NCBI GenBank assembly: GCA_002269645.1
Contig: NIVC01002712.1
Location: 83,582-147,581, forward strand
Source of the DNA: Macrostomum lignano
Lineage: Eukaryota
Length of the DNA stretch: 64,000 nt
Direction: 5' to 3'
This document shows positions 1-64,000 of this stretch, piece after piece (position 1 is the stretch's first letter; the number at the start of each line of letters is the position of its first letter). The notes beneath the pieces were generated by a model. It searched no databases and was not told where the DNA came from. It saw nothing but the letters and a program-made list of their open reading frames with translations. Both the position numbers and the translations under genes were made by a program.

Positions 1-453
1 AGTGAGTGGAACAAACAACAGAAAAAGCAGACAAACTTCACATGCTTACAGTTTCTTTTTCGGTTGAGTTACAGAGTTGAAACTTTACATTTAGATAGAG
101 AATAAGTCAATGAAGAACTGTGTCAAATTGGAAGTCAATCGCTTGACGTGGAGCAAACTTATGGCAGCTGAAATTTACTCAATTTTGAAACCCTTTTACA
201 CATCTGGGCCCAGATAGGTATCGGGAAAGAGAGGCAGGCAGGCGGAGGTTGGGGTGGCTGCCTCGCTGAAAAAAACAGTTTAACTTTAAAAGTGCACAGC
301 ACCGCTCAGGATTAACTTTGAGACTCGAAATTTTACACGATTGTGTCAAAATAGTTGAAGATTGATTGTGTTGAATTTGAAGAGAATCGGTAGAAGTGGA
401 TGATTTAGTGAAAAAATCGCGCATTTTGACCAGTTTTTTGCACTTTTAGGTAG
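1..453. repeat. Interspersed repeat copy A, left part (target of the Gypsy insertion)
   Basis: Colinear with 11531-11983. Confidence 0.85.
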
Positions 454-1028
454 TGTAGTAGGGCATTATTTTAGAAACGGAAATTTTTCAGGTTTAGATA
501 TGCTTTTACCCTACTATCAGTAGTTTCAACCCGGGGAAATAATTAGAGCGGGGTTAAGTGGATAAAATTGGGGTTCCTTTAGAACTACAGAGCAGTTGGG
601 CTCTCGGGAAAGAAAACTCGGACCTTCGTTGGAGTGTCTTCTCCTGTTTAAACTTAGAGAGTTCACGAAGAAGTGGTAAGGAAAGGGAAATATAAGGGAT
701 AGGCTTGCACTGAGGAGTCTTGCCTCTAAAAACTGGGAGTCTTGCCCAAGCACTATAACGGGAATAAGGAAATAGGGAATTAATGTAAAGCAAAACTAAC
801 TTTTGTACCGTAATTCACTTTTCTATTATAAAATTTATTTTTTTTGTGTTAACTAAATCCAAATTGGTGTCCTGACTTGGTTCTTTAAGCCTAAAGCTAG
901 AATTAAGGAACAGCAGGAACCTGGTGGCAGCGAACTACCAAACATTAAGCAGTACCACAGATAGCAATCCGCTCATAATCCTTAGCAATAAGAACCAGTA
1001 GCTTAGCCGCGGTTACACGCCCATTCCA
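454..1028 (+). repeat. 5' LTR
   Basis: TGTAGTAGGG...CCATTCCA; I found no differences from 8332-8906 by eye, and the ORF track gives identical spurious peptides in both copies. Confidence 0.95.
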
Positions 1029-1030
1029 AT

Positions 1031-1040
1031 TGGTGGCAGC
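1031..1040 (+). promoter_or_regulatory. Primer-binding site, tRNA-Leu-like (partial)
   Basis: TGGTGGCAGC lies 2 nt after the LTR end and is complementary to a tRNA 3' end ...GCTGCCACCA. It diverges from the canonical Leu PBS after 10 nt. Confidence 0.75.
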
Positions 1041-1482
1041 TTAGAGGATTAGAATACCCGAGAAGCGCATACATTAGACTGGAGCTTAGGATTAGTAAGG
1101 GATTAACGGATTAACTCCTATGTGCTGAAATTAGAACTAAAACTAACACAAAATTACTAATTAGGTTCTAAATTAGAGATTAATGTACATATTCAGTTGG
1201 TCTAAGATTGTCAAATCACAGATTAACGGATTAACGGATTAGGAACGGATTAACGCTCCTGAAAGGAATTCTAACTTAGTTTCTTCGCTAGAAGATTAGT
1301 AAGGTCTCAATTAAGACCAGAAGTAAGGCAGAAGTAATAAAATTAGAGTCACTGCTGTTTTATTAACTAAAGTCTTACCATTAGGCAATTTAGCAGCTAA
1401 ATTCGGAGTCTTGCCAATTTACTGACCAAAATTATTAAACCAGAAGCGTTAATTCTAAAATCCAACCTAAAATTAAACTAAT

Positions 1483-2526
1483 ATGGAAGCTAATGACGTA
1501 GTAGAAGCACTGGCTGAAGGCATTAGAGACAGGCTAGACATTAGGAAACATATTAGGATCCAAAAGTACACGCCTAATCAGGATATAGACGTGTGGATTC
1601 AGGCTTTTGAGCAGAGGTGTATCGCAGATGAGATACCCCCAGCTGAGTGGAAGAATGAGCTACTGTCTAACCTAGATGTCCAGTCAGCGTTTGCTATAGT
1701 AACAAGGCTAAATTTAGATCCTAATCTAGCATACGCAGACTTTAAGGACAGACTAATTGAGCGATTCACGCATGTAGGTAGTGCTCAAGAAGCTAGGGAA
1801 GAGTTCCGTAGTAGGTTCCAGTGCAAAACTGAAAGCACTGATGACTACGCTGAAAAGCTGACAGAGCTAGCATGCAGGGCGTTTCCCCATCTAACTAACG
1901 ATCAGAGACAGGAAGAGGTGGTGGAACAATTTATCAGAGGTGTTAGGGTTGCCCCAGAGACTAGAGAAAAGCTACTGCTAGCTCAGGTAAACTCGCTTCA
2001 AGAGACACGTCGAGTCTTGCGACGTATCGAAATGGCGTACGCTATGTCTCGCCGAGGTAGAGACCCGCAGCAGTGTAAGGCAACTGGAGGAGAAGAAGCT
2101 GAGAATAGCTTGAAGGAATTAGTCCGCAAGCAGGGTGAGGCGCTAGAGACCCAGCAGAAGGTGCTTCAGGAGTTACTCCGACACCACCAGAACGTTGAGC
2201 AAAAGGTCAAGCAGCAGCAGCCGTCAGGTCAGCAGCAGCAAGGCCAGAATCAGCAAGGGCGTCCCCCAGTAAAGTGTAACAGGTGTGGCAAGCTAGGTCA
2301 CTTAGCTAAGAATTGTAGACAGCCACATCCGCAGAACCAGCTTAGGTACCCGGCTCAGCAGCAAATGCAGTATCAGCAGCCGCAGTATCAGCAGCCGCAG
2401 TATCAGCAGCCGATGTACCCACAGCAGCAGATGCAGCCGCAGTACCCGCAGCCGCAATACCCTCAGCAGCAGAATTCGGGAAACGGAGTAGACGGAAGCG
2501 TCGGAGGCAACGCTTTCCAGCAGTAG
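1483..2526 (+). CDS. gag: Gag (capsid-like region, CCHC zinc knuckle, Q-rich tail), 347 aa
   Basis: Gypsy Gag-like sequence (W..AFE..C; EQFIRG) with the knuckle CNRCGKLGHLAKNC. Confidence 0.93.
   Translation: MEANDVVEALAEGIRDRLDIRKHIRIQKYTPNQDIDVWIQAFEQRCIADEIPPAEWKNELLSNLDVQSAFAIVTRLNLDPNLAYADFKDRLIERFTHVGSAQEAREEFRSRFQCKTESTDDYAEKLTELACRAFPHLTNDQRQEEVVEQFIRGVRVAPETREKLLLAQVNSLQETRRVLRRIEMAYAMSRRGRDPQQCKATGGEEAENSLKELVRKQGEALETQQKVLQELLRHHQNVEQKVKQQQPSGQQQQGQNQQGRPPVKCNRCGKLGHLAKNCRQPHPQNQLRYPAQQQMQYQQPQYQQPQYQQPMYPQQQMQPQYPQPQYPQQQNSGNGVDGSVGGNAFQQ
2478..2518 (+). promoter_or_regulatory. -1 programmed ribosomal frameshift signal
   Basis: G GGA AAC heptamer in gag phase (2478-2484). Nine nt later GGAAGCGT (2494-2501) pairs with ACGCTTTCC (2510-2518) with one bulge. 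The -1 frame is open to 2702. Confidence 0.7.
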
Positions 2527-2619
2527 ATCCCTCACAGTCTGTAGCCTCACAACCTGTAAATAGCAGCGATACTTTTTCTGTAAATAGTGAATTGAATTCT
2601 TCAGTGTATAACAGTAGGC

Positions 2620-4242
2620 ATGCGCAATCATTTAATCAATCATTTAATCAACCAAACATTTACTCTCAGCACTTTTCAACGCACCACAACAGCAACCTAT
2701 TCTAGCAAGCAGCAGCTAAAACAACCAAAATTAACTGAACAAACTAAAAAACAAAGTTACGATCCGTACATCACTGGCAGCATTTTAAATAAGGAAATAG
2801 TTTATCTATTAGACACTGGCAGTAATAGAAATATCTTAGGACGCGAAACCTGGAAGCATCTTTTCACTGGCAAGAATAGGCATCTAATTAAGCATTGGGA
2901 CAATAGAATTGTTTCTTTTATGGAAGAGCCTATTCCAATTAAGGGTTTCGTAGTTATTAAGGCAACATTTGGCGATTTTGAAGAAGAAGTTGAGTTTCTC
3001 TTATGTGACGCAGATGTAGACAATGTAATAGGTGTGACGTTTGTCCAAAATTATTGTACTACTATTGACTTCGATGCAGGAATGCTGACCATGAAACAAG
3101 GAACTAGAATTCCGCTTCGATCAACCAGAGCTAAGCCTCAGGTTAGGAGAATCTATGTCGCAGAAAAAACGACAGTTTCAGCCAATAGTTCAGGATTAGT
3201 CAAGGTCAGATTAGCAGCAGGTAGTGAAACTAATTTCGGAGTGCCATCAGTTATTGAGCCACTCAGATCAGGATTGAAGACTAGAACAGAGAAAGTAACC
3301 GTAGTGCCAAGTTTAGTAACTCTAAGACAAGGGGAAGCTTATTTAGAAGTAATTAACACCAGTTCACAGGAAGCTAGAGTACCAGCATCAGCATTAGTTG
3401 GGATGGCTAAACCACTCTTAGCTAGCGAGCTTAACTATCTGAAGGAACAGCCAGAAGAAGAGCAGAATAAGAGCACGCAGTCTTGCGGAAGCAGAGAAAA
3501 GATCAGTCAGGTACAGGAGAAGTCAGAAGACTGGATTAGTGAGATTAACATAGGAACTGAACTGACTCAGGAACAGAGACAAAAGGTGATCGAGGTCGTC
3601 AAGGAACATTCAGCAGCTTTCTCGCAGCACGAGTTAGACTTAGGCAGAACGCATTTAGTCACACATGAAATTATCTTGAAGGATAACAACCCAGTTCAGA
3701 TACCAGCTAGGAAAATTCCACCTCATTGGATCAAGGAGGTAGATGAACAGTTAGATCTCATGTTGGCTAGAGGCATCATTAGGCCTAGTTACTCGCAGTA
3801 CTCGACTCCATTAGTCATAGTACCTAAGAAAGACGGTTCGCTGAGATTAGTTAACGACTATCGAGCACTAAACAATAAATCGGAGTACTTTCCGTATCCA
3901 ATAACTAATATCAATGAAACATTTTCATGTCTCCATGGAGCCAGTCAATTTTCTACGTTAGATCTATTTTCGGGATATTATCAGATAGCTCTTAGGGAAG
4001 AAGATAAGTGCAAGACTAGCTTTCCAACTTTACATCGAGGCTCGTTTGAGTACGAAGTATTGCCAATGGGACTGCAAGGAGCCCCAGGAACTTTTCAAAG
4101 GTGCATGAACTTAGTTCTTAAGGACATTGCACAAAAGTTCGCCATAGCTTACTTAGACGATGTAATAGTTTATAGTGCAGACTTTGAATCGCATTTAGAA
4201 CACCTGAAAGAAGTGCTCAAGAGACTAATCAAGCTAACATGA
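2620..4242 (+). CDS. pol: Pol part 1: aspartic protease and RT N-terminal part
   Basis: LLDTGS protease motif; RT motifs LRLVNDYRALN, LDLFSGYYQI, PMGL and YLDDV. Truncated by a frameshift at about 4233. Confidence 0.92.
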   Translation: MRNHLINHLINQTFTLSTFQRTTTATYSSKQQLKQPKLTEQTKKQSYDPYITGSILNKEIVYLLDTGSNRNILGRETWKHLFTGKNRHLIKHWDNRIVSFMEEPIPIKGFVVIKATFGDFEEEVEFLLCDADVDNVIGVTFVQNYCTTIDFDAGMLTMKQGTRIPLRSTRAKPQVRRIYVAEKTTVSANSSGLVKVRLAAGSETNFGVPSVIEPLRSGLKTRTEKVTVVPSLVTLRQGEAYLEVINTSSQEARVPASALVGMAKPLLASELNYLKEQPEEEQNKSTQSCGSREKISQVQEKSEDWISEINIGTELTQEQRQKVIEVVKEHSAAFSQHELDLGRTHLVTHEIILKDNNPVQIPARKIPPHWIKEVDEQLDLMLARGIIRPSYSQYSTPLVIVPKKDGSLRLVNDYRALNNKSEYFPYPITNINETFSCLHGASQFSTLDLFSGYYQIALREEDKCKTSFPTLHRGSFEYEVLPMGLQGAPGTFQRCMNLVLKDIAQKFAIAYLDDVIVYSADFESHLEHLKEVLKRLIKLT

Positions 4243-7073
4243 AACTAAAGGCTAAGAAATGTCACCTTTTCAAATCAGAATTACAATATCTAGGACACGT
4301 CATAGGCAAAGCAGGAATTAAGAGAGATGCGTCGAAATTAGAATCAATTAGGAACTGGCCGAAACCTAAATCTGTGACAGAGCTTCGAAGTTTTCTCGGA
4401 CTCTGTAATTACTATAGAAAATTCGTTAGAGATTTTGCCGAGGTAGCAGCACCACTCTGTGAGCTAACGAAGAAGAACATCAAATGTATCCAGGACAAAT
4501 GGACCAGGATCCATGATGAATGCTTCGAGTTGTTGAAGGAACGGATGTGTTCCGAAGAAGTGCTTGCTTACCCAGAGTTCAATACAGACCCCCAAGTTTA
4601 TTTTGTGTTAGACACTGATGCATCAAATGTCAGAATTGGGGCGGTCTTGAATCAAGTTCAGAGCGACGGCATAGAAAGACCGATCGCGTATTATAGTCGG
4701 AAGATGAGGCAGTCAGAAACTAGATATCCGATTACGAGGAAGGAGCTTCTAGCGATTGTTGACTCGCTGAAGTACTTTAGATTTTACCTCGTAGGAAAAC
4801 ATTTTAAGGTGCGCACTGATCACAATGCCCTAACCTGGTTGCTTCGCCAAACCGAACAGACAGGCATTTTAGGTCGTTGGATCGAAAGACTTTCCGAATT
4901 TGATTTTGAGATAGAACATAGGAGTGGCCCTAAACATGTGAATGCTGACGCTCTATCCAGGATCCCTGATCCTCAACCGGAAGAGATGTCCCCACATGCC
5001 AGGTCGCTAAGCTGTAGGGCAACTGTGAATACAGACCCAGCATCAGCTTTTACTGTCAGCTCAGGCAATTCCGCGTTCGCTGAAACCTGTAGCTCGAGCA
5101 GTGGAGTTCCGTCATGCTGTTCGTCACAAGACACTGTCACGAACCGACACAATACTCCGATCTTTAGTAGCAGTAGGCTAGACAATAGACAGGGACAGGA
5201 GCCTAAAACCGGAAATCCGCCTGCATGCAATGCCCTGCTCAGTGACTATCTCCGTAGCCCAGTTCGCCGTGACCAATTGATCGCAGCACAGCTAGCCGAT
5301 CCGGCGGTAGGCTTTGTTAGAAATTTAATTGAGAATGACTCGCCTAAACCGACATTTCAAGAACGACTAGAGTTAACCCACGACTGTAGGAACCTCTTAG
5401 GTTACTATGAGTTGCTCAGAATTGAGGACGGCGTACTCAAAGTAGACTTATCTATGGGGCAGACTGATCCAAAGGTAGTGTTGCCCAAGTCTCTGGATAG
5501 TGAAGTCTTTCACCAATTCCATGATTCACCGTTAGCGGGACACCTAGGTCGAGATAAAACTTATCAGAGAATTAAAATTCGATTTTGGAGGCCAGGATTA
5601 GCAACAGCAGTTGAGCGCTACGTAGCCAAATGTAAATCGTGCTTAGAAAGTAAGACTAGAAGAAGATTTAGGGCACCAATTCAGAACTATCCTGTAGTCG
5701 AACCGTTCGGTAGATTGCACATAGATCTAATAGGACCTATTGGCCAAACTAGCAAATCAGGAAACAAATATGTACTTTCAGTCATAGACAGCACTAGCAA
5801 GTTTCCATTCGCATTCGCAATTAGGAATCAGAAGGCTAAAACAGTTATCAAAATTTTACAAGAACGGGTTTTCGCTGATTTTGGGATTCCACAATGGATT
5901 CACACAGACCAGGGAACACAGTTCACTGGTAGGGCCTTTAAGAAATTTTTAGACCTCTATGGCATTAGACACACTCGAACAACTAGTTATCATCCGCAGA
6001 GCAATGGCTTAGTAGAAAACCTTAATAAGCAGATTAAATCAATTCTCACCTGTTTACTGGAGAAGGAGCATTCCAACTGGGACGTTCTGTTGCCAGGTTG
6101 CATAACAGCTCTGAGAACCAGCACGCACACTGCCACAGGATTTAGTCCGCACTATTTAGTCTTTGGACGAGAGGCCAGAATGCCCTGTGACAATGAGCTG
6201 AATGAGCCAAAGCAGTTTCAGGACCTGCCATCTTATGTCCAGGATCATCAGCAGAATCTGCAGGAAGGCCAAGAACTAGCAAGAAAGAGATTAAAATTAG
6301 TGCAACAAAACCGTGAGCAGGAGTACTCTAATAAGCCTAAGCCGAAAACATTGCCTGTAGGAAGCTTAGTATTTATCAATAATCCAGTAATTGCTAACAC
6401 AGAAGCTAACAAATTTCACAGAAAACAAAGGTCAGTTTACGAAATTGTAGAACAACTATCAGAAGTAGTCTTTAAGATCAGACCAGTTACCAAAAATAAG
6501 AAGGCTAGGAAGGAAGAACTTATTATGCATAGGGATAATTTAATGAAGGTACCACAAGCAGATTATCAGGAAGAAGAAGCTAGTACTAAGCCAAAAGAGC
6601 AGAGGAAACAGCACAATAGGGAACAGTTAGCCAATAGTCAGCCGAATGTGTACAATGACTCAGAAAGTGAAGACGAGTACGAAGACGCAGTGCAGTTTAT
6701 GCCAGTGCAACATCAAAATAATGAGCAGTTTATGCCGGTGCAGCATCAAAATAATGAGCAGTTTATGCCAGTGCAACATCAAAATAATGAGCAGTTTATG
6801 CCAGTGCAAAATCAAAATAATGTGCAGTTAGTGCCAAATCAACAAGTGCAGCATCCAAATAATAATCAAAATAATTTAGTAGGTGTACAAGGAGTTATGC
6901 CGGTACAATTAAATAATAACAATAATAATCTAGGGATTAATTTAGAAGCTAGGCCAGCTAGAGAGCGTCATGCTCCAGATAGATTAACTGTCAGGCCAAA
7001 CCAGAAAAGTTATGTACAGAGGATAGCGGAGTTGTTTAACCCATTTAACCTCTTGCAGCCGAAATCCCAATAA
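4239..7073 (+). CDS. pol: Pol part 2: RT C-terminal part, RNase H, integrase
   Basis: YLGH RT motif; RNase H LDTDAS/ELLAIV/TDH; integrase HDSPLAGH...CKSC zinc motif and DDE triad (HIDLIGP, IHTDQG, GLVEN). Confidence 0.93.
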   Translation: MKLKAKKCHLFKSELQYLGHVIGKAGIKRDASKLESIRNWPKPKSVTELRSFLGLCNYYRKFVRDFAEVAAPLCELTKKNIKCIQDKWTRIHDECFELLKERMCSEEVLAYPEFNTDPQVYFVLDTDASNVRIGAVLNQVQSDGIERPIAYYSRKMRQSETRYPITRKELLAIVDSLKYFRFYLVGKHFKVRTDHNALTWLLRQTEQTGILGRWIERLSEFDFEIEHRSGPKHVNADALSRIPDPQPEEMSPHARSLSCRATVNTDPASAFTVSSGNSAFAETCSSSSGVPSCCSSQDTVTNRHNTPIFSSSRLDNRQGQEPKTGNPPACNALLSDYLRSPVRRDQLIAAQLADPAVGFVRNLIENDSPKPTFQERLELTHDCRNLLGYYELLRIEDGVLKVDLSMGQTDPKVVLPKSLDSEVFHQFHDSPLAGHLGRDKTYQRIKIRFWRPGLATAVERYVAKCKSCLESKTRRRFRAPIQNYPVVEPFGRLHIDLIGPIGQTSKSGNKYVLSVIDSTSKFPFAFAIRNQKAKTVIKILQERVFADFGIPQWIHTDQGTQFTGRAFKKFLDLYGIRHTRTTSYHPQSNGLVENLNKQIKSILTCLLEKEHSNWDVLLPGCITALRTSTHTATGFSPHYLVFGREARMPCDNELNEPKQFQDLPSYVQDHQQNLQEGQELARKRLKLVQQNREQEYSNKPKPKTLPVGSLVFINNPVIANTEANKFHRKQRSVYEIVEQLSEVVFKIRPVTKNKKARKEELIMHRDNLMKVPQADYQEEEASTKPKEQRKQHNREQLANSQPNVYNDSESEDEYEDAVQFMPVQHQNNEQFMPVQHQNNEQFMPVQHQNNEQFMPVQNQNNVQLVPNQQVQHPNNNQNNLVGVQGVMPVQLNNNNNNLGINLEARPARERHAPDRLTVRPNQKSYVQRIAELFNPFNLLQPKSQ
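6692..6825 (+). repeat. 33-bp coding tandem repeat (QFMPVQHQNNE x4) in the integrase tail
   Basis: Four copies of CAGTTTATGCCAGTGCAACATCAAAATAATGAG-type units. Confidence 0.9.
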
Positions 7074-7076
7074 ATC

Positions 7077-7799
7077 ATGGCCGAAGCCCCTCTTCGGGTG
7101 TATCCAAGGAAACGCATCTATGGCCAAGGAAGAAGACAGGAGCAAGATGAGAATGAGCCCCCGCGAATTAGGGCCGTACAATTGGCAGAGCGAGGAGAAG
7201 AACATAAGAGGCGGAAATTAGAGCAACCGGAAGAGAGCGGTGAGCCCGAAGGAAAACTGGTCGTGGACATAGACTTGGAAGAGTTGGAAAGGGAGACGGA
7301 AAGAGAGGAAGAAGCGTTCCGAGAGGAGATGGCCAGATTCATGGAAGAGGTGCGACAGTATGAGGAAGGAAGCCAGCAGGAAGATGGATTAGAGGAAGAA
7401 GAAGAGCGACAGCAACCAGCAGAGGAGCCAGCCGAGCCGCAAGTAGACCCAGAGGAGCAAAAGAGGAAGTTTCGACGCTGCCGCCGGGCCCTCAAGAAGT
7501 ACATACTAAGGACGGGTAAGACCGGTATGTTCGAAACCGAATTACCCGAGGCCTGCGCGTGTTTCTTAACGACAGCAACCAAGGAGGAGGCAATTAAGTG
7601 CTACGAAATAGCCTGTACCTATTGCCTCCAATATGCGGAAAGTAACGCACGCGGCCCCTTCAGTATGAGCGTCACCATGGAGCAACTAGAGTTCTTGGCG
7701 GGAAAATTCGACCCGGAGCGCCAAATGATCCCGGTCAACGGCTTGTTGTATGCATCGGCGCAAAACACTAATAATCTTCGGCCTGTACACGACATCTAA
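7077..7799 (+). CDS. ORF3, accessory retrotransposon protein of unknown function (acidic, NLS-like, Cys-containing), 240 aa
   Basis: Intact ORF starting 3 nt after the pol stop in a good ATCATGG context, inside the LTR boundaries. It has no signal peptide or TM segment, and a homolog lies at about 62.3 kb. Confidence 0.75.
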   Translation: MAEAPLRVYPRKRIYGQGRRQEQDENEPPRIRAVQLAERGEEHKRRKLEQPEESGEPEGKLVVDIDLEELERETEREEEAFREEMARFMEEVRQYEEGSQQEDGLEEEEERQQPAEEPAEPQVDPEEQKRKFRRCRRALKKYILRTGKTGMFETELPEACACFLTTATKEEAIKCYEIACTYCLQYAESNARGPFSMSVTMEQLEFLAGKFDPERQMIPVNGLLYASAQNTNNLRPVHDI

Positions 7800-8320
7800 C
7801 TAGAGTAATCGAACTGCATTTTACTATATAGTGGCTATTTTTTTTTACCATCTCTTGGGACAAATTGCATTAAATCGCTGCCTTGCTTTAATCATAGCAC
7901 TTCCTTTTTACACAAGGACCTGTCCACATTTTACGTTGCGTGCAGTTTTCTAATTTTGATATGTCTACATGTCATTCTTAATAGTGCCAACATGACTCAA
8001 TCCGATGCTAATAAGACACACACCACTTATGCTTATATCTTGTTGTTGTAGTGTGCTAAAAAATTTTTTTTTGTGTTTTGTTTTAGCAATATAGCAATAT
8101 GCAACTTAATAACAATAATTCATTATATATCCTGCATTGTACTCTAATTGTCTAGGAATTCATGTTTACGCATTACATTTTCATATTCATAATAGTTGCT
8201 TACTTAATCCCTATATTCAGTACATCGCTGATAAGCGCATTGATACTTATTACGTAACTCAATTTGTGTTAATAAATATAATCATCAATGTACAAAAGGG
8301 GGTTTTGCACATTTGTTTAG

Positions 8321-8331
8321 CGAGGGGGAGG
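8321..8331 (+). promoter_or_regulatory. Polypurine tract
   Basis: GAGGGGGAGG-type purine run directly upstream of the TG of the 3' LTR. Confidence 0.85.
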
Positions 8332-8906
8332 TGTAGTAGGGCATTATTTTAGAAACGGAAATTTTTCAGGTTTAGATATGCTTTTACCCTACTATCAGTA
8401 GTTTCAACCCGGGGAAATAATTAGAGCGGGGTTAAGTGGATAAAATTGGGGTTCCTTTAGAACTACAGAGCAGTTGGGCTCTCGGGAAAGAAAACTCGGA
8501 CCTTCGTTGGAGTGTCTTCTCCTGTTTAAACTTAGAGAGTTCACGAAGAAGTGGTAAGGAAAGGGAAATATAAGGGATAGGCTTGCACTGAGGAGTCTTG
8601 CCTCTAAAAACTGGGAGTCTTGCCCAAGCACTATAACGGGAATAAGGAAATAGGGAATTAATGTAAAGCAAAACTAACTTTTGTACCGTAATTCACTTTT
8701 CTATTATAAAATTTATTTTTTTTGTGTTAACTAAATCCAAATTGGTGTCCTGACTTGGTTCTTTAAGCCTAAAGCTAGAATTAAGGAACAGCAGGAACCT
8801 GGTGGCAGCGAACTACCAAACATTAAGCAGTACCACAGATAGCAATCCGCTCATAATCCTTAGCAATAAGAACCAGTAGCTTAGCCGCGGTTACACGCCC
8901 ATTCCA
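8332..8906 (+). repeat. 3' LTR
   Basis: Direct copy of 454-1028, preceded by a purine tract and followed by the TSD GTAG. Confidence 0.95.
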
Positions 8907-9083
8907 GTAGGAAGACTCAAATTTAGGAAATTGAAAAGTAGCCTAAGACATTTTCCGTAGTAAGTTTAGGGTGGGTGTAAAGTTTGGTGTATTTTGGTTG
9001 AGCGGTTTGGGAGTCCATAGCGAACGAAATTGTCCACAGACACACAGACAGACAGACAGAGTTTTGATTTTTATATGTAGAGA
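8907..9083. repeat. Interspersed repeat copy A, right part
   Basis: Colinear with 11980-12160; similarity ends at ...TTTTATATGTAGAGA. Confidence 0.85.
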
Positions 9084-9339
9084 CAAGCTGTTGAAACCCG
9101 CGGATTTTGAACCCGGGGAACTCCATTCCCAGAATTATTTTTGCATGTATTTTAAAATCTGAGGTCAAACTCAAACAAAAACTTGTTTATAGTTGGGACA
9201 GAGTTAAACATAAAATAGAGTACATTCGTGTAAAATTAGGATTTGAGGCAAACATTTATATTGTTGGCTGGGGTGCTGCGCAGAATGTCAGGCAAACTCT
9301 GGTCTCTGCCTCTCCATTTGTCCCTTGGATCCTTTGAAA

Positions 9340-9948
9340 CTTCTACAGTATCTTCTCTTCTGTTTCCTATCTTCTCTCTCGTCTCTCGTCTCCCCTCTCC
9401 CCTCTATTCTTTTCTCTCTCTTAGCCTCTCCTCTCTTCTCTCTTTCTCTCTCCTGGCCTCTCCTCTCTTCTTTCTGGTCTCTGATCTCTGATCTCCTTTC
9501 TCTTCTTTAATCTCTTCTCATTTCTCTCTGCTCTCTACTCTCTCTTCTCTCTGCTCTCTACTCTCTCTTCCCTCTCCCCTCTTCTCACTCCTTACTCTAC
9601 CCTCTCTCAACACTTCCCTCATCTCTCCTCTCTCCTTTTTCCTCTCTTCTCTTCTCTAAACTCTCTCCTCTTCTGCCCACTCTCTCCTCTTCTGCCCACT
9701 CTCTCCTCTTCTGCCCACTCTCTCCTCTTCTGCCCACTCTCTCCTCTTCTGCCCACTCTCTCCTCTTCTGCCCACTCTCTCCTCTTCTGCCCACTCTCTC
9801 CTCTTCTGCCCACTCTCTCCTCTTCTGCCCACTCTCTCCTCTTCTGCCCACTCTCTCCTCTCATCTCTTCCCTCACCTCTCGTCTCTCTCGTCTTATTTT
9901 ATCTTCTCTCTCTTATCTTTTCTCATTTCTCTCTGCTTTCTCTCCTCT

Positions 9949-9986
<38 letters not shown>

Positions 9987-10920
9987 CTCTCTCTCTCTCT
10001 CTGCTCTCTCCTGTCCTGTCCCATCTCTCTTCTTTCTAATCTCTCCCCTCTTTCCTCTCCTCTCTCGTCCTTTCCGCCAATTTCCCCTGTCCTCTCGATT
10101 CTCTTCCCTTCCCTCCTCTCTCCTCACTCACTTCTCATCTCTCCCTTGTCTCCACCTCTCACCTCATTTCTTATCTATCTCTCCTCTTTTCTCTCTACTC
10201 TCCCATCTCTCGTCTGTTCACTCTCGTTTCTGCTCTCTCATCTCCTTTCTCTCATCTGTCATCTTTACTCTTATATGTTCTCTCCGGTGTAGTCTTCTCT
10301 TTCCCCTCTTCTGACTCCTCTCTTTCCTTACTTCTCTTTCCTCTCCTCTACTCTCTCCCTCTATTCTCTTCTCTCGTCTTTGCACTCTGCTCTCTCTTCC
10401 TTCATCTTTCATCTCTATTCTTTCAGCTTTCCTTTCATCTCTCTCATCTCTTTCCTCTATCCTCCTCTTCCCTTTACTCTATCATCTCTCCTTTCTCCTC
10501 TCTTCTTTCGCAACTCGATCTCATCTCTCTCCTCTCTTCTCACTCCTCTCTCCCCCTCTTATCTCCTCTCTTCTCTATCCTTTCTAATCGCTCCTCTCAA
10601 TCCTCTCTCATCTCCTCTCTGTTCTCTCTTGTCTACTCATCTCTACTCTCTTCTCTACCCTCCTCTCTCATCTCCTCTCTGTTCTCTCATGTCTACTCAT
10701 GTCTACTCTCTTCTCACTCTTTTCTACCCTCCTCTCTCATCGATTCTGTCTCATCTCTTAACTCTTCTTTTTCCCTCTTCTCACCTCTACTCTTTCCTCT
10801 CCCTCCTCTATCCCTCCTTTCGCTTCTTCCTCCCATATTCTCTGCTTTCTCCTCACCCCCTCGTCTCTCTTATTATTTTCTATCTTCTCTCTGATCCTCC
10901 TCGCCCCTCCGCTCTTTCTA
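9340..10920. repeat. CT-rich low-complexity tract including a 19-bp tandem array (CTCTCTCCTCTTCTGCCCA, about 9660-9860)
   Basis: Directly visible. Confidence 0.9.
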
Positions 10921-11469
10921 ATAGTATATTCCTTCACCTTTTCATTCTCATATGGCCCGCAGCCATGAGCTTGATTCTTTATCTGGCCTTTGACGTAAAA
11001 AATCTGCCGATCCCTGCTTCGAAAGCCAGTTTGTGGGACATAGTACTATCATGGTTGTTATCATTTCTCATGCTTTAATCACGTCATTTTTCTGGTCAAT
11101 TAGCAGCCCTGAGAGGAATTTGTATATTTTCAGCTCCACCACAACAGTCTGCAGCAGTCTAACAACCATGGAAATACGCATTTCTTAGGAGGCCATTTAA
11201 ATTTTAAAGTACCTTATGCGAATCTTAATGTTAAAATTTTCATGGTGTAGGATTGCATTGTAATCAGTTATTCATTAATTTTTCGATATTTTTACAAACC
11301 ATGCCACATCGCCTTGATTTGCCATCCTTGTTTAACTGCTGCAGACTTGTCTATTCAGAGGACAGTGGTTTGAAATTGAATCTCTCGCTAAACTCTCTCC
11401 TCTCCACGCCTCTCCACTCGCGGGGGTACAGAGAAGGCTATTATTAAAAAGTTATTCCAAAACACTGTA

Positions 11470-12160
11470 CATTCGCTACATGTACATTGAGCCCTATCGC
11501 CTGACCCTTCGTCTGGGCTGGCGCTGGGGAAGTGAGCAGCCCAAACAACAGAAAAAGCAAACAAACTTCACATGCTTACAGTTTCCGTCCTGATTGAGAT
11601 ACAGAGTTGAGACTTTACATTTAAACAGAGAATGAGTCAATGAAGAATTGTGTCAAGTTTGAAGTTAATCGCTTCACATGGAGCAAACTTATGGCAGCCG
11701 AAAGTTAGTAGTTTTAAAACCTATTTACACCCTTTGCCCAGATCGGGAGAGGTTGGCGGGCGGAGGTTGGGGTGGCTGCCTCGCTGAAAAAACAGCCAAA
11801 CTTTAAAAGTGCACAGCACCGCTCAGGATTAACTTTGAGACTCGAAATTTTACATGATTGTGCCAAAATAGTTTAAGATTATCTGTGTCAAATTTAAAGA
11901 GAATCGGTAGAAGTGGAGCGGCGCTATGGAGCATTTAGTGAAAAAATCGCGCATTTTGAGAAGTTTTTTGCACTTTTAGGTAGGAAGACTCAAATTTAGG
12001 AAATTAAAAGGTAGCCTAAGACATTCTCCGTAGTAAGTTTAGGGTGGGTGTAAAGTTTGGTGTCATTTGGTTGAGCGGTTTGGGAGTCCATAGCGAACGA
12101 AATTGTCCACAGACACACACACAGACACACACACAGAGTTTTGATTTTTATATGTAGAGA
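11470..12160 (-). mobile_element. Interspersed repeat copy B (empty site); possibly a non-autonomous Helitron-like element
   Basis: Uninterrupted homolog of 1-453 plus 8907-9083. The minus strand begins TC...ATATAAAAAT followed by a TG/TC microsatellite, with an imperfect GC hairpin near 11500. There is no clear CTRR end, so the class is tentative. Confidence 0.5.
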
Positions 12161-12794
12161 TTATGTTACAAATGAGTAAGGAGCATGTGTACATGTACAG
12201 GTGCTGACAGAGGGCTACTAATGCGCTTGGAATCAACTTCGACACGACCCCGTAGTGGCCTACACGAGTTCGACCTAGAGAAAGCCTAAAGTAAGTACTC
12301 TAAAACATGTCATCCTTTGACTGTGGCCAAACAAATCAGTCAGTTGAGTCGAGCTCGAAGTGACGGCGGGCTCACTCGGACACGACCGGATCATGTATCC
12401 CTGTACGCCGGAACAAATTCAGGCGTCAAGGACTGACTTTGTACGCCAGTGTACGCCAGCCAGATTCCAGTTTTACGCCAGTAGAGCGACCGGGGGGGTG
12501 GGGGTGTACCACTGCGGATCCGACAACAAAGGATTAATTTAGGATCCTAACCCTAACCCCCTAACCCTAAATATGTTTCTTTCACTTTTCACAGTATTTG
12601 CCATAACTTAAGATTCATATGGCATTTTTATTATACTTAAAAATCTTTTTTTAAATTGGCAACTGGCATGGGGAAATGAAGTTGCCAGATTGGCTTCTGA
12701 TGCCAAAAATCCAATTGCCAATGACATTTTCAAGGGGCCAAGAAACCCCATATGGCCCAAAAAATAAATCCAGGTGACAAAACTGTTAAAAGTG

Positions 12795-15700
12795 TTAAGT
12801 AGCCTCGGGTGCCGCGCCGACGAAGTCGCACTTCGAGGTCTCCTTCTTGCGCCTGTCGAGTACCTTGCTGACCGTGTAGGTCGTAGCACGCCCGCTCGTA
12901 AAAAAAGGTAACCGGTGCCTCCGGCCGGGGGTGTCGCCGTAGCCTTTTAGATACAGCGGAACGGCATCGTCCAGCAGGCGCTCGCACGCGTCGCTGCCTA
13001 GCGGCGGCAGCATCCAGCGGAGCCTGGTCCGCAGCTGCAGGGTGTCGTTAGACTGACGACCATGCTGCTGCTGGGACCGCATCGTCGCATAGAAGGACTC
13101 CGCGATGGCCTCTGAAAAAGCATATGGTTTTTAGGGTGCTGCCTTTACAAAAGGGTACCAAAACAATAAGCTAATAAGGGACTTAGTCATTGATCATAGA
13201 TCATTTTTCTTATTTCTTTAAGTCGCAGTGCCGCATATTGTTACACTGAATTCCACGTTAGCCAACTGTTACGGATCCGTACTAAAACGAAATACTTCTG
13301 ACCATGGGAACTTAGTGCAGTGCAATGCGCGCATGTATCGGTTAGCTACTGTAAGCCAAAATAATGAAAACTGCAAAGTCTCACTCACCAGTGCCGCCCC
13401 GATTGAGCGCAGTCTAGCAGCGCACACGACTGCTGGCCGGCGCGGCGGAACACGCGGGGATCGACATAAAATGACTTTATAACTTTCTCCTCGTTGAGGG
13501 TAGTGGTGAAGTCCACCCCGGCATCCGTCTTGCCTGCCAGCCGCAGCTTCATATCCGCTGGGCTGCGCGCCGGGGCCAGGCGCAGCTGCGAAATAGGGCC
13601 CTCGACATCGGGCTCTAGCCAGCCCTCCCGGCCCTCTCCAGAGCAAATGACCTGATGGTGTGGTACAGGTTTTGTGGGTCCAATCATCCAATGTGCCTTT
13701 TGATAGCCCCGAGGTGCGTGGAAAAATACCTGACTATTATAAAAGGGGTAGTCAAATGTCCTGACTGTCTGAATCACCATGCAATAAGCGTACAAACATA
13801 GTCATAGTAAAGGCTTTGAATTGGTATGCTAGGTTCTTACTTCTTGCCTATGTCGGTTATATTGCACACATTTAGTATTGCGCGTCAAGCATATATGCAA
13901 GTATTTCACGCTAGGTACTTTAGTACGTTTGCTAACATTTCAGGCTTTCGATATAGGAAGTACCAATCCATAACAATACGCTTACGTGGTGGATGGTGTC
14001 CACGTAGCCTTCCACGTACTTTCTCGCCAAACAGGGGTCCAAATCGGAGAGGCAGGAAAATTGGCTGGCCTGCTGGACGAGGCACTCGGCTGCCGGCGAT
14101 CGGCAAAACTGCTCAACGGCCCGGTCCATAGCGGCTTTTGTCGGGGCTGCCAGCAGTTCGACAGCCTCTACGGGGTCCATTGAGGCGCAGTCGACAAGGC
14201 TGGAGTGGAGGCAACGGTCCATCCGAGAAACCAACGCGCGATGAAGGGCCGCGGCCAGAGCCACCATCTGCGCCTCCATGTCCTAGATGATGGGGAAAAG
14301 ATATGGTGGCTACCTGCGTGGCTGCCTTCCAATGTGGCAGCTGGGTGTCCTGTGCAAAAGATTATTGGACAGTAGAACTTGAGATTTGCTGCTTAGAAAA
14401 GTCAGAGTACTGATTTCTCCTTGCTCGCATAACTGTAACCCATGAGGCCTAGCAATATAAATCCCAAATGCATCTGTACTAATCTAGTAGGAGCCTTTAA
14501 TATTAAAAATATGCAATTCGGCCCAAATGGTACCTGCGCGAGCGTCATCAGAGCGCAAACTGGGGCCAAGAGGTCCAGCATACACAGCAGGTCAAACACG
14601 AAATCGCTCCCAAAAAGCTCATATTGAAGAGGTGCATTGTCGGAGCAATCGAAGCCCTCCTCCTCAAATGCAGCGTAGAGCTCGGAATACGCATCCTCGA
14701 TGGTCTTCCACTGGGTGATGGCGGAGCTGAGGAAGCGCTGCATGGCGAAGCTCGAAACTGCGCGCGCTGTGCCCTCCGAGACGGCCTTGATTACGGTGGG
14801 AGGAATAAACTCCTTTATATACATGCATATACTATACATATGCGTGCGTTAAAATGTCCAGTGCGAGTTTACATGATTCTTAACGCAAAAGAGAACCGTT
14901 GCTTACCTCAAGAGCAGCGAATCCTCGACCTCGACCGAAGTGGTGCGAGAACAGGTTCGCCCGGTGCACGAACCGCTTCATAGTAGTGGCCTCCGGTCCG
15001 CTGCCGCTGCGGACGTCGGTAATAGCCAAATTGATGAAATGGGCGACATCCCAGACGATGGGGATGTCCTTGTTGCCCCCCGACGTGGACAGGGTTTGGG
15101 CGACGGCCGTCTTGAAAGGCTCGGACTGGTACTGTCCATCTGCCACAATAGAAACAAGCCGACCAAGTGGGGCGTTGAGCTTGGCGAGGCAGCCGAATAG
15201 GCGGTTCGCGAGAACGGGACCTGTCATGTTGTGGAATTAAGGGCGGGCACGACCAGTACTTACAGGTCTTATCCCATAATGTCTTAAGGATGTAGGCTGC
15301 CCCACAATCTTAGTCTTAAGAATATATGGCATTAAACAGTCCTACCTGAGCCGTCCATGTCATCCTGGTATACAGCTGGCGCCCCAGCTGGGATGGAAAT
15401 GGCATTCCCCGTAGTTGAGCGACACAGGAGGAGGACGGCCTGGTTGGTCACTCGTCCAGGCGTGCTTTTGTCGCATGTAACGCAAAAAATGGGGGGCGTC
15501 CAGTTGACGGCAGCGGCTGCTGCAGGAATTTCGTTGTGGTCTTGTCCAGACAGACGTCGAACAAGTCCCAGAGCTCACGGCCGAAATCCCTGAGTGGAAA
15601 CAGACAGCAGAGGTAGGGTAGACGGCCGAATATTACGAAAAAATAGACATTTGACGTTGCACTCACTTTCCGTGGCAGATCTGACCCACGTCGCACTTGC

Positions 15701-16688
15701 ATGCCGACAGCAGACAGACCATTGTTTCGAAGTGGTATGCACCGGTTGTCGTCTCAATGCCTGCGATGGAACAGCGCAGGAGGTTGCGAACGATCTCCGA
15801 TCCTCGCCGGTCTCGCTCGTCTAACAGCCGACAGTGGGTCACTGCTCGGTGGTGCTCTTTACAGCAGTGGACGTGCTGTGCCACGTTGTATCGGAAACGG
15901 GCGAAAGCCTTGGTGTCGGTTGGCAGGGTTGTCATACGCTCCTCAGGGATTCGAATCCCGGTGGCCAACATCCCGTTACCTAGGGGATTTCTGCATGTGA
16001 TGGGGTTTATTTTTTTGTGCGAATGGTATTGACTATGTGTATTATCCTTAACACTTTAGCTCCCCACTGTATGCTTTTAGTGGATAAAAACTGAACTGAA
16101 TTGATTTGGTCTTAGAAATTCTTACAAATATGCCAATGTCGGAATAAAGGCAGTCTAAATAACCCTCAAACGAAACACTCATCCACATGCAAAAGGCAAG
16201 AAACGTATGAAACTCACATGGAGCAATGAGCGTCGGCGATTGAGCATCGGCTAGGGAGTTTACCCTGTCTCCTCCGCTCCTCCATCTTCAGGCGCATGCA
16301 CGGCACGCAGTATATCACTGTGGCTTCACTGCATGGGACCGAATCCAGGTGTTCGTGGGTGAGCAGGTCCTCGAGGCTTTTGGCGTCAGCGCAATTGAAC
16401 TTCCCCGCGGCGCCTGCATAGCAAATGAGATTGTGAAAGAGTAATAGTTACTTTTGGCCCTTATCCCAGACTTGTCAAAACAGCCTGATACCCATTTAGT
16501 AGCCAGAAACTAGATACTAAATGGAAAAGTAAAGTATACAAGAAAGAGGCATTTAAAGTCCCTGAATGCTACCCACCTGTAATCCTCGCTGCAGCTGCAC
16601 TGCTGTCATCGCGACTGCTAGATGCACTGCCCTGCTTCTGCAGCAGGCTGTTTAACATCACCGAATGCTTGGCCTGGTGTTGCGCCAT
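12795..16688 (-). pseudogene. Multi-exon hAT-superfamily transposase (ZNF862/ZMYM1-like), frameshifted
   Basis: Spliced model MAQHQAKH... (ATG 16688) with a YCVPC zinc-finger half and AYHFETMVCLLSACKCDVGQICHG. Catalytic-type motifs are CVTCDKST, SIVADGQYQ, WDVAHFINLAITD and GGT|EAIAESFYA. GT-AG phases fit, with frameshifts near 15485 and 13405. Confidence 0.8.
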
Positions 16689-17487
16689 TTGAAAATTGCG
16701 TTTTTCGCTCTAATGACTCTCTTTATCGTGCTTATTAGCAGTGATCTTCAAATTGCAATATATAATATATTGTTAGTATCGGCTTGTGTGTGCGTCGGTG
16801 CTGTCTTTGGCCAAACCCATAGAGTTGTAATGAGCAAAGGCAGCGCTAAAGAATAAATAAAAAAGAACGAAAGAAGGCAAAGTAAGCCGCGAGAGCATGC
16901 AGCTTGATTGTCAAGTGAAAGTGATTCAATAATCGACTCCGAGCTAACACTATTGAATAAAGTAAATATATTACACCATGATCACAGGGTAAGAGCTTGT
17001 GGGCCACACCTGCATAGAGTTTTTGCTTGTACACAGTGCCGTAAGCGATGGAAAATATCTACACATTAACAATACATATAGCTATAGTAAATTGTACCTT
17101 GGACATAAATGTATCTAGCTATAGATACTGTACACCAACATGTGTGTTACTGTATGCTAAAGTACTGTATATGCAAAAACTGCACTTGGAAATCGTCAAA
17201 ATCATTTATAATTTTTGTCCTTTTTTACTCGTAGACATTTGATAATGTTTTAGCATTATCAGCTGTAAGGCCATAGTTCAGGTAGCTCAGGCAGCTGTAG
17301 TTCAGGTAGTTAAATTTAAACTTATCTATACACACAACTTTCAGTCTTAATGGCTGGTAGTGGCAGTATATGGTATATAAGTTATATATTTACTCGTACG
17401 AATCAAAGCAGCTCAAATCGGAATCAAAACACAGCAAATAACATGCAACAGCTACGAGAGCAAGGCAGCTAACAAAATTACTGCTTG

Positions 17488-17622
17488 CAGATTTCGGCTA
17501 GCAAACTTCGGCTAGCAAACTTCGGCTAGCACATTTCGGCTAGCAAACTTTGGCTAGCAGATTTCGGCAAGCAAATTTCTCGCTAGCAAACTTCGGCTAG
17601 CAGATTTCCTGCTAGCAAATTT
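17488..17622. repeat. 14-bp tandem array (GCTAGCAAACTTCG-like)
   Basis: About 9-10 degenerate copies. Confidence 0.85.
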
Positions 17623-18471
17623 CATAGACCCCAATTTTGTGCGCCACAGTATGCCAAAAAAGTACGCCATACGCGTGGTTGTGACATTGTGTTACTTGTG
17701 TACGCCAATAGTGTACGCCAACAAAGTGCGCCAGGGGTTGTGTACGCCGATTGTGTACGCCAAGGACTTGGGGCGGCCGTTTTGTACGCCGGAAAAGTTC
17801 CGGCGTACATGCATACCATCCGCAACCTGGGACACGAGTGGATCATTGCACCAACAGGGGCGGCCGAACTGCTGGTTGCTGACAATCTCGAAACCGCTGC
17901 TCTCCACCTGCCTGCACGGCCTCCGGGCTGGTGCGTCGAACCCTGGCCACTGCTTCGTCGATGGTGAGCTGGGTGCACTCTCGGATCAGCTCGGGCTGCA
18001 GTTGATCAGCATGTTTGCTGCTGATACATTCGTATGACCCAACAACTCAAACGGAACTTTTGGAGTGTTTCTTTTACGATTAAGATTCATAATATTCAGA
18101 TTCCCGTTAGCGGTTTCTTTCATTTTCAGACAATTTCTTGAAACAACATTCAATTTACGCTTTATTATTATTTTTTGACATCACAGCGTACACGACGCGA
18201 CCTTCTTAGTCATTTCTTAGTTCACCTTCACTTGTCTCTGTTTTCTCTCCCCTCTCTGTCTTAGTTCAGTCTCGATATTTTTCTCTCTCCCTCGCAGCTC
18301 TCTGATTGGCTCTTTGACCTCGCCTCTTTCTTTGTCGGGCAATCCACCCCTTCTTGTCTTATCTACACTTAACCTCCCTAATTAAATGCCTTAGACATAC
18401 TCATTCAGGCCCGGCGCCGCACTGGCCGTTTTGTTCATTTTTAATTCTAATTAAATAGTTTATTTATTTCG

Positions 18472-21400
18472 CTACAGTACATGAAAGACGGCAATGCTAC
18501 TCACGTCCTTCGCCAGCAGGGCCCAAATCGCTTGAAAGTCGTTAATCTGATCGGCCATGGTCCCAGCACCTCTGTGGATTAGTTTGGCTTTCAGTTGCGT
18601 GTCCCGACAGAATTCCAGCGTTGTCAAAACCTCCTGAGAATCGTGACTCTGCAAAGAGTCTTCGAACCATACAGCCGATGTTGAAGTGTTGACAATACTT
18701 TGATCAAGGCAGAGAAACTTGAACAGGGCGTTGAAGTTCAAGTAGTACACGTTGACGTACAGTATGCACTTGGGGAAGAGCTGTCTTGCATATTCGGGAA
18801 GCATGGAAAGTTGCAGAGGCTTGTTGAAGACAAAGCAGAACATCCAAGCGGAGTCAACACTTTCTAGGTGCCTTTTGACGCTTTCCTTCAACAACTCGGG
18901 GTCTGACGATGGGTCGTTCACGGATATTGGTACTCCCTTGGAAACCTGGTGTCCGAGACAAGCGCGCAAGATCTTCTTGGCTTCATCATTTTTCCCGAGA
19001 TCCAATACAGCCAACGCTTTCAGCGTTTCCCGCGCGATGCGAGCAAAGTCAGGAATCTTGGAGAGATTGCGCAGCAGGTCGCGATGGCCAACATCTCGAC
19101 TCTCGGCACTGGATAAACTGAGTAGGGCATCCCGCACTGCCGTGTAAACTTCGTAGTAGTACAGTGGCGTGTCCCGTGAGTAGTTCAGAGATGGCGGCAA
19201 AGGATCTGGTACCAGCATGAACGGGTGAAACACCAAATTGCCTCCACCAACCAGAGGTTGCAGCTGATCCTTGAACTGTCTCAAATAGCCAATGAGGTTT
19301 GCCTCAATCGCCGCCACAGTCTCCGCAATTTGGCTTTTCTCGTTGTAATCAATTTTTAAATAAAGCGGCGCGTCACGAAAGAAGAAGTGGCTCATGCACT
19401 TTGAGGACTGAGGCTCTTGCAGTAAGGCCGTTCGCAGCATTTCAAGAGCGATCCGGACTATCTTGATGAAATTTTCAACCTTCCAGTCATCGCGCGGTAT
19501 CTTGTCAAGCAGTTGAAACATCAATGTCTTCGCGTGGTAAGACCTCAGGCCTATGGCTCTTTTGCTAATCTCTTCTTTCACCAGGTCTTTAATCACGCTG
19601 TACACCTGTCCCTGAACAGTAGTCATGCTACGCAGAAGCCGATTCTCAAGAAATGCTGCACTGCCTCTACATTGTTTACCTTCCTCACCTGGCGGAGCTG
19701 CCTTGACAACGTGACACGGATAGTTCTTCAAGTCGCATTTGAGCTGTTCGATGATGTCTTGAGGAATCTGGGTAGTGTATCCCGGCTCGAGTAGTTGGAT
19801 TCGAGGATAGGTGCATAGCTTGAATGCCTGCACAAGGTCAGTTGCTGGCCTTAGAAAAGAAAATCCTTCCCACGACTGGGCCGGCTTGGAAGCTGAGGGA
19901 TTGATTTGAAATAAGCTTAATGAATTGGGACAAAACGAATCACTGAATGCCCCAGTGGCGTACGCAGCGAGGGAGGGAAAGGGGCCGCCCTAATATAAAG
20001 TTCACTCATTTTAAAACGAAATAAAAAGGTAACTAGAATCAATTAACAACAGGAGCTCAACTTTGCAACCTCTTGGACCATCCACCGATCTCACCCTGTT
20101 TGCCCACCAAGAGACAGAGGCACCCACCAAGAGGCAGGGACGACCACCAAGAGACAGGGGCAACCATCAAGAAACAGGGGCGACCACCAAGAAACAGGGG
20201 CGACCACCAAGAGATAGTGGCGCCCACCAGGACACCAAATATCGGTACCCTTAGGGTTGCAGCTCCTCCAAGTCTAAAATTTCCGCGTACCCCACTGGAG
20301 TGCTCAAAATCGGCATGCGACTCACTTATTCCAGAGATGCATAAATGACCTTGGAAATACTCAAAAGTGTTGTGTTCATCGTGTTTACGCATAGCAGCTG
20401 CAACCAATGAATGTTGGGCATCGATTGTGCACTGACATTGTTCTTTGATGTGGAATAATGCCGTGCGGTTCAAATCAACTATGTCCACATCTGATTTCAA
20501 ATCCGTGGTGCCATTCATTCTTGAACGGTTGTTGCCCCAACACTCGGCGTAACTTCCCACTATATAGATGCTTTCACTTTTCCACCTGGCTCGTAGGATG
20601 TCCTGCTCACAATTTACAACCGCTGCCATCACGCGGGCTCTGTCCGTCACGAACCCTGCTGCATTCATGGCTTCGTGCAGCTCTTGGCTGAAGGCTCTTT
20701 CGTCGAAACTGAAATTTTTCAATGAGATTGATTTACAAAAAGTCCTACTATAGTAACTCTAACAGTGCGACTGTAAAACAAATGTACCTTAAAAAGCATG
20801 CAATCACACCATGACTAATTCCAATCACACACTATGACTAATTCCAATCACACACTATGACTAATTCCAATCACACACTATGACTAATTCCAATCACACA
20901 CCATGACTAATTCCAATCACACACCATGACTAATTCCAATCACACACCATGACTAATTCCAATCACACACCATGACTAATTCCAATCACACACCATGACT
21001 AATTCCAATCACACACCATGACTAATTCCAATCACAGACCATGACTAATTCCAATCACACACCATGACTAATTCTAATCACACAACATGACTAATTCCAA
21101 TCATATACCATGACTAATTCCAATCACACACTATGACTAATTCCAATCACACACTATGACTAATTCCAATCACAGACTATGACAAAGCACAATGGCACTA
21201 GATGTACCACTAATTGTAAAAGGAACCAAACGTACTTTTGAAACCAGTCCAACTCGCAATCTCCTGTCTTGGTCAATAAAAAGGCTGAAAAGTCCATAAG
21301 TGTGATGTTAATGCGGTATAAATATTTCACAAAATGCTATAAAACTGACAGTTTCCGTACCCAAGTATGGCTCCTTATAGGACACCAACTGAGCCAAGAT

Positions 21401-22171
21401 GTTTGTAAGGCCAAAAAATACCGCCAGGCGCACCGGCGTAAAGCCGAATACATTGCATTGATTTGGATTGCATCCGGAATTCAAAAGATGAGACACCACA
21501 TCCTGATTTCCAGCGGTCACCGCATAGTGCAGCGGACTCGATCCGCTATTGTCCAGAGCAACGACGTTGGCGCCTGCACTAATAAGATCACAGACAGCTA
21601 GCTTGGCGCCACACCTGGCAGCGATGTGGAGCGGTGTCTGTCCTACTAGAGTTCGGAGATCAATGTTGGCTTGTGCGCCTTGATGCCCTATTAGCATATT
21701 CAATGCTTTACTGCTTCGATTTCGCATTGCTGCTTCATGCAGAGGCGACCAGCCATCCGCATCCTGATAGTTGCTATCGGCACGATAGTCAAGAAGGAGC
21801 TTCACGCAATCCACGTGACCATTGCCAGCTGAGGCATGCAACGGTGTCCTGCCAATGCCATTAGGCAGATTCGGGTTCGCACCATTCTTCAGCAGGATCC
21901 AAACTGTTGCCGCGTGTCCGTTCCAGGCCGCCCGGTGGAGTGGCGATGTTTGAATTGCGTCAATCGCGTTTACCTCGGCGCGGTGGCGAATAAGCAGTTC
22001 GGACATTGCGGCGTAGCCAAGCCAAGCAGAGTCTGTCAGTGCCGTCCTGCCTCTGTCATCCGGACTGTTTACTTTCAAATTGCCATTTTTCAGTTGCCAA
22101 TTGACATCCCAAATTTTAAAATTCCTAACATTGTCTCGAAAAATCAGCTGGTCAGAATCTGTCGTGGACAT
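18472..22171 (-). CDS. ANK-cGLR paralog 1: ankyrin repeats fused to a Mab-21/cGAS-like nucleotidyltransferase, predicted 887 aa
   Basis: Exons 22171-21361, 21284-21236, 20708-20326 and 19892-18472 are all GT-AG with matching phases (1, 2, 1) and sum to 2664 nt. About 7 ANK repeats (TALTDSAW, SPLHRAA, TPLHASA...). NTase motifs GSYAECWGN...SDVD and TDLVQAF, and the Mab-21 motif SYHAKTLMF. Confidence 0.85.
20085..20230. repeat. 20-bp tandem array (CCACCAAGAGACAGGGGCGA-like) in a cGLR1 intron
   Basis: About 7 degenerate copies. Confidence 0.8.
20803..21183. repeat. 23-bp tandem array (CCATGACTAATTCCAATCACACA) in an ANK-cGLR1 intron
   Basis: About 16 copies. Confidence 0.9.
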
Positions 22172-22494
22172 TTTGACTTTGACTAGAATTCTCAGGAATC
22201 AGCGGACCTGAAACCGGTTTAATTAGGTCTTGTCAAAAAAATCAGGTTTGGAGCAAATGACTCATGAGGATTTACTTACGATTTCAGCAAGATGCGTTCC
22301 AGAGGCCAGATGCTTGAATTTAGACCCAACGTTCCGCATGAAAACTTGGGGCAACTGTGAGTCTTCCTTCCTAGGCTGGAAATGCAAGCAATTTGAAATT
22401 AAAAATGTTTTCCCTTGGTGTCCCCTACTGATAGGGTCTACATAAATTGCGCTCCTCCAAAAGCCAAAGCTTGGAAGAGTTAGGGGTAGGGGCG

Positions 22495-22856
22495 ACCACC
22501 AAGAGACATTGACGCCCACCAAGAGTCATGACATCCACAAAGAGACATGATACCCACCAAGAGACATGACATCCACCAAGAGACATGACATCCACCAAGA
22601 GACATGACATCCACCAAGAGACATGATACCCACCAAGAGACATGACATCCACCAAGAGACATGACATCCACCAAGAGACATGACATCCACCAAGAGACAT
22701 GACATCCACCAAGAGACATGACGCCCACCAAGAGACATGACATCCACCAATAGACATGACGCCCACCAAGAGACATGACATACACCAATAGACATGACGC
22801 CCACCAAGAGACATGATACCCACCAAGAGGCAGGGACAACCACCAAGAGACAGACA
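22495..22856. repeat. 19-bp tandem array (CCACCAAGAGACATGACAT)
   Basis: About 18 copies; shares the CCACCAAGAG core with 20085-20230. Confidence 0.9.
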
Positions 22857-23384
22857 GTCAAGCATTCGAGCTACTGAAAAATTCATGCTATTTGAAACAC
22901 CTAGTACTAAGAAGGCTGATTTTGTCCTTAACTCCGCGACTCTCTGTATCGCTATTCTGCAACTGGCAAAACTAGTACGAGTGTACTGGGGGGGATTTCA
23001 ATGTAATTTGAGCCATTACGGAATAGCCTCACAATGGTTAGAGCGGAGAGAGAGAGAGAGAAAGAGAGCTGAGGAGCTGAGAGCTGAACAATGAGCATCT
23101 GAGTGTCTGTACTCTTGTAGCTATTTTAGTACATGATCAGCTGACCCAGCATAACAGGGCGGCAATGGTGGAGCATGGTAATTCTGTGGAATTTCCGCGG
23201 AATTCATGGAAATAATGTTATTTTTATAACACGCACTAATGATGTTCCTTATTAGTTAGTACACTTTAGTGTTTTGGAAAAAAATGATGATTATCTTGTT
23301 TAACATGCGTTTATAGTATTGTAAACAAATTTACGTCCTACATACAGTAGTCTCTCAACTGTCCCCTGCCAGTTCTTCCATACA

Positions 23385-23580
23385 ATGCCACTTGACCCCT
23401 GCCTGTCCTACCATAGAAAATGTCACTGACCGCTGCCTGTCCTACCATAGAAAATGTCACTGACCGCTGCCTGTCCTACCATAGAAAATGTCACTGACCG
23501 CTGCCTGTCCTACCATAGAAAATGTCACTGACCGCTGCCTGTCCTACCATAGAAAATGTCACTGACCCCTGCCAGTTCTA
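23385..23580. repeat. 34-bp tandem array (CTGCCTGTCCTACCATAGAAAATGTCACTGACCG)
   Basis: About 5 near-perfect copies. Confidence 0.9.
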
Positions 23581-24482
23581 AAAGGAAGCGCCACTACCGC
23601 ATTATAGTGTCACGTCTATAGTGTGACACTCACTACATTATAAAATTCCTATAAGTTCAAACGAAAGGAAAAAAATCAGAGTAAAAAATACATTTAGATT
23701 TTAACCAACATTGCAACGCGCTACTTACACGCACACCTTGAGGCCAAAGATAAGCACCGGTCGCCGACTACCCTCGAAATAAAAAAGCAAAAACAGTTTA
23801 GCTTTTTGTAGCCAAATGTGTCTACAGGTCTATCTCGGAAGGAATTTCCGCGGAATTACCTCCGTAAGCCAAGCTAACTAAAGTCCAGCTATTTATTGTT
23901 ATTTATTCAACTCTCAGCTTCTGCCGATCACGTGACATTTTTACCAACTCGAAGGTCAGGATTTTATCTGACTAGCGCAATGTTTAAAAATACGCTAGTA
24001 GAAACTAAAAGACCCTACCCATGAATATTTGTTATTCAGTCGGGCTTGCTTATCAGTTTTCAATCAAAAATAAATTTTGCAGTTTCTTTGCTTTCATAGA
24101 AGATCATCTTTCCATGCAGAGGAGATTTCCTGTGCCCCCCCCCATTGCAATACCCACCTAACTCATTTGGTTGAAACTTAAAAACATTGCAACGTGGCTA
24201 TTAAACGTGTACTTAAAACTACCAACCTGAATGCAACTAATAGCAACAAATTTGTGTCTATTAACTGCCCTAACCCGAGCTGCTCCACCTGACAACAGCA
24301 TGGGCAGGCAGTAAAAATGATTTTAAATAATTATTTTTCTGATCGTAAAAAATCCATTGCTTCCGGTGGCAGTCAGTCTACAAATAATCAAGTTGCTGCT
24401 CGGACCCAGAAGCAAGTCGAACCAGAGCAATCTCAAAGCAGTCTCAAAGCCGAACTCGAACACTCCAAAGAAGCCGTTCGCC

Positions 24483-24710
24483 ATGCTCCGCACAGCCGCC
24501 CTCTCCCTGCTGCTGCTCGCTCTGCTGCTCTGCTCGACTCCCTCCGTCATGGCCGCCCAGCGGGGCGCGCGCAACGCCGAAGAGCTCAGCCAGGACCTCG
24601 ACAAGGTGATCCAGATGGGCCTCGGGCTGCTGTGCGACTCCATGAGCCTCCTGGACCAGTCCGACCCCAGGACCGCCCGGCTCTCCATCCTGTGCCAGGC
24701 CAGGAGCTAG
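24483..24710 (+). CDS. Small secreted peptide precursor, copy 1 (75 aa)
   Basis: MLRTAALSLLLLALLLCSTPSVMA resembles a signal peptide, followed by RGAR and a 45-aa two-Cys segment. The coding island is GC-rich, and a second copy differs only synonymously. Confidence 0.7.
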   Translation: MLRTAALSLLLLALLLCSTPSVMAAQRGARNAEELSQDLDKVIQMGLGLLCDSMSLLDQSDPRTARLSILCQARS

Positions 24711-24999
24711 GATATTGGAATAATGCAAATCTTTAATGCTGCAATCAAATATACAAGTGGCTATTGAGCACTGGTTTCCTCTGATGCTCTGATGCCATAG
24801 CTAACGTTGCCATTTTCAGTTTTTAGTTCAAATGTCCTCACTACTATAGCTAAAACTTTTTATGCTAGAGCCAGGCATTTATCAGATAAGAGAGGAATGC
24901 GTGTCACTCTGGTGGAAACAGATTTGAATAGACAGCTATACCAATCGAATCGTACATGCAAACATTCGTAATAATCCTTTTGTACATGAGCAATTTCCT

Positions 25000-26102
25000 T
25001 CGAGCCATGGCATCTCAGAACTCCCTCATTGAGTCTATAGCATCTCAGCAACTCCTTCATTGAGCCATGGCATCTCAAAAACTCCCCATTGAGCCATGGC
25101 ATCTCAGCAACTCCCCATTGAGCCATGGCATCTCAGAAACTCCCATTGAGCCAATTGGCATCTCAGAAACTCCCCATTGAGCCATGGCATCTCAGAAACT
25201 CCCATTGAGCCAATTGGCATCTCAGAAACTCCCCATTGAGCCAATTGGCATCTCAGAAACTCCCCATTGACCCAATTGGCATCTCAGCAACTCCCCATTG
25301 AGCCATGGCATCTCAGCAACTCCCCCATTGAGCCATGGCATCTCAGCAACTCCCCATTGAGCCATGGCATCTCAGCAACTCCCCCCATTGAGCCATGGCA
25401 TCTCAGCAACTCCCCATTGAGCCATGGCATCTCAGCAACTCCCCCATTGAGCCATGGCATCTCAGCAACTCCCCCATTGAGCCATGGCATCTCAGCAACT
25501 CCCCCATTGAGCCAATTGGCATCTCAGCAACTCCCCATTGAGCCAATTGGCATCTCAGCAACTCCCCATTGAGCCAATTGGCATCTCAGCAACTCCCCCA
25601 TTGAGCCAATTGGCATCTCAGCAACTCCCCCATTGAGCCAATTGGCATCTCAGCAACTCCCCATTGAGCCAATTGGCATCTCAGCAACTCCCCATTGAGC
25701 CAATTGGCATCTCAGCAACTCCCCCATTGAGCCAATTGGCATCTCAGCAACTCCCCATTGAGCCAATTGACATCTCAGCAACTCCCCATTGAGCCAATTG
25801 GCATCTCAGCAACTCCCCATTGAGCCAATTGGCATCTCAGCAACTCCCCATTGAGCCATGGCATCTCAGCAACTCCCCATTGAGCCATGGCATCTCAGCA
25901 ACTCCCCCATTGAGCCATGGCATCTCAGCAACTCCCCCATTGAGCCATGGCATCTCAGCAACTCCCCCATTGAGCCATGGCATCTCAGCAACTCCCCCAT
26001 TGAGCCATGGCATCTCAGCAACTCCCCCATTGAGCCATGGCATCTCAGCAACTCCCCCATTGAGCCATGGCATCTCAGCAACTCCCCCATTAAGTACTGG
26101 CA
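25000..26102 (+). repeat. 29-31-bp tandem array (GAGCCATGGCATCTCAGCAACTCCCCCATT)
   Basis: More than 30 copies; the same unit is inverted at 26416-26722. Confidence 0.92.
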
Positions 26103-26415
26103 TCTCACATACAAGACAATCTCTATTAAAGCTACACTAAACAACTACAGTTCGTCGTTTAGACTGCAAATAAAAGGGCCAAAGGGGCAAAATTTGTAGA
26201 CCAACGTAACGAGGGCCAAAATTCTGGTACTAACGCGAACAGTTTATTCATATGGTAATAACAGGTCAAAAACAGTTTTAACTGTCGACTTTTAAGGCGC
26301 TAAGAATGGTTTCATTTATGCAGCAGAAACAACTGTATTAGTTCCAAAGGGAGTCAACAGCGGTCCCGGTCACTGAGTCAGCTCACTGACTCCTGGCCTG
26401 GCACAGGATGGAGAG

Positions 26416-26722
26416 GCCATGGCTCAATGGGGGAGTTGCTGAGATGCCATGGCTCAATGGGGGAGTTGCTGAGATGCCATGGCTCAATGGGGGAGTTGCT
26501 GAGATGCCATGGCTCAATGGGGGAGTTGCTGAGATGCCATGGCTCAATGGGGGAGTTGCTGAGATGCCATGGCTCAATGGGGAGTTGCTGAGATGCCATG
26601 GCTCAATGGGGGAGTTGCTGAGATGCCATGGCTCAATGGGGAGTTGCTGAGATGCCATGGCTCAATGGGGAGTTGCTGAGATGCCATAGACTCAATGAGG
26701 GAGTTCTGAGATGCCATGGCTC
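26416..26722 (-). repeat. Inverted copy of the 30-bp array
   Basis: About 10 copies, reverse complement of the 25000-26102 unit. Confidence 0.92.
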
Positions 26723-27013
26723 GAAGGAAATTGCTCATGTACAAAAGGATTATTACGAATGTTTGCATGTACGATTCGATTGGTATAGCTGTCTATTCAA
26801 ATCTGTTTCCACCAGAGTGACACGCATTCCTCTCTTATCTGATAAATGCCTGGCTCTAGCATAAAAAGTTTTAGCTATAGCAGTGAGGACATTTGAACTA
26901 AAAACTGAAAATTGCAACGTTAGCTATGGCATCAGAGTATCAGAGGAAATCAGTGCTCAATAGCCACTTGTATATTTGATTGAAGCATTAAAGATTTGCA
27001 TTATTCCAATAGC

Positions 27014-27241
27014 CTAGCTCCTGGCCTGGCACAGGATGGAGAGCCGGGCGGTCCTGGGGTCGGACTGGTCCAGGAGGCTCATGGAGTCGCACAGCAGCCC
27101 GAGGCCCATCTGGATCACCTTGTCGAGGTCCTGGCTGAGCTCTTCGGCGTTGCGGGCGCCCCGCTGGGCGGCCATGACGGAGGGAGTCGAGCAGAGCAGC
27201 AGAGCGAGCAGCAGCAGGGAGAGGGCGGCTGTGCGGAGCAT
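27014..27241 (-). CDS. Small secreted peptide precursor, copy 2 (75 aa, identical protein)
   Basis: Inverted copy of 24483-24710; I saw one synonymous Ala change (GCG vs GCC). Confidence 0.7.
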   Translation of the reverse strand: MLRTAALSLLLLALLLCSTPSVMAAQRGARNAEELSQDLDKVIQMGLGLLCDSMSLLDQSDPRTARLSILCQARS

Positions 27242-27584
27242 GGCGAACGGCTTCTTTGGAGTGTTCGAGTTCGGCTTTGAGACTGCTTGGATGTCGGTTA
27301 GACTTGCTTCTGGGTCTGCGCAGCTTTCTGGCTATTTGTAGGCCGTCTGCGACCGGAAGCAATCGGTCTAACGGATCAATAAAATTGTAATTATCTTCGA
27401 CGAACACAGTTCATGACCGATGACAATAAAATTGATTGAGCTGGTGATTGATTCATGTAGCCTTTTACGAGCGTAGTTTTTTTATTGTTCTGAAAATCGA
27501 TCCAGGAAGTTCCTATGCTAAGTGGAAGATTTTCTTTAAGGTAAGCTACTGCTGCCTGACAATGCGCCAAGGACAAGGAGACTA

Positions 27585-28119
27585 GGGGCTTTAGCACCAG
27601 GGGCTTTAGCACCAGGGGCTTTAGCACCAGAGGCTTTAGCACCAGGGGCTTTAGCACCAGGGGCTTTAGCACCAGGGGCTTTAGCACCAGGGGCTTTAGC
27701 ACCAGGGGCTTTAGCACCAGGGGCTTTAGCACCAGGGGCTTTAGCACCAGGGGCTTTAGCACCAGGGGCTTTAGCACCAGGGGCTTTAGCACCAGGGGCT
27801 TTAGCACCAGGGGCTTTAGCACCAGGGGATTTAGCACCAGGGGCTTTAGCACCAGGGGATTTAGCACCAGGGGCTTTAGCACCAGGGGATTTAGCACCAG
27901 GGGCTTTAGCACCAGAGGCTTTAGCACCAGGGGCTTTAGCACCAGGGGCTTACCACCAGGGGCGCCAGCACCAGGGGCGCCAGCACCAGGGGCTCCAGCA
28001 CCAGGGGCGCCAGCACCAGGGGCGCCAGCACCAGGGGCTCCAGCACCAGGGGCGCCAGCACCAGGGGCGCCAGCACCAGGGGCTCCAGCACCAGGGGCGC
28101 CAGCACCAGGGGCGCCAGA
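27585..28119. repeat. 15-bp tandem arrays (GGGGCTTTAGCACCA, then GGGGCGCCAGCACCA)
   Basis: About 24 plus 11 copies, with an abrupt switch of unit variant at about 27950. Confidence 0.92.
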
Positions 28120-28374
28120 ACGTTTTTTTTAATGTTGAACGGCCTTCAATGGTCGACAACGCGAATCGCTCGACTTCTTCGTTTCGCCTTTAATTTGTCA
28201 GATCTTCGCTGAAGCTGGTGTTGCACTGTTGCAGTCGGTGAACAGTTTCTTCAAGCGACCTTGTAGTACTCAACCCCATGAGCTGCTGCTGGAAGTTGCA
28301 AATAAGATATACGCAAATGGGTTTTTTAAGTTTTTACCTGGCTCAGCATCTAATAGCCAAGGACAAGGAGACTA

Positions 28375-28615
28375 TATGAATCTATTTGAATCTATGGGAA
28401 TAATCACTGAGAATCTATGGGAATGTTCAATGGGAATCTATGGGAATAATCAATAAGATTCTATGGGAATAATCAATGGGAATCTATGGGAATCTATGGG
28501 AATAATCAATAGGAATCTATGTGAATAATTAATAATAATCTATGGGAATAATCAATGGGACTCTATGGGAATCTATGGGGGGTCAATTGGGAATGTTTAG
28601 GAATCTATGGGAATC
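28375..28615. repeat. Degenerate AATCTATGGG-based tandem repeat
   Basis: Recurrent ATCTATGGGAAT motif. Confidence 0.75.
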
Positions 28616-28744
28616 TCAGAAAGTTTCTAGGAGTCCCTAGCTCCCAGTCCAGTGGAAGTTCTAGGTGTCCCTGGCTCCCAGTCCAGTGTGAGTTCTAAGA
28701 GTCCCTAACTTCTGCACGGGGAGTTTTTACACGATAAAAGTAAC

Positions 28745-34290
<5,546 letters not shown>

Positions 34291-34712
34291 TAACTATATT
34301 CTGCGCAATTCAGCTGCCTCTGTAGATAAGTGGTGTCTCTCCCGTGTGTTTACTGGGACAATTGAACTGGAGCCTATAATGGCCCCTAGGGTTCACGTGG
34401 GCTCCTATGGCGTTTAATAAGGAACATTGTAGTAATTGCAATTTACTAAACCTCAACTACATCACTGTATGTACTATTTATGGGATTTATATGCTTGCAA
34501 CTAAGCGGTATGTACGTATATCACGGTACTATAAGGGTGACAATGCACTGTCTAAGAGGGTACTAAAAGCGTAATCGATGTAAATGATTCATATTATGGA
34601 GTTTGTCATGTTTTCTGGGTGATTAAAACGATTAAGCTGAAAATAGAACTGACTCGATTCGTTTCATTTCATTGGAGGGGTAAGAGCACCTTTTGAGTCG
34701 ACTAAATTTCAT

Positions 34713-35210
34713 TATCAAGGGCGCCATTTTAATATCAAGGGTGCCATTTCAATATCAAGGGTGCCATTTCAATATCAAGGGCGCCATTTCAATATCAAGG
34801 GTGCCATTTCAATATCAAGTGTGCCATTTCAATATCAAGGGTGCCATTTCAATATCAAGGGTGCCATTTCAATATCAAGGGCGCCATTTCAATATCAAGG
34901 GTGCCATTTCAATATCAAGGGTGCCATTTCAATATCAAGGGTGCCATTTCAATATCAAGGGTGCCATTTCAATATCAAGGGCGCCATTTCATATCAAGGG
35001 CGCCATTTCATATCAAGGGCGCAATTTCAGTATCAAGGGCGCCATTTCATATCAAGGGCGCCATTTCAGTATCAAGGGCGCCATTTCAATATCAAGGGCG
35101 CCATTTCAGTATCAAGGGCGCCATTTCAGTATCAAGGGTGCCATTTCAATATCAAGGGCTTTAGCACCAGGGGCGCCAGCACCAGGGGCGCCAGCACCAG
35201 GGCGCCAGAA
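34713..35210. repeat. 20-bp tandem array (TCAAGGGTGCCATTTCAATA) ending in the 15-bp AGCACCAGGGG motif
   Basis: About 22 copies; the tail matches the 27.6-28.1 kb units. Confidence 0.9.
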
Positions 35211-37329
35211 CCGCACAATTAATATTTACCATAATTATTTACGTAATTTTACAGTTCTCTGAAAATATTCAAATGATAATAGTACGAGCCATTGCACCTA
35301 GGATAGGGCACGTAGCTCAACGCCCTTTGATGACATATCGTTCTACATCAAGCGCAGAAGCGATTCTGACCATTCCGCTGACTGCATGCAAGCGTGCCAA
35401 TACTGTACACAGGCCACGCACTGATGCACATTGCTCACACAGGGTGCAGCGGCCCTGAATAATTCTAATTGGTCGGCACATCTTCAAATCTCTTTCTATA
35501 TGTTTTTATTGCTTAATGAGCGTTGCCGCGCGCAAAGAATCGTCAAACCAAAAGTTGTGGCCGCTGCTGAGAGCTGCTCTGCCCCAAAAGATGCGTGAGT
35601 CACCCGCAGTTAATTTACGCAAATTTTGCTGCTTTACTGCCGCAGCCTATGCGTGGGACAGTGTACTCGTGGCTATAGTTGAAATAGATTTTAACTAGAT
35701 GCCGAGGCATCTCTGAATCAATGCAAAGCATATAGTTACTCCTGCTGTTTACTCAGATGTACATGTAGGCGAGCTCTTTGCCGAAGGTCTCAGAGGTGAG
35801 CAAGCTGAGGATAAAAAAAATTAAGTGCCACTAATAAAACTTTTTAAACAGCTTTCAGTGGTCCAATATTCCAATGCCGATAAGATACAGTCTCTTAAAA
35901 AATTCAGCCGTACAATAAATACTCTGTGTCTATATCCTTAATTATCTTGCCCATGAGGAGGCTGAACTCAATACAGCTTATACTACGTACGTTACAGATC
36001 AACGTTTGTTGTTTCAGAAGGCCAACCTTCTTTATTGTCATTATCCATGAGGTTTACAATTTCTAAGCATTTCTAAGTTTATTAAAAGGTCTCTGCAATC
36101 ATATAATATCTAGGATAATTTTTGGATCCATGGATTTATTTACATATTTACAGTGTAACTATAATCAGAAAAAGCATTTTCTGGCTAAAAACATGACTTT
36201 TACCGCTTTAACTTAGTGTATTTGGATAAAAAACGAGAAAAACTTCCGGGAAATACGAGTTTCGCGTCTTCCTATGAGAGTATCTTTTGACAAAGGTCGA
36301 ACTCGGAACTTCCGATATTTTAGTTTTAGTCTCCGGCTTACTATGCGATTAATTTTAAGCATTAAAACAAACAATATATGCAAGTAAATTATAACCACAA
36401 AGCAAGGACTGTGTTTAAACTAATAAAGCTGATAATTTATAAAGTATTTTTTTAAATGTTTAATTACCAACGATTTTAATCTGCTCTTAGGCGTCAAAGA
36501 AACTTTTCAACTGGAAAAATCGGGCATAATTATACAATTTTTTGTCGGATTTAAAAAGCTTTTAAATTTCAAGGTTAACTTTCAGGACAAATTCCAGCCG
36601 AAAAGTTATGCTAATTGAAACCCCGTGAATCCAATTGATACTTATTTTAGGGTCCGTTTTTATTTCAAATCATCAATAACAATAATGGACGAAATCATTA
36701 CTAATCGCACGTTGTCGTTTTGGAAAGCAATTTCCTCGCAGGTAAAAAACTGCTGGCAACTGGCTTAATAAAATTCATTTTTCTGGCCTATTATCGCTTT
36801 TAGTACTCTTTTTCGATAAAAATTTGCTATGCCAAGAGTGATCTATGTTTAAAGATTTGTATTGTATATCATTGACTTATGACTATTATTATTAGTACTT
36901 ACATATATAGCTTAAGTAACCACTAACATGAAATTTAGTATTAAATAAAGCCTATCAAATTTTATATTTTATAGATCATTTTTTTGTAAATTTAAGGCCT
37001 GCTACACTTTCATTATTCAAAGCCTACTCAATTTTTAAAAAAATCTACTTTTAATTGTTTACATGGTCTCTTTTTTATCATAGATACCTTAGCTTTTGAA
37101 AATTTGAAAATGTCTCTTTATTTTAATGAATAATTTTTTTACTAAAAATTCTACTTTTTAAATAAACTGAATGAATTTATCTTCGACTACAAAATAAGAA
37201 AATAATCTGATGAACTGAGCGAGAGAATTCATCATAGACTAAAATGATATAAACATTATCAATATTCCATGCGTTAAAATTCAATTTAGTAGTTTTTGGG
37301 ATTTTATAATCAAACCCTATTCCCAACAG

Positions 37330-37637
37330 GTCAGCATCGTCTCCAACGCATGCGCCTTGGAGTTCGGTGCCGCGGCCACCGCCGACAGCGCCGACTTTAC
37401 GTCGCCAACAGCTGCAGATCCGACAGCTGCGGGCAGCTCAACGCGTCGGGCCCGGGTTCTGACCGCGCTCGAGCGGCTGGTGTACTTTCTCACGGATGAC
37501 AAGCTGGCCGCCAATTTGGAGCTTGGAAACTCCAACTACAGAATAGTAGAAAATCGAGATGATGAAGCTTTTGATGGAGCTGAGGAAACTGGACAGTTTG
37601 AGCACAGTGCTCAGCCTGCTGCTGTGAGTTTGAGTTA

Positions 37638-37731
<94 letters not shown>

Positions 37732-37732
37732 G

Positions 37733-37775
<43 letters not shown>

Positions 37776-37803
37776 GTCTATCTGTCTATCTATTCATCTA
37801 TCC

Positions 37804-37871
<68 letters not shown>

Positions 37872-37872
37872 G

Positions 37873-37903
<31 letters not shown>

Positions 37904-37931
37904 GTCTATCTGTCTATCTATTCATCTATCC

Positions 37932-37982
<51 letters not shown>

Positions 37983-40900
37983 CCCCCTTTCCCACAGTCC
38001 CAGGTTGCCAAGGAGGTGAAGAGCGCCTGTCACGTATTGAAATCGCCCAGTCTACTCGAGTCCCAGTCTGAGAGGCTGGCTGCCTACAGACGAGTCAAAC
38101 GGGCCCTGGAGAAGGTGGCTGAGTTCGCTGAGAAGGTAAAAGTAGACGTTGTGAATTATTATATAGTAACTGTTTAACTATAATCTACCTGTTAGACATA
38201 AGTATCTACATGTTAGACATAAGTATCTACCTGTTAGACATGCTGTCTACCTGTTAAACCCCCAATTTCAGACCATATCTAACAGCTACAGACAGCTGGT
38301 ATCGCCCGTGCTCGAGTGTCTCGCTGAAAGTCGCAACCTGCTGCAATCCATGGAGAAAGAAATTAGCATGAGAGAGTTGGTGTTACTGCTGACTGTAAGA
38401 TCTTTTATAAGATCTGTGTTGAACTTAACTTCTCTTAAGGCACTTAGGGGTGCCACAACATCACTAGGGAATGCCACAAGGTCAGTAGGGGATGCCATGA
38501 AGTGAATAGAAGGGAGGGACGCCACAAGGTCAGTAGGGGATGCCATGAAGTGAATAGAAGGGAGGGACGCCACAAGGTCAGTAGGGATGCCATGAAGTGA
38601 ATAGAAGGGAGGGACGCCACAAGGTCAGTAGGGGATGCCATGAAGTGAATAGAAGGGAGGGACGCCACAAGGTCAGTAGGGGATGCCATGAAGTGAATAG
38701 AAGGGAGGGACGCCACAAGGTCAGTAGGGGATGCCATGAAGTGAATAGAAGGGAGGGACGCCACAAGGTCCGGTTAGAAGTGGAACCCATAATCCACCAC
38801 CAGAAAAGTAATAATCGCCACATTCTCCGTAAATCTATTCAACGTTTTCAATCAGCCGATATGTATCGAAAAGCTGAATTACCCTGTTGCCCGACCAGCC
38901 ATTCACGGAGCGACTGCAGACTTTGCACGTTCAACTCGCCGACCTGCTGAGCCAACTGCGCCACCCAGCTCGGGTGCACTCAGCTCTGGCCCGCCTCCAA
39001 CTGCTCAGACGGCTCCTGCCTCAGCTCAACTCGGCTCTGCAGTCGGCTGTGATGCAGCCCGCCAGCACCACCGCTGGCACCGCGAAATGTGAGCTACTGG
39101 CTCGGGCCCTTGAACTGGTCGACGGCATCGAAGCAGCTTTGATGGCCAGCTCGCAGGCGGGCACCGCCGCTGCCGCCTCCACCGCTGGGTCTTTGGCTGG
39201 CGGTGGCATCTTCGTTGAGAGCGGGCACTTTGTGCTCAATGTTGATGAGGTTTGGGATGCTGAATTCCTAATTCTTTAATTTCTACCTTCTTCCCTTTCG
39301 TTCTCCTTTCATTAATACCTCCCTTCATTCTTATATTCCTTCATTCTACCTCCATTCCAATATCCCTTCATTCCAATATCCCTTCATTCCAATCTCCCTT
39401 CATTCCAATCTCCCTTCATTCCTATCTCCCTTCATTCCCATCTCCCTTCATTCCTATCTCCCTTCATTCCAATCTCCCTTCATTCCCATCTCCCTTCATT
39501 CCTATCTCCCTTCATTCCCATCTCCCTTCATTCCTATCTCCCTTCATTCCCATCTCCCTTCATTCCTATCTCCCTTCATTCCCATCTCCCTTCATTCCTA
39601 TCTCCCTTCATTCCCATCTCCCTTCATTCCAATCTCCCTTCATTCCAATCTCCCTTCATTCCAATCTCCCTTCATTCCTATCTCCCTTCATTCCCATCTC
39701 CCTTCATTCCAATCTCCCTTCATTCCCATCTCCCTTCATTCCTATCTCCCTTCATTCCCATCTCCCTTCATTCCCATCTCCCTTCATTCCCATCTCCCTT
39801 CATTCCAATCTCCCTTCATTCCCATCTCCCTTCATTCCAATCTCCCTTCATTCCCATCTCTCTTCACTTCTATCTCCCTTCATTCCTATCTCCCTTCATT
39901 CCCATCTCCCTTCATTCCCATCTCCCTTTATTCCTATCTCCCTTCATTCCCATCTCCCTTCATTCCTATCTCCCTTCATATCTATTCTTGTCCCTTCATT
40001 GTTTTCTCTATTCCTACCACATCAATCTTCTACCTTGTTAAAACAGGATCTACCTATCAAGTTAAACCCCCCCCAATTTTCCCCGTCAGCTGATCTTCTG
40101 TCTAAACGAAGCCAACCGTCATTTTCTTCGGCCGTCAAAGCTGGAACGTTTGGCGAATTCTTTTCTGCGTCACGTGACCGCAGTTTGCGACCTGCTGCCT
40201 GCTGATGAGGCCGGAGCTACTCAGGCTGCGGCCAGGGAGGTGAGTTGGGGAGACTGGATGATGATGGAGTTGAGGAGTTTTGAAGACTGGGAGATGATGA
40301 AGCTAACAAGGAGGCTGGGCGATGATGAAGCTAGTAAAGAGACTGGGTGATGATGGAGCTAATAGAGTCTAGGCGATGATGTAGCTAATAAGGAGACTGG
40401 GAGATGATGAAGCTAATAAAGAGACTGTGTAATGATGAAGCTAATGAGACTGGGCGATGATGACGACTGAGCTAAGGAATCTGGATCTCTGGTTGATGAA
40501 GCTAAACATTTATATCCTCAACGATAATCTCGCCAGTTCGACGAGCTGAAGGACTCGCTGCTGATGCTGCTGAACTCGTCCGAAGCGGCGGACGACGCAT
40601 CCGCAATGTCGGACTTCAACGGTCTGTGCGACTCACTTGCGGAGCAGTGCAAGCTGATCGAGGCGGGAGTTAATGAGGCTCTGGTGGGCCTGCTGGTGCA
40701 CGCCTTCAACGATGCCGCGGTGCCGCTTGAGCGGCTCTGCCTGCAGCTGATGCAGCGGCCTGGCGAACCGGTGAGGAAACAGGGAAAAGTACATTTTGCT
40801 AGGAAAAGTACATTTTGCTAGGAAAAGTACATTCTAAAAGGAAAAGTACATTTTGATAGGAAAAGTACATTTTGCTAGGAAAAGTACATTCTAAAAGGAA

Positions 40901-43900
40901 AAGTACATTTGATAGGAAAACTATATTCTGATAGAAAAAGTACATTTTGCTAGGAAAAGTACATTCTAAAAGGAAAAGTACATTTTGATAGGAAAAGTAA
41001 AACCTGATAGGAAAAGTACATTCTAAAAGGAAAAGTACATTCTGCTAACTACCAAAAGTACATAATTATCGAAGAAAGTACATTCCTCTTCAAGAAATCA
41101 ATATTTATGATATGAATAAAAAATCGTGACAATTAATAAACTGCTTCGAAAATCTTCAGAACCGCCAGTCATCAGCAGGTGGGTCAGCCGCGCCCTACTC
41201 AGACTTGAGTTCGACCTGGCTGAGCTCCTTGTACGCAGATTTTGAAGAGAAATTTGCCACCATGGCTCGGGTAGTGAAATTTGCATCAGCTTCATGCGAC
41301 AATCCGAAAGGTGAGAAATTCTGTTATGAAGCTGAGGTGATGAAGATTCAGTGAAGCTGAGGTGATGAAGATTCAGTGAAGCTGAGGTGATGAAGATTCA
41401 GTGAAGCTGAGGTGATGAAGATTCAGTGAAGCTGAGGTGATGAAGATTCAGTGAGGCTGAGGTGATGAAGATTCAGTGAAGCTGAGGTGATGAAGATTCA
41501 GTGAAGCTGAGGTGATGAAGATTCAGCGAAGTTGAGGTGATGAAGATTCAGTGAAGCTGAGGTGATGAAGATTCAGTGAAGCTGAGGTGATGAAGATTCA
41601 GCAAAGTTGAGGTGATGAAGATTCAGTGAAGCTGAGGTGATGAACATTCAGTGAAGCTGATGTGATGAAGATTCAGTGAAGCTGAGGTGATGAAGATTCA
41701 GTGAAGCTGAGGTGATGAAGATTCAGTAAAGCTGATGTGATGAAGATTCAGTGAAGCTGAGGTGATGAAGATTCAGTGAAGCTGAGGTGATGAAGATTCA
41801 GTGAAGCTGATGTGATGAAGATTCAGTGAAGCTGAGGTGATGAAGATTCAGTGAAGCTGAGGTGATGAAGATTCAGTGAAGCTGATGTGATGAAGATTCA
41901 GTGAAGCTGAGGTGATGAAGATTCAGTGACTATATGAAGCAGTGAACACATTATGCAAAAGTGACATGCTCAGGGGTCACGAGAATGGGCATGACTGCTC
42001 TCGCCATCAACATAGCTGGCCTCTCTCTCTCTTCAAAAAACTGAAATTCGGCAGACATCAAAGAGATCGCCAACGGAATGCGAGACTGCGAGAGGCTGCA
42101 TTCGGAAATCTCCGCTGCAATTTCGCCTCTGGCAGCTGGCAGATGGTCCTGGGGCCTCCAGCAGCAGCAGCAGCAGCAGCCTGAGTTTTTGGCCGACCTG
42201 CGCACGAGCTGGTCTCGAGCTGTCACTCACCTGACCTGCGTGCTGGATAGAGTGGTGGATCCCGAGCTTCTGCTGGAGATTAATGGTGAGAATTTCGGGG
42301 GGCTTCTGGTTTCTATACCGAACACAGATCACAGCATAGCAAACACGTAAAAACTAGATTTTATGCCTTAGCAACCATCAGATACACCCTAATAACTTAC
42401 CATACTAGCAACTGTAAATGATAGCAACCAACAATGACACCTTAGCAACCACTAATTACACCATAGCAACTACTGATGACACCTTACCAACCACAAATTA
42501 CAGATTAGCAACCACAAATGACGCCTCAGCAACCAAAAAATGACACCATAGCAATCACAAATGACACCTTAGTAACCACAAATTACAGCTTAGCAACCAA
42601 AAATGACGCCTTAGCAACCAAAAATGACGCCTTAGCAACCAAAAATGACACCTTAGCAACCACAAACTACGCCTTAGCAACCGATTCCCCCGCAGAGGAC
42701 GCCATCATCCGGGTGCAGGAGGCAATCACCAGCCACCCGCAGGACCGCACAGCCGCAATCGATTGCGTCATCCGAGGCGCCCTGATCGGCCGACGGTCCT
42801 GCGAGGCCGCTCATCGAATCCTCGAACGCCGGCTTCAGGGCCAGCTGCTGGTCCCAGCCCGGAATCTGGTCCGTCAGCTGCTGAGGTCAGCGAGCCTACT
42901 GCGCAATCTGCTACCGCAGTTCTTCACCGTTGGCGAAGTGCCAACCAGATGGCACGACGAGGCCCGGTTTCGAGTGGATCTGACTGTTAAATGTTTGCGC
43001 AATCTTCGAGCTGTAGCCGCGAGATGCGACAGCGAAGCGGGTCTGCTGCGGTTGTACAGGGAGCTCCGGCCTCAGCTGCAGCCGCTGCCGCTGGATGCCA
43101 CAGACGGCAGCGAGGAGGACAAAAATCCCTACTTGAGCTTGGCGTCATCTGCCGGGGCTCAGAGGTTCGTTTGGGCGTTCGATCTATGCGAGCTTTGTAA
43201 AGCTACATGAGTAGATCGTGAGTCTTTACAATTAGTAAGGAGATCGACCGCTGTGCCTATGAAATCTGCTGCTGATGATAAATAAGCTGAGAGAGGGATA
43301 GCGGGAGGAGGAGAGGGCAGAGAGGCAGAGAGGGTGGATGAAGGGAGAGAAGGAACAGAAGAGAGAGAGAGAGAGGAGAGGAGAAAGAGGAGAGAGAGGG
43401 AGAGAGAAGAGAGAGGAGAGGAGAGAGAATAGATGAGGAGAGAGAGGGAGAGAGAGGAGAGAGAAGAGAGAATAGAGAAGAGAGAGGAGAGAGAAGAGAG
43501 AGGAGAGGAGAGAGAGGAGAGAGAAGAGAGAGGAGAGGAGAGAGAGGAGAGAGAAGAGAGAGGAGAGGAGAGAGAGGAGAGAGAAGAGAGAGGAGAGGAG
43601 AGAGAGGAGAGAGAAGAGAGAGGAGAGGAGAGAGAGGAGAGAGAAGAGAGAGGAGAGGAGAGAGAGGAGAGAGAAGAGAGAGGAGAGGAGAGAGAGGAGA
43701 GAGAAGAGAGGAGAGAGGAGAGAGAAGAGAGAGAAGAGAGAGGAGAGGAGAGAGAGAATAGAGAGGAGAGGAGAGAGAGGAGAGAGAGGAGAGAGGAGAG
43801 AGGAGACAGATGAGAGAGAAGAGAGAGGAGAGAGGAGAGAGAGAAGAGAAAGAGAGGAGAGAGGGAGAGGATAGAGAGAGGAGAGTCAAGTGAAGAGGTG

Positions 43901-44615
43901 AATGCAAAGCATGCGCATCGGATATTCCAGAAAAGTTGAGACCGAGCTGCATTTCTATTGAGATCCAACCAGCTGTGATAAATCTACTCGCCTTTTTAAT
44001 CAATTGTTAAGTTAAATCAATCAGACTTTCCAATCCAAGTGTCACTCAGTCTCAACTCAACTGTTGTCCTTGATGGATTGCAGATTCGATCGCTCCCAGG
44101 AGCCCTACCAGCGGCTGCTGGGGCTGCGCGAAGCCGACGAGGATGAGGAGGAGGCGGCGCTGGCCTGCGGCAGGCTGCACCCCATAGCCCAGCGCCTGGT
44201 CTCCATAGCAACCAACCCGTCCCAATCTGCCGGCGAGGTTGCCATGGTAACCAACGACGTCTCGCAGCTGACGGCTTTCTACGCCGGCCTGTCGCGACAA
44301 CTGGCAGCCGCGGCTGGCGGCAGCGGCGGGAGATCGGCGGCTGTCGTGATGCCGACCGACGTGACGGAGCGGCTGCGGCAGCTGCAGGTCGCCACCGACG
44401 AGCTTAACAGCGACGCGGCTCGGCTGATCGGCGTCGCTACGGCCGCCGCGGGAAGCTCGACGGACGAACTGGAGCGGGCGGCGGCGAGGTGGAGCCTGCG
44501 AGCTGAATCGGCGACTGAACTGCTGAGGGGCGTCTGCGGACCGTGGCTGAGGCTGGCCGAGGAGTCCTGGGATGCCGAGGCTGGAGATGAAGACTGCGAT
44601 GAGGTTGGAGAGATG

Positions 44616-44658
<43 letters not shown>

Positions 44659-44659
44659 G

Positions 44660-44715
<56 letters not shown>

Positions 44716-44732
44716 CACAGACAGACAGGCAC

Positions 44733-44779
<47 letters not shown>

Positions 44780-47700
44780 CACAGACAGACAGACAGACAC
44801 ACAGACAGACAGACGGACAGACAGACACACAGACAGACAGACAGACGGACAGACAGACACACAGACAGGCAGACGGACAGACAGACACACAGACAGACAA
44901 CAATACCCGGTAGCTGGTACAGCGGGCTCATTCACTAAAATTTTATCATTGCAGTCGCTGGTTTCCCTGGCTCAACAGTTGGTTTCGACAGCATCAGAGC
45001 TCAAGGTCTGCAGTCAGATGGCGGAGCCTGGCCAAGCTCAGCTGCTGCTCACTCTTCGAGGCTATCAGCAGAGTCTGGATGCAGTTGTGAGCGCCATGCA
45101 ACGGCTGCGAGTGAGTGGCCAGCAGAGCTCTGATAATGGTGAGACTGGGATGAGCTTGGGGTGGTGGGGCTGCGACTGAAGGAGCCTTTGGAGTCTTGGG
45201 GGATCCGTGGTGTCAGGGTCTCAGGGAGGGTCTGTGATGTCAGGGAGGGTCTGTGATGTCAGGGAGGATCTGTGATGTCAGGGAGGATCTGTGATGTCAT
45301 TGAGGGTCTGTGATGTCAGGGAGGGTCTGTGATGTAAGGGAGGGTCTGTGATGTCAGGGAGGGTCTGTGGTGTCAGGGAGGGTCTGTGATGTAAGGGAGG
45401 GTCTGTGATGTCAGGGAGGGTCTGTGGTGTCAGGGAGGGTCTGTGATGTAAGGGAGGGTCTGTGATGTAAGGGAGGGTCTGTGATGTCAGGGAGGGTCTG
45501 TGATGTAAGGGAGGGTCTGTGTTGTCAGGGAGGGTCAGTGATGTCATGGAGGGTCTGTGATGTCAGGGAGGGTCTGTGATGTCAGGGAGGGTCTGTGATG
45601 TCAGGGAGGGTCTGTGATGTAAGGGAGGGTCTGTGTTGTCAGGGAGGGTCAGTGACGTCAGGGAGGGTCTGTGATGTCAGGGAGGGTCTGTGATGTCAGG
45701 GAGGGTCTGTGATGTCAGGGAGGGTCTGTGATGTCAGGGAGTGTCAGTGATGTCAGGGAGGGTCAGTGACGTCAGGGAGGGTCTGTGATGTCCTTGAGGG
45801 TCCGTGACGTCAGGGAGATTCTAACGTAGTGTCAGGGAGGGTCTGTGATGTCAGGCAGGGTCTGTGGTGTCAGGGAGGGCCTGTGGTGCCAGACCTGTGA
45901 CTCGCCCACAATCCGTGACCTTCAACGCAGACCGCACTTTGCACTCGTTGAACTTCTCTGTCTCCGCCTGGTGCCTGTCCGCCTGCATCTGCCGTCTGCT
46001 GGCTCGCCTGTTGCCACCCGCGCCAGCCGTGCAGCTCGCTCGCACTGTGGTCGCGGGTTCGAATCCATCCCCAGCCGAACTGCATCGTTGGTTACAAACG
46101 CTGACTCAGCTGATGGAATCGGAGGTGGCGACCGTGTCGGCTGCCGTGTCGCTGTCCGAGGACGGCCTGGGAGGCGACGCTCCAGCCGTGGCCGATTTGC
46201 GGGAGACAGCGGTGGCGCTGCGAAGCGACGACGCCAAACGACGTCTGAGAGACGCCGGCCTGGCTGCCGGCGATGCCGCCAAGACTGAAGTCGGCCGGCT
46301 GGCCTGCAGCCTGCGGTTCTGCGCGCTCACCTGCGTGCACCTGATGAGGGTGAGGCTTGGAGTTGGAAATTAAAGAGTTCTCAAGAAGTCGCCACCGGGG
46401 GACAGGGGGACATGTCCCCCCAGTAAAAGATATGGGGGGCATGCCAATGCTTTGTCCCCCCCACCCTACCTTGTGACCCGTTGTGGAAATCAATAATTAT
46501 GCTGCAGGGCGACAAAACATAGCACCTGCGGCGCCAAAATGAGTGCCTGCGGCGCTAAAATGAGTGCCTGCGGCGCTAAAATGAGTGCCTGCGGCGCTAA
46601 AATGAGTGCCTGCGGCGCTAAAATGAGTGCCTGTGGCGCTAAAATGAGTGCCTGTGGCGCTAAAATAAGTGCCTGCAGCGCTAAAATGAGTGCCTGCGGC
46701 GCTAAAATGAGTGCCTGCGGCGCTAAAATAAGTGCCTGTGGCGCTAAAATGAGTGCCTGCGGCGCTAAAATGAGTGCGTGCGGCGCTAAAATGAGTGCGT
46801 GCGGCGCTAAAATGAGTGCCTGCGGCGCTAAAATGAGTGCTGACAACACCGATTCTGAAAATAATGTACATATAGAATTCTTGTCTTTGTCCCCCACCAT
46901 AAAATCCATGGCGACGCCCCTGATTCTAATCGTCAGCATGTACAGTGGCTGTGCCTTAAGTGCTGTGGTCGTCAATATTGATGCCTTTATCGCTGAGCTG
47001 GTCTTAAATTCCACATCGTCTTTCATGCAATTTACTTTTATTTAAAGTTTTTAGCAGGACTTCATTACAGAAAGAGGCCATTCATCTTTCCTCGTCGCAA
47101 ATCCTCATCTGCAGACCCTGCACGCCCACCGCCGGTTGCACGCCCTGCTGTCTCCGGTCACCCACTGGCTTTCCGCCGCACTGGGCGCCGCCTGCGTGTC
47201 GCGCGACCCCATCCCGGTGCAAAAGTTGTTCGCCTCATTTGGCCCCGATGTGTCAGCATTTCTCACTGATTCATTGAACCACACCGAGCAGCAGCAGCAG
47301 CAGCAGGAGGTCCTGGACTCGAGTCTGCAAGCTCTGCACTCGGCAGGCTTGGAAATTGAAGCTTTTCGAGTTGCGCTGACGAAATGCGCGGAGGCGTCGG
47401 GACTCGAGGCCGAGGCCGGGACGGTCAGGGCGCTGATGCTGCAGAGCTGTCTGTGCTCTGCTGCAGTCTGGAAACTGATCTGGTCTGCGTCTGCTGATCG
47501 GGCATTTAAGAAAGGTACTTAAATACATAGTTTGTATTTATTTTATTTACTAAGAACACATGTTCGATTAATGACAATCAGTAACGGCGGTACCTCTAAC
47601 TGCTCTTTAATGTCTTAAAATAGTTTGATTAAATTTAATCTTTTTTCTAGTTCAAAATTTATTAAAGCCGGATAATATTTATTTTGTTTTAATTTGATTT

Positions 47701-49656
47701 TTACACGTCAGGTAAACGACTCGAAGGTTTAAAAATATAGGAAATTAAACAAAACATTTACGGGTCTTAAAAGTTTCTAGCAGAATTTCGGCACTTCATT
47801 ATAGAGTATTTTTATTGTACGATTATTACTAGTATTTACCATTTTAATTTTTTAACTGCAACTTCGCTTCCAGACCTGCAGGACTGGCTTGACAGCTACT
47901 TGAACTACGAGAATCGAACCCCGGACCAAGCCGCATTCCGCCGCCTGCTCACCCAGCTGCAGGACGAATTCCATCCAGCCGAGAAGTCCGAACCTCTGTC
48001 CGGGCCATATCGAGACGTGAGACGTCAAATCGAGCAGCGGATTCGAACCCGGGCCCTGGCCAATAGCCTGGCCGCTGATCGGGACAGACGGAGCCTGTTA
48101 AAAATCCCTATTGGGGAGAATTTCCCTTTGTCCCAGCAGGATCCGGCAGCTGCTAAAAGCTTTAACTTGGCGGCTCGAGTCCTCGAGCAGGAGGTGAACA
48201 AGTGGGCGGATCAGGAGAACTGGGCAGTCAAGATTGTCAGGGACATTGGCCTCCGGCTGGTGACCATGCTGAAGGGACTGCAGGACAAGGTGAGTGACTA
48301 CCTGTGCAGTTAAATATTGGACCTAGGCGTTTAAATAAAAAAACATTTTGTCATTTTTTCGTAGAACGCCGAGGACGCGACCGCTCAGGCGCTGTTTCGC
48401 GAATCCGAACTCATCGGTGACGGGGTGATTCGAATTGCCCGCTTTGCCGACATTGTGGCCCGCCTGTGCCCCAACAAAGAGTAAGTCGGGTAGGGTGGAT
48501 TGGCTTCCGACTAATTGACCACCATGATTCAATAACCCTCTGACCTACTAAGATTCACATCCACTTACTCAACGATCCACTAAACCCACTGACTCATTGA
48601 CTCACTGAGTTCCACACCTACTGACTCATTGACCCACTGAGTTGCACACCCACTGACTTAATGACTCATTGAGATTCACACTCACTGACTTAATGACTCA
48701 TTGAGATTCACACTCACTGACTTAATGACTCATTGAGATTCACACTCACTGACTTAATGACTCATTGAGATTCACACTCACTGACTTAATGACTCATTGA
48801 GATTCACACTCACTGACTTAATGACTCATTGAGATTCACACTCACTGACTTAATGACTCATTGAGATTCACACTCACTGACTTAATGACTCATTGAGATT
48901 CACACTCACTGACTTAATGACTCATTGAGATTCACACTCACTGACTTAATGACTCATTGAGATTCACACTCACTGACTTAATGACTCATTGAGATTCACA
49001 CTCACTGACTTAATGACTCACTGACTTATTGACCCACTGAGTTTCACACCAACTGACTCAATGACCCATAGAGTTTTAGACTCACTGACTCACTGACCCA
49101 CCAAGTTTCACACCCACGGACTCACTGACCCGCTGAGTCTCAGTCTCACACCCACTGACTCATTCACCTGCTGAGCCACTGACTAAGTGACCAAACAATG
49201 TCGCCCATCCCTCCTCGCAGAGCATCCGAAGATCTCCAACGCGCCTCCAAGTCGCTCGTGTTGCCATCCGTTCAACTATCAGTGCTCACCAAGACTCTCA
49301 ACTCAATGCGCGACCTGCGTAGAAAGCAGAGTCAGCTACTGTCAGTAGTTGAATCGCTCATGTCAGCCGCTGCTCAGCTGCTTCGCTGCGTGGAAGCCTG
49401 CAGCGTGGCTGGAATCGAACTACCTGACGACGAGCTCACGGCGATGGACTCGGAGGCGCGCCAGGCTGCTCTGCTGGCCACCTCTTGGTTGGCGAGGCTG
49501 CAGGCGCACCAGGCGGAGCTGGCGGCTCAGAAGGATCTCAGCGAACTGGGACTTCGTCGCGTTGGCACCCAGCGACAGGAAGGACAGGCCGAGACAGAGA
49601 CGGCGCCAAGCCTGGTGGATCTGCTCAGGATGGGGCGGGCAGTGGATTCTGAGTAG
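37330..49656 (+). CDS. Vinculin/alpha-catenin-family protein (alpha-catulin-like), multi-exon; 5' end not resolved
   Basis: Tail-domain sequence [23 protein letters not shown]...[15 protein letters not shown]|EASEDL...VQLSVLTKT resembles alpha-catenin EVAKWDDSGNDII...ADQCPD...QL. About 16 helical-looking exons with GT-AG borders (e.g. 47875-48289, 48365-48480, 49221-49656). Confidence 0.8.
37637..37981. repeat. (TCTA)n microsatellite, intronic
   Basis: Directly visible. Confidence 0.95.
38470..38770. repeat. 48-bp tandem array, intronic
   Basis: About 6 copies of GCCACAAGGTCAGTAGGGGATGCCATGAAGTGAATAGAAGGGAGGGAC. Confidence 0.92.
39352..39980. repeat. 16-bp tandem array (TTCATTCCCATCTCCC), intronic
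   Basis: About 39 copies. Confidence 0.92.
40782..41045. repeat. Tandem array of about 20 bp (GGAAAAGTACATTTTGCTA), intronic
   Basis: About 13 copies. Confidence 0.85.
41329..41930. repeat. 25-bp tandem array (GTGAAGCTGAGGTGATGAAGATTCA), intronic
   Basis: About 24 copies. Confidence 0.95.
42365..42685. repeat. Degenerate 21-bp array (TTAGCAACCAAAAATGACGCC), intronic
   Basis: About 14 degenerate copies. Confidence 0.8.
43285..43885. repeat. GA-rich tandem and low-complexity tract
   Basis: Directly visible. Confidence 0.9.
44615..44900. repeat. (GACA)n microsatellite, intronic
   Basis: Directly visible. Confidence 0.95.
45215..45880. repeat. 19-bp tandem array (GGGAGGGTCTGTGATGTCA), intronic
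   Basis: About 34 copies. Confidence 0.92.
46380..46923. mobile_element. Possible MITE carrying a 21-bp array (TGAGTGCCTGCGGCGCTAAAA, 46525-46840)
   Basis: The right end TGGCGACGCCCCTG has a degenerate inverted partner AAGTCGCCA at the left, with GGGGGACA/TGTCCCCC subterminal motifs. No TSD verified. Confidence 0.4.
48590..49185. repeat. 32-bp tandem array (ATGACTCATTGAGATTCACACTCACTGACTTA), intronic
   Basis: About 11 perfect copies with degenerate flanks. Confidence 0.93.
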
Positions 49657-50389
49657 TGTAGAAGTGTTGAGTAGCCAATATGTTCCTTCTATCGATAATT
49701 TCAAGACGGGTTAAAGCTTAGTTTATTATCTAAAAAACATTTCCATTCTGCTCTACTGCCAGTAGAAGTTATAATTAATTTACCTAGACTTTTTTACGAT
49801 TATAGATAAAATATTAGACAAAAAATATATTATACTACTACTTTTTAAGTCGCGGGTAAAAATAGTATGTGGAATATGACAGAATTGTATGTGGTATTGA
49901 GCCTCTTTGAATTTCAACTTCGCAATTCCATTGGCATCTTGGCTTGGATGCAATTTCATAAATGCTGCAATTACAACTCACGGTCTTGAGTTAGAATGTT
50001 AGAGTTCAACAAAGCTAGTTTTTTAACCGTTTTTTGACTTTAGAGTAAAGAAGAATAGAAGCAGACAGTTGAAAAATTGGAACTGAAACCATCGTTTAAA
50101 ATCTTCGGGAAAGTTGTAAAACAAATGCAGCAGTTTATTCATTCATCAACGCGCTTCGTTTATTTGATTTTCAGTGGCTTCACCTCCGACTATTCGAATC
50201 ACTTTTTAGCTCAATTAATCACATTTGTTTATTGTTTATCATATTTTTGCTCAGTATTTCACGGAAACAAACAGTTTTTTAGCTTTCCTGTGTTACAATT
50301 TAATTAAAAAAGCCGATGCTGTGCTGTTTCTTACGCTCGTATTTACTCGTATTTATTTACAGAAAACTTATGCTGACATTTTGATTGCT

Positions 50390-50452
50390 AGATAAATAGG
50401 TAGATAGATAAATAGATGAATAGGTAGATAGTTAGATAGATAGATAGATAGG

Positions 50453-50491
<39 letters not shown>

Positions 50492-50576
50492 GTAGATAGA
50501 TAGATAGATAAATAGATGAATTAGGTAGATAGTTAGATAGATAGATAGATAGATAGGTGGATAGGTAGATAGATAT

Positions 50577-50668
<92 letters not shown>

Positions 50669-50690
50669 GTGGATAGGTAGATAGACAATT
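50390..50690. repeat. (GATA)n microsatellite
   Basis: Directly visible. Confidence 0.95.
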
Positions 50691-50870
50691 GGATAAGTAG
50701 GTAAATTAATAGACAGATTATTTTCTAAGAAATATTAAAAGCGCAGCAAATCTTACCATAAGTAGATCGTGACCACCTTAATCTTTAAGATAAAATGCTT
50801 GAAAAGCGCCTCAAAACATCTTATGCTTCCAAAAAACTTTTGGCTGTCAAAAAGCAACACAAGGTGAAAG

Positions 50871-53800
50871 ATGTCGCTGAGCTCTCGGATCTGCGGCTTT
50901 ACGGCCTGGGTGAATCTCCGCCTGCAGCACAGCGATCTCATGCTCAGCAACGTGCTCATGGATCTCATGTCCGGCATGTACATGAGAAATCTGATCGAAT
51001 CTCTCACGGGCAGCGAGTTTAAAAACTTGGGCGACACCTTTGATCGCCTGACCCAGCAGCAGAAGGTCACCAGGTCCGAATGGGTCGTCAAGGAGCTCAA
51101 GCGATGGCGCATCGTACCAGACAGCTATCAGATGGACTTTAAACTGTTCGCCGCAAGAAATTCTGAGGAAGTGTTCGAACTGCTGTGGGAACTGGTTAGC
51201 CACGACATCTGGTTTCTGTGGGAGAGGATGGAGTTCCTCCAGCATCCAGAGGCTGCCGTGCTCACACAGTGCGTCTTTACGGTGAGTCACCAACATTGTT
51301 TTGGATTACTTTATTGTTGCTTTAGATTACTTATTCCTAATCTATCCCTCTCACTTATATAAAACTAGAGTTGACTGCCCCTCGTCCGCTTACATCATGG
51401 AGTTACAACATATTCGATCCAGATATATTTGGCTCAATCCTAACCCTATAACGTCCTATTAACCCTAAAGCTACGACTAATTGGTTTTCTGTAATTTCAA
51501 AGAGGTCAAATCCCAATTCATTCGATCAATTTCATCAAGTCTTTAAAAAGCCGATAGGCTACATGTAGGTGAAACTTCATATGGTCACTCTAAGTTAAAC
51601 CGGAGCAAATCGCCTGTAATCACAAACTGACATTTCAGTGGATCCCAGATCCAATTGACGTCACCAAGCAGAAGAAAAAGTTCAAAGTCACTAAGAACGT
51701 TCTTGGTGGTTTCGGCGCTTCGTCAATGAAGTCGCAGATGCTGAAAGAAGCCGGGGCCAATGCCGAGGTGAGCAGATGTTTGTCAGATATCCGAGTGTTA
51801 CATGTTATCTGTCAGACTTGTTAGACATTGAAAGTACAGAAAGCCAGGTGAATACGTTATGAGAATCGCCCCATAAATACCGATTTCTCAGGTTTCAGAC
51901 CAGCCAGACGACTACGAGCCGTTCCCGGGCTCCGAGCTGATGAAGAAGTACAAGTCCAGGGCTGCGCCGGGTGCGAAAATTCCAAAAGCGCTCGACTGCA
52001 TGTTTCAAATTGTGAAAGGCCATTTGCGAGTAAGCTAATGTATCTAATGTACCTAAGGAGTGTTATTACGTTTTATCAATTTGTTGATTTGTATATTACG
52101 CATTAAGTAGCGTACGATATCCTTTCTTTATCACGCAGATGACTCCAGAAGGTAGAGCTTTGCGACTTTGGGTAAGTACTGTTATAGCGTATGCTAGTGT
52201 AAGCTTTCATTAGTTTTTTATGGGCCGTTTTAATTTCATCACCTTTTTCATATACATTAGACATGTACCAATGTAGTACTGTACGACTGGGGAAAAGAAT
52301 TAAATAGCTAATAAGCATATAATTAGATGGTAAATAACAGAGAATGCTATAACAAGTATATAAAAAAATGAAAACTGTTTAATATTACTTCAGAGCCGTC
52401 AGAGGGGTCAGAGGCACTTTTACACATTTAAATCGTATTACAATACTAAAGAGGCTGGTAAAACTTGTTTTCGTACATAAGAGTATTTTACGTAATAATT
52501 TACGATTTTTTTTGCCTTTTAATGCGTTGAAATTTTCAGATTTCAGTATTGCAAAGTCCTTAAAAGGGGCATTTTAACTTTTTAAAGGGCATTCTGGGAC
52601 TATTGGCAGATGACGGATTATTTACAATCAGAAATTGCAATTGAACAGTAAAACTAATATTTCACAAAGTATTGGTTCACTTCCACAAAGAAAATATACA
52701 TAAAGATAATTTTCAACGCAAACTTTCTAGAAACTGGGCGACCTTGCCGACACTCGCGTAATCTGCGCTCTTGGTAACGCCCTGTTTCCTAATCAGTTCA
52801 ATTCTGAGGTGCTTCTCAATGACAGGTGCGTTCTAATGTTGTTTTACGAGTACCAACTTACAGAATAAAAAGAGTATAGTGGTATTAAACTGTATCGCAA
52901 TTTTTCCTTTACGTCTTTAATTGCAATAGCAGTTTTTGTTATTATCAATTAGATGGTCGCTCGATCTGGTGCTAGAAACAATGGAGAAAATCTTTCATTT
53001 TGAAGGCTGCTTCAAGGCAAAGAATCTCGTGGAGGTAAGTGCAATTAAGAACGCAAATTTTAATGGCTTTGTATGCAAAAAAATTAGCAAAAGTGGATGA
53101 AACTTTTCAGGGGGACAATCGAGCGATAGCCGCATATTTTTGCTGCTTCCTGATGGCCGCTTACAAATTCCGTCAGCAGCAAATGGTGGTGCTTCGTTTG
53201 GTAGGCGCTTTTTCTTTTTCCTACTTTTAGTAGATGCATAAGAAAATGCTAGCTGATTTTTCATATTCATACAATAATTTTTGTCAACACTAAATTTCAG
53301 GAGCAGCTGAAGGCTCAGACTAGAGACGCCTACACCGATATTGAGTTCTTGTGCGAGCAGGGACTCGGCGATTCTGTTGAGAAAGAGAAATTGGACAAAC
53401 TTATTCAAGCTTTTCAAGCTGGTAAACCTGCGGTCTACTTGAAAATGCGTTACTTTTTGGTTAAATTGCAGATTACACGAATATTTAAGGATTAAGATAT
53501 TAGGAGTTTTTAGGAGTTTATGAATTGATTAATTGGATAAAAATAACTAAGAAGTTAATTTGAACGCTTTGTATTCTAGTTAATGTGTAATTGAATTAGG
53601 GAGATAAGTGGGTTGGGATTAGAGGTTTGAAAATATGTAAGTGTTGGAGATCAGGGACCCAGGGAAATGGGAGATCAGGCAGTCTAGGATTGAGGCGGGT
53701 TGGGGATAATTGGAAATAAGATAGCTGGAAATCTGTGAGAACTTCAGGTCCGGGAATTTAGTATCAAATCAAGCATCGTCCAAAAAACTTTCCCAACTTT

Positions 53801-56800
53801 CCTAAACAAACTTTCAGAGAAGGCCGCTATCGAGTCGCGATTCAATGTTGCGGAATGTCGAGACAATCTCAACTTCGCGCAGGACACGCTGAAAGAGGCA
53901 AGAAGCTTTAAAACATTAATGGAGATGGGTTTGATAACAAGCGTTTGTTTGAATGTACTGTACATACGTGTGGTGTACTCGTGAATTCCAAGTGAGGCAA
54001 GTATAGTTTGGCATGATACTCGTAAGCGCTTACAAGTTCATCAACTCAAGTAAATTTCAGTTGTGGGTCTCTGTACCGTCAATTGACTTATGAATACAGA
54101 ACTTGACTTATTGATTAGCTGGAAATTTCTAAAATGAAATGTTTACTGCATAAGGTACGGAAGGTTACTACATGGAAACCTCAACACGATAGACTTGCAT
54201 TTTTGTCTCCCCTATTAATGCCAATCAAATAATCTCGACGCATTAATTACGCTTGCAGATGCAGGGAAAAATTCGCGACAAACTGAAGGATCGCTTTGAA
54301 ATTGTGCAAGCGCCCAGGGACATGACGCTCAATCAGATGTGCATTTCACTGATGATCAACTTGGTAACTTTTTGAGATCACTATTCACACATTTCTACTC
54401 AGACAGTAGTCTGATTTGCACTTCATTCGTTTATTTGCAGAGTCTGTCCAACGGAGCTGCTTTTTGCAAACTGCTTGACCCGGAGCTGATTCTCGAGAAC
54501 AGGCGCATTGTGCTGCAGTCCAAGAAAAATGGCGAATTCTACGACGATTTTACCAGGAAGACTGAAGGTGAAATGTTTGTTGAAAGTTTATGAATTTAAC
54601 GTTAAATTTGTGCTATTGTCTTATACATTTAATACAGTCAAACTAGAATGATTATTATTACATGTTAGGCTTGAATTTGTAATTATAGGTTATTAAGCGC
54701 AAACAGAAGGGAGAAAATGGAACACTTACATGCTTGCAATTGTAATTACGAACTCTATGGAAGTCTAGACCGATCTCCCACGATTCCCATCCCAGTGACC
54801 GTCCGCCAGATGCTTCGCCAGCCCAGCAGAGACTCTATCCTGCTTGACCCCGCCGAGCATCCCCAGTTCGACATATACGTGGAATGCCAGAGCAAAAACA
54901 GTCTAATTGGAGTTGGCGAGTCCGTGCTCTACCAGGTGTTTCCCGGCACCCTGGAGATCTGGCAGAACGGTCTGCTGAAGCACGCCAAAGAGGGCAACTA
55001 CCACGCCATTCAAAAGCTGATCACCTTTTTTAGCTTTGTCCCGGACTTCATCAACTATAGAGAGCCGGGCAGCCTCAATACCGCGCTGCACTACGCCTGC
55101 CGCTACGGGCAGTTGCGGGTGGCTCTGCAGCTGCTGCAAAACTTTGCCGACATTGATGCCAGGAATGTGCACAAGTGCACACCATTGTTCCTGGCCGTGG
55201 AGTCGGGGAACCGGCGAGTCTGCCAGGTAGGCTGTTGGGGTGGAAGACTGGTGGGTTGTCAGGGGTTGACTGGATCGAGTCTCGGGGGGAATGTGAGGAG
55301 TTAGAAGAGACTGGGTGAGTTGGGAATGTTGGCAGTCAGGAGACACTGTCGTTTGTCAAGGGAACTGTAGGGCGTCAGAGATGGTCAAGGTGTCAGGTTA
55401 CACTTGTCCTGTTGGTGGTCATGGAAAGCCTTTTGGTGTATCAAAATTTATAGTTAAATTTACAATAGATTCAATTCTTAACTGTCGCCTCAGTGCCGAA
55501 TTCCTCCATATCGTCCTATCCCACGCGCTTCCACCAGCTTCTGATTGAATGGGGCTGCGACATCCACGCCAAGAACATCCAGAAGCTAACAGCATTGGAG
55601 GCTTCAAAAAGCGATGAGCTTCGCCGTAATCTAATGCGGCACTACCAGTACTACTCCACCACCGTGCCGCTGGTCGTGTCGGGCCAGCTGCAGCACCTTT
55701 CCGACATGATTGAAGATCACGTGACTAAACGACACGAGCTTGTTAGCATCCAGAGCAGGTGAATATTATTCAGTCTTCAGTCTGAGCCGCCAGTGTCAAA
55801 CATATTTGTTGATAACAGTCAGAACCTTCAGAAGCACTACTATACATGTATATACAATACAAATCCGGATCTTTCTCGGTCCTCTGTAGGTGTCTAAACG
55901 GCAGCACTCTGCTTCACACGGCCGCCTACTTCGACCATCTACTGCTAATCCGTAGACTTCTCAAGCTCAAAATTGACGTCTCAATTCGAGACTACAAGGG
56001 CGCGGGCGTCCTGCATCGCGCGGGCAGCGTGCTCGGCGCTAGAATCCTGCTGGAGGCCGGGGCCGATGTGCAGCTGCGTGATCGCGAAGGCAACCAAGCG
56101 CTGCACGTCAAATGCTTCGGTGAAGACGGCAAACAATCCCAACTGGATCTTATCCGGTTCCTATTGGACAACGATGCTAGCCCCACCAGCAAGAATGACA
56201 AGGTGAGCAAGGGTCCAGCTGACCCAATTTACACTCGAAATCGTGTCAATATCACTAGATACGAAGTTCAGTGGCCATATTTAGAGCTTTTGCTCGAAAA
56301 AATTAGTCTGGGTTTATCCGGCGATTTTCGCACTTGACATTTTGCAGTAGTATGTATGTGCTCAGGGGTCAGCAGAATGAGCATACCTGCTTGTCCCCTC
56401 ACTGGATGCGGGTCGCCTTGATTTTCGGCAGCCTCAAGCCTACTACAAAGTAATTAATAACTAACCTGTGTTTTGTCCCCAAGTTTTAGTGTGAGCTGCA
56501 AGTAAATTAGAGTGAAAAAATTAAATATCGTACGACTGCAATTCACTGCCAGTTGATATTATACTTGCTACAGATCAACTAAATTTTCTAATTACGAGTC
56601 GTATTCGGGACGGGCGTTTTCTGCTTTTAACGTAAACACTTACGAGCTATTGTTCGATAAGAAACCAACAGTTGTGACTATTCCAGGCGTCTTAAGAGTA
56701 AAGTTTTTTTCGATTATATCGATTTATATCGATTCGATTTATCGCCTAGGATTGCACGGGTTAATAAACTTTCTCGTACAGCAATTCAATGTTGACGGAT

Positions 56801-59603
56801 TGACGGATAACGACTTCATATATGCGTCATTTTATTTTCAGTATTTTTCTTCAAAAGGTAAATTTCATTTCAGACAATATTCAAGAAAAAAAATATTCAA
56901 CTATTGCTTAATTTGCTCCTTCCTTTGAACAAAGAAACTCTTCATTTAGATTTTTTTACAATCACGGCACAAACTATTTAAATTTGCACTGTATTGCTGT
57001 CAACTCTGCATATTGCTCTTTGTCTTATTGCACTGGCAGCATTTTCGACACAAACTATTTTGCCTTAACATTTTGCATAGCTTACTTGACATCGTACAAT
57101 CTGGAATTTTCAAGCCCTAATCCGTACACCGCTACTAACCCATTAAAGTCCCTTTTACCTCGTATACCATAAGCATCCCCTCCCAGTATAGTACCATGTA
57201 CCTCTTCACTTACATACACCTTTATATCCGCAATATCCTAAGTCTTTCCATCAATCATTGCCAATGTCAATTTACAGCCCCAGGGCAATCTATCCACTAA
57301 TTCCTGATAGGCAGTTAGAAATAGACAAACGACGTGGACAAAAAATTCAGGGTTTCCCTCTCATAAAACATTGATCCTTCTATTCTACGTTCTAACTTAA
57401 CTTAATTCAATCGTTCTGCGGTAGGGAATTGAGGTTGTTCCAATTTCAAGCGTAGGTGCATTTAAATTCTGTACACAGTCTAAGATATAGCAGTTTGCGT
57501 TCGATTGAAGAACCATAGCGTTAAATTTAGCGCCTATTGTAAAAAACGGACGAAGTTGAAGAACGTCAAGGCCAACGTGCTAAAAAAGCAGAACCATGTC
57601 TCTCGCTCTTGTTGTAAATCGCGCGAGCCATTTCTCTTGCAGCGTGCGTGCTATAGCCTAGATATTTTCACTTGAACGCTAAAATTATTCAAAAGTATAC
57701 AAAAGCTAAGTTCTCGCTGGTGATTCGACATTTTATTAAAAAGCTCATAGATTTAGATAAACTGCCGTCTGCACTCCGCAGCAGTTTCCATCTCACTTCT
57801 GTTCGTGTCATCCTCAATGCGAATGAGTGGTACTCAGGCAACATCTCGAATTCCCTGCTATTTTTAATTTGAAAAATTTAAAATTAGGCATTTTTTCATT
57901 GTGAAGAGCTAATGAATTTTATGCTTTTACATGATTAGTTAGTTTAAATTTACTTTGTATTGCTCGTATTTGTAGAAAAACAGTGAGCAACATTAGCGAG
58001 AAAACATGTTCTGTTTTATAAAATGATGTGATTAGAAAGACAGTAATTTACCTGCTTCCCTCTCCTCACTCCTATATTATAGCAATATTTAAATCTCTCT
58101 TTACCCATACTTCTCAAAATAGTTTCTAAAGCAACTAATTGTTCGTACCCTTAAGCACGCATTCCAATCGGCGCCACTCGAACAGGACCTGATGCCCATT
58201 CACTGTGCTGCTCTGCAAGGCCGCACCGACGTGATCAATCTGCTGCTGACGCACGACGCTTCAGTCGGCGGTGGCGCCATACTGCGCAGCCTCGGTCAGG
58301 AGTCATCAACTCATCCTCCTAGCCTGGTCTGCCTGTCTCTGACTGGTGGATTTGTCGAATGCGCCGACTGGCTGCTTGGCAAAGGATTCGATCTGAAACA
58401 AGATGAAGCTTCGCGCATGCTGTACAAGCTGGTGTCCGGGGAGCTGCAGATCGCTAGGCGCTTCCTCACTCTGGGATTCTTGCTAGACAAGTGCGGCGCC
58501 GATCCTAGCGCTCAGTTTCCACCTGACGGGGCCACCGCCTTGCACTTGGCTGCCGGACTATCGGAGGGCTCGGACATGATGCTGCTGCTGTTGGACAAGG
58601 GAGGCTGCCCGGACGCGCGAGCCGGAGACATGGCGACGCCTCTGTTCTACGCATGCAGGTGAGCGACGCACCGACATTTGAAGCAAGATCTGAAAGTTGC
58701 AGTATCTTAGAAATAAAGTTCGAAGGCACAGGCCTTTCTTTCCATCATACTCATTTCTGCTAGCTTGGTCCGAAATGAGGTCTGAGACAATTGAAGAGAT
58801 TTTTTATTTTTGTTTAAACTGGGAAATATTGAATCAAATGAACCTTATAGAGGTGTCATTTTAGAGACTTCTTAAGCATGCGCAGAACACGTTTAGAGGT
58901 TGCAATGTGAGTCATTATCAATATTTCGTACGTCTGCAACCGCAAGTCATTAAGGTATATAATATATAGTTGCGGTACAATACAAAGTTGCGTTAACTTT
59001 GGATGTCTATTCAGTTAGTTCACATAACACTAAAAAACGAGTGAAGATTGACGATAAACCTTAAGTTTGAGAGTATGACTATATGACTATAGCAGCACAA
59101 TCAGTTGACTGAATGAGGCTGACTAGGTATTCAAAAGCGGAAATGTCTCGCAGGGAAATTCAAGTGAAGTTGAAAATTTTCGCTTTTCACACTATAGAAG
59201 CGGCAACCAGCTCTCAGCCAGTTTGCTGATCGAACGCGGAGCCGACACAAAATGCCGAGCGCAGAACGGCTTAGCGGCCTTTGATCACATAACCGATTTC
59301 GACGAATGGCTCACCTGCGGATATTTTAGCGATCAGGTGTGCGCCCGAATCAGAGCCTATCAGCTAAAGCGAACTCGCGACTCAATTCGCGGCCTGCTTC
59401 GTCGAGTAAAGCCAAACTCGGCTAAGGCCTCGACTGCTGAGGTGATTGCTGCAAACCTCAGCGTCACTCTGGCAAACGAGCTGCCTCCTCTGGTGTCTGG
59501 AAGTGGCGGCGGTGGCGGCAGGCCGCTGCTGCACCGGGCCAGAACTACAATGATGCTGCCGCCGGCTGGAACTAGACTGGCTGCCAGCGGTGTGCTCACT
59601 TGA
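50871..59603 (+). CDS. Calponin-homology-like domain plus ankyrin-repeat protein, multi-exon
   Basis: Exon 1 has GFTAWVNLRL...DLMSG...LIESLTG (CH signature). Later exons carry ANK repeats (NTALHYAC, TPLFLAV, STLLHTAA, MPIHCAA, TALHLAA, TPLFYAC). Stop at 59601-59603; middle exons are only partly resolved. Confidence 0.78.
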
Positions 59604-61239
59604 CAGACAGAATGAGCTGCGATTTCATGTCTACTTTGCTGTGAAAACTTTTAGAATAGCTTTGCCCTTCGATGGTATTTTTTATCTACAACGTTCACTA
59701 TTTTAACAAAAATTGCGACAGTGCATCTACGAGCTAATTTGATAGGCTGAAAAAAATAAAACGATTCAGCTTGTTTTATTCCGAACAGTTTTAAATATTA
59801 GAGTTGTACTCGTAGTTAGCATAGCACCCAGTGAAAATTTACCACAGTCTTGATGGACGTGAAATGCTTTTCCTGCCCCTGACTGCCTTGAATCAATCGT
59901 ATATTACTCGTATTACCTCTCATATGAGAGTAGGAATGGGAGGTGGAGAAGGCGAAGACAAGTTCCAAAGGATTCTTTACTTTAGACCATAAACGATTGT
60001 GTCATATTTTTAATATAGCTTTTGTCGCGCTATGTGGAACAGGGGCATGCAAAATGGACCGGCCTATAGAATTCTATGGCCAGGCGTTTGATATACTTGT
60101 AAATTGAGAAAGCAAGCCAGAGACAACGTAATTTGACATGCAATATGACCCATACATGTAGCTGTTTCTCAGCTCACGGGACAAGTCTGCATGCTTCTAC
60201 GTCAGTGGCCAGTCATCAAGCACACGAGTCAGACGAACAACCATCTAGCGTTCCAACTGCTGTCTTAAGTCATGTAAAAAACGGGGCAAAATGTTACCAA
60301 GATATTTGAGTTCTTAGCTTGGAAAAGGACGCTTTGCCAATTTTGAGCTTTCATGGCTCCTGACTCTGACTATATTAGTTTCTGATTCTTTTATGTCTGT
60401 TTCTTCTGTTCTTGTAGTTTGAACTACACAAAAATATCAATCAAGATATGAACAATGAAATCGCAATAATCAAATATCAGCCCGCCCGATAGCCACGAAG
60501 TTATGTAACAACTGTAGGCTAGCAGATAAGAACAAATTGTCTTTTGATCATATACATTCTCAGCAGGCGAGCTGTCTTGCACTTGCGTCCATCATAAAAA
60601 ATGATGGCAACCCGAGGTTGAAAATTAAAACTAATTTTGCTTATACTCGGGAATTTCGTTTCGAGAGCATGACTGTGTGTGGTTAACGTACTTAAAATAT
60701 ACGAGCTGGACTAAGTTTGACGCAAACTTTCATTCCTGGCTAAAAACAAAAACGTTGCGTGTAACAAATTTTAGAAAAAGTTGTTAAACTCATCGCGACA
60801 GTTTGTTACGAGTTTTTTTATTACTATACGAGGGTACAGATTGGAATGCTTCAATGCTTCAAATTGAAAAACCCAACGGCATGTTTTAGACTTATTTTTG
60901 TTATAAAGGTAAGAAACGATAAATATATGTATGTAGTAGTGGGACTATCACTGTTGACATTTTTAAATTTCGTGAAAATTTTGCATGACGTACATTTCCG
61001 TGTCCCTTTTCCTGGTTTGACATCTTGGAGGACCTGTCGCCGGGGCTTTCCCTTCCCAGCTTGCACTCTGGGACTTCGCTACAAGAATTCCGTGCTACTC
61101 CGCCTGGTTTCCGGAACCCCGAGTGTGCATCCCCCTTCTGCATCAAGCATTTAATCATTTTTGTTATTTTGTTTATTCCGCTCTTGGGACTACTGTACGT
61201 CCCACTAAAGGATTACCCACTTCCCATACTTCGAATTTG

Positions 61240-61507
61240 CTTAGCGGAAGAGATGGAGAGGCCAGAGAGAGAGGGAGGAGAAGTAGCGATCGATAATAGT
61301 AACGGAACTGAACAGGGGAAGAGAGAAGGCGCGCATGCGGGCCGCATCGAAAATGGGGATACGCTAGACAAAGAGAGTAATAAAACTATTTGGGTATACA
61401 ACACACGCAGCCGCACTAGGCCACCCGTCAGATACCAGTGTTATCTAAAAAAAGCAACCTACTATATGGAATTTGTTAGAAAACCTAAACTTATAGCAAT
61501 CCAATAA
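61240..61507 (+). pseudogene. Possible remnant of a retrotransposon integrase C-terminal tail
   Basis: Low-complexity stretch ending NTRSRTRPPVRY, typical of LTR-element pol termini and positioned upstream of the ORF3 homolog. No integrase core is visible. Confidence 0.35.
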
Positions 61508-61691
61508 GAATGCAGTTGCAGTTTATTGCGCAACGGCCAGAAAAATTACGAATAATTCTCGTAAATTAAAACAAGTCAGTTTGTTTGAAATAACTCACAG
61601 TGGGGGGGGGCAAAACTATATAAATAAGACACTTGAGACAGGAACGAGGCAAGAGAGAATTTAGAAGCTAGAATTAGGAACAAATTTTACA

Positions 61692-62617
61692 ATGGACGAG
61701 ATAGAATTATTCGCTGATTTTGAAGATCTATTAATCCAATTTACGTTACCAAGCCCAGGAGAAGCGGTGAACGCCCCAAGTATAGGAAACTCAGGAGAGG
61801 CGGTGAACGCCCAAGAACCCAAGAAAGAGCCGAGAGAAATGAGAGCCAAGCAAAAGGAAGAGGCGCAATCTAATAGCAATCAAACCGGCAGCCAGATCTG
61901 CACCGGTGCCGCATGAGCTGGGCGCTCGTGCCGCCTTATTGCAAGCACAGGCTACCAAACCGGTGGTTGTGGAATCAACCATGATGAAGCGCCAGCCTGA
62001 GGTCGCAACGGCCACACAGTACATCGCTGCCAAGCGTCCCCAGACGATAGCGCCCAAGAAAGGCCGGGTCAACGTTGCATTAGCTACGGCCACCGTCAAC
62101 ATCACGACAGCACCCGCGGCAATCGTCGACATCACGGCAGCCGCCGTTGTAGGCAAGTGCAAACCGACGGGGTTTACACCCGAGGACGACGAGTTCCGAC
62201 CGATCTGCGCCTTGAGCTTCGAGATAGGCGAACTGCCCCGCAGCATCCCCAGATGATGCGGGAGCCAATTTTTCGGCCGTGCTAGACACCGTCCCGCAGT
62301 CGCGACAGGACTACTTCAAGAGTTGTATAGGACAGTTGAAAGGCTATCTAGTGAGAGTGGCGCAACTACGGGTAGATGGCCGAGGCTTCCTACCTCAAGC
62401 TGAAGAGCCGCGAGAGCTCATCAAGACGATGAAACTGAGCTTCAACTACGAGCAATGCATTGCTGCTTGGCGCCGAGCGGTCTGTACGCGCTGCAGACGA
62501 TTCACCAGTCGGGCTGGGCGTACTACCAGGCACAAGTCCGACACGAAGTGTGTTGGATGCAGGCTACAGACCTTGGCTGGCCAGGGGCAGACCATCTTCC
62601 GACAGAATTCGCTATGA
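61692..62617 (+). pseudogene. Frameshifted homolog of the Gypsy ORF3 accessory protein
   Basis: Three consecutive frames (61692, 61906, about 62252). The C-terminal YFKSCIGQLKGYLVR...LPQA...EQCI...VCTRC matches ORF3 KFRRCRRALKKYILR...LPEA...EAI...ACTYC. Confidence 0.6.
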
Positions 62618-62681
62618 ATTAGAAAAATAATTAACGTCGCATTTATAAATACTGATTAAATAAGACTCTTATATATACTCG

Positions 62682-63919
62682 TGTGGTGATCCAGCATAGC
62701 TAGCATAGGCTGCTCCTGGGATCCCCCCTTAGTCAGTTAGTGCTTGGGCTGCAGCAGTGGGAGCTGGGCATAGGGCTGTCCCTTCCCCTTCTTCCTTGTG
62801 CAGGCTCAGGTGTGCAGCTGTCGCGGGACAGGGAGAGAAATCTCTCCCCCTCTCCCCCTGGCGCAGTCTGCAATGGGCTAAAAATAGAAACATTAGTCAG
62901 TGGGATATTTCTCCCTTAGTACAGGCTTATTTAGTCAGCGGGAGTGAGAGCATAGCTCTCCGCCCGGGTAGGATCTCGTGGGGTCTTGGTTGCACTCCTT
63001 GCATGCGGCAACATGCAAGCAGTGTACCAGCAGGCCATGCGGAGGCTGCATGATGAGGCAGATGTCTTATGGACATCTCCAAGATCGCTCCTGGCTCCGG
63101 GTAGTCCACGGAACTGCCATGGGATCTGCCACGGAACTGCCTCTGAGCTTCCCATTGGCCCTGAGACCCCCGAAATTTAGTATAAATACAGAATAGGTGA
63201 AGGCCAAAGAGACCATCCTCTCGGAGACCGCCTGCTTGGCTTCGAGCAAAGGCTAGTATTCCTAGATGCTTTTCCTAGACGAACTAGCTTAGGCAGATCG
63301 CTAGACGTTTTTCCTAGGGATAACCTGCTAACAAATCCTTGTTGCAGCTGCCATTTGCTCATTAAGACTGCCGCAGGTCCTTGTGTCAGCAGCTCACCAG
63401 ACCTTCAACACCGTCTGGACCTGGTCTCGTGGCCTACAACCTACACTGCTGGGCAACATCAACTGACGCACAGTACAGCTTAGGGCGTTTACTGCGACAC
63501 CAGTTGAGCTACTAAACGATATTTTAGGATCGGCCTGTGACCGTTACTCACATTAATAAACGATTAACTGACTTGTTTGTCTTATTTATTTTCTACTTAT
63601 CAGTAGGCCTACCTAGGGGTAACCTGTCGAGGATATCACCGGTAGACCTACAAGGTGGCAGCAACCCAACTACCAATACTCGGTTATTATCTAACTGTAC
63701 TCAGTGGAGACTAAGAGGGTTAATTCGGACCATATGTTAGACCACTCAGGCCAGCTACCGGCCGTGCTAGATAGCGAGGACAGACAGAGGAAGTAGTAGG
63801 CAACAACAGTAATCACCAAAGAGACGGGGATCCACAAGGCCATTACATTGGTTACATTGGTGGATCCGGCACCAGCATTACATTGGTGGCAGCGGAGAGC
63901 AAAAGGCACAGCCATTACA
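62682..63919 (+). mobile_element. LTR of a second LTR retrotransposon extending beyond the window
   Basis: Begins TGTGG (start tentative), has TATAAATA at 63181 and AATAAA at about 63555, and ends ...TTACA followed by an 18-nt PBS. Confidence 0.65.
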
Positions 63920-63920
63920 C

Positions 63921-63938
63921 TGGTGGCAGCGGTGGGAT
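63921..63938 (+). promoter_or_regulatory. Primer-binding site complementary to the tRNA-Leu 3' end
   Basis: TGGTGGCAGCGGTGGGAT is the reverse complement of ATCCCACCGCTGCCACCA, the eukaryotic tRNA-Leu(AAG)-type 3' terminus. Confidence 0.88.
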
Positions 63939-64000
63939 ATCAAGACCTACCCGACCACCAGGGAAATCCTTGTTCTATCTCGGGCGAAAGCCACGGCATA

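What the first reader, a model, noticed from the sequence alone, without database searches (positions are those of the whole stretch)
7077..7799. Gypsy element carries an intact non-env accessory ORF3 of an apparently uncharacterised family
Seen: a 240-aa ORF starts 3 nt after the pol TAA. It has basic NLS-like patches (PRKR, KRRK), a long Glu-rich region and a Cys-containing C-terminal domain, with no signal peptide or TM helix. It remains intact while pol has indels. A diverged homolog at 62.3-62.6 kb shares F-x2-C-x3-L-K-x-Y-x2-R, LP[EQ]A and CTxC, so it is probably a conserved domain rather than chance. Inference: a nuclear, possibly Zn-binding accessory factor such as a transactivator, chaperone or anti-silencing protein, translated by termination-reinitiation or from a subgenomic RNA.
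Basis: partly seen in the sequence, partly recalled or inferred. Interest (0 to 1): 0.72.

Follow-up and report, generated by a model that had tools for sequence, protein, structure and literature searches.

The report
Swappable accessory gene in flatworm retrotransposons
A large group of jumping genes in what is likely a flatworm genome carries an extra, conserved gene of no known family that comes in dozens of deeply different versions on nearly identical backbones, and it likely encodes a nuclear protein that helps the element switch itself on against host silencing.

Summary
The ORF is real. It is the third gene of a young Gypsy element (identical LTRs), has no membrane segment, and is under purifying selection (pN/pS mostly 0.06-0.3). 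Its C-terminal four-helix domain defines a family of three subfamilies with hundreds of matches in this genome, all in one RT clade. It has no Pfam, PDB or fold match; named homologues are Macrostomum only. The Cys are not shared, so zinc binding is unsupported. The CTxC at 62.5 kb is a frameshift artefact. 'Intact while pol is broken' is what gene length predicts. New here: deeply diverged ORF3 types (synonymous sites saturated) sit on 95-99% identical gag-pol backbones, exchanged as an ORF3 + 3'UTR cassette. Relatives have a TATA/CCAAT stretch upstream and an acidic activation-domain-like motif, and young pol-less elements keep ORF3 under selection. Best guess (about 0.4): a nuclear trans-activator or anti-silencing factor. 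Function is untested. The scan had not noted this family before; it had noted an unrelated J-domain ORF3 lineage in this genome.

The parts
454..1028 (+). 5' LTR (TG...CA), 4-bp target-site duplication at 450-453 and 8907-8910
   Evidence: 100% identical to the 3' LTR; sequence
1031..1040 (+). Primer-binding site; tRNA-Leu assignment is recalled, not tested
1483..2526 (+). gag (Retrotrans_gag, one CCHC knuckle); slippery heptamer at 2478 suggests a -1 frameshift into pol
2472..7073 (+). pol (PR-RT-RNase H-IN, long N/Q-rich tail); frame breaks near 2.68-2.70 kb and 4.23 kb in this copy
7040..7058 (+). Splice-acceptor-like island (branch-like TTAAC, pyrimidines, CAG) 18 nt before the ORF3 ATG; use inferred, not shown
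   Evidence: CAG at this place in 22 of 23 distinct contexts; strict test 6 of 23 against 1 of 690 background windows
7077..7799 (+). ORF3, 240 aa, family A type 1
7089..7217 (+). Conserved N-terminal P-x-R-x-Y-x-x-K-x-I-Y motif and basic NLS-like patches
   Evidence: basic patch in 23 of 24 family-A proteins
7275..7370 (+). Acidic amphipathic helix (aa 67-98), activation-domain-like
7449..7754 (+). C-terminal four-helix domain (aa 125-226), predicted at pLDDT about 90 or more; the family-defining domain
7800..8331 (+). AT-rich 3' UTR, exchanged together with ORF3; polypurine tract at its end
8332..8906 (+). 3' LTR
61247..61692 (+). Pol-ORF3 spacer of a family-B remnant with CCAAT, G-run and TATA (candidate internal promoter)
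61693..62620 (+).

Best explanation
ORF3 is a conserved accessory gene of one Gypsy clade, present as many old versions on nearly identical gag-pol backbones, and it likely encodes a nuclear trans-activator or anti-silencing factor for the element's own transcription. Shown: the gene, its selection, the three subfamilies, the mosaic ORF3 + 3'UTR cassette, and its retention in pol-less elements. Predicted: the four-helix domain. Inferred: ORF3 is made from its own short RNA (internal promoter in B and C, splice acceptor or internal start in A); basic patches take it to the nucleus; the acidic hydrophobic helix recruits host co-activators; the basic helical domain binds the element's chromatin or a host silencing factor. 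Also inferred: template switching in co-packaged RNAs moves the cassette between backbones, and rare versions are favoured because they escape host recognition.
For: Purifying selection: upper 95% bound of pN/pS below 1 in 21 of 22 (non-independent) pairs. Mosaic: window against L041 is 97-99% identical across gag-pol but about 62% in ORF3 and 50% in the 3'UTR; L058 against L060 has pS 0.000 in gag and RT but 0.735 in the ORF3 domain; RT-RH and ORF3 trees of 24 copies reject each other (AU p 0.009 and 8e-52); family C shows the same (gag 98%, RT 98%, IN 95%, ORF3 domain 49-51%). Acidic Phi-x-x-Phi-Phi motif outside the domain in 16 of 24 A, 12 of 21 B and 17 of 17 C proteins against shuffle means 1.5, 0.2 and 0.04. 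Basic patch in 23 of 24 A proteins. TATA upstream in 8 of 17 B (shuffle mean 2.0) and 10 of 17 C (mean 1.3, none of 1000 shuffles reach it). Nine of 18 fetched family-C places are pol-less elements with paired LTRs (94-100% alike); in 8 of these 9 ORF3 is the only ATG-led ORF over 200 aa, and two pol-less pairs show 10 synonymous to 6 non-synonymous changes (p 0.002 against neutrality).
Against: No functional data and no structural match that names a function. U3 does not track ORF3 type in family A (87.9% within type 1, 15 pairs; 89.1% between types, 36 pairs), which argues against a strict type-specific target in the LTR. The acidic motif was defined after looking at the sequences, and the window's own protein misses the strict charge threshold. 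Repeated motifs in the 3'UTR occur in some types (L053, L060, L067) but not in the window's. Family A has no TATA in the 600 nt before ORF3. Pol-less elements can pick up an intact ORF3 by recent recombination (L189 shares 2.6 kb at 95% with autonomous L188). Gag-pol homogenisation alone could leave many ORF3 types without selection for diversity.
Confidence: 0.42

Rival explanations
1. ORF3 would be a Rev/CERV-like factor that binds the element's RNA, perhaps in the co-exchanged 3'UTR, and exports or stabilises the unspliced genome.
For: Basic NLS-like patches and a conserved basic first helix; the 3'UTR travels with ORF3; an acceptor-like site would make the genomic RNA intron-retaining; pol-less elements also need export; CERV is a precedent in an LTR retrotransposon (PMC10309623, passages and section 15).
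Against: No stable 3'UTR fold: 1 of 30 windows reached z below -2; no Cys loop; where ORF3 has its own promoter the genome need not retain an intron; an acidic activation-like motif is not needed for export. Co-exchange of the UTR also follows from where homology ends.
Confidence: 0.2
2. ORF3 would be a protein-level antagonist of a host defence (piRNA or restriction factor, possibly by recruiting a ligase or scaffold), and its types would reflect an arms race with that factor.
For: A disordered linker with short conserved motifs plus a small helical bundle is typical of adaptors; diversity is concentrated in this gene; another Gypsy lineage here carries J-domain adaptors in the same slot (scan notes).
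Against: No pair shows pN/pS significantly above 1; a general suppressor is a shared good that pol-less elements need not keep, yet they keep it under selection.
Confidence: 0.2
3. ORF3 would be an exclusion or incompatibility factor among competing elements (or a selfish toxin/antidote module), with types acting like serotypes.
For: At least 41 types at 85% identity among 76 domains examined; retention by pol-less parasites that also carry a diverged short gag.
Against: No second partner gene; elements with different types share LTRs and all have recent insertions; nothing ties the domain to a toxin fold.
Confidence: 0.1
4. ORF3 would be a diverged env, Gag fragment, zinc-finger or J-domain protein.
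For: It sits in the env slot; one helix looks like J-domain helix II by eye.
Against: No hydrophobic segment in 34 A and 17 B proteins; no hit to the element's Gag; profile comparisons with host J-domains give 0.1% and 0.4% and with the J-lineage C-domain 0.4% and 0.8%; Cys not shared.
Confidence: 0.04

Closest known systems
Foamy virus Tas (Bel1), recalled; Tas and the internal promoter seen only in figure-legend passages of PMC7828637
   Same: Accessory gene between the structural genes and the 3' LTR; internal promoter (B and C, predicted); acidic and basic segments
   Different: No sequence or fold link found; a retrotransposon without env; LTR does not co-vary with ORF3 type; activation untested
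VANC of Arabidopsis VANDAL transposons (PMC5735166, abstract)
   Same: Element-encoded extra protein diversified into many types within a related group; repeated motifs in non-coding DNA of some types
   Different: DNA transposon in a plant; no homology found; type-specific targets not shown here and not in U3
CERV of C. elegans Cer1 (PMC10309623, passages and section 15)
   Same: Non-env nuclear accessory protein of a Gypsy element with no retroviral homologue
   Different: CERV is 517 aa, shares its start with Gag and needs a Cys loop; ORF3 lies after pol and has no conserved Cys cluster
Non-env ORF3s of bdelloid Juno and Vesta elements (PMC5408684, abstract and section 3.3)
   Same: Family-specific non-env cargo in the third slot, modular exchange
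   Different: Those are captured enzymes (DEDDy, GDSL); this one has no host or viral source found
Oikopleura Tor3b/4b env and plant additional ORFs (PMC4402516 and PMC7264820, passages)
   Same: Third ORF with its own promoter in or after pol; some plant ones are nuclear
   Different: Tor's product is a membrane glycoprotein; the nuclear plant ORFs discussed are antisense and unrelated
J-domain ORF3 lineage of the same genome (scan notes)
   Same: Same slot; acidic linker plus C-terminal helical domain
   Different: Separate RT clade (about 40% identity; tree 100/100); no detectable homology

Membership tests
Ty3/Gypsy LTR retrotransposon | LTRs, target duplication, PBS, PPT, gag then PR-RT-RH-IN | tested here: met
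Named Gypsy clade (Mag, CsRN1, Gmr1/Osvaldo, Mdg3) | RT groups with reference elements | not tested
   No reference RT set at hand; two window stretches were not found in the five supplement files of PMC12801592
Env / fusion glycoprotein | Signal peptide and transmembrane helix | tested here: not met
   Best 19-residue hydropathy 0.54; at most 0.65 in 33 further A ORFs and 1.02 in 17 B
Zinc-binding domain | Four conserved Cys/His ligands, usually CxxC pairs | tested here: not met
   A: Cys columns 8, 15, 9 and 13 of 15, no conserved CxxC; B and C have none at these places. A site limited to some A types is not excluded
J-domain (DnaJ) | HPD motif and profile match | tested here: not met
   No HPD; profile comparisons 0.1-0.4%; no Pfam hit
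J-domain (DnaJ) | J-domain fold | tested here: inconclusive
   Fold searches give only generic helical bundles, best Z 6.6 and 7.9
Tas-like transactivator | Own internal promoter | tested here: inconclusive
   TATA enriched in B and C, absent in A; no start-site data
Tas-like transactivator | Binds LTR or internal promoter and activates | not testable with these tools
   Needs reporter and chromatin assays
VANC-like anti-silencing factor | Protein type co-varies with target motifs | tested here: inconclusive
   U3 does not co-vary; 3'UTR does, with repeats in some types only
CERV/Rev-like export factor | Made from a spliced RNA | tested here: inconclusive
   Acceptor-like site; none of 13 joints listed reaches it; no spliced retrocopy among 16 incomplete copies examined
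CERV/Rev-like export factor | Structured RNA response element | tested here: inconclusive
   No stable fold in four 3'UTRs; other regions not scanned

The most novel reading that the evidence does not exclude
An animal retrotransposon clade runs a serotype system: one new helical regulator, expressed from its own RNA, is kept as dozens of ancient alleles by frequency-dependent selection against host silencing, is traded as a cassette among near-identical backbones, and is the one gene that pol-less parasites keep in order to switch themselves on.
Probability: 0.25. Interest if true: 0.86.

Novelty: new variant of a known kind. Interest (0 to 1): 0.66.

Why it matters
Few counter-silencing or regulatory proteins are known from animal LTR retrotransposons. 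This one is a new protein family with a compact predicted domain, in a host that by its homologues' names is a transgenic- and RNAi-tractable flatworm. The deep ORF3 polymorphism on near-identical gag-pol is a natural experiment: it points to the one gene where host and element (or element and element) conflict is recorded, and it makes balancing selection on a transposon gene directly testable. It also shows that RT-based family annotation hides most of this clade's functional diversity.

Tried and rejected
No family or structure match: Pfam for ORF3 and 30 further family proteins or domains, nothing over a curated cut-off; word-based homologue searches, none for the A domain and the B alignment, one Macrostomum-named protein for C; ESM Atlas no usable hit; PDB sequences best E 0.028; Foldseek PDB and viral, no E below 0.001; VIA best Z 6.6 and 7.9, generic bundles (cullin repeats, B12-binding caps), not read as function. 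Viral and metagenome contigs: no relative. Of 8 profile hits among 1.84 billion proteins, 3 (P0006, P0007, P0009) are repeat proteins and were dropped as chance. J-domain origin rejected. Zinc binding and CTxC rejected. Differential intactness rejected as evidence. Stop read-through rejected as a shared mechanism: the stop-to-ATG gap is 2, 3 or 4 nt. No RNA holder is listed on record; contigs of three guessed-RNA runs cover ORF3, which does not show transcription level or a separate RNA, and no joint to the acceptor was listed. No spliced retrocopy found. No self-association prediction was obtained, so oligomerisation is open. Paper searches listed no description of this ORF.

Full report
1. 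The element. Window 454-8906 is a complete, very young Ty3/Gypsy insertion: LTRs 100% identical, 4-bp target duplication, PBS, polypurine tract, gag with one CCHC knuckle, and PR-RT-RNase H-IN. A slippery heptamer at 2478 and overlapping frames in stop-free sister copies suggest a -1 frameshift. This copy's pol changes frame near 2.68-2.70 kb and 4.23 kb. ORF3 (7077-7799, 240 aa) starts 3 nt after the pol stop. Four of the five true homologues found in public proteins carry source names of Macrostomum lignano and one is unnamed, so the host is likely that flatworm or a close relative.

2. The observation. Coordinates, basic patches, acidic middle and lack of a membrane segment are as described. 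The 62.3-kb stretch is a homologue, but not for all the reasons given. Its pairwise alignment is only modestly significant (11 of 2000 shuffles). It belongs to a second family (B, 106 matches of 139 candidates), and the profiles of families A and B align at 92.9%, E 3.8e-7, over 64 columns. The B profile scores 14 of 15 A domains above the best of 750 shuffles; the A profile does so for only 6 of 19 B domains. The 62-kb gene is broken into four frame segments and its CTxC lies out of frame. Intactness against pol carries no weight: 24 (strictly 23) of 37 copies keep ORF3, against 70% expected from pol's break rate.

3. The family. The domain has 83 matches of 102 candidates in G000. I fetched 58 of these places; 46 have integrase sequence upstream in the fetched stretch, two of them a distant one. 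A profile of A and B over 1.84 billion representatives gave 8 hits: 5 true homologues and 3 repeat proteins that I dropped. These revealed subfamily C (135 matches of 150 scored, partly overlapping B's list). C links clearly to B by shared motifs and only weakly to A directly (7%, E 0.005). In an RT tree of 22 rows, A, B and C form one side of a 100/100 branch against the J-domain lineage. AlphaFold gives a confident four-helix domain for A (aa 125-226) and the same helix order, with one extra short helix in front, for B (mean pLDDT 86). Both models meet the same chains in the same register (4heh_B, 8gq6_C, 1paq_A and others), at best Z 6.6 and 7.9, which the tool rates as a common arrangement. 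Residues shared across A and B are P, A, Y, L, P, K and L; none is Cys.

4. Selection and mosaicism. In the domain, pN/pS is 0.06-0.31 within groups and 0.46-0.61 across groups where synonymous sites are saturated; the upper bound is below 1 in 21 of 22 bootstrapped pairs, which are not independent. The same pairs differ little in gag-pol: window against L041 pS 0.05-0.09 in gag, PR, RT, RH and IN but 0.95 in ORF3; L058 against L060 pS 0.000 in gag and RT but 0.735 in ORF3. Sliding identity falls from 97-99% to about 62% at the start of ORF3, to 50% in the 3'UTR, and recovers at the LTR. Trees of RT-RH and ORF3 for 24 copies reject each other. Family C repeats the pattern, and B and C pairs with identical RT have 45-49% identical domains. 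At 85% identity there are 10 types among 31 A domains, 17 among 27 B and 14 among 18 C; B and C were fetched for diversity (40 of 106 and 18 of 135 places), so these are not frequencies. So ORF3 is not evolving fast under positive selection; old, conserved versions are being exchanged onto young backbones. Selection for diversity is an inference; sweeps of gag-pol through an old pool would give a similar picture.

5. Expression. In B, 16 intact genes lie 173-440 nt behind pol; in C, 8 lie 228-535 nt behind it. TATA is enriched 35-130 nt upstream in B (8 of 17; shuffle mean 2.0, maximum 8 in 1000) and 60-130 nt upstream in C (10 of 17; mean 1.3), often with CCAAT. Reinitiation cannot explain these. 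In A the stop lies 2-4 nt before the ATG in 21 of 23 contexts and position -3 is a purine in all 23 (the +4 G was part of my search pattern); a CAG after pyrimidines lies just upstream in 22 of 23, 6 of 23 by a strict test against 1 of 690 background windows. No splice to it was seen among 13 joints in four runs, and two runs read straight from pol into a sister ORF3. The route in A is open.

6. Pol-less elements. Nine of 18 fetched C places are LTR elements without pol; 8 have ORF3 as their only ATG-led ORF over 200 aa. They share an internal region with a short diverged gag. In two pairs whose internal regions are 90-96% alike, the domain has 10 synonymous and 6 non-synonymous changes (p 0.002). 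This suggests a benefit to the carrier itself, although recent capture from helpers also occurs.

7. Mechanism. All three subfamilies combine an acidic hydrophobic motif (defined after inspection, and narrowly missed by the window's own protein), basic patches and the helical domain. With a separate promoter and retention in cis, this fits a trans-activator or anti-silencing factor best (0.42). Against a strict key for the LTR, U3 does not follow ORF3 type. RNA export (0.2), antagonism of a host defence protein (0.2) and exclusion among elements (0.1) remain; env, Gag, zinc finger and J-domain are excluded as far as sequence can.

8. What is known. Non-env third ORFs exist: captured enzymes in bdelloid elements (PMC5408684, abstract and section 3.3), CERV in Cer1 (PMC10309623, passages and section 15), internal-promoter env in Tor (PMC4402516, passages), plant additional ORFs (PMC7264820, passages), and VANC as a diversified anti-silencer (PMC5735166, abstract). 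The survey of this flatworm's LTR elements (PMC12801592, passages, supplement 1 whole, term searches in five supplement files) has no occurrence of 'ORF' in its main text and none of 'ORF3' in the supplements searched. Eight paper searches listed no description of this gene. The library lacks most subscription journals, that paper's earlier classification study was not seen, bioRxiv supplements are closed, and repeat databases could not be searched, so prior annotation is not excluded. The scan's own notes hold no look-alike; they describe the unrelated J-domain lineage.

9. Verdict. A real, selected, undescribed accessory gene family; a new variant of a known kind. Interest 0.66, raised by the cassette polymorphism and the pol-less carriers, held down by the lack of any functional evidence and the narrow known host range.

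Noticed in passing
window 2552-6047, minus strand: Contigs of two guessed-RNA runs from two studies (X5, X6), but not X1 or X15, skip 3,496 nt at canonical antisense splice sites: an antisense spliced RNA across pol, or a host transcript reading into a copy.
   Followed up: partly
L189-L192, L194, L197-L199, L205: Young pol-less LTR elements of 5-7 kb with PBS, a diverged short gag-derived ORF conserved among them, and ORF3; ORF3 types are exchanged within this lineage too.
   Followed up: partly
window 18472-22171 and 28745-34284, minus strand: Two Mab-21 C-domain ORFs, one beside an ankyrin-repeat ORF with a Pfam match and one beside an ankyrin-looking ORF not scanned; possibly tandem cGAS-like receptor genes.
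   Followed up: partly
window 922 and 8800: A second copy of the PBS decamer lies inside each LTR, also in many relatives.
   Followed up: no
window 1-453 and 8907-9083 against 11531-12160: The element has inserted into an older repeat that has an uninterrupted copy 2.6 kb downstream.
   Followed up: no
window 6580-7073: The pol tail is a long N/Q-rich repeat; a CCAAT at 6631 matches the position where family-B pol ends and its spacer begins, so the tail may be a former spacer.
   Followed up: partly
window 62620-64000: After the family-B remnant come LTR-like sequence and two PBS-like motifs (63885, 63921); a 99% identical stretch on another contig continues into a gag, suggesting tandem elements.
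   Followed up: partly
L180-L184, L187: A separate Gypsy clade has J-domain + acidic linker + helical-domain ORF3s, one with a chromodomain-like insert.
   Followed up: partly
window 7260-7283: A conserved V/I-V/I-D-I/L stretch followed by acidic residues resembles a SUMO-interacting motif (label recalled, not tested).
   Followed up: no
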